Below, piece by piece: positions 1 to 64,000 of a stretch of DNA of 64,000 nt. The notes beneath the pieces were generated by a model, which saw only the letters and a program-made list of their open reading frames with translations, ran no database searches and was not told the DNA's origin. How positions within the stretch are numbered: position 1 is the first letter of the stretch; each line of letters opens with the position of its first letter. Made by a program: the position numbers and the translations under genes. The stretch comes from Octopus vulgaris. Lineage: Eukaryota. The stretch spans positions 42,656,001 through 42,720,000 of the forward strand of contig OX597822.1 of the NCBI GenBank assembly GCA_951406725.2. The letters are read 5' to 3'.

Positions 1-1208
1 AAACAAACACACTATGAATGCAGATGTGTGCATGTGTGTACATAGATGCATGTTTGCAAGTGTATATATACACATGCGTATATATGAAGTACGATATATA
101 TGCAGTATGTTAGTGTAAACATGCTAGTAAGTGTGTATATCAGCACAAATATATTACACACACACACATTCATACACAAAATTTAAACCAAAACAAACAT
201 TATGTTAATAATTAGCATGCTTCTAAATTTATGTGTGTATTTCAAAGTACGTTTATATATACGTCTGCAGATGTATATATGTGTATGTATATTTGTTTCC
301 TTGTTTTACTTGAGTTTTTCTATGCTATAATGAGTTGGATAAATACTTATTGAAGATTTACTTTTTAGCCAGATGCCTTTCCTGTTGTTAACCCTTATTT
401 GTTTTTCAGATAAAGTATTTTTTTTTCTATTGCATTAGTCTTCAAAAGTACAAATCTAGAGCATGACTTGTTAAAGTATGTCAACATGACATAACATCAC
501 TTTGCTGAAATAGTTTCACAGAAACATTCATATACACATATGATAGTCTTCCATACAATTTCTGCCTACCAATTCCATTTGCAAGACATTGGCAGCGAGA
601 GACTCAAGATACCACACTGAGAACTCAAAATCATGTTATGAAGTGCACGCCACGTTTACACAGCCATGTCTGTACCAATACATGCATATACACACAATGG
701 GCAATTTTCAGTTTCTGTCTACCAAATCCACATACAAGACTTTGATCAGCCCAGGGTTATGGTAGAAGACATTGCTCAAGGTGTCATGTAGTAGAACTGA
801 ACCTGAAACAATTATGGCTGGGAAGCAAATTTCTTAACCACGCAGCCATACTTGCATCTACATGCATACATCTTAAGTTATGTTTTACTTTTCAATACTG
901 ACTGATCCCATTGCTCTCAAAAATGAGAAGGTCAGAGGGTCTTTAGAAATAGTCAGTTAGGTCTTTAACAAAAAAACAAGGGATGCCCCATAATTCAGGA
1001 ACCTCTGCATGGTCACTCATGTCCACAATAGGACATTTCTTGCTGAAGCAAACAAGGGAGCCTCCATGCATCACTCACCAACCATATACTATACCATCAT
1101 AGGGTCCTGCCAATCACACACACACAGTACCATTGTAGATTTCCTCAATCAAGAATCATTTGGGGGTAAGACAAAAACAATGAACCAACCAAAAGAGGAT
1201 CTGCTCAC

Positions 1209-1287
1209 CATACTCAATTAAGGTCTGTGCCCGAGTAAATCTGCCATGAAGGGCAGTCATATGAAGAGGGGTACGGCCATCTTGGCA
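1209..1287 (-). CDS. ANKRD28: ANKRD28/44/52-family coding exon; gene continues beyond window start
   Basis: ccatttcag|TGC...TAT G|gtgagc; 79 nt, phase 0/1; CQDGRTPLHMTALHGRFTRAQTLIEY(G) matches the family DG.TPLHMTALHGRF motif. Confidence 0.95.
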
Positions 1288-1574
1288 CTGAAATGGAGAA
1301 AGGCAACAAGCGAAAAAAAAAAAAAAGAAAAAAGAAACCATTAATGTGTGAAGAAAAAGGCATGTGAAGGTCAGTGGCACAAGAGAGGGAGAGAGAGAAA
1401 GAAAATAAGAGAAAACAGAAAATGGGCATAAAAACATTATTATGAATATCAACAACAGTAATATGAAAAATTTAATTATAAAGAGCAGGGATAAAATTAT
1501 CTCAGCATTGTAACTAGATAGCTGAATATAGTGGTGGTTACTGTGAAAGTGGATACAGAAGGGGTTATTTCAGG

Positions 1575-2230
1575 GAAGTACTGCCCGTAGGGTCTATTTT
1601 GGTGAAAGTACAAACAGGAGCTGTTTTGGTAATGATACTGCTTGTAGGAACTATTTTGATGTGCCTGTAGGAGCTGTTTTGTTGAGAATACAAACTGCAG
1701 GGTCTGTTTGGGCTACAGTACTGCTTGCAGAGGCCGTTTGGGCAACAGTACTGCCTGCAGGGGCTGTTTGGGTGACAGTACTGCCTGCAGGGTCTGTTTG
1801 GGTGACAGTACTGCTTGCAGAGGCCGTTTGGCAACAGTACTGCCTGCAGGGGCTGTTTGGGTGACAGTACTGCCTGCAGGGTCTGTTTGGGCGACAGTAC
1901 TGCCTGCAGGGTCTGTTTGGGCGACAGTACTGCCTGCAGGGTCTGTTTGGGTGACAGTACTGCCTGCAGGGTCCGTTTCGGCGACAGTACAGCCTGCAGG
2001 GGCCGTTTGGGTGACAGTATTGCCTCCAAGGAGCTGTTTGGGCAACAGTACTGCCGGCAAGGGGTGGTTTGGGCAACAGTACAATAGTGCTGCTAGTAAG
2101 AACTATTTCAGTCAATAGCTCTACCTATAGGGGTTGTTTTGGCAACATTATTGCTTGTAGATGCTGATGCGGTGACTTTATTTGTAGGAGTGTTTGGTGA
2201 TGGCATCAATTAGAATATGTTCTGGTGACT
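1575..2230. repeat. 30-bp GC-rich minisatellite (unit ~ctgcaggggctgtttgggtgacagtactgc)
   Basis: About 12 well-conserved units in the core (1695-2060) with degenerate flanks; accounts for the overlapping repetitive ORFs at 1565-2118. Confidence 0.9.
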
Positions 2231-2632
2231 GTAGGGAATATGCAGGCCTGCATTAAACAACGAAGTTAAATAAACACTCCAGAAGAAGGGTCAGTGCACT
2301 CCAAGGATCATGCAGATCAGTAAGTTATTGAAAGGCACTTAATGCAAAAATGAAGGTGATTAAAATCACCTAGGTTATTGAATTGGCCAAATTTCAAGAA
2401 AACAAAAGCAAGCACAAGTCAGTAGTTAACATTAGAACATGCTAGGCAGGCAGAGCTGATGACTGGTTGAAGTCCCAAGATCTCCTGTACCTTCACGTTA
2501 ATACAGAACAAGATAGTAACCCCATAAATTCCTTCCATCCTACAAGCAAAATATAATTTATCCTTCCTGATTGATTATTACATATATATATATGTATGAT
2601 CAAAGTGTATGAACACCACAATATGTTTATAA

Positions 2633-2812
2633 AAAGGAATACAAAAAATGGGACAAGAACGCAAAACATCCAGACAGAGGATGCAAAAAGGGACGAGAAA
2701 AAACATGGACGGGTCATTCGAAACTTCAAATGACCTGTCTGTGTTTTTTCTTGTCCCTTTTTTGTATCCTCTGTCTGGATGTTTTGCATTGTTGTCCCAT
2801 TTTTTTGTATTC

Positions 2813-2816
<4 letters not shown>
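2633..2816. mobile_element. Fold-back (~90-bp inverted arms) Penelope-like element terminus abutting (TA)n
   Basis: 2633-2722 is the imperfect reverse complement of 2725-2816; the right arm resembles the 3' end of the 6355-7418 element. Confidence 0.6.
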
Positions 2817-2869
<53 letters not shown>

Positions 2870-3654
2870 CATACATACATACATACACATATCATGTAGT
2901 GTGCATGTGTGTGTGTGTATGTGTACATGTGTTTTAGGGAGTTACATTGACTTTTACCATCTAAATTACGTACAAATTAAATTATCTGTTCAATTGATTG
3001 GTAAATGTATGAATGTTACAACTTCACATTTCTACTACTCATAAGACACACAAACCAAAGACATCTCTCCCTAGAATCTCACACATTTCATCAGGCCATC
3101 CAATTTTCCCAAAGCCACACCCTTTTTCTCTCTAAATCCCACACCAAACACCACAAGCTGCCAGCCCTCTCTTCTAGAGATAATTACCACCACCAATGAG
3201 CTAACAAGGGACTCTGTACAGGATTGCTCAGCTTGCTAGAAGTAGCAAGCAAATCACCATCACACATCCTAGATCCTAACTCCCTCACCCACCAAAAAGA
3301 ACACTATGATGAAATCAGACAACCTTATAAAACAGGTTGGTCATAGTTGAACTGCCTCTGACCATAGTTCTGTGTATGGAGAGTTGACTTGGGGTCTAAA
3401 TAACAAGCTAAATACAAGACCAAGGGAGCTTTTTGGCAACAATGATGAATCTCCTGGAAACTGTTCAGAAACCTGCAACCAAATGAATACCCGCTTTCTG
3501 GTATCTGCCATACCCTGAATGTCTTGTGTTTTGGAGCATGGACACATTAAAGCTCCAATGTCTGGCAACTGAGTCGGTGGACATTCACAAGTTTGCCCAC
3601 TATTTTACCAACAACATCCTTGGGGAGCTTTTTGAATTCTATAATGTCTAACAC

Positions 3655-3975
3655 TCATGGACATGCTTAGAAATTCAATAAACACAACACAGCACCCATG
3701 AATTCCAGAAACATTTTTTCATGCTCAGAGTTGCTGAAGCATGGAATAAATTACCTGCATCAGTTGTTAGCTGCTTTCAGGACACTACATCTTCCAAGAC
3801 TTCCTGGTTTCCTGAAATTCACCAACAGCACATCTGATGTCCTCCCACCCTTTTTTTTTGTAAGCAACTCATTCACTGTTCACTTCCTGTGCACTATTCT
3901 ATGTACTGTTCCTGCAGTTTTGGATACTTTTCCAGATGAGCTGCAGTGCACCTGGGCAGTATGCAATGAGTGCAT
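3655..3975 (+). mobile_element. CR1-group LINE 3' fragment
   Basis: Aligns by eye to 18358-18690 (ctcccatga...aaacattttttcacgc..agagttgctgaagcatggaa..aaactgccggcatcagttgttag). Confidence 0.65.
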
Positions 3976-3988
3976 TATATATATATTA

Positions 3989-4370
3989 GGTGCAGGAATG
4001 GCTGTGTGGTAAGAAGCTTGCTTCCCAACCACATGGTTCCAGGTTCAGTCCAACTGCGTGGCACCTTGAGCAAGTGTCTTCTCTTCTACTATAGCTGACC
4101 AAAGACTTGTGAGTGGATTTCGTAGATGGAAACTGAAAGAAGCCCATCATATATGTGTGTGTGTGTGTGTGTGTGTGTATTTCTGTGTCTGTGTTTGTCC
4201 TCCTGCCATTGCTTTATAACCAATATTAGTGTGTTTATGTCCCAGTAATTTAGTTCGTCAAAAGAAACCGATAGAAAAAGTACTAGGCTTACAAAGAATA
4301 AGTCCTGGAGATCGATTTGTTCAACTAAAGGTGGTGCCCCAGCATGGCCGCAGTCAAATGACTAAAAGAA
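3989..4370 (+). mobile_element. tRNA-derived SINE, family A (representative copy)
   Basis: A box TGGCTGTGTGG, B box GGTTCAGTCC, conserved body (gcaccttgggcaagtgtcttctactatagc...ggaaactgaaagaagccc), internal TA/TG tract, tail ..cagcatggccgcagtcaaatgac. Other copies: ~7915-8240(+), 9478-9847(-), 15030-15400(-), 29285-29646(-), 30305-30724(-), 45631-45960(-), 54300-54652(-), 55886-56215(-), 61898-62170(+), plus many fragments. Confidence 0.85.
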
Positions 4371-5142
4371 TATCCCCATATTTAGAGGCAGCCGATTTGC
4401 CAGTACAGAGAGGTGAAAGTGTAAAAGAAAAAAAAAAGCTATGGTTATCACACACACACACAAATTTTTTTGAAGGATGAATCAAAGCTGAAAGCCTTCT
4501 TCATGCAAGCTTTCTATGGACATGCATACACACTGACACACAATAACCTCCATTTGAAAAGACACACACACACACACATCATGCGTTGTATATTGGTGGG
4601 TATCTTTATATGGGTTACCTAGATGTGTGTGCAAATGTATTTTCTTACTGTTTGTAATGTGCGTATTATATATATATATATATGCACAAGTGTCTGGATG
4701 TATTTATGAGTTTATGTATGTAGGTATGTGCATCTTAAATGTGTGCATGCACACACACATATATATAGATATATATATGCATATGAGAATGAGTGTGTGT
4801 GTGTGTGTGTGAATTTATTGACCTGCAGGAGGAGGAAATAAGGAATACAAATAAAACTGAACAAAACACACACAGTGCACACTAACAAGTTGAACACCTA
4901 CGCGTGCATTTCTTCGCACTTGTCATTCGCCGTTTATGTCTCTCCTGTAGAGAGAGAGGGTGGAAGAAAAAAATATATATAGAAACAGATAGATAGATAA
5001 ATAGATAGATAGATAGATAGTCAGACAGATAGGTAGACAGATAGATACAGAGGCAGACAGATACAAATAGAGAATATATATATATATATATTCTCTATTT
5101 GTATTTGTATATATATATATATATATATTCTCTATTTTTCTT

Positions 5143-5178
<36 letters not shown>

Positions 5179-5184
<6 letters not shown>

Positions 5185-5999
5185 GCGATGGGTAAATTGT
5201 TGCCATTTTATATTTCTAATTTCATGCATGTACATTGTTTTTGATTTTGTCGACTACACAGTATAGTAAGGTTAGTTGGGGACCGTTTGTGAGAAAAACA
5301 ACACCATGACCCAATTCTCTCTGCCAGAAATTTGGAAATGATATGCAATACTACTTGCCAGATGCTTCAATATGGACATTTCAGAGTGTTCGGGTGTCAA
5401 TCTGAGGACATGTACTAAGAATAATCAAAATTAAACATCCAAACAACATCATTGTTTGGAGTGACCACTAGTGATGGCGATGTTATGCCTCCATTCATCT
5501 TTCCACGCTACCTCAGACTCAACACAGAGGCCTACATCAAGTGCCTGGAGGAAGCAGTGCTGCTCTTAGTCAAGAGGATGGCTGCTGGAACACCCTATGT
5601 CAAGCAACAGGACTCTGCACCATGCCACAGAAGCAAAAGAACCCAGCCATAGCTGTCTGACAATTTCTGTGACCACATAATCCTTAACATCAGGTCACCT
5701 AGTAACCCAGACTGCAACCCCCTCGATTATTATGTGCGGCGCACAGTTGAGTAAGAGACCAACAAAACTCCTTGTAACACCAAAAACGAACTGAAAGCAA
5801 GGATTATGGCAGCATTCATCAACTTAAACAAGGAGACTATCTAGAAGAGTTGCAGGAGATTCTGAAGTCATCTGGAGGCCATGGTTGAAGCCATGTAGCA
5901 ATTTTACTTACTTGGCAAATACAATATATCTTAAAATGAGATCCCTGTGTTATTTTCATTTTTGCGCAATTTAGACAACAGTTTATTCACCACACCCTG
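5179..5999 (+). mobile_element. Internally deleted, pseudogenised Tc1/mariner-superfamily transposon, DD37D (maT) type
   Basis: Imperfect TIRs (tagggtgcgatgggtaaattgttg / caacagtttattcaccacaccctg) with TA flanks. 5452-5890 translates ..GDVMPPFIFP..QQDSAPCH..NPDCNPLDYYV.. with 37 residues between the last two catalytic Asp; in-frame stops. Confidence 0.85.
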
Positions 6000-6008
6000 T
6001 ATACAGAC

Positions 6009-6054
<46 letters not shown>

Positions 6055-6424
6055 ATGATAGATAGATGAATATACATAGATATAGACAGAGGCATTTGTT
6101 GTGAGTGTGCACACATTTCATCTTACATATATTTTCCATGCTTGCATGGGTCAGAGGAATGTTATTGAGTCAGGCTTTATAGCTGGATGCTCTGTTGTTA
6201 ACCCCGCTAGTCAAGTAAATAATCTCAAATCCTACATAGATTGGATCTGGCAGCAGAACTGACTAGAACAACAGTGCTCACACATCGTGACTTTTATAAA
6301 AGTGATTGGAAATGTAAACACACATTATGTGTGTGTGTATATATATATATATATAAATCTACGCTTCCAGCTTAGTTTTTCTAATGCTCGTTGCTTGGTT
6401 TTTCTTGGAGGGCTGGCCGTGATC

Positions 6425-6487
6425 TAGTAATCTCAAGATTAATCAGCCGAAATTACTACGATGATCCGGTTCTTGACTGAAGACTGA
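6425..6487 (+). ncRNA. Candidate hammerhead ribozyme, non-circularly permuted (copy 1)
   Basis: Stem III TAGTAAT(6425-31)/ATTACTA(6452-58), with GAAA at 6449-52. C17 at 6432. Stem I TCAAGA(6433-38)/TCTTGA(6471-76), directly followed by CTGAAGA (6477-83). Stem II CTGA(6484-87)/TCAG(6443-46) is offset by 2 nt. Confidence 0.55.
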
Positions 6488-7268
6488 GGGTTTCGAATGT
6501 CCTGTCCGTGTTTATTGTGTCGTCTTCTAAGAGTTATACGTTCTTGTCCATGTTGTATTTTTCTACATACCTTAACATATATTCCAGGCGCCCCGTACCC
6601 CCCTTAACATTTATGTGAGCACATATTCTTAATAATTGGTACGACTCTCTGTTTGTCTCTCTCTCTCTCTCATTTTTACTTGATCTGTCCCCCTCTCTCT
6701 CTTTTCTCTCTACTCATCCTCTTTTTCTCTTCTCTTTCCTCTGATTCTTTGGTCTAGTCTTCCACTACCCTCCTATTTCTTTGTCTCGCTCTGCACTCAC
6801 AGGTCATTCTTCGACACCCATCCCTTCTCCTCTCTGATTCCTTCTTTCTCTCTCTTCTCTCTCTTTGTTGCGTTTGTCCCTCCTCTCTCTCTCTCTTCCT
6901 TTGCTTCTCTTTCTTTTCTTTTCCCTCTTCTCTGTCACGTGACTGTTGGCCGAAATCTGCCTTTCAGCCTCTGACTCTCGTTCTGTTAACATCGCTGTTT
7001 TCGTCCGCCACTATAAAGGCTTTTCCCATTGCGCCAGAGAAAAAATTTGTTTGCTTGTTATCAGTCGTAAGACACTGTTGTTTTCACCGTTAATGCTTCT
7101 GTATTTCATGTTTCTGTATTCCATTATTGTTTTTTGTTTTTTTATATCTGTCCCTTTTGCTGTCCTGGTGTTCGTATGCATTCGATCCTTCTTCCAGGAA
7201 ATCTACGCTTCCAGCTTAGTTTTTCTAATGCTCGTTGCTTGGTTTTTCTTGGAGGGCTGGCCGTGATC

Positions 7269-7331
7269 TAGTAATCTCAAGATTAATCAGCCGAAATTAC
7301 TACGATGATCCGGTTCTTGACTGAAGACTGA
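7269..7331 (+). ncRNA. Candidate hammerhead ribozyme, non-circularly permuted (copy 2)
   Basis: Identical to 6425-6487; predicted cleavage 3' of C7276. Confidence 0.55.
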
Positions 7332-7410
7332 GGGTTTCGAATGTCCTGTCCGTGTTTATTGTGTCGTCTTCTAAGAGTTATACGTTCTTGTCCATGTTGT
7401 ATTTTTCTAC

Positions 7411-7443
<33 letters not shown>

Positions 7444-7611
7444 GCGAATATAAACAAGAAGGGTAGTAATATTATTTACTACCAGGTGCCCAGCACAAAA
7501 GACGAATTAGTCATAAGACAAAAATATTATTCATATAGAAAAATATTATTCATGTAGTTATACAATTAAGGGCTCCTAAATAAAGATGCCGAGTGCTGGG
7601 AACACAAAGAG

Positions 7612-7651
<40 letters not shown>

Positions 7652-7799
7652 GTATGTGACATTGGTCTTCTTTCAGTTCCTGCTTTCCAAATTGACACAG
7701 AAGGCATTGGTCAGAAGTCGTTGTCCATGGTGACACACAATGGGATTAAATATCTGAAACCCATGTGGTTGGAAAGTGGACAAAACAGTCATATATGCA

Positions 7800-7864
<65 letters not shown>

Positions 7865-8347
7865 ACACACAAAGTGTTATTGATGACATAAAAGACACAC
7901 TGATATATTAGAGGCACTGGATTCAGTCCCACTCTGTGGCACCTTGGGCAGGTGTCTTCGATAGCCTCAGGCCAACTGAGGCCTTGTGAGGGGATTTGCT
8001 ATATGGAAACTGAAAGAAGCCTGTTGTATACATATATACATATCTGTGTGTGTGTCATTGTGTTTGTGCCCCACCTGTACTTGACAACTGGATTTGGTGC
8101 GTATACATCCCCATAACTTAGCAGTTTGGCAAAGGACACCGATAGAATAAGTACAAGATTTAAAAACAAAATATAAGTACTGAGGGAGTTGATGCAATTG
8201 ACTAATAATTCAAGGCAGTGCTCCAGCATTGCCAGTCTAATGAAGAAAATGTTGAGAGCTACTTCCAAGTTTTAATTATGGACTGTCCCTCAGACAGTCC
8301 ATAATGCTGAAATTTTGAATGAAATGCCAACCTTTTGCCTTGTGAAA

Positions 8348-8573
8348 TACTATAATCCTTCAGCATATTGTGGTTCACCTATCGCAGTTTATTTTTTAAA
8401 CTTACATCGATTTCTCTGTGGTGTTGTTTTGTATTTATAATAAAATAAATATACACAAATTATAAAAATAATTTTTAAAATATACAGTACAGTACTGTTT
8501 CTACTTTGCAGATTTTCACCTGTTGCGGGGGATTTTGAAAAGTAACACCCGTGATAATTGACGGATTACTGTA
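8348..8573. mobile_element. Degraded pogo/Tigger-like MITE
   Basis: Termini tactataatcc.../...ggattactgta (CAGTA-type TIR, TA flanks); subterminal gcagattttcacc..gcggggg motif. Confidence 0.45.
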
Positions 8574-10306
8574 TAATAATATAAATATGGTACTCAAAGG
8601 CATTGAGTGATCCTTCAGTTTACTAGGGTTTGTCGTTATACATAAACACAAACATTAACACATGTCTATATCTATATATATACATGAGAGAGAGAGATGA
8701 AAGAAAGAGTCGAAAGGAGAAACATGAAATAGACACAGAAGTGAGGAAGACTAACAGACATTTTACAGGGGGACTGCATCCAAGGAGTGACTAGTTGCAC
8801 ATCTAAACAGCTAACTCAATTATGGTTGCGACTACATTGAAAGCAGACATGGGGAGTGCACTGAAGAGAAGAGTGTACAACAAGAGACATGGATGAATAT
8901 ATGAATGGAGGAACGGCTGTACAAACAAGTTTATGAATGATTCCAGTGATGTCTGAAGGAAAGATACAGGATGTTTGTTCAAAAGAAGACACTGAATTAG
9001 TGGGAAACACTAATTAAATTTAATCCTTGATCCCCTTCCAAACTAGCCCATTCAACTCTATTACATAATTTGTTTTTAAGTATATATATATATATATATA
9101 TCTTTTTTTTATATACACTCATACCTCAGTACCACGGACCTCCCTTTAACGGATTTCGGAAGCAGCAAACAAAATCATGGCATATCAACAACACCTCTTC
9201 ACCATCCATGGTAAGTCTGATTTTAAATTAAAAATGTTGAACTTCCTGTATTATAAGTGTATATTTATAGTATACAGGTATTTTACATTGTCAGATTGCA
9301 TAGAGTGCTTGATTAAAAGTACAGTACTCTATTTATTCCTCTGTCCTTCGTAATGTAATTGTTGATATTAGCCACTTGTAGCATAACCTAACCTTAGTGT
9401 CGGTACCTGTGGACAATTGGTTTCATTGAACTGATGTTCCCCGTCTTTAGTCTGTAGTACCGAAGAAGGAGTGTATTTTACTTGTTTCAATCATTAGACT
9501 GCAGCCATGCTGGAGCATCACCTCGAAGGGTTTTAGTTGAACAAATCAACTCCAGGACTTACTTTTTTAGACCTGGTATTTATTCTATTGATCTCATTTC
9601 CTGAATTGCTAAGTTACAGGGATGTAACACTGGCTGTCAAGCAGTGGTGAGAGACAAACACTAACATAGATATATACATATACATAAAGGATGGGCTTCT
9701 TTCAGTTTCCATCTACCAAATCCACTCACAAGGATTTGGTCAGCCTGAGGTTATAGTAGAAGACACTTGCCTAAGATGCCATGGAATGGGACTGAGCCCT
9801 GAACTATGTGGTTGGGAAGCAAGCTTCTTACCACACAGCCATGCCTGTATAAGGTACATTTATTCCAATCTTTTCAGCATGTCAAAGAGCTGAGTGGGTT
9901 GGGGGAGGTAGTATTGTTTACAGGGGACATAAATGTCACCACTGGTCAAGTGGTGCCAATATAAAAACACACAGACAAACACACACACGTGTGTATGCAT
10001 TTACAATGGGCTTCCATACAATCTCCATCGACCAAATTTCACGTACAAAGCACTCGTGAAGCTAAAGCAATGGTAGAAGACACTTGCCCAAGGTGCTATG
10101 CAGAACGATTGAACTTAAAACCATGTGGTTGCAAAGTGAACTTTTAACCACACACAAATACAAAGATTTTGTAACCCATATTCTAGTAACGCTATGAAAA
10201 CTCATCTCACAGAAAACAGTAAGACGGTAACCCCTCAAACAGTGTAATGTATTAGGGTTGGTAGTAGTGGTGCTGGGAGGGGGTGGGATGAAGGTAAGGT
10301 TTATTT

Positions 10307-10514
10307 CAATGTTTCTCAACCATTCTTTACCTAGGGACCCTTTTGATTTTTCTAGGCATCATAAATATTCAACGTTTAAAAAAAAATCTTATTATATATT
10401 TAAAATATTATTAGAAATTATATAAAAAAAATTATCAAAATATTTTGTGTATAGCAGTAATATAAACAATTTATTGTAAGAAAATTTTATATGGACCCCG
10501 GTCAAAGACCACTG
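10307..10514. mobile_element. hAT (Buster-type) MITE
   Basis: TIRs caatgtttctcaacc / ggtcaaagaccactg; perfect 8-bp TSD GTTTATTT (nnnTAnnn) on both sides. Related copies at ~23815-24054, 33637-34309 and ~61390-61588. Confidence 0.8.
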
Positions 10515-10653
10515 GTTTATTTCATAAAACTGATGACCCAGACAACAGCTTCAGCCCTGCTTAAATATCATAAAATGGGATCAGTTAGGGAATGGAATAT
10601 GGTAAACAGAACAAGATGGTAAATAAATAGTAAGTAAATAGTCCTTAATTTAC

Positions 10654-10740
10654 CTGGACTTTGGGATCAGAACCTGCCTTAATGAGGAGTTCAAGACACA
10701 TACCACCATGGGTTGATGCAGCAGCATAGTGTAAAGGAGT
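10654..10740 (-). CDS. ANKRD28: ANKRD28/44/52-family coding exon (not in ORF track)
   Basis: tcttgcag|ACT...CAG|gtaaat; 87 nt, phase 0/0; TPLHYAAASTHGGMCLELLIKAGSDPKVQ matches the family TPLH.AAASTHG..CLELL motif. Confidence 0.95.
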
Positions 10741-11500
10741 CTGCAAGACAAGTTGGTTTTGGATTATATATATAATAGGTAGAATAGAATAAATTATGAA
10801 CTGGCAATTGAAGGCATCAAATCTTTTATAGCATATTCATACAGAGGAGAGAATAAAAATACATAAATATAATCCAGAGGGTGAAAGGTCATAATGATTT
10901 AGAGTAGATGGGTACAAATCCAGGAAAATAATTTGAGAGACCCTTCATGTTGACTCAACTTGAATAGGTAAGTAAAATCCAGAGGATCACTGGTGAAAAT
11001 TTTTTAAGTGCTGAATAGCAAAGTGTAGACAGTTCTTTACAGCTGTTTCTGGAGTTGGTGCATAATAAAAGTACTTCTGTGCATTTTACCTACATATACA
11101 TAATGTAGATGGGTGCAATTTATATTATATGAAACAGCACAGTATAAGTGACATGAGTGACTCAGCCCACCATCAAACGATAAATGGAATTAGCAGTTTT
11201 TACAGCTCATTTTACAGGGTCAAGTGCCAAAAATACAAAGAGAGACAAAACTTACAAAGGTTAAGAAAATTTTCAGTTGATAAATTAATGTTTGCGAGTG
11301 GATGTTTTTGTATGTGGCTGAGAGTGTGTATGTGTGTGTGTGACAAAGTTGACAAATCTAGAAAATAGAAATTGATGTAATGTGTGTGTGTGTGTGCACA
11401 TATGAAATGAATATGCATGTGTGCAAGAGCGTATGTATGCGTAAATGGGTGCATGCAAATGTGTGGATATGTGTGTGTGTATACATGCAAGTGGGTATAC

Positions 11501-11910
11501 TCTTTACTCTTTTACTTGTTTCAGTCATTTGATTGTGGCCATGCTGAAGCACTGCCTTTAGTTGAGCCCAGGACTTATTCTTTGTAAGCCTAGTACTTAT
11601 TCTATCGGTCTCTTTTGCTGAACCGCTAAGTTATGGGATGTAAACACACCATCATCGGTTGTCAAGCGATGCTGGGGGGACAAACACAGACACACAAACA
11701 TATACATACACATGCATATATATCTATATATACACACACACACACACGACGGGTTTCTTTCAGTTTCCGTCTATCAAATCCACTCACAAGGCTTTGGTTG
11801 CCCCAAGGCTATAGTAGAAGACACTTGCCCAAGGTGCCACGCAGTGAGACTGAACCCAGAACCATGTGGTTGGTAAGCAAGCTACTTACCACACAGCCAC
11901 TCCTGCGCCT
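11501..11910 (-). mobile_element. tRNA-derived SINE family A, near-consensus full-length copy
   Basis: Reverse complement begins aggcgcaggagtggctgtgtggtaagtagc and ends ..gactgaaacaagtaaaagagtaaaga. Confidence 0.85.
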
Positions 11911-12135
11911 GCAAATGCGTGGATGTGTGTGTGTGTAAGCAATAATCTGTACTGTAAAGTTTAAGTTGAAAATAAATTTAAAAAAAAGAAACCCAAAACA
12001 TCAGCAATAGCAATAAATAAAAGAAAAAAGAATTAAAGTTTAGAGTTTGAACTAGATATTCTGAAGATGCCAGAACAGGAGAAAGAGGAATAGTAGTAGG
12101 AGGAGATAGCGGTGGAGGTTTTGACCAGTACTCAC

Positions 12136-12339
12136 CATGCCTCTGTGGTTCACAGAATTGATGTTTGCATTGTAGAGAATCAACTCTCGTACCGCCAGAT
12201 CCTTGCCATTGAGAGAGGCGACATGAAGCGGAGTATTGCCATAGACATTCACAGCATCAACCTCTACACCCAATTCCAAGAGCAACTTGACGACATTTTC
12301 CTGCCCATTTGCACAGCTCGTGTGGAGTGGAGTGTACAT
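12136..12339 (-). CDS. ANKRD28: ANKRD28/44/52-family coding exon
   Basis: gtttcag|ATG...ATG|gtgagt; 204 nt, phase 0/0; MYTPLHTSCANGQENVVKLLLELGVEVDAVNVYGNTPLHVASLNGKDLAVRELILYNANINSVNHRGM. Confidence 0.95.
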
Positions 12340-12470
12340 CTGAAACACCAAGTTAGAGAGAGAGAGAGAGACAGCATAAATTATAAAAAAGACACTTTTG
12401 ATGGCAGAACATTTACGGTGAAGGTAGAAATCTTTATTACATACCTTATAATATTCATTATCACTTAAAG

Positions 12471-13311
12471 CAGTGGTTCCCAAACTTTTTCAGAATCCTA
12501 ATGTTTCTTGTTATACATACCAATACATACATCTAAGAGCCTCTTAAATTCTATTGTGGACCCTCAATTTACTATTATGCTATGTGCCGTGCTAGCGGGT
12601 CGCAAAGAGCACCATACGAGTGTGATTGTTGATAGAGCAGCAAACCAGCTTCTGTGCCAGTGGCACATAAAAGGCACCATTTGAGTGTGATCGTTACCAG
12701 CGTCGCCTTACTGGCACTTATGCCCTGTGCTAATAGGGTGCTAAGAGCACCATCCAAGCGTGATTGTTGACAGAGCAGCTAACTGGCTCCCGTGCCGGTG
12801 GCACTTAAAAGGTACCATTCGAGTGTGATCGTTACCAGCGTCGCCTTACTGGCACTTGTGCCCCGTGCTAACAGGGTGCTAAGAGCACCATCCAAGCGTG
12901 ATTGTTGCCAGAGCAGCTAACTGGCTCCCGTGCCGGTGGCACTTAAAAGGCACCATTCGAGTGTGATTATCACCAGCGTCGCCTTACTGGCACCTGTGCC
13001 AGTGGCATGTGTAAAAAGATTCGAGCGAGGTCGTTGCCAGTACTGCCTGACTGGCCCCCGTGCCGGTGGCACATAAAAGCACCCACTACACTTTCAGAGT
13101 GGTTGACGTTAGGAAGGGCATCCAGCTGTAGAAACTCTGCCAGATCAAGATTGGAGCCTGGTGCAGCCATCTGGTTCGCCAGCCCTCAGTCAAATCGTCC
13201 AACCCATGCTAGCATGGAAAGCGGACGTTAAACGATGATGATGATGATGAACCCCTCCAAAATCTTATATGGACCCTCAGGAGCCATATGGATCCCGGTT
13301 GAGAACCACTG
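12471..13311. mobile_element. hAT MITE interrupted by a family-C retroposon
   Basis: Termini cagtggttcccaaac / ggttgagaaccactg; both flanks are nnnTAnnn; nested insertion at 12575-13250. Confidence 0.7.
12575..13250 (+). mobile_element. Family C non-autonomous retroposon (RTE-type tail, (GAT)n 3' end), representative copy
   Basis: Internal tandem modules gtgccggtggcacgtaaaagcacc; ggttggcgttaggaagggcatccagctgtagaaac block; 3' end catggaaagcggacgttaaac(gat)n. Other copies: 16531-17141(-), 26765-27240(-), 28258-28650(+), 33952-34190(-), 37130-37767(+), 42250-42515(-), 43846-44165(+), 46372-46959(+), 48972-49340(-), 53130-53330(+), 61594-61880(-), 63335-63570(-). Confidence 0.8.
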
Positions 13312-13582
13312 AACTAAACCTTTCAAGGCAGTGCCTTAGCATAGCTGCAATCCAATGACAGAAATAAGTAGAAGATAAAAGATAATGTTTGGAACATTTC
13401 TGATTGCAGGTCTGCTTAATATCAAGGTTGATCAGGAGCCATAAAATATGCTGAAATTCTTCACATTCATTTGTCATTGGATTCTGTTAATATGATAGAT
13501 ATAAGCCAGACTGACTGCTTTATGCAACTAAATATATTTGAGAATTCTTATTAATGAGATTATAATCTTGTTAAAAGGCTGT

Positions 13583-13968
13583 TTTAAGTAAATCCTAAGC
13601 TAAGCTCTGACCTTAATCCATCACTTTATTCTTGGTTCATTCACCAGACAACTGCCAGTATTTAATTGCTGAATGTCATAGCAGCAGACAGATGAGATCA
13701 ATCTTCACCTGGATAGTTAGGCAGTCTATCAAAGTGTGTCTCCTCCAGAAAAAGCCTAGTAAGCAATTCCGTACAATTTAAGTAAATCCTAAGCTAAGCT
13801 CTGACCTTAATCCATCACTTTAGTCTTGGTTGATTCACCAGACAACTGCCAGTATTCAACTGCTGAATGTCATAGCAACAGACAGAGGAGATCAATCTTC
13901 ACCTGGATAGTTAGCCAGTCTATCAAAGAGTGTCTTCTCCAGAAAAGCCTAGTAAGCGATTCCTTACT
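13583..13968. repeat. Tandem duplication, 2 x ~194 bp
   Basis: tttaagtaaatcctaagctaagctctgacc... starts at both 13583 and 13777; the copies differ by scattered substitutions. Confidence 0.9.
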
Positions 13969-14322
13969 ACAAGACAAATTTTTAGGTGTTTCCTATCAGC
14001 CTTTGGACTGTGGCCATGCAGGAGCACTGCTTTCAAGTATCGAAAACAGACATAAAATAATTGTATATGTGTGTGTATATATATGTATGTATCATCATTT
14101 TCATTTAACATCTACTTTTTCATGCTTGCATGGGTCAGATGGAAGTTGTTGAAGCACATTTTCTACAGCTGGATGCTTTTCCTGTCATCAACCCTCACCT
14201 TTTCCAAACAAAGTAATAATTCCCTATAGAAGACTGGAAATGCACAACATCACTTATATGATGGTTATGCTCATTTACACACAAACACACACAGGCATAT
14301 ACACAATGAGATATATGCGTGT

Positions 14323-14356
<34 letters not shown>

Positions 14357-16128
14357 CAGGCCTCCTCCTTCAGGTTCTGTCGACCAAATCCACTCACAAG
14401 GCTTTGGTTGGCCTGTGGTTACAGCAGTAGAGTCTTGCTCAGCATGGGACTGAACCCAAGACCTCATGATCAGGAAGGAAATTCTTAACCATACAACCCC
14501 ACCACCAGACACACATGAAGACTTACATACTCCAGTCACAGATGTAGAGACTACATAATCAGATGACTTGCTAAAAATAGCAGCCAAATTTTCTTTAAGT
14601 CTTCTTTAACTATTTCTAAGTAAATACTCCCCCTATATGTTTTGATTAAATTTGAAAATAATCAAGAATTAGAATGGATTTAGTAAAATAATTTCTCTAT
14701 TATTAAGATGGTGTCTGCAACACAACAGAATCTATTTACATAAAATTAAGAAGGAAAATTTAAATTCAGATCAGAAGGTTTTTAAATTTTGTAAATTGGT
14801 AACATAAAAAGTGAGTGGTATCAAAAGGATTAAATTACCTCCTTTTTTTTGAGGGGTGGGGGGTATTACGTCTGTTTTTCCTGCTCGTGTAGGTTGGAGG
14901 AATACTTAAAGAGACAATATTTAATAGACAGATGTTCGTCTCATCACTAACCCTCATTTGTCTTTTGTTTTTTTGAGAAAGTGATTTTTTTCTTCTAATC
15001 ATCTTTGAAAGCACATAGCTATCTTATTTTTTACTTGTTTCAGTCATTAGACTGTGGCCATGCTGGAGCAGAACCTTGAAGGATCTAGTCAAACAAATCG
15101 ATTCCTGTACTTTATTTTTTAAAGTCTGGTATTATTCTATTGGTCACCTATGCCAAACTGCTAATCTACAGGGATGTAAACAAACCAACATCAAATGTCA
15201 AGCAATGGGGGTACAAACACAATGACACCCCACACACACAAAACAGGCTTCTACAAAATTTTAACAACCAAAAATCCCTCACAAGGGATTGTTGTGGGGC
15301 TATTGCAGTAAATACTTGTCCTGAGTGGTGTGCAGTGGGTTTGAACCTGAAACCATGTAATTGCAAAGCAAACTTCTTTACGACACAATCATGCCTGTGC
15401 CTATTTGATAAACAGCCTTTGTTGACAGGGAATGTCAAAATAATGTCACCATATTTTGCTAAATGCTTTCATTGAAAGACACGGAATGTAAACATCCACA
15501 AATGCACACGACTGGCTTTCATACAGCTTGTGTAACAATTTCATTCACAAGACACTGGTCAGCCTTGTGAGTAAAATTGGTAGACAGAAACTATTTAATA
15601 GAAGACCCTTGCTCAAAGTTCCACACAGTAAGCTAGACCTTACGATCACATTAAGAAGTGAATTCTGTGTCTACTCAGTGATGCCTGCACAAATTCGTTA
15701 TTGTTTTACCATTGCTTTAACATCCATTTTGCCATGCTTGCATGGGTCAGATGAAGTCTTATTGAGGCAGATTTTCTACCTCCATGCTGAATGGATGCCC
15801 TTCTCGTCACCAACCCACACTTGTTTCCAAGCAAGGTAATATTTATCCCCATGGCCAGATATGTTTTTATGGAAGACTGTAAATTAAGTACACTGCTTCT
15901 ATGATGGTGACAATCATTTTACAACAACCACACAATGCCAAGAAAAGGAGACACGAATACACATATATGACGGGCTTCTTTCAGTTTCTGTCTAACAGAT
16001 CCACTCAAGGCTTTGGTCAACCCAGGGCTATAATAGAAGACACTTGCCCAAGGTGCCACACAGTGGCACTGAACACTGTACCATGTGGTTGGGAAGCAAT
16101 CTTCTTACCATGCAGCCATTCCTGTGCC

Positions 16129-16186
<58 letters not shown>

Positions 16187-16361
16187 TACATAGATATACT
16201 ACATATACATATATATATATATATTACACACATATGTATGTATATATATATATATATATATAGATAGATAGATATACTACATAATCATATAAAATGGACT
16301 TCTTCCAGTTTCTGTCTACCAAATCAACTCACAAGGGATTGGTTGACCCAAGACAATAGTA

Positions 16362-17416
16362 CAAGGGTCACCAAACTACTGCTGCACAGTACCTTTTGTA
16401 TAAGTACCTGCAATGAGCAAACATTTTCAAAAATAAAGAATGTGAAGTCAGCACAGCAAACGAGGTTGACTGATGAACATTTGAAAGCAATTCTCTTGGT
16501 TGGATGAAGCAATTCCAAAGCAAATATTAATCATCATCATCATCATCATCATCGTTTAACGTCTGCTTTCCATGCTAGCATGGGTTGGACGATTTTGCCT
16601 GAGGGCTGGCGAGCCAGATGGCTGCACCAGGCTCCAATCTTGATTTGGCAAAGTTTCTACAGCTGGATGCCCTTCCAAACGCTAACCACTCCGAGAGTGT
16701 AGTGGGTGCTTTTTACATGCCACCGGCACGGGGGCCAGTCAGGCAGTACTGGCAACGACCTCGCTCGAATCTTTGTACACATGCCACCAGCACAGGTGCC
16801 AGTAAAGCGACGTTGGTATCGATCACGCTCAAATGGTGCCCTTTTACATGCCACCGGCACGGAAGCCAGTTGGCTGCTCTGGCAACGATCACGCTCGGAG
16901 GGTGCTCTTGGCACCCTCCTAGCACAGGCACAAGTGCCAGTAAGGCGACGCTGCTAACGATCACACTTGAATGGTACCTTTTATGTGCCACTGACATGGA
17001 AGCCGGTTAGCTGCTCTGTCAACAATCATGCTCGTATGGTGCTCTTTGCACCCCGCTAGTATGGATGCCAGTCATCGAATGTGATTTTGATTTCACTTGC
17101 CTCAACAGGTCTTCGCAAGCAGAGTTTAGTGTCCAAGGAAGGAGATATTCTAAAAGCTAAACACCAATTTCACAAATCTTACTAACCTTTTTTACTGCTT
17201 AGCTTGTGAGTTTCAGATATGTGCGCACTGAGTGTGATATGACGATCTTATTGCTAACGTCGCCTTCTTTGATAACGTTTGGTAAATAAATATGTTGATT
17301 GTCTATTTTTTGTGTATTCACTCTATTGTATTTTACAATATGGTTATGTGGCCTGCGCTTGTCATTCACTCAGTTATCTGGCCCACTGCGAAAAAAGTTT
17401 GGTGACCCCCCCCCTG
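16362..17416 (+). mobile_element. Deleted hAT (Buster/Charlie-type) transposon retaining the C-terminal dimerisation-domain remnant
   Basis: TIRs caagggtcaccaaact / agtttggtgacccc..tg; TSD caatagta/ctatagta. Translates STCNEQTFSKIKNVKSAQQTRLTDEHLKAILLVG*SNSKANIN, then after the nested insertion DILKAKHQFHKSY*. Confidence 0.75.
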
Positions 17417-17611
17417 CTATAGTAGATGACACATATGCAAGGTCTCATGCAGTGGGGTTGAACTCAAAACCACAGGCTTGGGAAGCAAGATGAAAAATAT
17501 ACTATGAAAAATAAAAGAGGTGAGGGTGGGACAAACTGAAACATTTTGATGGTCATAAAAAAGAAAAGGGTTGGTGGAGCATAGTGATAATTGTGAAAAA
17601 GTAATCCTCAC

Positions 17612-17764
17612 CAGTTTGTCGCGACAGTTGATCTCAGCATTGTGTTCTACTAACATCTGCACCATGTCCACATGTCCCATGAACGCTGCCCAGTGGATGG
17701 CTCTCCGGTCCTTCTTGTCGAAAGCATTTATTGTTGCACCTTTCTCAAGCAGTAGCTGCATCAT
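17612..17764 (-). CDS. ANKRD28: ANKRD28/44/52-family coding exon
   Basis: tcatcccag|ATG...CTG|gtgagg; 153 nt, phase 0/0; MMQLLLEKGATINAFDKKDRRAIHWAAFMGHVDMVQMLVEHNAEINCRDKL, with the diagnostic INAFDKKDRRAIHWAA motif. Confidence 0.97.
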
Positions 17765-18070
17765 CTGGGATGAAGAAAAGGAGAAACAGAAGAGAGAAAA
17801 TGTGGTCAAAGGAACATTAGATATACATATATATACATCCATATACATACATACATACATCCACATACATTGGCACAAATACATATGCACACACAAATAC
17901 ATGCATGTATATATGTTGACACAGATATACTCATGCATAGACACATACATTGACACAAATACACATACATATGCATGCACACACAAATACACACATATGT
18001 ATACATTGACTCAGAATTACATAAGCATAGACACACATACATAGACACTGACACAAATACACATATACAT

Positions 18071-18692
18071 GCTCTCCGGCTATCTATTTGAGGCTTTATT
18101 TGGTTATGGTGCGGCCTCACCTGGAATTTGCATCACCGGTCTGGAACCCCTATCTTGCCCAGGATATTAATCATCTGGAAACCGTTCAGCGACATGCAAC
18201 CAAGAGAATACCCTGCATCAGGCATTTTCCATATTCTGAACGCCTTACTTCCCTGGGCATGGATACATTGAAACTTCAACATCTGGCAGCTGACTTGGCA
18301 GACACCCATAAAATTATTAACCATCTTACTAACAATAACTCTTTTCAAACTCCACCTGTCTAACACCTGTGGATATGTTTACAAAGTCAGAAAACAGCAC
18401 AGCTCCCATGACTTTTGGAAACATTTTTTCACGCCAAGAGTTGCTGAAGTATGGAACAAACTGCCGGCATCAGTTGTTAGTGGTCGGAGCACTGCATCTT
18501 TCCATACTTCCATGCTTCCTGATTCGCCAACACTACACCTGATTTTCTCCCCTCCATACACATGCAAGCATGTATCTGATTCATACACTGTTCACTTTCC
18601 AGACATTTGTACATTACTACATATGTTTTATATGCACTTTTGACAAGTTGTGGTGCACCTGAGCACTGTAAACAATAATTTCATTATTATTA
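18071..18692 (+). mobile_element. 5'-truncated CR1-group LINE (ORF2 C-terminus and 3' UTR)
   Basis: RLYLVMVRPHLEFASPVWNPYL..DINHLETVQRHATKRIP..YSERL..LG is the typical CR1/L2 ORF2 C-terminal motif; ends in (att)n. Confidence 0.85.
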
Positions 18693-19600
18693 TACACACA
18701 CATACACTGAAAGAAATACACATGCATATGCATACACATATACACACACCATACTTATACATACATTGACATACGGACACATATATACATACACATATAT
18801 AAACAGATACTTATACACACACAAACATAAATGAATGAATCCATGTGTGAATATGTTCGTTGTCATGATTGAGGGTTGGGGGTGCCTCAGACACAACTTC
18901 CATTCTTAGCCAAATACTGCAGTCTCATGCCACAGCCATGCACTGCTACCAGGATCCTCCCTGTCTCATCCTTGTCATCACTATCTGTGTGTGTCACTCA
19001 CAATCTTGTTTTCTAACAATCCAAGAATGTCAGCAGAGAGGTTCTAGGTCTTGATAATGTGGCAAAAATACTGCAGATTTTTCTGTGGGAATATATGTGA
19101 CAAGGCTGGACTTTAGAATTACAGGTACGATCTATTTGAATCTATTTGATGGGCCTCTACAATTAACCTTGTGATTGGCATTAAAAAGAGCATGAAGCTG
19201 TAGAAACCCAGCCAAAACAGACTATGGAACCTGGGTTGATTTCTAGCCTTGCCAGCTCCTGTTAAACTGTCCAGCCCATGTTAGCACAGAAAATGAACAT
19301 TAATTGATGATGATGAATTTCACTGACAAGACTTGTGGGGCTGACACAAGGATTTTGTAAAAGACTTGTCCAAGATACCACACAATGGGAGTGAATCCAA
19401 GACATGATGACAGTAAAACAAATTTCTTAACCAGTGCATGCCTGTGTCCACACCAATGTGGAAGCTGTTTAAGAGAGAGAGAGAGGGAGATCCCATCTAG
19501 CAAGTGTGGGTTAAACCTGGGTTCTTGTCATACTGTGATGCACACACTGTTGTTGTTGTTGTTGTTTGTAGTGGTGGTGGTGGTTGTGTTATTTGCTTAC

Positions 19601-19801
19601 CTTTATGTGTCCATTGAATGCTGCATGATGCAAACTTGTGCGCCCTGCACGATCAGACACATTTACATTGGTTAACATGGGAATCAAGTATTCTGCACAT
19701 TTTACGGCATTGTTTGCAGCTGCAACGTGGAGAGGAGTCTGCCAATTTTTATCTCGGGCATTAACATCAGCCTGATGTCTAAGAAGACACTCAACGACGT
19801 C
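19601..19801 (-). CDS. ANKRD28: ANKRD28/44/52-family coding exon
   Basis: ttttacag|GAC...AAG|gtaagc; 201 nt, phase 0/0; [67 protein letters not shown], with the diagnostic [11 protein letters not shown] and [11 protein letters not shown] motifs. Confidence 0.97.
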
Positions 19802-19962
19802 CTGTAAAACAAATTTGAACAATGAATAGATCTATAGAACATTAAAAGCAAGCCAAAGTTTTAAAAAAGTAGCAATTGTTATTATTCTGGGGGTCAATTA
19901 AATAAATACCAGTTAAGCACTGGGGTCAATGCCATCAACTAGCTCTCTCCTGCAAAATTTCA

Positions 19963-20715
19963 GGCAAGCTGGCAGAAACGTTAGAACGCTGGGTGAAATG
20001 CTTAGCAGTATTTCGTCTGTCGCTACGTTCTGAGTTCAAATTCCGAGGTCGACTTTGCCTTTCATCCTTTCGGGGTCAATTACATAAGTACCAGTTACGC
20101 ACTGGGGTTGATATAATCAACTTAATCCGTTTGTCTGTCCTTGTTTGTTCTCTCTGTGTTTAGACCTTTGTGGGTAGTAAAGAAATAGGTATTTTGCCTG
20201 TCGCTGCATTTTGAGTTCAAATTCCATTGAAGTTGACTTTGCTTTTCATCCTTTCAGGGTTGATAAATAAAGTACCAGTAAAACACTGGGGTCAATGTAA
20301 TTGACTGGTCTCTGCCCCACCCCCAATTTCAGGCCTTGTGCCTATAGTAGAAAGGATTATTATTATTATTATGATGGTGGCAAGCTGGTTGAATCATTAG
20401 CACATATGAGTAAGTGCTTAGCAGCATTTCTTCCAACCTTTTACATTGAGTTCAAAATTTGCTTTTCATACTTTCGAGATCAATAAAATAAGTATCAGTC
20501 AAGTAATGGAGGTTGATGGAATCAATTTGCTGGCTTTGTGCTAAAATCTGAAACTATTTTTATTATTAGTCTTTACATCCTAAGTTCAAATTCTGCCAGA
20601 GTCAGCTTTGCCTTTCATTTTTCCAAGGTTGATAAAATAAGTACAACTGGGGTTAATGCAATCAATGACACTCCTTTCTACAAAATTTCAGGCTTTGTGC
20701 TTATAGAAGAAAGAA
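19963..20715 (+). mobile_element. tRNA-derived SINE family B, tandem cluster
   Basis: Head gagctggcagaaacgttag..gagttcaaattcc; core gcctttcatcctttcggggtcgataaattaagtacc (resembles the MetaSINE-type core, from memory). Other copies: 45225-45380(+), 47405-47985(-, tandem), 52756-52980(+), 60290-60900(-, tandem), 62360-62514(-). Confidence 0.8.
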
Positions 20716-20961
20716 TAATTAGGGTACTGGTTGGTTTGGTAGGTGCTGCACAGTGGGATCCAACCTAAAACCACACGGCTGTGGACTAAACTTCTTAACC
20801 ACAAGGCCATGCTCGTGTTGGTAGATGGAGCAATGAAAGTCAAAAATGCACCCAGCAGAGAAGACCCAACAATATGCAAGGTCTGTACCTTGGGTACTAA
20901 GATGTCACCATACCCAGGTGACAGCCAAGTGTGAGCAGGTGAGAAATCAGAGTATACTTAC

Positions 20962-21111
20962 ATCATTTTTCGAACAGCAAGCTCTGTGGAGAGGAGTTAG
21001 CCATCGATTGTCCTTTGTGTTGACACGTGCCCCATTCTGGAGCAATAGCTCGGTGATTTCTGGGTCACCGCAGAAAGCTGCAGCATGGAGCGGACTTCTT
21101 TTCTCGGCATC
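20962..21111 (-). CDS. ANKRD28: ANKRD28/44/52-family coding exon
   Basis: ttctaacag|GAT...GAT|gtaagt; 150 nt, phase 0/0; [50 protein letters not shown] (ankyrin repeats). Confidence 0.95.
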
Positions 21112-21635
21112 CTGTTAGAAATAAAAAAAGAAAACAGACACCAACTACAAAATGAGTTCATTTTTAAAACATAAAAAGTAAAAGATATATCTCTAAATAG
21201 AAAGAAATCGGAACAAAACAAAGACCAACACTTTAATAATAACAAGGGTTGATAATGGCCACAGGGTTTGGGGAATAATGACCCTGGGGTGAGAGGCTTG
21301 GTTCATTGTGCTCTTAGGATACTGGGTGAGTAGATGAGAAGTCAGTGGATAGTAGAGGTGGCTGTTTAAGACAATAGAGTACTGAATGACCAGCTAGCAG
21401 GTCAATGACAGGAGGTTACAGTTAGCCAAAATGGCAGAGTACCAAATAGCTAGAGACGGTTGGTGATCAGAAGAGCATCAAGCTGCAGTAAAGCTGCATC
21501 AGTGATCCATGCAAGCTTGGAAATGTGGACATAAAAATGATAACACACTAATATGTGTGTGTGCTCACACACTAAATATCCCTATGCATTATCATCATCA
21601 TCATTTATTGACCACTTTCCATGAGTGTAATGGGT

Positions 21636-21672
<37 letters not shown>

Positions 21673-22141
21673 CATGTAAGAGAAGAGTGTGATTTGAGGG
21701 AGAGGTGGCTGCTGTTTATGTTATGCTGAAGGGAATATGAAGAGGGTCTGTTGATTAGTGATTTATAATTTATAAATGCAATTCAGTAATTAACAAAGAA
21801 CAATTTGATAGCCAAAAGCATTCAAATTGGATTTCTGTGTCATATGCTGTTTATCTACATTGTTCTATCTCATTATCAATCAGACTATCAGATGTTATAC
21901 ACTGCTGGTCACAATGCACTTCCTCACATTGTAGCTTTTGAATGAATTAACACGCCAGCCAACTAGCAAGTCAGACAGTGGAATGCCAGTTCATTGCAGG
22001 CTTATCCATTTACAGATGAGTGGACTGGGGCAATGTGAAATGAAATGTTTGGCTCAAGAGCTCAATGCACTGTCAGTCTGAGAATTGAAACCACAACCTT
22101 GCAATCATGTGCCTGCACACATTTTATATATGATAGACAGA

Positions 22142-22419
22142 TATACAAAAATTCTATAATTATTACAATAATTATAATTAGGTTTCAGCAAAATTGCTTC
22201 ACCACCTACCGAAATTTAGAAATAGCAGTTAAATACTATTCCACTATCATAAGATATCTCCCTGACAGCAATACTCTCAACTCCTGCAGGTAAAGAGGGG
22301 AAAAATAACAAATCCACCTGGCTGCTATTTAACTGCTATTTCTAAATTTTGGTATGTGGTGAAGCAATTTTGCTGAACCCTAATTATAATTATGCTTATA
22401 ATTATAGAATTTTTGTATA
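22142..22419. repeat. Long inverted repeat (~94-bp arms, ~90-bp spacer), probably a Penelope-like insertion with an inverted terminus
   Basis: 22142-22235 vs 22326-22419 are reverse-complementary with few mismatches. Confidence 0.8.
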
Positions 22420-22609
22420 AGGTTACCGATAATGGTTCTTTTAACATACAGAACTACTTGGTAAAATTAATTAATTTTACCCTTTATTAGATAAACCATT
22501 AGGGACTGAGACAATGAGATATCCACAACAGTGAAAAGTGTTAGAAGAATGCATAGAAAAATAAGAAGTTTTGCGAGTTTAATTCCAGTTTGAGCTAATG
22601 TACAATATA

Positions 22610-22841
22610 CAGGGTGGGTGGCCCAAAAGTAGGTTTACAGTTATCATGTAGGCACTTCAATTTTCTTTTAAAACATTTTATTACATTTAAATTTCTATCA
22701 TACAACCTGAAAAGGGAGCTTGAAAAAATTAAAATTAGAATGATGGTTTCATATTTTTTTATGATTAAGATCTAAACTGTTAATATATAAATGCGAAAGA
22801 GATAGTTGAATAACTATAGACCTACTTTTGGGCCACCCCAT
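22610..22841. mobile_element. Tc1/mariner MITE
   Basis: TIRs cagggtgggtggcccaaaagtaggtttacagttat / ataactatagacctacttttgggccacccc; TA at the left end. Confidence 0.75.
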
Positions 22842-24862
22842 TTATGTTAAAATTTTTTTTTGTAAAACTAAAAATGACTTCCAAAAAGATAAGAGACTGA
22901 AAATATGCCCCACCACCACAATCTCCCATAACTCATTAGTCCAGATTGACAAATTGTAAGCAACCAAGTGGATAGGGGATTATCAATTGAAAGGTCAGAA
23001 GTTTGTATCCTTTCCTTGGCACTGTGTTACGTCCATGGCTACGGCACCACCGAGCTGTAAACACAACAATGTTTTGTAAACTATAGAGATATAAAAGTAG
23101 GTTATGATAGTGTAGTCATGGTTAACACATCCAGGGGGAGGAGTGATTTATCTTACATCCATTGAAAGCCTGTACAGAAACTAGAGTTAAAATAATAGCT
23201 TAGATGATCATAAAAGTCCAAGGAGGGGACAGAGTTTTCTAGATACTCCATTCACATGGCGCATTTAGAGGTCTATGCACATGGTGCTGGTCAGAGTTGT
23301 AAGGTTTATCCTCCAAATTTTTCCACCAGGAGAGGGATAGCAGCTATGATCCTTTTCAGGGACTCCAAGACTGGTTAGAAGAAGGGATGTGTGAATATGT
23401 GGTCTAGTGGATAAGGGGGTTGCATTCACAATTGTAAGATCTTAGCTTTGATTCCTGGACAAGATGGTGTATTGTGTTCATGAGCAAAACACTTCATTGC
23501 ATGTTGCTCCAGTTCATTCAGGTGTAAATAAGTTCCAGTGATGACTGGGAAGTTAACCCTGTGATGAACTGGCATCCCATCCAGTGGAGAAAGTCTTGTA
23601 ATCTCAGTCACTTACACACCATGGAAACCAAGTCAAGCTCCAGTCTTAGGAATGCTAGGGGTCATAACAGATCTAAGAAGTGATGGAGTTATCCCCAGAC
23701 TGGAGATCTGACTTCAAAGCCTGGGGTCAGCTAAATGTGGTCAAGTGGTGATGCTTAACCGGTTACCTAACAATGGATAACAACAATGACTCAACAGGAA
23801 GAGAGTATTTGCATCATTGGGTCTCAACCAAAGTCCATACGGCCCTTGCAGGTCCTTATAGAATTTTGTTGTTAAAATTTATGTGCAATAATTTGCTTAT
23901 ACTTCAATGCACAAAATTTTTTAATACAATTCCTAATACCTAATTATAGATATAAAATAGGATTTTTTTAATGATTAAATGGCTATGGGGGTCCATCTGA
24001 GTGAAATCGGAATCAAAGAGGTCCATAGGCAAAAAAAGGTTCTGAGAACCACTGATCTGCATGGTTACTTGATGCATTAGAAGTAGCAGTTAAATCACCT
24101 TCAAATTGCACATTACCATTTTTTTTCTTTTTAAGGGAACATTGGATAAGGTAGTCCTGGACATGTTATGCCCGAAGAGATAAAAGTCGGCCAATGCTAG
24201 AACACCTTTGATCATAGGTCTGCTGGGTCAAGGCTCGCCTGGGGTTGAACAGCAGTTACATGAAACAGGTTCAGTTAATAAGAAAATCTCCATGTAAACA
24301 CAGATGGTCTCTCCTGTCAAAGATGACATATGAGGGTTCAGCTTTTACCGAACGACCTGCACAAAATGATTTGTTTATAGTGATCAAATGTTTGGGCTGT
24401 GTTTTAGCTCACTCCCTCCATCAAATTGACATTGTCTAAACAGGTGCACTGTGTGCCATGCATCAGGTGTCAAAGTGATCGCAGAGCAATGCGAGATGAA
24501 GTGTTTTGCTCGAAGAACACAAAGCACCACCTGGTCTAGGAACTGAAACCACGATCCCACGATTGTGAGTGCAACACCCTAAACACTAGGCCATGTGCCC
24601 TCATGTGTAAACACAGAATCTGCAATAAATAGTAGCCAAATAACCCTCACATCATATCCTAATGTCTTTAAATAAGTGAGAACACAGACAGTGATGTCCC
24701 AGCTGAAAGTCCTAGGATTGTATTTCTGCTGAATTGGGGCTGATCAAAGGAGGACGATAACAACAACAACAAGGAAGGACACACAGATTAATGTAGTCTT
24801 CTATATCTTAGGTTCCAAAAACAACAATGATAACAACAACAAGAAAACAAGAGGCACCTTAC

Positions 24863-24946
24863 CTGAAAATTAACCTCAGTCTTTTGCTGCAAGAGAGTTC
24901 GGACTTCGTCGAGGTTCTTGTGAAAACAGGCTTGCACCAGGGGTGG
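24863..24946 (-). CDS. ANKRD28: PP6 regulatory ankyrin repeat subunit (ANKRD28/44/52 family), first securely identified coding exon
   Basis: Minus strand ttttgcag|CCA...CAG|gtaagg; 84 nt, phase 0/0. Translates PPLVQACFHKNLDEVRTLLQQKTEVNFQ, matching the family N-terminal PxLVQA...EVR.L..K.DVNFQ. The symbol denotes the family; this is probably co-orthologous to vertebrate ANKRD28/44/52. Confidence 0.93.
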
Positions 24947-27409
24947 CTGCAAAATATAGAGCATCAGTTGTTCAGGTGGTTTGTAGACGTAAATAACATC
25001 ATCACAATCATCATCATCATCAACACAGTTACTGGTGCCAGAAGCGGTAGTTTTTTCCGATAGCTTCATTGTTTTGTTTGTTTTTTTGTTTTGGTTTTTG
25101 AGGGGTTTAGGGTCTATTTTTGTTTTTTTTTTGCTATCTAGTCACAAACCAGCATAACCCAGCATCCACCCTTAAGAAATATAAAGACGGATTGTATGTG
25201 GTGGTAGTGGTGGCTGAGTTAAGAAGACAGTGTGGTGAATGGAAACTACATGAATATGTACAGGTCAAGTATACAGGAATACATGGAAAGGATGCACTGT
25301 AAGATAGGTGAGGGTGGAGGTCTGGAGTAAGGAATCGGAGGGGGGGATGTGTCGATATGTGTGTGAGGGGGTGATTAAGGCATGCAGTGAAGGTGGGATG
25401 AAGAGCCAGTGGTGGTGGTGGTGGTGGTAGTAACGGAAGTGAAAGACAGTTTGCCAAGATACTTTACAAACACACACACACAAACTCCAACACCCTTTAT
25501 ACATGCACAAAAAGTCTAGATGGAATTAAAACATGAAAGGGAGGCAATGGGGTAGGAGGTTGGGGTGGAGGCTGTGCAGTCAGCAGAAGGTTAAATAGAA
25601 CTTTGATGGTGGAAGATGTTTGGCTGTACAGAGGGAGCAAGTCCAAATCACTTTCCATCAACAAACTCATGCACACATGCAAGTGCACACACACAAAATT
25701 ACACAAACTACATAAATATTTATATACGCACATTTACTTAAAATAACAATTACACACAAACATATGTATGTATATATATATATATACACACACACACATA
25801 TATACATGCAAGATTACATTATTAGAACATACAAATTAATTACATACATACATGTATACAAACACATTAACAAGGTGTTACTGGGTGCAAGGACAAGCAC
25901 TGAATGAGGTAGGGGTATATGTAAAGATCCTCTGGGCGAAAATCCCTATCTACATGGGAGGCCAGAATATGCTGCTCTGTGTAATGTACAATGTTCATGA
26001 TGTCGGTATTGATGTCATGCTGATAGGGCGAGTATGAACAGGTAAGTAAGTGGGAGTATATAGCAGCAGCATGAATGGAGGTATGAGAGGAAGAATGAGT
26101 ATGTGTGCACGAGTGTGTTTGTGTAAGTCTAACATTTATAGAAATCCAGCCATGCACTTAATGATTGTAGAATAGGTCCCCCATCACCACCACCACCACT
26201 ACCAACAACAACAACACCTTCTCCCCAATCCTTACACCGACCCAGTCCGTCATCCTCATCAATAAGCCAAAGGTCATCAGTCGTCCGCAATAATGCTATT
26301 GGAAAAGATACACACTGCTGTGCTTTCTAATTGCACAATCATCACCAACATCATCATCAAAACAATCATTATCATTGACATCAACACCATCACTATGATC
26401 ATCATCATCATCATCATGACCACCACAATTACCACCAACATCACTATCGACATGATTATTACCTGAAAGAAAAAAAAAAGATTATCTCTAAAATAATTCT
26501 TAAATAATACAGTATTTATTCTCGTTGTTGTTGGTCAACTCAAGGTTAAATGCAATCACACGATTATGAAATAGTTTAACTACCACTAACAGCAGCAGCA
26601 AAGAAGACTGTAAATGGCTGCCTGATCTACAAGAAATAGCAGCTGAATTTCCCTCAAACCACACGCTACTATCTTAAAAAGTGAAAAAGGTCATAGCTGG
26701 GATGCCTTTGGTCATAGATCTGCTCAGTCAGGCTAAATAACAACATCACATCCAAAATGACATGACATCATCATCTTTTAAGGTCCGCTTTCCATGCTGG
26801 CATGGGTTGGAGGTTTGATTGAGGACTGGCAAGTCAGGAGGCTGCATCAGGCTCCAATCTGATCTGGCAAGGTTTCTACAGCTGGATGTCCTTCCTAACG
26901 CCAACCACTCTGAGAGTGTAGTGGATGCTTTTTACATGCCACTAGCATGGGCCAGTCAAGTGGTACTGGCATCAACCATGCTTGAATGGTGCTTTTTATG
27001 TGGCACCAGCATAAGAGCCAGTCAGGTGGCTTTGGCATCAACCACGCTTGAATGGTGCTTTTTACATGCCACTGACATGAGAGCCAGTCAGGTGGCACTG
27101 GCATCAACCACGCTCGAATGGTGCATTTTTATGTGCCACCAGCACGGGGTCCAGTTAGGCGACACTGGCAATGAACACGCCACTGATCCCTCTCCACGCC
27201 ACCAGTGTTATCCAAGGGAAAGGCAAAGGCCGATACATTGTAACACATTACTTCAGCTGAGTGAACTAGTTAGCAGTATAATAATCCATGTATTAAATGT
27301 TAACATTAAGTGGTAGTAGTTTAGCCCTAGGCTACTGCTGAGGAATAATATGTCTAGGACTGCATTATCTAATGCGTCATTTTTGAAAATTGTATGGTGT
27401 CATCTGAGG

Positions 27410-27535
27410 GAACTTTGACTATTATTTCCTGCAATCCGAGGGAGATTTAACTATTATTTACTGCAATTTGAGAGAGATTTGACTATTATTTCCTGCAATG
27501 TACGGGAGACTTGATTACTATTTCCTGCATTTTGA
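27410..27535. repeat. ~32-bp minisatellite, ~4 units (tttgactattatttcctgcaat..gagggaga)
   Basis: Direct reading. Confidence 0.75.
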
Positions 27536-28934
27536 GCAATTATGTACAGTCTTCTTCAATAGCTCACCTAACTATTGTTTAGAAACTAAATGATTCAAAC
27601 ATGCCACTTGCATTGCATTGTTCATCATACATGACGGGGTATGAATTACAAGAATCCTAAACAATTCTATTTTCTCCTTCACTAATAACTGTACAAGCTT
27701 GCAATGCTTTGTCAATGATTCATTCACCACTACTTCAACAACAAGAACACTTAAGTCATGATACCTGGGCTGTGGAGTTGAGGAGTATCCGACGTTTTGG
27801 CACTACCCATTTGGCACTGCCCATTTGGCGTTACCAATTCAGCACTGACTCATTTCAAATCAGATGTATCAATGCTTCCCCTATTCTCTCTCTCTCTCCC
27901 TCTCTGTGTGAACATCTAGTATTTATATATGCAATACCTCTCTCTGTTTATGTTAAGTTAGCATATTGCTCTCTACGTGTACAAGGAGAGGGATGGTGTT
28001 TCCATCAATTAGGCTTGATTAATAAATTTTATTTAGAGATTGAATAACAATTTAATTACAAGGAAACAAAGAAAATGAAAAAAAAGGCGGGGGTGGTTAG
28101 TAGTAACAAGTTGTACACCCTAGAACAATTGACATCTTCAGTCATGCCCTGCAGACATGATTGCAATGGCATTGCTACAGAATGGCCAGCGACACTTGTT
28201 GCAAGATTGTAATATCTCTTTCTCCATTTATCTGAATATATTTTTGCATATATACAAGCTGGCTTCCGTGCCGATGGCACATTAAAAGTACCATTCAAGC
28301 GTGATTGTTACCTGCGTCGCCTTACTAGCACTTGTGCTGATGGCACGTGAAAAAATATTCGAGCGAGGTCGTTGACAGTGCTGCTGGACTAGCTCCTGTG
28401 CAGGTGGCACATAAATAGCACCATTTGAGCGTGACCATTGCCAGTACCGCCTGACTGGCCCTCGTACCAGTGGCACGTAAAAGCACCCACTACACTCTCG
28501 GAGTGTTTGGCATTAGGAAGGGCATCCAGCTGTAGAAACTCTGCCAGATCAGATTGGAGTCTGGTGCAGCCATCTGGTTCGCCAGTCCTCTGTCAAATCG
28601 TCCAACCCATGCTAGCATGGAAAGCGGACGTTAAACGATGATGATAATGATTTTTGCATATATGTGCCTCTAATGCCAAAACGTACTCTCCTCAAAACAG
28701 GTTGAATATCCAACCAGCCATGCCAAATCATTAGTATTCAAACACCTGTACATAGGTGTCCCATTCCATGGAATTACTATACAATCCGTTCAATACCACT
28801 TATTCCTCTATTAGCAATCACAATTTTATCTCTTCCCTGCAGTTGTTGACAAGGTTAAAGAGAGAACATCAATGACAATCTCACCAGTGTAGGAATACCT
28901 GCAAAGGCCATAAGCAGAGTACATTACTCTAGAC

Positions 28935-29104
28935 CAGTGTTATGCTGTGGTACACTGGTATGCCACAAGACAATGCTAGGTGTGCCACAGTGTAACCTGA
29001 ACATAATTTCTTTCCTTGTACTTTTATTTATATTTTTAGTTCAAGTGTGCTGCCAAATTTTGAAAACAAGTGTACAGCAAGTGAAAAAGGGTTGTGGAGC
29101 ACTG
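28935..29104. mobile_element. hAT MITE
   Basis: Termini cagtg.../...cactg; 8-bp TSD ctctagac/ctctagat. Confidence 0.65.
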
Positions 29105-29915
29105 CTCTAGATCCCAAGTAAAAGAAACCTGGCATTCCTGCTAGTCACTGCAGGGACATTTTCCATTTCCCTCCACTATACATTGTGGTTTTTTGAACAT
29201 AGCACATGCATAAGAGATGTTATCTCCAAAAAGATATCACAGTAAATTTGCCTTTAAACAAGGTATTTACATTATGATATTTATCTTTTACTTGTTTTAA
29301 TCATCAGTTTTGAGGCGTCACCTTGAAGAATTTTATTCAAATGAATCGACCCCAGTATTTTTTTCTTTTTTCTTATTCTATCGCTGATTTTGCTAAACTT
29401 TTAAGTTACAGGGATGTAAACACACCAACATCAAATGACTGTGGAGGAACAAACACGGAGACAAAGACACACACATACATATGATGGGCTTCTTTCAGTT
29501 TCCGTCTACCAAATCTACTCATAAGACTTTAGCCAGCCCTAAGGTTATAACAGGAGACACTTGCTCAAAGTGTCACGTAGTGGAATTGAACCCAGAACCA
29601 TGTTATTGGAAAACAAACTTCTTACCACATAACCATGCCTGCACCTATAGATTGCTATTTTAATTCAACACTGCATCTACTGCACATAATGGATTTCAGC
29701 CAGGCAGCTACTCACAATACCAGGAATTTTTCTCACTGTTTTCTAATCTATCAGTGGCAACAAATCTTGTCTTAGCATGCTGTTGGCTGTGAGTAGATGC
29801 CATTGACAAGGCTCAACGAGGCTCAAATGCAACTGGCATTCTCGCTAGCAGCCACTGGGGCGATTTTCCTCTTCTTCCAATACATTTTGTTTTTAAACAC
29901 ACCACATCTATAAGA

Positions 29916-30238
29916 ATGAAGGCAGTGGCTTGGTGATTAGGGTATTTGGCTCACAATTTTAAGATTAGAAGTTCAGTTCCCAACAATGCATTGTGTCCTT
30001 GAGTAAGACACTTTATTTCACATTGCTCCAGTCCATTCAGCTGGCAAAAATAAATAGTAACTGTATTTCAAAGGGCCAGCTATGTCACACTCAGTGTCAC
30101 GCTGGCTCTCCCAGAGAACTACAGTAAGGGTACATGTGTCTGTGGAGTGCTCAGCCACTTATGCATTAATTTCATGAGCAGGCTGTTCCATTGATCAGAT
30201 CAACTGGAACCCTTGTTGTCGTAACCGAGTATCAGTTA
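29916..30238 (+). mobile_element. tRNA-derived SINE family D (CORE/V-like central domain)
   Basis: tRNA-like head, then gtgtccttgagtaagacactttatttcacattgctccagtccattcagctggcaaaaat; flanked by the near-duplication tctataaga/tccataaga. Related copies at 23385-23640(+), 24480-24605(-), 56255-56480(+), 62760-62895(-). Confidence 0.65.
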
Positions 30239-30518
30239 TCCATAAGAGATATTATCTCTGGATGAATACCACAGTAAATTTGCCTTTCAACAATGTATTT
30301 ACGTTCTTTTATTGGTTTCAGTCATTTGACTGCAGCCATGCTGGAGCACTGCCTTTACTCAAACAAATTGACCCCAGGACTTATTCTTTCTAAGCCTAGT
30401 ACTTATTCTATTGGTCTCTTTAGCTGAACTGCTAAGTTACAGGGATGTAAACACACCAAAATCGGTTGTCAAGCACTGTTGGAGGGACGAACACAGACAC
30501 ACAAATATATAGACATAC

Positions 30519-30562
<44 letters not shown>

Positions 30563-31922
30563 ATACGACAGGCTTCTTTCAGTTTTCATCTACCAAATAC
30601 ACTGATAAGGCTTTGGTTGGCCCGGGGCTATAGTAGAAGACACTTGCCCAAGGTGCCACACAGTAGGACTGAACCCGGTACCATGTGGTTGGGAAGCAAG
30701 CTTCTTACCACACAGCCACGCCTACATTAAGTATGATACATAGATGGCTACCTTAATTTAATATTGATTCTATTGTATGTAACATATTTTTATTCAGCTG
30801 GGTGGTTATTTGTGACACCAGTGAATGTTTTACACTGTTTTCCTCTATATTTGTGGCAACAAATTTCATCTGAGTATGCTATTGATTGTGAATACACCAC
30901 TGACAAGGGCCAACAAGGCCAAGATGCATCCGGTGTTCTCACTAGTCGCAGCTGCAACAATTTTCATCTCCATTGTATATATATATATATATATATCATT
31001 TTTAAACACACCACGTCCATAAGTATTATATCTGGACAAATACTGCAGTAAATTTACTTTTCAGTGACATATTTACATTAAAATATGATACATAGATGGC
31101 TAAGAAAAAAACATTTTCCATATTTTTACTAAATTTTAAACTTTGAAACATACTTTTTTACTATTTAAACTCTTACTGTGAGGTGTAATAGTGAACTACA
31201 AAATTAGAAAATCATTGATGTACAAGCTGTTTTGGGCTGTAGTGGAGGAAGTAGTCAATAATATTAGTAGAGTTGGTTGAGAGATGGTTGTGGTAGTAAC
31301 AGCAGTTTAACAATAGCAAAAAGTACCACACCTTGTTTTTAGACAGGGAGGTAGGTTGACCTTTAAGTTGGACCACTATGAGCTGACCTTGTCTTTTAAT
31401 CTCCTGATTAAGGCAATAGACTTTATACATACTGTATCTTTAAGTAGAACCATCATCATTATCATCGACATCATACACTTGACGATAATCACAGAGGGGG
31501 GACGGACACACAAACACACTTGCATTCACATGTACACATACAATACATTCATATGCAAACTATACACACACACACACACACACACACACATTAGCATGCA
31601 AAGTATAAACAGATACAAATACATACACATGTACACAAATTACATACAAAAACTCACAGAAACTAAAGAAAATATATGCAAACACACACATTATATAAAC
31701 ACAAACATACACTGGACACAGACATATACATACCCAGAAAATGAGAAACTATTGTATGTGCACACAGACACATACACACGAGAGAAAGACAGAGAAAACA
31801 AACTTAGATTCAACACGTTCTTACTTCATATTGTACGTTCATTATATTAATTTTCAAAAAATCACTTTGACAGTCAATATTTCTCTACTATACTCCAACA
31901 TAATATAACCTTTAACATATAC

Positions 31923-32288
31923 TCTCTTTTACTCTTTTACGTGTTTCAGTCATTTGACTGCGGCCATGCTGGAGCACCACCTTTTAGTACTTATTCTATC
32001 GGTCTCTTTTTGCCGAACCGCTAAGTGACGGGGACCTAAACACACCAGCATCGGTTGTCAAGCAATGCTAGAGGGACAAACACAGACACACAAACACATG
32101 CATACATATATATATACATATATACGACAGGCTTCTTTCAGTTTCCGTCTACCAAATCCACTCACAAGGCATTGGTCGGCCCGGGGCTATAGCAGAAGAC
32201 ACTTGCCCAAGATGCCACGCAGTGGGACTGAACCCGCAACCGTGTGGTTGGTTAGCAAGCTACTTACCACACAGCCACTCCTGCGCCT
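31923..32288 (-). mobile_element. SINE family A
   Basis: Near-consensus copy, head-to-head with 32567-32922. Confidence 0.85.
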
Positions 32289-32352
32289 ATATATAAATAT
32301 ATATATAAAATTTGATAAAATTTTTTTCTCTAAAAAATTTTATCCTACATTA

Positions 32353-32390
<38 letters not shown>

Positions 32391-32566
32391 CTAATGTAGG
32401 ATAAAATTTTTTCTAGAAAAAAATTTTATCAATGGCCAGCATATCAAAAAATACCTTTAAAGGTTAAATTTATAAATAGTTTACAAAATAAGGGCAAAAG
32501 AAAAGATTCCAATGCCAAATATGCCGAAAAAAAGACAAAATTGTCAATAACCATATGCATATATGC

Positions 32567-32921
32567 AGAGGCATGGCTGTGTGGTAAGATGCTTGCTTCC
32601 TAACCACATGGTTCTGGGTTCTGTCCCACTGCATGGCACCTTGGCCAAGTATCTTCTACTATAGCCTCAGGCCAACCAAAGCCTTGTGAGTGAATTTGGT
32701 AGACGGAAACTAAAGAAGCCTGTCGTGTGTGCATGCACGTGTATGATCCACCACCACTGCTTGGCAACAGGTGTTGGTGTGTTTATGTTCCTATAACTTA
32801 GTGGTTCAGCAAAAGAGTCAACAGAACAAGTAAAAAAAGTACTGGGGTTCATTCATTTGATTAAGTATTTTTTATGGTGTTGCCCCAGCATGGTCATGGT
32901 CTAAGACTGAAACAAGTAGAA

Positions 32922-32922
<1 letters not shown>
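32567..32922 (+). mobile_element. SINE family A
   Basis: ggcatggctgtgtggtaag...ggttctgtcccactgc...ctgaaacaagtagaaagat. Confidence 0.8.
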
Positions 32923-32969
<47 letters not shown>

Positions 32970-33710
32970 TATTATATAATTTATACATATTGGTTTACAA
33001 ACCAATATACACACGACCTTCCGATACAAGAGGAAACAGCACTAGGAAGAAACCTTGTTATATACAAAGTGTGACTTCCTTATGGATGTTGTCACACTGC
33101 TGTGAAGAGATATTGAACTTGGGATCTCTATGTTCAGAGACCTAACCAGTGCAGATGACCTTACATGCGTCACCTAGGCAACTGTAAAGGATGTCGTGAA
33201 CCATTTCCGTCCATTAAGTGTCCACTCATCTCTCACTGAGTCATTGGTGCCATGTGTGCGTTTGTGTATGTGCATGAGTGTGCGGGTTGGTGAATACGCA
33301 TGTGTGTATGTGTGTTCATGCCGATGTACCTGTGTATTTGTGTGTACATGTGCGTGTGTGTAGGTACACACTTGTGTAGGTACACACTTGTGTACGTGTC
33401 TGTATTGAGGTGTTATATATGTACATACATGTGTACACATTAATTGGGCGTTTACATACATGTGTTTCTGTGTGTACATATCTGTATGTCTTACATTGAT
33501 ATGCGATACACACACACAACTAATATGTGTGCATGTGTAAATATTTGACTATTTACACATATGTATGTGAATGTGTGTGCATTGACATGTATGGTATATA
33601 TGTTTATGTTGCTATCTGTGTTACTAGTGTATGGCTCAGTGATTCTGAACCCTTTTTACCTATGGTTCCTATTTTACTTGGGTGAACCCTCATAACCATT
33701 CAATGTTTAA

Positions 33711-33929
33711 CCCTTTAGTGTTCAGATTATTCAATCAAACATAATGCCTATTGATTCACATTGACTTGAATTGATCATGCATTATCCCATATCTTCAAGA
33801 TCTTGATGGTGTAACTACTTAATGTAGAATAACATTGTAGGGTAGGTGTGAGAGCCTGGATCTGGTCAGTTTGAACATAAAACAGATTAAATATTTTGGC
33901 CGGATATGGCCGGTTTAAATACTAAAGGG
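33711..33929. mobile_element. piggyBac-type MITE (nested in a hAT MITE)
   Basis: TTAA|ccctttagt...actaaaggg|TTAA. Confidence 0.8.
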
Positions 33930-34471
33930 TTAAAAAAATCCTATTATACCTTCATCATCATCATCGTTTAACATCCGTTTTCCATGCTAGTTCGACCAGA
34001 GTCTGGGAAGCCAGGAGGCTGCTCCAGGCTCCAGTCTGATCTGGCAGTGTTTCTACAGCTGGATGCTCGTCCTAACGCCAACCACTCTGTGAGTGTAGTG
34101 GATGCTTTTTACATGCCACTGGCACAGGGGCCAGAGGAGGCTGGAAACAGCCACGATCGATTGGTGCTTTTTATGTGCCACCAATTAAACATCATAGGGA
34201 ATAATACAATTAACTAATGACCTATTTTGAGTATAGTAGAGGTATAACCAATCAATTGCACATAACTTGTAACAATAAAATCTTACATGGACCCTGTTGA
34301 GAACCACGGGTGTATGTGATACATGTGGGTGAGTGTATGTTTTTAATGCATGTGTATATTTTCATGTGCATATATTTCCAAGTTTCGGAAATGTATATAT
34401 ATTTATAGATACTAAATTTACCTGAATTATACACACTACATACATGCATACACCACCGAGTGACTCATTAA

Positions 34472-34681
34472 CCCTTTCTTCACTGTATTTATTTGGAGAT
34501 GCTCTGTATTTCTTTCAATTACTTTAAATATAACAAAGAATTTAGTAAAATAACTTAGTTATCATTCAGCTAGTGTTAGGAACATAAATTGTGACTAAGG
34601 TTTGGTGGAAGATTTTAATTCAAAACTTATGAAAACAAGACATTTGTACTCAGAGCCAGAGCCGAGTTGGTAACGAAAGGG
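34472..34681. mobile_element. piggyBac-type MITE, second family
   Basis: TTAA|ccctttc...gaaaggg|TTAA; decayed relatives at ~14630-14833 and ~41715-41920. Confidence 0.75.
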
Positions 34682-35670
34682 TTAATAGCTTGTGGAGGTC
34701 AAGGAAGTAGCTCATTAGACAAGACATTGGGCATTAAAGCTGTGTGGAAGTGGAGCACAATGCTGTATAATCTCTCCAAAGAGTGGTACCATAAACATTC
34801 AGTAAAATCTCTGTTAGAACGTCATGGTTGACAAAACTTTGGGCAATACGCCAGGTGGACTGGAGTAACTTATAGTAGGGGGTTACCAACCACAGGATCG
34901 CACAGAAAGAATACATTTTAGAATTATATTTCTATTCCATTGACTATCACAGTTTGCAGGGTATTTTTGCATTACATGTGTGTGTGTGTGTGTGTATGTA
35001 ATATGTATTATATAAGTAATAAATATATTATATGTAATATGTATTATATAAGTAATAAATATATTATATAAGTAATAAATATATACTTTATTGTGCTTTA
35101 TTATGCACATGATCGCCCACTCCATGGAAAAATAACCTTGCATGAAACTGGTTCATGGTGGTAAAGAAAAGAAAAGAAAAAAGGTTGGAGTGGTACAGAC
35201 AAAGTATTAGCAGCCAGACTTGCAGGAATTGTTTGTTGGAAGTAGAAGATAAATTCTGTTACCTGGCTTGACACAGGTCATATTAAATAAGTCACTGACA
35301 GAGTTTTTATCTTCTAACAGCCATATCTCCCATTTAATTACACCCTACCAATGACGAAGCCACTGTAATGTAACAGGCAGATCTGCATTAACCACATCTT
35401 ACTATCTTACAAAAACAAAAAAAAAAAATGATTTAATGTAGTCCCTGCACATGAGACAGGATAGACATAGCCGAGTTGTAGCAAAACAAAAAGGCAACAG
35501 ACATTGGGTAAAAGAGTCCTAGATATACTGTGTCTAAATAAAAGACGGCAATATTAATGGTAAGGATGCACTTAATCACTAGTCTGAGCAGAGCTGGCCT
35601 GGGGCTAGACATAACAGCCTGGTTAGTGAGGATTGTGTGATTGGGTAGTAATGGGGATGGGAAAATGGTA

Positions 35671-35890
35671 TACAAGGGGGTGCTGAAAGTTCCTGGCTTT
35701 GGGCAAAAGAAAATACAGGAAGATCAGTTAATTATGATTTTATTCAACATATTCTCCTCTAAGATTCACACATTTATAGCAGCAGTCCTTCAGTTTTTCT
35801 AAACCCAGTAAAAGCACTCAAAAGGTTCGACCTCCAACCAGGCCTTTTCCAATACTCTGAAAACTAGGAACTTTTCAGCATTCCCTCGTA
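35671..35890. mobile_element. mariner-type MITE
   Basis: TIRs tacaagggggtgctgaaagttcctgg / ctaggaacttttcagcattccctcgta with TA ends; partial second copy at ~38500-38643. Confidence 0.8.
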
Positions 35891-36781
35891 TCTCTTGATT
35901 ACAGCTCATTTCTCAGTACATCAGACAGACTATATGTGATGGTACTAATACAGAACTATACGCAGTGTGTGCGTAAGGCTATGATGCATGGCAATGAAAC
36001 ATGGACAGAGTATATAGAGGACTACATGTTGCATGTGCATCATTTGTGATGACATATGGTAGAGACTGAAGGTGCAGTTTATATAATAGTAGTGGAGGAG
36101 TGATGGAGGAAAGCTGGCAAAGTAGCAGGTTCAAATCCTACTTGAAACTAACTTTGCAATATTAAGTAATAACACTTGATGAATCATAATACCAGTATTA
36201 CACTGGGTCAGGTTCAACCATAATTCTCCTTAGTCAAAAGTGAAGAACAAGGACAAGACATATTTTATGCATTGTGTGAGACTGTGGGTAAGGCATTACT
36301 ACCCAAGTAGCAGGATTTTAGGCAGAAGACAGCTACTACTATCACTACAACAAACAACACCGTTACCACTGCTGTAACTACCACCAACACCATTGCTCTA
36401 TTCTATTCCTAATTCTGTAATCACATCAGATTAAGAAGGATTAATCTTTTAATGTTGTCATTCTACTTCTAGTGTGTAGAGAGGGAGCAGTAGCGAGGGG
36501 ATAAAGTGGTGCAGTGTGCGGTGAAGGGGAAGATAAAGTGGTGGTGGTGTAGGGGGAGTCTTAAGTATTATCACTAACACAGCAGTAGGAGAACTACTGA
36601 CTGATATAGGGTGGAGGTATGTATAGGAGAGAGAGTGTGTGTGTGCACGCGCGCACGCACACAGATGTGTGTCAAAGAATATTTGTTCATTCTTAATAAA
36701 GATCATATATGTGAATGGAGGAAGAGGAGGTGTATTTGAGTAAAAGGGGAGTGAAGAGGTGGTATGTATATGCATGCACAC

Positions 36782-36835
<54 letters not shown>

Positions 36836-36911
36836 CACATATAAAATGTTGTGTGGTCTATGAATGTACATATATAACAGTATATAGTGTACGTGTTTGT
36901 ATGCATGTATG

Positions 36912-36943
<32 letters not shown>

Positions 36944-37869
36944 ATGGCATGTTGTATGAATGTACATATATAATGTGTGTGTGTATATATATATATGTAT
37001 AATGGTATGTATGTTGCATATGACTGTCTGAGAAGAGAAAATGTGCATGTGTAGTCTTATATGTAGTATCTGTATATACCATTGTATGTACGCATGTAGC
37101 TAAATATATGTATACATCTGTATATCTGTATGCGCCATTCCAGCAGGACAAGTGAGTCCATAACCCGTGGCCTTCTACATGGGATGGAGCCAGCCTACGT
37201 ATGCATACCTTCCCTTCTTGGGACACAAAACTCTACTTGTGAAGACGTGATGAGGCAAGTGAGGATCAGAATCGAAATCGATCAATGGAAATTGCGGATG
37301 TGCTACCAGTGCCGATGGCATGTCAAAACTCTGCTTGTGAAGACCCGTTGAGGCAAGTGACGATCAGAATCGAAATCGATCAATGGAAATCGATCAATGG
37401 AAATTGCAGATGTGTTACCAGTGCCGGTGGCATGTAAGAGAACTTTCCGTTTCGCGACCGTTGCCAGCACCGCCCCGTTTCGTGTCCGTTGCCAGCCTCG
37501 CCTGGCCCTCGTGCCGGTGGCACATAAAAAGCACCATCCGTTCGTGGCCGTTTGCCAGCTCTGTCTGGCACCAGTGCGGGTGGCACGTAAAAAGCACCCA
37601 CTACACTCACGGAGTGGTTGGCGTTAGGAAGGGCATCCAGCCGTAGAAACACTGCCAGATTTGACTGGGCCTGATGAAGCCTTCTGGCTTCACAGACCCC
37701 AGTAGAACCGTCCAACCCATGCTAGCATGGAAAACGGACGCTAAACGATGATGATGATGATGATGATATAGGTGTCTAGCTACATATATAGTATCTGCAT
37801 GTCTCATTGTAAGTATGTATAAATATATGAGGGTATATATATCTACATGTGTATATATGTTTGCACCAT

Positions 37870-37952
<83 letters not shown>

Positions 37953-40900
37953 ATGCACTACCTATATAATCACACCAGAAATAATCAGGAAGTTGTGACA
38001 TTAATGCCTCCTTTTATAAAACACTGTAGCAGTAACAAACAGTTTTTTTTTCTTACACCACATCCTATACATGAACATCTGTTATTTCCCCTCCAGGGAC
38101 TTCTGCTAACTGCAGTTACAGCCTTGTAGGATAAATATAACCTGTTAAAATTTAGGCTGTGGCTGTGGTGGTGGCAAGTGTTGAACAAGACACTGCAAGT
38201 GCAAAGTGTCAATAACAACCTACCATATCAGACACATAATTCAAGAGTGACTGTTGCACTTTGTAATCTAAGTGACTACTTCACTCTCATCTCCAAAGGA
38301 GCCTCTAAATGTTGCTCAGCATGCTGGAAATAGCAACCACATCTCCCTCAAATCAGATTACTTTTGTCTTTCTGGGGTTGATGAAATATGTGCTGGAGTC
38401 TACATCAATCCATTGCACTGCCTCCTACCCGGACTTCCTGCAAAATTTGAGGCCCTATGAGTAATTTTAGAAATAATAAGGCATGGCTGTGTAGTTAAGA
38501 AGGATCAGTTAATTATTTTATTCAACATATTCCTCTCACAGATTCATACACTTATTGCAGCGGTTCTTCAGTTTTTTCTAAGCCATATAAAAGAACTCAG
38601 AGGGTTTGGGCCTCCAACCGGGCCTTTTGTGATACCCCGCTGTATATATAAAATGACAAGCTTCTTTCAGTTTCCCTCTTAAAAAGCCACTCGTAAGACT
38701 TTCATTGGGCCAAGGCCATAAAGAAGACACATGACCAAGGTGTCATGAAGTGAGACTGAACTCAAGACCAAATGGTTGGGAAGCAAGCCTCTTAACCACA
38801 CAGCCATGCCTGCACCTAGTCCTGCCTACACTATGTAATGGAATAGTCACATCTGATCATAGGCTTATAAGATCGAGGATGACCTGGGGCTAAACAACAA
38901 CAGGGAGGTTCCTTCTGTCTGAGGATCATGGTTTATTCTGTCTGGAGGCCATTTCATGTTGCTCCAATTCACTCAGCTGTAGAATTGAGTTGCAATGTCA
39001 CTGATGCCAAGCTATATTGGCCTTTGCCTTTCCTTGGACAACATCAGTGATGCAGAGAGGTCAGTTTAGTATGTGTGGGTAACTGCTGGTCTGCCACAAA
39101 ACAACCTTGCCTGGACTTGTGCACAACACTGGTTACCAAGCAGGGGGGTGGGGGAATACAGGCACAAAAAGATACACACATACATACATGACAAGGCTAC
39201 CGTACAGTTTCTATTTACCAAATTCACTGAAGGCAATGGTCAGCGTGGAGCTATATATACTAGAAGATACTTGGCCCAAGGTGCAATGCAGTGGAGACCA
39301 TGTTACAAAGTGAGATTCTTAACCATACAGCCATACCTTGTTATTTCTAAAATTACCCACAAGGCCTCAAATTTTGCAGGAAGTGGAGATAGGGGTGGTG
39401 GTGTAGTGCATTGATATAGAAACCAGTACATATATTTCATCAACCCCAGAAAGACAAAACTGTTGAAATTGACCAAGGCAAGATTTGAACCCATGACTTC
39501 AGGATAACTAAATGCTTCAAAGTACTCAGTTTAATACCCTACTGTATCTGATATTAGGGTACCTGATTATCATGATTTTATTGCTTTCTTCTTTTTTTTT
39601 TAATTTTGTGGGCGTGTCTCTAAGTATGCATGTGTGTATATGTATGTGTGTATATGTATGTGTATATATGTATGTGTATATATGTATATGTATGTGTATA
39701 TTTGCTTATGCGAGTGTATGTTATTGTCTGATGCTACAATGGGCTGATTTAATTAATCTTATATATTGGCCATCTTCCAACAACACATAACGATGTAATT
39801 ATGTATGTGTGTGTGAAGGTTAGGGATTGTATGTATGTGTATATATGTATCTGGATGCATCTGTGTAGAAGATTATATTTTAGAGTGTGTGCATGTGCTT
39901 GTGAGTGAGTGAGTGCATATGTGTGAGTGCATGTATAATTGCAAATGGCTATTTGTGTGTGTGTGTGTGTGTGTGTGTGTAATGGGTGGAGATACAAATC
40001 TAAAGGTCTGTTTATTTTTGCTAACATATTTAAATCTCCAATGGACGGACTTCTCATGAAGATGCAAGTGAACACCAGTGCCCAGAATGGAACCTGAACC
40101 AAAGGGGGCAGCCTTTACATGGTAGCCTGATCTTCTAGAAATAGCAGTCAACTTACCCTCAAAGCACACTATACACTCTTAAAAAGAAAAACAAAAAAAG
40201 ACGATGGATAATGTAGTCATAGATATGCAATCAGACATGGTGGTCACATCTGGAATGATACTGGCCATAAGTCTGTTTCATACAGGGTTGACTTGGGCCT
40301 TAGACAACAACTTCTGATATTCTTTTTCTATCCTCCTCATCCTTCTCTACCTTATCGTTACTGATGTCAGAGCCAGCAGATCTAAGGAGAGAATATGTCA
40401 CCTGGTGTTTACTCATTTCTGCTTTGCTTTAACAAGGGAAAAAGGGGGAAAATCTGGGGGGAAACTTTGGGAACAGTGAAGTAACAACTGACCCGCAGCA
40501 CATGACTTATTTTATAGTCCTCACATAAAGATGAAATACAAAGTCAACTTCAGGTGGATTTGAACTCAAATGTAATTAAGCATTGCAAAGAATTTAACTC
40601 ATTCTGCTTGCTATTTCTGCCATCCACTGCAGCAACAACATCAATAATAATAATTTGTAACAAAGATACAAAGTTAGAAATTTGTGTGGAGAAGAAGGAA
40701 GAGGCAATTAACCCAATGCTGGAACAGTACTTTATTTAATCAACCACAGAAAGGATGAAAAGCCAGGCTGACTTCAGTGAGATTTGAACTCAGAATGTAA
40801 AGAGCTCAAACAAAACCACCACAATAATTTCCTCAGAAGGCAAGGAACATAGCTGACACAATCTGTTGTAGCACATTACTGGTACTTTGAGGGAGGTGCT

Positions 40901-41174
40901 CTGAAGTCATGTTCTGAGAGAGAACAACCATTCAACCACTCCCAAGGAGAATTTGAACCTAGTACCTCAAGATACAGTCTCAGCTGAGAAGTGGAATAAT
41001 AATACTTCTGAAGGTAAGAATTCATGACCGTGTGTGTGTGTGTGTGTGTGTTTGTATGTATGGTACATGGGTATGCATGTATTTAGCCATGTGCATATAG
41101 TGTGTGTGTCCTTGTATGGTAGGTAGATGTGTGCATGTCTAAGCATGTGCATATTTAACTACACACGTGTGTCT

Positions 41175-41612
41175 GGGAGAGGGAGAGAGGGGAAGGGGGA
41201 GGAGGAGAGAGAGTAAGAAAGAAAGAGTGAGAAAGAGAGAGAGTGAGAAAGAGAGAGTGAGAAAGAGAAAGGAAGAGAGAGAAAGAGGGAGAGAGAGAAA
41301 GGGAGAGAGAGAAAGAGAGAAAGGGAGAGAGAGAATGGGAAAGAGAGAAAGGGTGAGAGAGAAAGGGAGAGAGAGAAAGGGAGAGAGAGAAAGCGAGAGA
41401 GAGAAAGCGAGAGAGAGAGAAAGCGAGAGAGAGAGAAAGCGAGAGAGAGAGAAAGCGAGAGAGAGAGAAAGCGAGAGAGAGAAAGCGAGAGAGAGAGAAA
41501 GCGAGAGAGAGAAAGCGAGAGAGAGAGAAAGGGGGAGAGAGAGAAAGGGGGAGAGAGAGAAAGCAAGAGAGAGAGAAAGGGAGAGAGAAAAAGCGAGAGT
41601 GAGAAAGAGAGA
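41175..41612. repeat. Polypurine (GA)-rich compound microsatellite
   Basis: gagagagaaagc / gagaaaggg units; source of the spurious LS- and RE-rich ORFs. Confidence 0.95.
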
Positions 41613-42540
41613 GTATATATGTAAGTATTTAAATGGATGTATATACACATAGTTGCAAGCATATGCAGTTGTATACATAAGAATCTGTACAAATGAATAT
41701 GAGTTTGTATGCGTTAAGCCTTTTGTTACCATATTTCAGTGGAATTATGCTGGCATTGTGTCAATCTTTAAAAAATAATGATGAATTTAGTAAAATAACC
41801 GTCACTACTAAGCTGTGATTTGAGACATAAATTAACACGAAATTTTAATGGAAGGTTTTTTTTTTAAGTTTGTATCATTGAACCGGTGGCAGTCTCAGGC
41901 AGGTCAGTTCCAAAAGGGTTATGTACAACTGCATCAGAGAATCTGCAGGAATGATGGGTGTGTAAAAGATGGAGTAGCTCTTTTGTGTTCAAACCAGTGC
42001 AAATATTCACACACACACACGCGCGCGCACGCATGACCCCCCTCTCCCTCTCAGCACAGATAACAGCTATGAATCTCAGCGGAAGTACCTAACAACTTTC
42101 CTTATCAACACCTAACAACCTACAATACTTGACCTCCACCCACTCTCCCACCTCCCTATACAGAAGACTACTAAATATAATTTCATCCCAAAACTTCTAA
42201 CCCCCAACACACATTTATCTAGATAACCTCAAATTCATTCATTTCTATATCGTCATCGTTGTTTAACGTCCGCTTTCCATTCTGGCATGGGTTGGACGGT
42301 TTGACTGAGGACTTTCAAGCCAGGAGGCTGCACCAGGCAAGGTTTATACAGCTGATATGGCAAAGTTTAATCAGCTGGATGCCCTTCCTAATGCCAACCA
42401 CTCTGAGGGTATAGTGGGTGCTTTTTATGTGCCACTGGAATGGGAGCCAGTCAGGTGGCACTGGTATCAACCACACTCGAATGATGCTTTTCATGTGCCA
42501 CCAGCACAGTGCCAGTCATATATATATATGATACATTGCT

Positions 42541-42702
42541 AACCAGTAAACCTTTTTCTATTTTCTCTCCCTGTTTCTGTGTTTCGAAGAGCATAGGCTT
42601 GAAATGTAAAAGACTTTCTCACTTCCCAAGCGTTAAATTAATACATCTGTTTGTTGTTTACACACCTGTCTTTGTCTTTTGCTTTTTTTTGTAAATTCTC
42701 AC
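42541..42702 (+). mobile_element. Penelope-like 3' terminus with degenerate minimal type I hammerhead, ending in (TA)n
   Basis: gtgttt-CGAAGA-gcataggctt-GAAA-tg-TA-aaagac at ~42579-42614, followed by a T-rich tail and (TA)n. Confidence 0.45.
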
Positions 42703-43219
42703 TATATATATATATATGTTATACTTCGACAAAAAGAGGGGTGACAGTGGCTTCAGGGTTTAAAGTCTGCTACAGCCTTTGCAGAGCAGCCTGTCCAACA
42801 AGCTGAAACTTTGAAGTCACTGTCACCCTGCTTCTTGTAAAGGTATTGTGGCACTCCAGTTACAGCGACAATGAGGGTTCCAATTGATCCAATCAATTGA
42901 ACAGCTTGCTTGTGAAATTAACGTGCAAGTGGCTGAGCACTCCACAGACACATTTACACTTGTGCCTCTACTTGTAAAAGTATAATAAATATGTACTTTA
43001 CTAAAAAGTATTGAGTAACTCTTCAGTTTAATGTCAAGTTGTTTTTATTATATCTTGACATACATAAAGTAATATACATCATCATCTTCATAATTTAACG
43101 TCCATACTGGCATGGGTTGGACTGTTTGGCCAGAACTGCACCAGGTTCCAGACTGATTTGGTTTGGTTTCTATGGTTGAATGCCCTTCCTAATGCCAACC
43201 ACTTTACTAAGTGTGCTGG

Positions 43220-43615
43220 GTGCTTCTCAGGCGGTACCGGCACGGGTGCTTCGCAGGCGGCACTGGCACGGGTGCTTCCCAGGCGGCACTGGCACTTCCC
43301 AGGCGGCACTGGCACTTCCCAGGCGGCACTGGCACTTCCCAGGCGGCACTGGCACGGGTGCTTCCCAGGCGGCACTGGGACGGGTGCTTCCCAGGCGGCA
43401 CCGGCACGGGTGCTTCCCAGGCGGCACCGGCACAGGTGCTTCCCAGGCGGCACCGGCACGGGTGCTTCCCAGGCGGCACCAGCACGGGTGCTTCCCAGGC
43501 AGCACCGGCACGGGTGCTTCCCAGGCGGCACCGGCACGGGTGCTTCCCAGGCGGTACCGGCACGGTTGCTTCCCAGGCGGCACCAGCACAGGTGCTTCTC
43601 AGGTGGAACAGGTGC
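43220..43615. repeat. 26-bp GC-rich minisatellite (gcttcccaggcggcaccggcacgggt) inside a family-C retroposon
   Basis: About 15 units, including 20-bp variants; contiguous with the family-C fragment at 43078-43220. Confidence 0.92.
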
Positions 43616-44161
43616 TCCCTACATGGAACTGGCAGACACACACACATCCCTATATAAGTGTGACAGGCCCGAACTATTTATAATTGCATGATAATAAATC
43701 TTTATTAAGCTCTTTTGGGAGTTAAAATTCAACTAAACTAAATTAGTAACTGCCCTAGAATGATTACTGAATTTGCTGTGTATATATATATATATATATA
43801 TATCAAGTATTAAGAGTACTCCTGATGCATCGGGTGATATGATATGCTTGCGAAGACCTGTTGAGTCAAGTAGAACCAATATCGTAGCTGTGGCCAGTGC
43901 CCTCTGACTGGGTCCTGTGCTGATGGCACGTAAAAAGCGCCATCCAAACATGGCTGATGCCAGTACCCCCTGACTGGCCCGTGCCAGTGGCATGTAAAAA
44001 GCACACACTACTCTCGAGGAATAGTTGGTGTTAGGAAGGGCAGCCAGCTGTAGAAACATTGCCAGATCAGATTGGAGCCTGGTGCAGCCGCTAGCTCTCC
44101 AGACCTCAGTCAAACCATCCAACCTATGCCAGCATGGAAAACAGGCATTAAACGATGATGA

Positions 44162-44208
<47 letters not shown>

Positions 44209-45371
44209 AAGTATTCATCATATATGTATAGAGTATTATTCACAACTGTCTGACAGATGGGGATGTGAAACTAAGAATTCAGGGGTAATTTTGCAGCTTT
44301 AATAAAAAGCATATTACTCTACCTTTGGTATTCAAGTACTATTTCTTCCACTTTGCTTTGCACTTACATGCTCACCTGTGTGTGTGCATGTGCACACACA
44401 GACAGACAAACAAATTTTCAGTTTCCATCTACCAAATTCCATCACAAGGGCCTGGAGTAATAATACTATGGTAAAAGCCACTTGCTTAAGATGCCACAGT
44501 AGGACTGAACCAAAAACCACATGGTTCCAAAGCAAACATCTTAATGAAATAACTATTCCTGGGTCTTTCTTTTGTGTGCATGTATGCATGCGATCACACA
44601 TGTGCACATGAAAGAGAAAGAGATTATATGGTTTGATACATTGCTGTGTTACTGTGTGCGTATGTCGTTGTATAATATTTGTTATATATTGTTGTTCTAC
44701 TAAATGTGTGTAGTACTTGTTATACAGGTTATATAGAGTTAGTGAGGAAATGCTAGGAAATCACTGTAGTTGAATTCAATGCAAAATACCACCAGACAAG
44801 TGAAATAGTTATATACACAAAATGTGTGTATATTTATTTTAAAATGTGTAGGTTGATTCTATGATACTGCATGTTTGTTTTGCGACATGTAAGTGAATGA
44901 CAAAACTATATATCGCATGCACATACACTCATGCACATAAACACTAACAGCACAATAGGAAAGAAAAACACACATACACACACAATCAAGCACACTTCAA
45001 AATAACCATACAACCATTATTATAATACACTCCCACATAATGAAGTATTTATATGCTTGCTTGACCTACAAGAAACAGGAGCCAAATCTTCCACAAACCA
45101 CAATCTATCATTCTAGAAAATGAGGACAATGAGCACTGGAATAACCTCCATTACGACGTTCCACAAGGTTTTACAATCCCACCAATTATGTGCACCACAC
45201 CTTCATCAACAAATGCGTCGCAGTTTAGTCGTTAGTATGTAGGACAAAATGCTTAGTAGCATTTCTTTCGGTTTTACATTCTGAGTTCAAATTCTGCTGA
45301 GGTCAACTGTGCTTTTCATCCTTTTGGGATTGATAAAATGAAATCTTTAAAGTAAGTACCAGCTGAGTACT

Positions 45372-45628
45372 GGGGATCAATGTAAGTTCCAGGTGAGAGC
45401 TGGTGGGAGGTCAATGTAAGTTCCAGGTGTGAGCTGGTGGGAAGTCAATGTAAGTTGTGAGCTGGGTTAAGATTAATGTAAGTTCCAGGTGAGAGCTGGG
45501 GTCAATGTAAGTTCCAGGTGAGAGTTGGGGTCAATGTAAGTTCCAGGTGAGAGTTGGGGTCAATGTAAGTTCCAGGTGAGAGTTGGGGGTCAATGTAAGT
45601 TCCAGGTGAGAGTTGGAATCAATGTAAG
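45372..45628. repeat. ~29-bp minisatellite (tcaatgtaagttccaggtgagagttgggg)
   Basis: About 8-9 units starting at the 3' portion of a family-B SINE. Confidence 0.88.
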
Positions 45629-45969
45629 CATCGCCTTTAGTGGAACAAATCAATCCCAGGACTTGCTCTTTGTAAGCCTAATACTTATTCTAACAGTCTC
45701 TTTTGCCAAACTGTGAAGTTATAGGTATGTAAACACACCAACATCAGTTATCAAGCAATGGTGGCAGGACAAACACAGACACACAAACATATACATATAT
45801 ATATATAACGGGCTTCTTTCAGTTTCTGTCTACCAAATCCACTGAGAAGGTTTTGGTCAGAGCTGTGGCTATAGTAGAAGTCACTTGCCCAAGGTGTCAT
45901 GCATTGGGACTGAACCCGGGACTATGTGGTTGGTAAGCAAGCTACTTACCACACAGCCACTATATATAT

Positions 45970-46239
45970 ATATAAATACAGTGTACATTTAAACACATAA
46001 GAGGCATCCATCATAGGACTCCTTGCACGCTAGAGAGAACAGTTAAATTCCAAACCACTATTAGGGATAAAATTTCGAAAGGAATGAAAAATAAAAACAT
46101 TTACCATCTAACTTTTATTTTTCATTCCCTTCAAAATTTTATCCCTAATAGTGGTTTGGAATTTAACTGTTCTCTCTAGCGTGCAAGGAGTCCTATGATG
46201 GATGCCTCTTATGTGTTTAAATGTACACTGTATTTATAT
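45970..46239. repeat. Near-perfect inverted repeat (~127-bp arms, 16-nt loop) adjacent to (TA)n
   Basis: 45970-46096 vs 46113-46239; only about 2 mismatches seen. Confidence 0.92.
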
Positions 46240-48863
46240 GACTAATATATATTCTACTGACTAAAGTTTTACACACTAGGCCACTGATAATGGAAATTTC
46301 TAATATGTCTGATTACCCTTTGATATTATTAATTATATATATATGACTAATATATAGTCTACTTTAGGTCTCACTGAGGAAATGACCAGCGACTGAGACC
46401 TTTGGAAATATGCTGTGCGTGAAAAGACCAGGCAGGACAAGTGAGTCCAGCCCACTTATGCATGCCTTTCCTCCCTTGGACACACAAAGACCTGTTGAGG
46501 CAAGCGAAGTCGATATCGAACCTCATCCGATGACAGGCACCTATGCCAACCCCCTTTGCTTGCGAAGACCTGTTGGGGCAAGTGAAATCGAAATTGAACC
46601 AATCCTATGACTGGCACCCGGCAGATGCCAGGACCCCTGGACTGGAGATACGTAAAAAGCACCATCCGAATCATGGCCGATGCCAGCGCCGCCTCGACTG
46701 GCTTCCGTGCAGGTGGCACCTAAAATGCACCAATCCGACCGTGGCCGATGCCAGCCTCGCCTGGCACCAGTGCAGGTGGCACGTAAAAAGCACCCACTAC
46801 ACTCACGAAGTGGTTGGCGTTAGGAAGGGCATCCAGCTGTAAAAACATTGCCAGATAAGACCGGAGCCTGGTGCAGCCTTCTGGCTTCCCAGATCCCCGG
46901 TCGAACCGTCCAACCCATGCTAGCATGGAGAACGGACGTTAAACGATGATGATGATGATATTTTGGGCATCTCACCACCTTAGTAGTAATAATATACACA
47001 CACACACACAACGACCTCAAACCCACAAGAGTAAACAAGTGAGACAGAGACAGGCAGAAACAAGGAAAATGCCACTTGTATTTGAACACTATGAAAATAT
47101 TCTTTTAAAAAAACTTTACTTTTAGTTTTTCTAAAATTTAATTGTTTTCCATACTTATAGTTGATAAAGTCTCAATGACTGAAACCCCTGCTGAAATGAT
47201 TTTTTATAAAATTATTTTAGCATTTTCTATCTTGACCTTTTTTTTCCATACAAACACACATGTAGGCACAAGCCTGGTTGTGTGGTAAGCCATTAGCTTA
47301 CCAACCACATAATTTTGAGTTGTCCAAGGTGTCACTAAGTGGAAGCAGTAGTCGCAGTAGTAGCAGATCTGTATGCTTGTTTTTAGATTGGGGGAGGGTA
47401 ATTTGTCAATACCATTGACCCTGAAATTTGACTGGTACTTTATTTTTAACAATCCCTCAGGGATAAAGGCAAAGAGCTGGGTAGAATTTGAACACAGAAT
47501 CTAAAGATGAATGAAATGCTGCTAAGCATTTTGGGCATCTCACTACCTTAGTAGTAATAATAATTCTTTCTACCATAGGCGCAAGGACTGAAATTTTGAG
47601 GGAGGGGACCAGTCAACTACATCGACCCTGGTGCATAACTGACACTTAATTTATCGACCTGCGAAAGGATGAAAGACAAAGTCGATCTTGGCGGAATTTG
47701 AACTCAGAACACAGTGGCGGGTGAAATACCGCTAAGCTTTTTGTCCAGCATGCTGCCTTAATATTAATAATCTTTTCTACTCTAGGTACAAGGGCTGAAG
47801 TTCTTGGGGAAGGGTCCAGTTGATTACATTGACCCCAATACGCAACAGGTACTTAATTTATCGGCTCCAAAAGGATGAAAGGCAAAGTCGACCTCAGTGG
47901 AATTCGAACTCAGAACATAGTGATAGGCAAGATACCGCTAAGCATTTCGTCCAGCATTCTAACGATTCTCCCAGCTTGCTGCCTAAATGATGATGATAAT
48001 AATACTATTAGTATCCTCCATGCATTTCTGTCCTTGTAACTAGCAACAACATGAAAATACTCATTTGTTAGGATTGTATTTACAGTTTCATTTATAAACT
48101 GCTGTTAAGAGGACAATATTCTATTACCATCCACCACTAACACCAAGGAAACCCTATTATTCCAATAATCTGAAAGAGAAGTGAAGGAGGAGGGCTGTTC
48201 ATAGTAACATCTCAAAACTTGTTTTCACTTGCTCTGTCTTGTAGTAATGGTGTACTGAGATTGTACCAATTGGTTGGTCAGCTTAACTTTATAATGTGTG
48301 TGTGTGCATGTGTACAAACATTATCAGCCGTACACACACCATACATATCTTGAATACTAAGACCAGATTTCGAGAAGTGTGTTAAATAAGCCACACAGAC
48401 ATTTCACTTTGAGTACAGTCACTTTGTTCTCTGGTTAATCCCTTAACTTTATTCTCCTGTAAATTGGTTTTCAAGCAGGCAAGATTGTTGAGTATGGTTT
48501 GAGTGAAAAGGCCACTACGCAGCATGTAACTATAGGTGGAAGAAATTTGTGGAGCTTCTCAGTTGCTCCTAGGCAGTTGTCCTCCTTTGAGGGCACTACC
48601 ATTCATTTATATCCTGTATATACTATAATTGTTTTTTCTTCTCATCTGATTTGTGCGTGTACCTGTTCCTGGCAGAACCACAAGAGCACTGGAGAAAGGG
48701 TTTTGCATTTAATCTTTCTGGGGTTGATCAAATAAGGGACAAGTTAAGTACTGGAAGTGACAGAATCAACTTATCTCTCCTGCTCCAAATAGGCATACAC
48801 ACATCAAACACATGATGTGCTTTTTCCAGATTCCATCTAACAAATCCACATATATATGTATGT

Positions 48864-48937
<74 letters not shown>

Positions 48938-49436
48938 ATGTATATATATCTATGTATATATACATATATATATCATCATCGTCGTCGTTTAATGTTCGCT
49001 TTCCATGCTGGTGTGGGTTGAATGGTTTGACTGAGAACTAGCAAACCAGGAGGCTGCACCAGGCTCCAGTCTGATTTGGCAAGGCTCCTACAGCAGGATG
49101 CCCTTCCTGATGCCAACCACTCCGAGAGTGTAGTGGGTACTTTTATGTGCCACTGGTATGGGAGCAGGTCTGGTGGTACTGGCATCGGCCATGCTCAAAT
49201 GGTGCTTTTTACGTGCCACCAATATGTGTGCCAGTTGGGTGGCACTGGCATTGGCTACACTTGACACTTGAATGGTGAATTTTATGTGCCACCAGCACAG
49301 GTGCCACTGACATTGGCCACAACTTCACTTGGTTCAACAAGTGTGTGTGTGTGTGTATATATACAAATATATACACACACACACACAAATGTATATACAC
49401 ACAAATATGTGAACACACAGTTGTTTGACCCATATA

Positions 49437-49480
<44 letters not shown>

Positions 49481-50174
49481 CACACACGCACAATGCCTTG
49501 GTGCATCTTAATGCCAAGGAAGCTCATTAACATTCTTTTATCCTAAATCTTGGTTAACTAACCCTAATTAATGTATGTTTTCTGTGTCTGCTCTCCTGCT
49601 CCATCCCTCATCGGCATAGTTGTTCATCCTGACTGAGATCATATCACCCTCCAAACCCACCCAACTAAACATACTTTCAGATGATGCACTAGAAACCATC
49701 GCATACTCAGGGAATCATTCATTCCAATTCCAGCTGATTGGCTCTGAATGAGGAAGCAGCGTTTCTTACATTAGTACAAGGTCAAAAATTAATGGGAGAC
49801 GTGGATACAGATGCTAAAGTAGTTTAACATGAAAATAGAACGAAAGACAATATCAGCAATCTACAAACTGAAACCAAAATAAATAAACAAAATTTTAAAT
49901 TAGTGCCCACTCTCTCTCTCTCTCTCTCTCACACACACCACAGAATGAAAAGCAAAGATCATAATTTTGATCTTGGTAAAATTATAGTAATAGTTTGTAA
50001 TTTAGGCACAAGTTTAGCGATCTGAGGTGGGAGAGTGTTAATTAAACTGACCCAAGTACATGACTAATACTTTATTTTATTGATCCGGAGAGAATGAAAG
50101 GCAAAGTTAACCTCAGTAAATGCTCTCTCTCTATTATATACACATTATTTAAGTCTGAAGGATTGCTGAGAGAC

Positions 50175-51125
50175 AGCATGATGGAAAGCGTGCGTGCATG
50201 TATGATGCAGAGTGTGTGTGGATGATGGAGAGCATATGTGCATGTATGATGGAGAGCATATGTGCGTGTATGAGGGAGAGCGTGTGTGCGTGTATGAGGG
50301 AGAGCGTGTGTGCGTGTAAGATGGAGAGCATGTGTGCGTGTACGAGGGAGAGCGTGTGTGATTGAGCGTGTGTGCACGTATGATGGAGAGCATGTGTACG
50401 TGTATGACGGTGAGCGTGGGTGCACATATGACAGAGAGCGTATGTACATGTATAATGGAAAGCACGTGTGCGCATATGACAGAGCATGTATGATGGAGAG
50501 CGTGTGTGCATGTATGACAGAGAGCGCGTGTGCGTATGACGGAGAGCGTGTGCGCATGTATGGAATGTGTGTGTGTGTATGCATGAGAGTGTGTGTGCAT
50601 GACAGTGTGTGTGTGTGTGTGTGCATAACAGTGTGTGTGTGCATGATGCAGTGTGTGTGTGCATGACAGAGTGTGTGTGTGCATGACAGAGTGTGTGTGT
50701 GCATGACAGAGTGTGTGTGTGCATGTGTGTGCATGACAGAGTGTGTGTGTATGTGTGCATGACAGAGTGTGTGTGTGCATGACACAGTATGTGTGTATGC
50801 ATGACTGTGTGTATGACGGAGAGTGTGAGTGTGTGTGTGTGTGTGTGCATGACAGAGTGTGTGTGTGTGTGCATGACAGAGTGTGTGTGTGTGCATGACG
50901 GAGTGTGTGTGTGTGCATGATGGAGTGTGTGTGTGTATGACGGAGTGTGTGCTTGATGGAGCGTGTGTGTGTGTGTGTGTCCATGATGGAGTGCATGCGG
51001 GTTTGATGGTGTGTATGAGTGTATGAGAGAGAGAAATAGAAAGAATATGCGAGTGTGTTTGAATAAGGGTGGGAGTAGGTGTGTGTGAGAAAGAGAGAGG
51101 GAGGAAGAGAGAGAGAGAGAGAGAG
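50175..51125. repeat. Compound (GT)/(GCAT)/(GA) satellite (gcatgacagagtgtgtgtgt-type units)
   Basis: Direct reading; source of the His/Thr-rich spurious ORFs at 50072-51150. Confidence 0.95.
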
Positions 51126-51389
51126 AAAATTTATGTGTCATGAAGATCATGTTGGAGGAACCCAGCAGAAACTTATGTTATTTTTGGGTGTTGATAAAAA
51201 TGCCTAGGCAATGGGTAGGAAATAATTGGCGAGGGTGGAAGCTGACAACATCCTGGGTGGATGGTAGGGAGATCAACATACTGTAAGTATTAACCAACAT
51301 ACAAAAACAAATATACATTCACTCACTCACACACAAACATGTGTATATATACCTGTTTTTTGTTTAGGCAACAAAGTAAATAAATACAA

Positions 51390-51429
<40 letters not shown>

Positions 51430-53328
51430 ATACACACACATACACATACAAATATATATGTATATATTATGTAAACAATATAGTGTCAAATTTCATTAAA
51501 ATGCTTGAATATATACATACACACACAGTTTTTTGCATTCATATACGCACACCTATTATTATAATATATATATATAAACTGTGTGTGTATACACATACAC
51601 ACAGAACAGCATGTCTGAAGAACTTCAGCAAGAGCACATACATGTTTATATGTGTATGTATACCTATACACATGTAGCTACATACATACATGGTCTAATA
51701 TTGTATAAAAAAAAAAAAGCAAACAAAAAAAGGCAGAGACATGTGAGGGAGCAACAAACAAGACGTATTAGTTTGACACTCAGGAAAAATTTAAGAGTCC
51801 TTGATGTTTCAAGCCTATATATATACATACCTATTCGTACATAGACACACACATACATACGCTCATGATTGTTCATCCATCAAATTTTCCAATGACCCAG
51901 CAATTCATGGAAGCAAGGAAGAAGTAAAGAAACCAGGTATGCAGGGGACCCAAGCATCACAATCACAACCATTCATGTCCACACTACATCTTCCATGCAC
52001 CTGAAGCTATGGAAAATAACAGAATTTCATTGACACAAATGTGTGACATCCCCACAGCTGCAGCAGTGAAAAGATTGCCATCTAAGCTTTACAAATTTTC
52101 CATCATCAATAATCGACGAAAGCCATGACTGCCTGACTTTACAGTATTTGAAACTGGTGAGACAGGCAAATTTGGTTAAGGGAGAGCACACTGTGACAGT
52201 CCCTGCCTTATACTACACCTTCCATTAGCCTGAAACAATGGCAGTAGAATATATTTTTGCAGATGTGTGTAATACTGCAACTACTAAGACAAGACTAATT
52301 GAGGTCTTTCATTTGTGTGTCACCGTCTTACTTTTTAGACATAGATGCTAGACTAGTGCAAGTTTATATTTTAAAGTGAGAAAGCGCAGTCTGAACATAT
52401 GACTCATTTCCTCATTCTCAAATAATATGCCCGGTGGCAAGACAAAGACAACTGGACTGGTATGAGAATGTAGGTGATTGATAAAGGAGCTGAAGAGATC
52501 TCCACATCTTAAATACATCTAACTTGACATACACATATATACACAAACACATCTGCACTTATGTAGTATACATACATGTATATTTTGGCATTCGGAAGGG
52601 CAATCAGCCAGAGAAACAAGCCAAATCAGACTGGAAGTGGGTGCAGCTCTCCTGCTTGCAAGCTCTGGTCAGACCATCCAATCAATGCCAACATGAAATG
52701 GTGATGCTGACGATGTATATACACACAAACACACACACAGATGTACCTATATCTGCGCGAGCTGGCAGAAACGGTAGCACTCCGGGCTAAATGCTTAGAG
52801 GTATTTTGTCTGTTGTTACGTTCTGAGTTCTAATTCCACCGAGGTCGACTTTGCCTTTCATCCTTTCGGGGTCGATAAATTAAGTACCAGTTACGCACTG
52901 GGGTCGATGTAATCGGCTTAATCCGTTTGTCTGTCCTTGTTTGTCCTCTCTGTGTTTAGCCCTTTGTGGGTAGTAAAGAAGCAGATGAAACAGATATTTA
53001 AATATATATACATTTATCCACATAAACATACACACATATAGATATCTACACATGTACTTTTATACATATATGCAAACACACACAGAAACATCCATATATA
53101 TGTTTTTGAAAGCGTGAAGCTAATGGACAATTTGCCAGTACCACCTGACTGGCCCTCGTGCTGGTGGCACGTAAAAAGCATCCACTATACTCTTGGAGTG
53201 GTTGGCATTAGGAAGGGCATCCAGCTGTAGAAACTCTGCCAGATCAGATAGGAGCCATCTAGTTTGCCAGTCCTCAGTCAAACTGTCCAACCCATGCTAA
53301 CATGGAAGCGGCCGTTAAACGATTATGA

Positions 53329-53373
<45 letters not shown>

Positions 53374-53400
53374 AAACTTTCTGCCAATTAAATGTCTGTT

Positions 53401-53440
<40 letters not shown>

Positions 53441-54651
53441 TGTGTGTGTGTGTTTTTGTTCAAAATATATGTCTGAGTGTGGTGTATTCCAGCATCATGG
53501 CCATCAAGAAGGACTGGCTTCATTTCTGCCTCATTTTCTATCTTCCCATTTCAAACTGTGCTCTCTATTTTCTTCTTGGGCTTCATTGTTGCCAGCCACT
53601 CTTGACCACCTATCTCATTCGTTGGTCGACTGCTCTCTCTCTCTCTCTCTCTCTCTCACTCACTCAATCTTATCCATTTATCTTTTTAACTTATCTCTCT
53701 TTATAACACTTTCTCTTTCTTCCACCTCTCTCAGCACAATCACTGCTTTCTCTTCTATAGCTCGACATGAAACATTTAAAAAAAACAAAACAACATGTGA
53801 CTTGGTGTTTTATATATATATATAGATATTTTTAGAATGCTTGTGGATTAACCAATTCCTAGCTTTCAAACCTGGAATTTCTGCATTGAGATAGCTAGCA
53901 ACTTGGCACCTGCTCCTTCTCACCAAGGTCTGCTGGAATGCTTACAATGACAGTGGCAAGTGTGCTACATCTTATAGAAATATACTCGACATCATGCTAT
54001 GTCTAACACATTTCTGTTTTTATATACTCATTTGTTCCCATTTAGCTGAGCAGGTCTGCACGCACAAACACACACATACATATTTGTGTGTGTATGTGTA
54101 TGTTTCTCCTAATAAGAAGTGGCACAGACCATGATGACCCATCCAACTTATGCATGGAAAATAGTTGTGAAATGAAGCTATATCACATATATACACACAA
54201 ATACATACATACGCATATACACATGCACATAAAAGCATATATGTATAGACATATACAAATACATACTTGCATAAACACACACATATATGCTTACATTCTT
54301 TTATTCTTTATGTTTCTGTCATTTGACTGTGGCCATGCTGGAGCACCGCCTTTAGTTGAACAAATCAATGCCAGGACTTATTCTTTGTAAGCCTAGTACT
54401 TATTCTATCTCTTTTGCTGAACCACTAAGTTATGGGGTTGTCAAGTTATGATGGAGGGACAAACACAGACACACAGACATATACATAAACGACAGGCTTC
54501 TTTTAGTTTCTGTCTACCAAATCCACTCACAAGGTTTTGGTCAGCCTGAGGTTATAATAGAAGACACTTGCTCAAGGTGCCGTGCAGTGGGACTGAAACC
54601 GGAACCATGTGGTTGGTAAGCAAGCTACTTACCACACTGCCACACTTGCAC

Positions 54652-54693
<42 letters not shown>

Positions 54694-55575
54694 TACACAC
54701 ACACACACACACACACAGGAGTACATAAGCATGATGTGTGTGTGTGTGTGTGTGTGTGAGTGTAAGATGACTGAAAGGCCATGTGTATATGTGTATAAAT
54801 AATGTAATGCTAAGTGTTTATGCGTGTGCCCGCATTGCTACGGTATGTATTCATAAATAATATCTAAAACACCATGACTAAAAAAACAAAGTAATCGCAA
54901 CTTCATTAGAAGCAACACACACACACATTCACAGCAGTGTCCAGGTAACAGTGAATCAAGAAGCTGAGATGCTCACCCACTTCCATCATTGCCATGCAGG
55001 CCACCATCAGCATCATTATCACTGTCAGTCAAACTGACTCACACCTACAACACACTGAGCTTATATCATTAACCTGAAAGTTTCTGGAACTAATGAGAAA
55101 TGTATGTGAGCATGTGGCTATGTATGTCTACTTGTAGGTGTATATATGAGTCTGTCTGCTCCATATATGTGAGAGTGTGTAAGCATGTGTGTACAGTTTA
55201 ATTACATGGCTACATGTGCATTTGCGAGTGCACATATGTAAACAAGTACATTGTGTGTATGTGTGTATAGATGACTAAATGAAAACTAATTTCAGAGTAC
55301 ATGTGTAAATGTTAAACAAAGTAACATATTTAATTAATAAAGTTGCAATAAATGGAAAAAAAAACATTAAAAAAAAAATTTTCAAATTTACTTTCTACTC
55401 TCTCCCCCACTCAATACCATCACCCACTCCACATCAAACCTTCACCACCATTAGAGTTATCCTTACACCCGCTTCCTATTATCTACACTTCACGTTATAA
55501 CCACCACCATCACCACCGTCGCTGCCGCCAGTACCAACTGAAATGAGAATTAGTCAACAGAGAGAGCTATTACAT

Positions 55576-55842
55576 CAGGGCTGGCCAAATTGGGGCCCAC
55601 AGGCCACATGCAACCCGCTTATACTTTCTGGAAATGGGTTTATTTTAACAAACATTTAAAGAAGTTTTATCAAAAATTAAAGATTGTAATGAAAAATAGA
55701 AGAGAAAGATACTATTTTTGCAACGATAATATTGTAATAGCATAATGCTTTCAAAATGCTTTCAGTTGTCAGTATAAAAGTGACCCTCAAAAAACTGTAA
55801 TTAAAGTAGCCCACAATTTAATTTTCGAGTTGGCCAGGCCTG
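55576..55842. mobile_element. hAT/Charlie-type MITE
   Basis: TIRs cagggctggccaa / ttggccaggcctg; subterminal ggcccacaggccaca motif. Confidence 0.65.
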
Positions 55843-56498
55843 TACATGATTGCTCAGCATGCAAGAAATAGCAGCTAAATCTCTTTCGCCTTTAGTCGAG
55901 CAAATCAACCCCAGGACTTATTCTTTGTAAGCCTAGTACTTATTCTATCGGCTCTTTTGCCAAACCGTTAAGTGATGGGGATGTAAACATACCAGCATCG
56001 GTTGTCAAGCAATGTTGGGGGGACAAACAGACACACAAACATATACATATATATATATACAGCAGGCTTCTTTCAGTTTCCGTCTACCATATCCACTCAC
56101 AAGGCTTTGGTCGGCCTGAGGCTATAGTAGAAGATACTTGCCCAAGGTGCCATGCAGTGGGATTGAACATGGAACCCTGTGGTTGGTAAGCAAGTTACTT
56201 ACCACACACCTACACCTGGATTGCTTTTGCTCAAAGGTCTTCTTGATCAAGTGGAGGCACATTGCTTAGTGGTCATGCTGTTTCATCATCCTAAGATTGT
56301 GGTTTCAATTCTTGAACTGTACAATGCATTATGCCCCTGAGCAAGATACTTCATTTCCACATTGTCCCAGTCCACTTGGATGGCAAAAATAAGTAAACCA
56401 GTGATGAACCAGCATCCTGTCCAGGCAAGGAATATATACGACCTGAAAACAGGGAAACTGACCATATGGTTCTATATAACTCGGAAAGTAGCTTTATC

Positions 56499-56529
<31 letters not shown>

Positions 56530-59500
56530 GAGGGCTGAGATAGGGTGAAGCAACAAAATGAAATAAAACTATAACTGTTACATTTATTGAAGTGTTACTT
56601 TAGTAATGCCAGTGACTTGTCCTTTATTTCTAGTCATGACTAGAAAGAGATTTAGCTACTACCTCTAGCAGCTTGTGTGACTATATAGAAAGCTCCCTTG
56701 CAGGTTCATCTGCAGTTAAGGTTTCAACATTGTGACTTAAACTTTCAGTTATTAAATGCAGCAACAGAGCCTTACATATATCATCATCATCATTTCACAA
56801 CTATTTTCCATGCTGGCATGTGTTACTGCCCTCTTTTGATGGATTGGAGGAACCACAGCTTACTTGTTTGTGCCTTTCTTGTATGGCTTCCATGCTTAGA
56901 TATTGTTCCTCTCACCAATCACTTTTATGGCATAAGACACTTTTTTCAAAAAGTGATATTGAAAAAGAAAAAAAATCACTTCAGATCTTTTATGTACAGT
57001 TGAGCCTCCCATAAGCTAACATTGTCCCTGACAATCACTTTTTTCCTGACATGTGCTGTTGAAATTGGGATACATCTAATATGCCTGTGCATTTTTTATG
57101 CCATCAAATACAGTACTTTATTATGGCACCAGCTTTAGAGAGGTTGTCATATTCTCAGTAAGACAAAAGAGGTCCACTTGATACATAGAATAAGAAAAGA
57201 CACTTTTTCGATTTGATGATTTCATTTTTGTTTTCTTCCATTCATTTAAAAAGAGTGTGACAGGGGAGATGCCTGATGCGAGATTTTTATGGATAGATGC
57301 TCTTCCTGTCACCAACCTTTAACTGTCTTTTTCAAATAATGTGGTCCAGAGTTCCTCGCTCAAGGTTAAAAAACAGAATAATTACAGCTTGATCACAGGT
57401 CTGCTCTTATGGTTAAATAACAACCACTGCCTTCACTAAATCTTTCTCAAATCACACCTGTATTTGGTCATATAAATATGCCCCAAAACAACATTGGTCA
57501 AGGCCAAAACACCCTTAATCATAAGTCTTCTCAATCAAGATTGATCCAAGGTTAAACAACATGCACCACCACCACCACCACAGACAGACACACATTCAAG
57601 GAAATGTTAACAAAATTTTTAAAGAAAATCTATTTGGTGTTGGTGATATTCAGTCACACACACACAATCATTCACCTGTACACCTACACACACAGAACAG
57701 ACTTATGTATGTCTAATGTTCAAAAATAATCTTGTCGACATCCTCACCGCCATGCTTACTCCTACATACACACTGACCCCTATTTAGTAGACCAGAGTGA
57801 TATCTCAATTGAAAAACAAAAAGAGTATCATTTTCTAATGAAAGACAACCTGAATTGTATCTTTGTTTTATTTGCATGTCTTCTTAAAGAAATAAAAAGA
57901 AAACTGGGTCAACGCCAGTAACATAAATGACATTGAGCAGGGTGGAGTTACACTACAACTATGACAAGGCTCATTTCTAATGAGGAGCTGAAAGAGTAAT
58001 AAAATGCAAATTTAATTTACAATCATTCCATCTCTTTTACAGCATTTCTTATAGTCTGAAACATGTTGACACTCATGGGTCAGCAGGCCCATGTTTGGAA
58101 CCTTCTTTTGTATATCCGTAATCACCAGCAAACTTCTTTATTTTTATGACCATCTCAGGGTAAAATTTACAAGAAAAAAAAACCTATCTCAAAATGAATT
58201 AAAATTTGTTTATTGACATCTTCAATAAAAGATCTCAAAAATCACATTTTGATAAAAATATAAAAATTAGGACCTTCTAAAGAATTTTCTACACAATGTA
58301 GATTTAAATAATTGCTTTCTTTTAATAAAAAACTTATAGCTAACTAATAAGTAGCTTTCTTCATTATAGTAAAGATGCTTATGTAGCTTTACTAAGTAAA
58401 ACTAAAAATTTTGGCTCAAAGTAAAATTTCATAATTTCCAATTTTAATATAAGTTAATTAGAAATATAGCAAGTGTCTTTTATTATAAGCTCCAGCTGAC
58501 CAATACCCTGTGAGACAATTTGTTAAACAGAAACTAAAAGAAGTGTGTGTATATGTGTGTACAAAATATCACTAACTTTTACTTTTCCATGCCTGCATGG
58601 GTCAGACAATTTATTAAAGCAAATTTTCTTCCTGTTACCAACCCATCTAGGTAATATTACCCTATAGCCCAAAATGTTTTCACAGAATATCAAAAATGAA
58701 TGGCATTCATACACAACAATTACACATGCAAATAAATATGCACATATACACGCATACGATAGGCTTCCTTCAGTTTCTGTTTACCAAATTTATTGACAAG
58801 GTTTTGATTAGTTTGAGGCTATATGTAAGAGACATTTGCCCAGGGTGCCACACAGTAGGTCTGAACATGAAACCACACAGCTAGGTCTGCATCTATTAGC
58901 GTATGTGTGTGAATGTTTACAATATATGGTAAGCTTCTGCTACAGGCGATGACATCACTGCAGCTGCTGCCCTTTAGCGGTGCATTTTCAAATCCCTATA
59001 GAATAAAAAAAAATATCCCCCATCTAAAAAATAGTTAAAAGGTTGGTGGCAAAGAAAGGTATCTGTTCAGAAAAATCCTGCCTTAAGTATAGGGAAAAAA
59101 GATGTCAAATGAAAGGAAGAAAGCAAAAATTATCATATCAAATTTAGCTTTTTTTATTTACATTTTATTTTTTGTTTAATACTGTTTCAAGTTTTAATAT
59201 TGTTTGTTTTCTAAATTGTTTTTTTTTTTTAGATTATATATAATGCACCAAATTTGTGCCAGTTTTTGTTTTGATATGCATATCAGCCAGGAAAATATAT
59301 GTCAAATGATGATGGTGATGCATGCAAATGCACAAAATCTCCATTTTTATCAACATGAAATTTGCATTTACATGCACAAAGAGGTTACATAATGAGAGAA
59401 CTTGTACCTGGTCACTAATCTACTAGAAATAGTAGCCATACATCAATCAAATCCCATCCTACTATTTTAAAAGGCAAATGTGGAATATATAGTTCTAGAT

Positions 59501-61479
59501 ACAGTACAAAAATATCTGGAGAAGTCTGTCTGCTTGATTTTGCCCAACCTTTTTCAGGTTTTTTTTTTTTTTAACCCTTGAAAACAAATATCCTTATCTT
59601 ATTTTCATATCAATCTGAAAGCTGACCTGGAGTAGAGAAGGCGTGTCATTGATGAAATTGCAAATGGCAAAGAAAGGATTTTGACAAATCCAATTGATTG
59701 ACTGAACAATTGCTCAAATAGTTAACCAAATAACTAATAAAAATAAAGAAGTGAAATAAAACCAGTGCCTGTGTTTATATTGGCATAATGATCCTCCCAA
59801 GAGAGAACAAAATATATTTCAACACATGAGTTCACATTAAGAATCTAGCTAACTAAAAAAACATACAAATTGTTTTCCTAAAATATTAAGTCCAGTTTCA
59901 TTTGAGAGAGAAAGCAGGATTCATAACCCTTTACAGGGCTTCTGAGACTAGTGGGTGGGAGACAGAGGAAGGTATCCTCAAACCAGGAACCAGATTCAAA
60001 TACTGGCAACAGGGAAGGTTCCAAAGTCACCTAAGGTGCCAAGTGGTGATTTAATCCTTTAGCATATAAACCAAACGTATCTAACCCAAACATTCTACTG
60101 CTTATGTTTAAACCAGCCAGATCTGGCCTCTTATGCCTGTTGTTCTAAAACTAAACATTCACATCATCAAAATCTCAAAATCATGAGATAATGCAAGATT
60201 CACACAGTGGAATTGGTTAAAAAGCAAGTTTCCTAGCCACACAGTCATGCTAGCCCTTAATTTAGGAACAATGCTAGTAGTTTTGAACATTGGAAAAGGA
60301 TCGATACCATCAACCCTGGGGTTTGACTGATACTTTATTTTACTGACCCTGAAGGATAAAAGGCAAAGTTGACCTCTACAGGATTTGAACTCAGAATGTA
60401 AAGAATTAGAACAACTACTGCTAAGCATTCTGCTTGGTGCTCTGACAACTGCCAATGCCCCATCAAATAATAGTGATTTCCAATTTTGGCACAAGGCCAG
60501 CAAATTCGGGGGAAGGGGGTAAGTCAATTACATCGACCCCAGTGTTCAACTGGTACTTGTTTTATCAACCCTAAAAGGATGAAGGGTAAAGTCGACCTCA
60601 GGGGTAATTTGAACTCAGAATGTAAAGACAGATGAAATGCCGCTAAGCATTTTACCCAGCGTACTAACAATCCTGCTAACTTACCACTTTCACCCATCTA
60701 ATAATCCTTTCTACTATAGGCACAAGGCCTGAAATTTGGGGGGAGGGGGTAAGTCGATTATATTGACTCCAGTGTTCAACTGGTACTTGTTTTATCGACC
60801 TCAAATGAACGAAAGGTAAAGTCGACCTCAGAACGTAAAGACAGATGAAATGCCACAAGTATTTTGTCCAGCATTCTGACAATTCTGCCAGCTCACTGCC
60901 TTCCCCTATCTAATAATAACAATAAAAGTGTACTATATAAACTGGAGACATACAATTTGTCTTACAATAAAAAAAAACCCCCAAAGAAACAAAAAATATT
61001 TCCAAAAGAAACAAAACCTGCCACCAAAAAGAAATGCAAAAAATTCACTAAAAGGAGACTCTTTATCATCACAGAGGTCAATAGTAATCTGTATTGGAAA
61101 TTTTCAATAACCAATCAATGTATTGAATTGTGGCAGTCTTTTAGATTAGGTCTTTTGATATAATTCTTACAAACTTCTTTTTTGCACAAGGAAAAACAAC
61201 ACACAAAGTTATTGATAATGAAATATTATGTTAAGAGTATTTTAGTTGTTATTGTAGCACATATTTGTAGAACGTAGTCTATCATTTTCTTTCCATTTTC
61301 TCCGTTTTCTTTCGAAACCTTTCCCTCACACATTTTGTAACCTACCCCTCTTAAATTCCCTTGTTCATTGCTCTTGTGACAATATTATTATTGAAGAACC
61401 TTTTCACTACCAAGGACCCCTTTCATTTAAACAACTTTTCCCATGGATCCCTTTTAATAAGCTTATCCTCATGTATCTA

Positions 61480-61531
<52 letters not shown>

Positions 61532-64000
61532 TTTTAATTTAGTTCATGGACCCCCAGGGGTCTGCGGACCACAGGTTAGGAACCACTGTTCTAATCATCA
61601 TTTAACGTCCATTGTCCATGCTGGCATGGTTTGGATGGTTTGACCAGGGCTGGTAAGCTGGAAGGCTGCACCAGACTCCAGTCTGATCTGGCATGGTTTT
61701 CTACAGCTAGGCGCCCTTCATAACACCAACCACTGAGAGTGTAACAGGTGCTTTTATGTGCCACCAGCATAGGTGCCATTTGCGTGACACCAGTACCTTC
61801 AACGACTGAATTCGCTTGGCTCAATGGGTCTTCTCAAGCATGAGATAATGCCCAAGGTCTCAGTCATTGCTTCCATAAAGACCACAGTATTATAGACACA
61901 GGCATGATTGTGTGACTAGGAAGCTTGCTTTGCAACCATGTGGTTTTGAGTTCAGTCCCACTAAGCGATACCTTGGACAAGTGTCTTCTACTATAGCCCC
62001 GTGTTGTGAGTAATGTTGGTAGATGGAAATGGGAAGAAGCCAGTTGTGTATGTGCACATGTGTATCTGTGCTTGCCCTTCCCACTTCTTGACAACTAGTG
62101 TTGGTTTGTTTACATTCCTGTATGCTAGCGGTTCATCAATCGAGACTGATAAAATAAGTACCAGGCTTATAAGTACCATACTGAAGGGATGAAAGAAAGT
62201 CGACCTCAGCAGGATTTGAACCCAGAACACAAACACCCAGAAGGATTTTGTGCTAATGATGCTGCCAGCTCACTGCCATATATGCATATGTTAGAAGCCA
62301 TTATCATTATGATCTTCATCACCATAAAAGATCAACGGGTGACAGAATTCTTTTTTTTTTTCTACTCTAGGCACAAGGCCCGAAATTTTGGGGGAGGGGG
62401 CCAGTCGATTAGATCAACCCCAGTATGCAACTGGTACTTAATTTATCGACCCTGAAAGGATGAAAGGCAAAGTCGACCTTGGCGGAATTTGAACTCAGAA
62501 CATAAAGACAGACGAGGGTGACAGAATAATTAAAACATCAGACAACATTTCTGGCTGTATCTAGTGATATTACTTTAGCTTAGGGGGTTCAAATCCAACA
62601 CGTATCAACTTATTTATACATTCTAGGGTTGACTAAATAAGTGCCAACTGTGTGTTCATCACCAGCAATGCCTGGACATTACGTCCTGAGTCAAACTCGT
62701 GGGGCCAGTAACATGGTTTTTATAGTGCTTAAGGGTCAGAATGGGGCAACAGTCCATTGCAGGGTTACTCTTTACAGCTGAATGAAGTGAAACAACATAA
62801 AAGGGTGTGTTTTACTCAATAACACAATGCATTGCTCAGTCCAGGAACTGAAACCATGATTACAGGAACACCCTAACCACTAAGCCACACATCTTCATTT
62901 TGTGTATTCGGGTTGATATCATCAGTAATACCCTTCTCTGTAATTTATGACCTAGTGCCACAGGATAAAGATTAATCAGGAATTATTGTATCTCAAGGGT
63001 TTGGAGGAGTGGAGTGAGGAGAAACAATCATTAAAACCCATTGACACCATGGTTTTGAGGTTGGACATGAGAGGTTGTCCTTTATGCTTTGTTGAATGAG
63101 CAAATCTACAGTTGGCAGAAATAATGGACATTGGTAAGTGGCAAATGGACTAGTCTGTTAAGGCTGGCCTGAAATATGTAGTAGAATGCTTTGCAAAAGC
63201 AGCCAGCAGAGTGGCTGCTTGTTTTGTGCAAAGGGCACAAAATACAACTGATACAGCAGACGATGCAGGTAAAAGTGCAGAAGTTTATGTACAATATGGT
63301 ACTGTGACTTGGAGACAAGTGACAGTTGTCATAATCATCAGCATTTAACAATACAGTTTTCCATGCTGGCATGGGCTGGATCGTTTGACAAGAGCCAGCA
63401 AGGCCAGGAGTCGCATCAGGTTTCATTTACTGTTTTGGCATGGTTTCTACAGCTGGATGTCCTTCTGAATGCAAACCACTTTTTAGAGTAATGGGTGTTT
63501 TTTTACACAGCGCCAGTGCCTTTCACATGGCACCAGCACTGATAGGGTCACTAAGGACCTTATGAGTATTTTAGGGTAAACACTCTTGTACTGAGGGAGC
63601 TGCTGTACTCTGTCTCAGAATGCAAGAATCAATGCCTAATTAGTGGATGAAGTAACATTGCAGGGGTTTTGGCATTTTACACCACAAACACCAGAGCTGC
63701 CTGGAGCCACTTACCATTGTAGACAACAGAACTCCTAAACAATAGCATGAGTTTTGTGGAGTTAGATGCTGTGACACTGAGCTGGATATCATCCTCAATG
63801 CTCATTGCTTCAAATATAGGCTACATCTGTTCCCACAATCAGCAGTGACTTGGTCAGTGAATCCTCTGCGACAGTCAACTATTATCAGCAAGATGAGCTG
63901 CCATGGATCACACTATCCCAAAGTGTGTAAGCATGTGACCAGGGACATATTGAACTTGTATTTCCACTGAAACTCCCAAACAGGACTTGATGGTTGGAGC

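Follow-up and report, generated by a model that had tools for sequence, protein, structure and literature searches.

A predicted split-core, non-circular hammerhead ribozyme in a tandem non-coding Penelope-like element of Octopus vulgaris

A young repeated element of the Octopus vulgaris genome carries a hammerhead-like motif whose three core blocks follow one another in the non-circular order S-G-C. The RNA of this element is predicted to fold as a knotted type SGC hammerhead opened between A9 and G10.1, and there is a good probability that it cuts itself after C7276. The structural part of this proposal is well supported; catalysis is what we infer. The core is conserved, stem II (GGCTGG/CAGCC) receives one strand from upstream, and two further helices, P0 and P1, lie 0–2 nt from the break in the core. 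The window, that is the whole stretch of DNA analyzed, comprises 64,000 nt (contig OX597822.1), and all positions given here refer to it. Published work is cited from the available parts of each source.

The blocks are located on the + strand at 6425–6438 (A), 6443–6458 (C) and 6471–6487 (B), where an earlier note had placed them, and an identical set lies 844 nt downstream (copy 2, 7269–7331). The note's view that the order is non-circular stands: it is S-G-C, the order of type SGC of Eckert et al. 2023 (PMC10085705, available part), with a short linker between stems I and II, and not one of the circular orders CGS, GSC or SCG of hammerhead types I–III. A strict S-G-C pairing scan of both strands, requiring a perfect 7-bp stem III and a perfect 6-bp stem I, recovers C6432 and C7276 as the sole matches in the window and nothing in 150 dinucleotide shuffles of it. 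Both stems are in register as previously described, and the motif is beyond chance. A relaxed scan (4 + 4 bp, wobble allowed) returns the same two matches versus 11 in the 150 shuffles. The expectation that standard type I–III searches would miss the motif is borne out by Rfam, which gives no hammerhead match at E ≤ 10. Folding of the minus strand revealed nothing of note.

The motif belongs to an insertion at 6355–7418 (+ strand), made of 1.26 head-to-tail units of a 5′-truncated, non-coding, Penelope-like or retrozyme-like element and flanked by (TA)n tracts (about 6338–6355 and 7418–7443). One full unit of 844 nt occupies 6575–7418. Its 3′ end, equivalent to 7418 and followed by an AT repeat, is common to 16/16 arrays examined, and the 5′ ends of these arrays fall at 16 different unit positions. 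The shared 3′ end and the scattered 5′ ends indicate that the two 220-nt repeats (6355–6574 and 7199–7418), which had been taken for terminal repeats, are the overlap of a tandem and not LTRs; no fixed-length terminal repeats bound an internal part. Arrays of the young family are head-to-tail with a period of 844–861 nt and reach at least five units, older subfamilies have periods of 754–825 nt, and the longest homology between separate copies is about one unit. A (TA)n target, a fixed 3′ end, variable 5′ truncation and partial tandems, the hallmarks of Naiad insertions, were observed in all 16 arrays. The non-coding head-to-tail units with one ribozyme each correspond to non-LTR retrozymes, although the hammerhead is not of type I. 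The attribution of the motif to a young Penelope-like element is judged right. In the genome (2.8 Gb), the 220-nt repeat has 1,257 candidates, and 40 of 40 scored are 100% identical. The older subfamilies have 4,101 and 1,277 pattern matches, which partly overlap, with 0 and 1 in reversed controls.

With Neptune-type protein queries, no Naiad-type ORF (N-terminal GIY-YIG, C-terminal RT) joined to the unit was found in 213 family loci. Penelope-like protein matches occur at nine of these loci, and the three inspected are separate insertions. A coding partner with the sequence of the window's family was not found among the loci searched; the candidates considered for an autonomous role, 30 GIY-YIG loci and 30 from a second Neptune-like family, agree with that family in layout and not in sequence. 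Within the unit, the palindrome GTCACGTGAC (6934–6943) and TATAAA (7012–7017) may form an internal promoter (6934–7017, + strand), and the word CACGTGAC is also present in older subfamilies. An intron at about 7068–7197 was considered and rejected: its donor word is lost in older subfamilies, and a spliced joint was looked for in four runs and not seen. A hairpin with a GNRA tetraloop, about 110 nt before P0, seems to be kept (GTC-GTAA-GAC at 7064–7073, GTC-GAAA-GAC in older subfamilies). The insertion lies between ankyrin-repeat exons of a minus-strand gene (1156–1569, 12052–12489 and 17417–18010; Pfam Ank matches for two of the three), so that the ribozyme is antisense to the host pre-mRNA. 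At 5180–6000 the window also holds a decayed DNA-transposon-like remnant, with a PDxNPLD word near 5700–5750 which may be of Tc1/mariner type.

The complete domain, as delimited by predicted folding and subfamily comparison, spans 7179–7343 on the + strand and exists only in copy 2. It begins with the predicted 5′ strand of P0 (7179–7191), in which CATTCGA (7179–7185) pairs with 7337–7343 and CCTTC (7187–7191) with 7330–7334. The predicted P1 hairpin follows (7192–7254; outer 10 bp 7192–7201 with 7245–7254); it contains a 22-nt duplication (7202–7223) which marks the youngest subfamily and leaves the outer pairing intact. The 5′ strand of stem II, GGCTGG (7255–7260), supplies G10.1 and pairs with TCAGCC (7287–7292), and the 5′ strand of an additional ‘I’ helix, CCG(T)GATC (7261–7268), pairs with GATCCGG (7307–7313), as indicated by covariation. 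Block S (7269–7282) comprises the stem III strand TAGTAAT (7269–7275), C17 (7276) and the stem I strand TCAAGA (7277–7282); the cut is predicted 3′ of C7276 from covariation, the pairing scan and a pile-up of insertion 5′ ends. The next segment (7283–7302) consists of a 4-nt linker, TTAA, and block G, that is TCAGCC, GAAA (7293–7296) and the stem III 3′ strand up to 7302. It is followed (7303–7327) by the linker CGAT, the 3′ strand of the ‘I’ helix, a T, the stem I strand TCTTGA (7315–7320) and CUGAAGA (7321–7327). After A9, a 2-nt linker, CT, leads into the 3′ strand of P0 and not into stem II (7328–7343). Copy 1 (6355–6499, + strand) has the same core, with C17 at 6432, GAAA at 6449 and CUGAAGA at 6477. 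Its 5′ truncation has removed the 5′ strand of P0 together with 7 nt of the 5′ strand of P1, so the roughly 90 nt by which the motif extends 5′ of the segments first noticed are incomplete there. The P0 3′ strand (7328–7345) resembles the remains of a minimal hammerhead of the canonical kind, with C-GAA-T-GTC following CUGANGA, and is possibly a trace of an ancestral order.

Stems I and III and the ‘I’ helix are maintained by compensatory changes. Of 93 distinct copies, 67 whose 5′ side is intact entered the alignment; the other 26, truncated or rearranged, did not. In the 66 distinct rows, 93.3% of cells pair, versus 12–42% in slid registers, and 10 of the 24 pairs show changes on both sides. 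To reduce the effect of kinship, 91 of the 111 full-length copies were sorted into 11 subfamilies; the remaining 20 were not used. At this level, with the register fixed by the core, stems I and III have two Watson–Crick types at 5/10 pairs, versus 0.67 in a neutral tree simulation (as many or more in 0 of 20,000 runs), and 3/110 broken cells versus 14.8 simulated (as few or fewer with P = 0.0002). The 7-bp ‘I’ helix, which joins the other sides of stems I and II as in type SGC, covaries at 2/7 pairs between subfamilies and 3/7 among copies. Its broken cells (6/77) are fewer than the 21.0 simulated (P = 0.0015); its double changes alone are not significant (P = 0.11). A structure-blind shuffle of columns is weakly exceeded (18 versus a mean of 7.0 and a maximum of 18; 8 versus 2.5 and 10). 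Broken pairs are found in distal stem I (A-G in S9/S9b, A-C in S4, a deletion in S7), and mismatches of the ‘I’ helix in four subfamilies.

The motif contains the full hammerhead core (C3 U4 G5 A6 N7 G8 A9, G12 A13 A14, A15.1-U16.1 and H17). None of 11 core columns varies between the 11 subfamily consensuses, versus 8 of 16 unpaired columns, while N7 can be any of A, G, C or T and H17 either C or A. The majority of loci were retrieved by patterns which demanded GAAA and/or CTGANGA, and core conservation is therefore inflated; block S was part of no pattern. Two sets retrieved without CTGANGA as a requirement retain each core position in 25–26/26 and 25–29/29 copies. The covariation check proposed in the earlier note is thus passed by stems I and III, the AUC site and the core, whereas the stem II pairing drawn there remains at shuffle level.

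This offset stem II, CUGA with UCAG, can be drawn in the window copy and is not conserved: 55.9% of cells pair, and 495 of 500 shuffles score as high. Four of the 11 subfamily consensuses carry two or three mismatches and three more carry one. In the canonical 10.1–11.1 register, 0/44 cells pair. Since stem II pairing after CUGANGA fails, the canonical reassembly across the two repeats (A1-B1-C2), also envisaged in the note, fails too. The true partner of TCAGCC is GGCTGG, upstream of the segments first described. It pairs in 94.4% of cells and forms a stem II which is closed by G10.1-C11.1 and adjoins GAAA, by means of a separate strand; no stem II begins 0–2 nt after A9 on the same strand. 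Within the window's family, none of the six stem II pairs shows a double-sided change. A presumed subfamily with an altered stem II (546 matches) turned out, in 30 loci inspected, to consist of sporadic mutants or truncations. A pairing of the post-core strand with the segment directly 5′ of GGCTGG was dropped, as this segment is the 3′ strand of P1. The canonical stem II variant CTGANGAGGC has 16 matches, of which two are window-family copies with deletions and eight belong to a different, type III-like repeat family (L031, L032, L034, L036, L038, L039, L041 and L045, at about 1500–1570). The latter shows, in type III order, CTGATGA, a 6-bp stem II and GAAA, with GTC upstream; its stem I is nearly absent.

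The strand which leaves the core after A9 finds its partner some 90 nt upstream of the cut, which gives P0, and the P1 hairpin fills the gap. In the window copy, P1 adjoins both P0 and stem II with 0 nt. A helix is present at the place of P0 in 11/11 subfamily consensuses, and with stem II forced, the linkers between P0, P1 and stem II are 0/0/0 in three subfamilies and exceed 2 nt in none of the 11. Left to fold freely, the window copy forms P0, P1 and stem II; free energy minimization never yields the complete knot, and the cut site is covered by alternative hairpins. Given the upstream GGCTGG partner and the position of P0 and P1 beside the break, the motif is best modeled as an SGC hammerhead with the extra ‘I’ helix, opened between A9 and G10.1, with a predicted four-way junction at the opening. 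Its block C is interrupted, so that it behaves like type SGC and yet falls outside the type as defined.

This relation is apparent in SGC-3, whose oligonucleotides (PMC10085705) give the order: stem III strand, C, stem I strand, 2 nt, stem II strand, GAAA, stem III strand, 1 nt, ‘I’ strand, stem I strand, CUGAUGA, bulged U, stem II strand and ‘I’ strand. With its ends joined and the molecule opened at the bulge after A9, the exact order of the window motif results. The S-G-C order, the ‘I’ helix which connects stems I and II at their far ends and the full core are shared with HRIMA-1 and its variants, and the four helices which Eckert et al. 2023 found necessary all have counterparts in the window. 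The linker between stems I and II measures 4 nt instead of the typical 3. The interruption after A9 is a bulged U in the validated SGC-3 and an opened backbone here, and the window motif places the stem II 5′ strand first and adds P0 and P1. As far as the available part of PMC10085705 goes, block C was assumed not to be interruptible, and type SGC was known from metatranscriptomes only, with nothing in known organisms' genomes except one weak GCS case.

The window motif likewise resembles the minimal type I hammerheads of Penelope-like elements (Cervera and de la Pena 2014, PMC4209133) in its position near the 3′ end and in G10.1-C11.1, and an additional nucleotide at the step from position 9 to 10.1 is tolerated and common in that group. 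Those hammerheads differ by their canonical order, the lack of stem III and action as dimers; the window's family is non-circular with a stem III of 5–7 bp. Animal non-LTR retrozymes (PMC7229834; 10.64898/2026.07.22.740005, available parts) are also non-coding head-to-tail units with one hammerhead each, for which a circular RNA intermediate and a derivation from Penelope-like pLTRs have been proposed. They are defined and found by type I hammerheads and descriptors, unlike the present motif. The unit of 844 nt exceeds their typical 300 nt but is within the reported range of 51–972.

A second family in the same genome shows the layout too. The Naiad_Ovul-type motif has 432 matches, with the same helices and other letters; no sequence similarity to the window motif was found. 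In 24 of 30 fetched copies which are in register, stem II pairs in 118/120 cells, the ‘I’ helix in 105/120, stem III in 112/120 and stem I in 131/144. In the 18 of 30 copies reaching further, P1 pairs in 135/144 cells and P0, which is short, in 80/108. The canonical stem II register pairs in 46/96 cells, with 10.1–11.1 never paired. Alike in layout and unrelated in sequence, this family supplies the missing covariation of stem II. None of its 30 loci reaches a Naiad ORF, and the link to an ORF comes from the published consensus. The stem II letters of this motif (GACAC/GTGTC; L319–L348) are those of SGC-3, as are the stem III letters AGCAATC/GAAATTGC of older subfamilies of the window's family (L048, L086); convergence is probable in both cases.

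According to the available part of Craig et al. 2021 (PMC8557442), (TA)n is the target of Naiads, which are described as having no canonical hammerheads, but only flags such as ‘HHR_core’ and ‘HHR_half_core’. Fourteen published Naiad 3′ ends from its supplement were read by eye, and about 40 others left out. Seven of the 14 have the split layout with unrelated letters: Naiad-2_Movir, Naiad_Plae, Naiad_Obim, Naiad_Ovul, Naiad_Esco and two read from snippets. The layout is perfect in Naiad_Plae (all helices, 0/0/0 junction), stem II is degenerate in Naiad_Esco, and one snippet has a very short stem I while P0 and P1 of the other lie beyond its end. One Naiad (Naiad_Hpol by row order) carries type CSG in intact form, with a U bulging out at the same step; this is the same knot circularly permuted. 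In Naiad_Ptep, stems I and III follow the S-G-C order and stem II is ambiguous, and by eye the layout is absent from the other five 3′ ends (Dcar, Omin, Adux, Skow-1 and Lpol). Several Naiads therefore carry, in their 3′ UTR, the ribozyme layout of the window's family, which also shares with them the (TA)n target, 5′ truncation, partial tandems and, in some copies, inverted 5′ pieces; it differs by having no ORF and no similarity to the Naiad_Ovul-type motif.

Other Penelope elements of this genome carry different hammerhead-like sequences. Young elements which we presumably assign correctly to the Neptune clade, from their Zn-linker motif (L143, L148 and many more), have many intact 781-aa frames, are inserted at (TA)n and contain a degenerate hammerhead-like TTGATAA...GAAAC close to the 3′ end. 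Another Neptune-like family (L257–L286, at about 2300–2500; 1,873 candidates) has a minimal type I hammerhead with U at position 3, about 135 nt from the 3′ end. A metagenome scan for the window motif gave two matches, both without the stems.

The 5′ ends of insertions hint indirectly at cutting. Exact patterns, of somewhat different length and subfamily coverage, were used to count across the genome the copies that run straight into (AT)5. Junctions number 21 at −13, 8 at −3 and 89 at the predicted cut, followed by 289 at +9, 43 at +19, 9 at +33 and 3 at +39; the biggest peak is at +9, not at 0. The sites −3 and +9 share the context AAT|C, and the cut and +39 share T|C. As the same contexts give unequal counts, microhomology alone does not explain the step. 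Among 114 copies collected without requiring block S, 18 end in 0 to +12, and the next three upstream bins hold 6, 4 and 3. Repeating the junction count in subfamily S5 was uninformative (3 versus 1). None of 16 long arrays starts at the cut, and we infer that these were copied from circular templates. One run, which we guess to be RNA, contains a cyclic contig of 874 nt (depth 198), and two further runs contain the back-joint; tandem DNA would look alike in each case.

The life cycle which we propose is modeled on the one published for Penelope-like elements and retrozymes. Transcription would run through a tandem array, and successive ribozymes would release 844-nt monomers, some of which may circularize. 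In the folded RNA, stem II would stack on the G12-A9 and A13-G8 pairs as in any hammerhead and P0 on P1, which would leave the active site ordinary. A Penelope-like RT/GIY-YIG endonuclease, probably of Naiad type, would act in trans and prime at a (TA)n target, with a constant start inside the unit, 142 nt downstream of the cut. From linear templates, short copies that end at the cut would result, and from circles, arrays of several units whose 5′ ends are random. The fold would have been maintained by selection acting on the non-coding element.

The main competitor of this scheme, which we regard as unlikely, is a fold that is real and selected but no longer catalytic, serving as a site of RT binding, stalling or host nuclease action; the pile-up of 5′ ends would then reflect stalling and microhomology of the A/T-rich GATTAAT with (AT)n. 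The excess of ends at +9 over those at the cut fits this reading, as do the discontinuous core and the poor in vitro cleavage of minimal Penelope-like hammerheads (PMC4209133, available part). It does not account for a fixed core in which N7 is free and H17 is never G, which is a catalytic signature, nor for the few ends at −3 and +39, which share their contexts with +9 and the cut. Somewhat less probable still is that the same split-core fold acts mainly between two units, as a domain-swapped tandem or dimer in which S is cut by the G and C of the other unit. Every strand is indeed repeated in arrays, animal Penelope-like hammerheads are reported as dimers (PMC4209133), and the monomer knot is crowded, with 0 nt between the ‘I’ helix and stem III in the window's subfamily. 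As a monomer, however, SGC-3 does cleave, and its corresponding link has 1 nt (PMC10085705); autonomous Naiads have one copy per unit of about 3.5–4 kb.

The original proposal of an ordinary type SGC monomer with the offset stem II, or of canonical assembly across two repeats, now appears very improbable. The 4-bp pairing is free of mismatches in 4/11 subfamily consensuses, the window's included; the pairing counts and shuffles of both families speak against it, and both strands have better partners. A chance arrangement passively copied by a repeat family has a negligible probability. Kin share changes, so that copies are not independent, and pairs which tolerate G-U arise easily; this is answered by the empty shuffles, by the tree-aware simulation and above all by the same layout in sequence-unrelated families, because of which chance is largely refuted. 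The self-cutting, split-core type SGC fold remains the preferred reading.

We know of no precedent for a core broken at A9/G10.1. Lunse et al. 2017 reportedly described dimeric Penelope hammerhead variants, which could bear on novelty. The literature searched, which comprised papers available without subscription, yielded no report of non-circular hammerheads in animal genomes.

Taken further, the comparison of sequences makes it rather likely, if less so than the fold and cutting proposed for the window's element, that Naiads of cnidarians, acanthocephalans, nematodes and cephalopods, together with non-coding derivatives, carry an active non-circular hammerhead, mostly split at A9/G10.1 and rebuilt as a four-way junction. 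Such a permutation class would lie beyond the six considered possible, and a single animal genome would hold thousands of copies of it, cleaving in vivo. If this is true, non-circular hammerheads would move from unassigned metatranscriptome RNAs into animal genomes, and a permutation would be added which breaks a block thought indivisible. Surveys of retrozymes by type I descriptors would then undercount them. The pile-up of insertion 5′ ends would represent a genome-scale, indirect sign of Penelope-type cutting in vivo, which was lacking according to the available part of PMC4209133. Finally, the scrambled, split-core layout would explain why Naiads were thought to have no hammerhead, and would answer the puzzle raised in Craig et al. 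2021 (PMC8557442, available part) of elements seemingly without hammerheads and yet with ‘half cores’.
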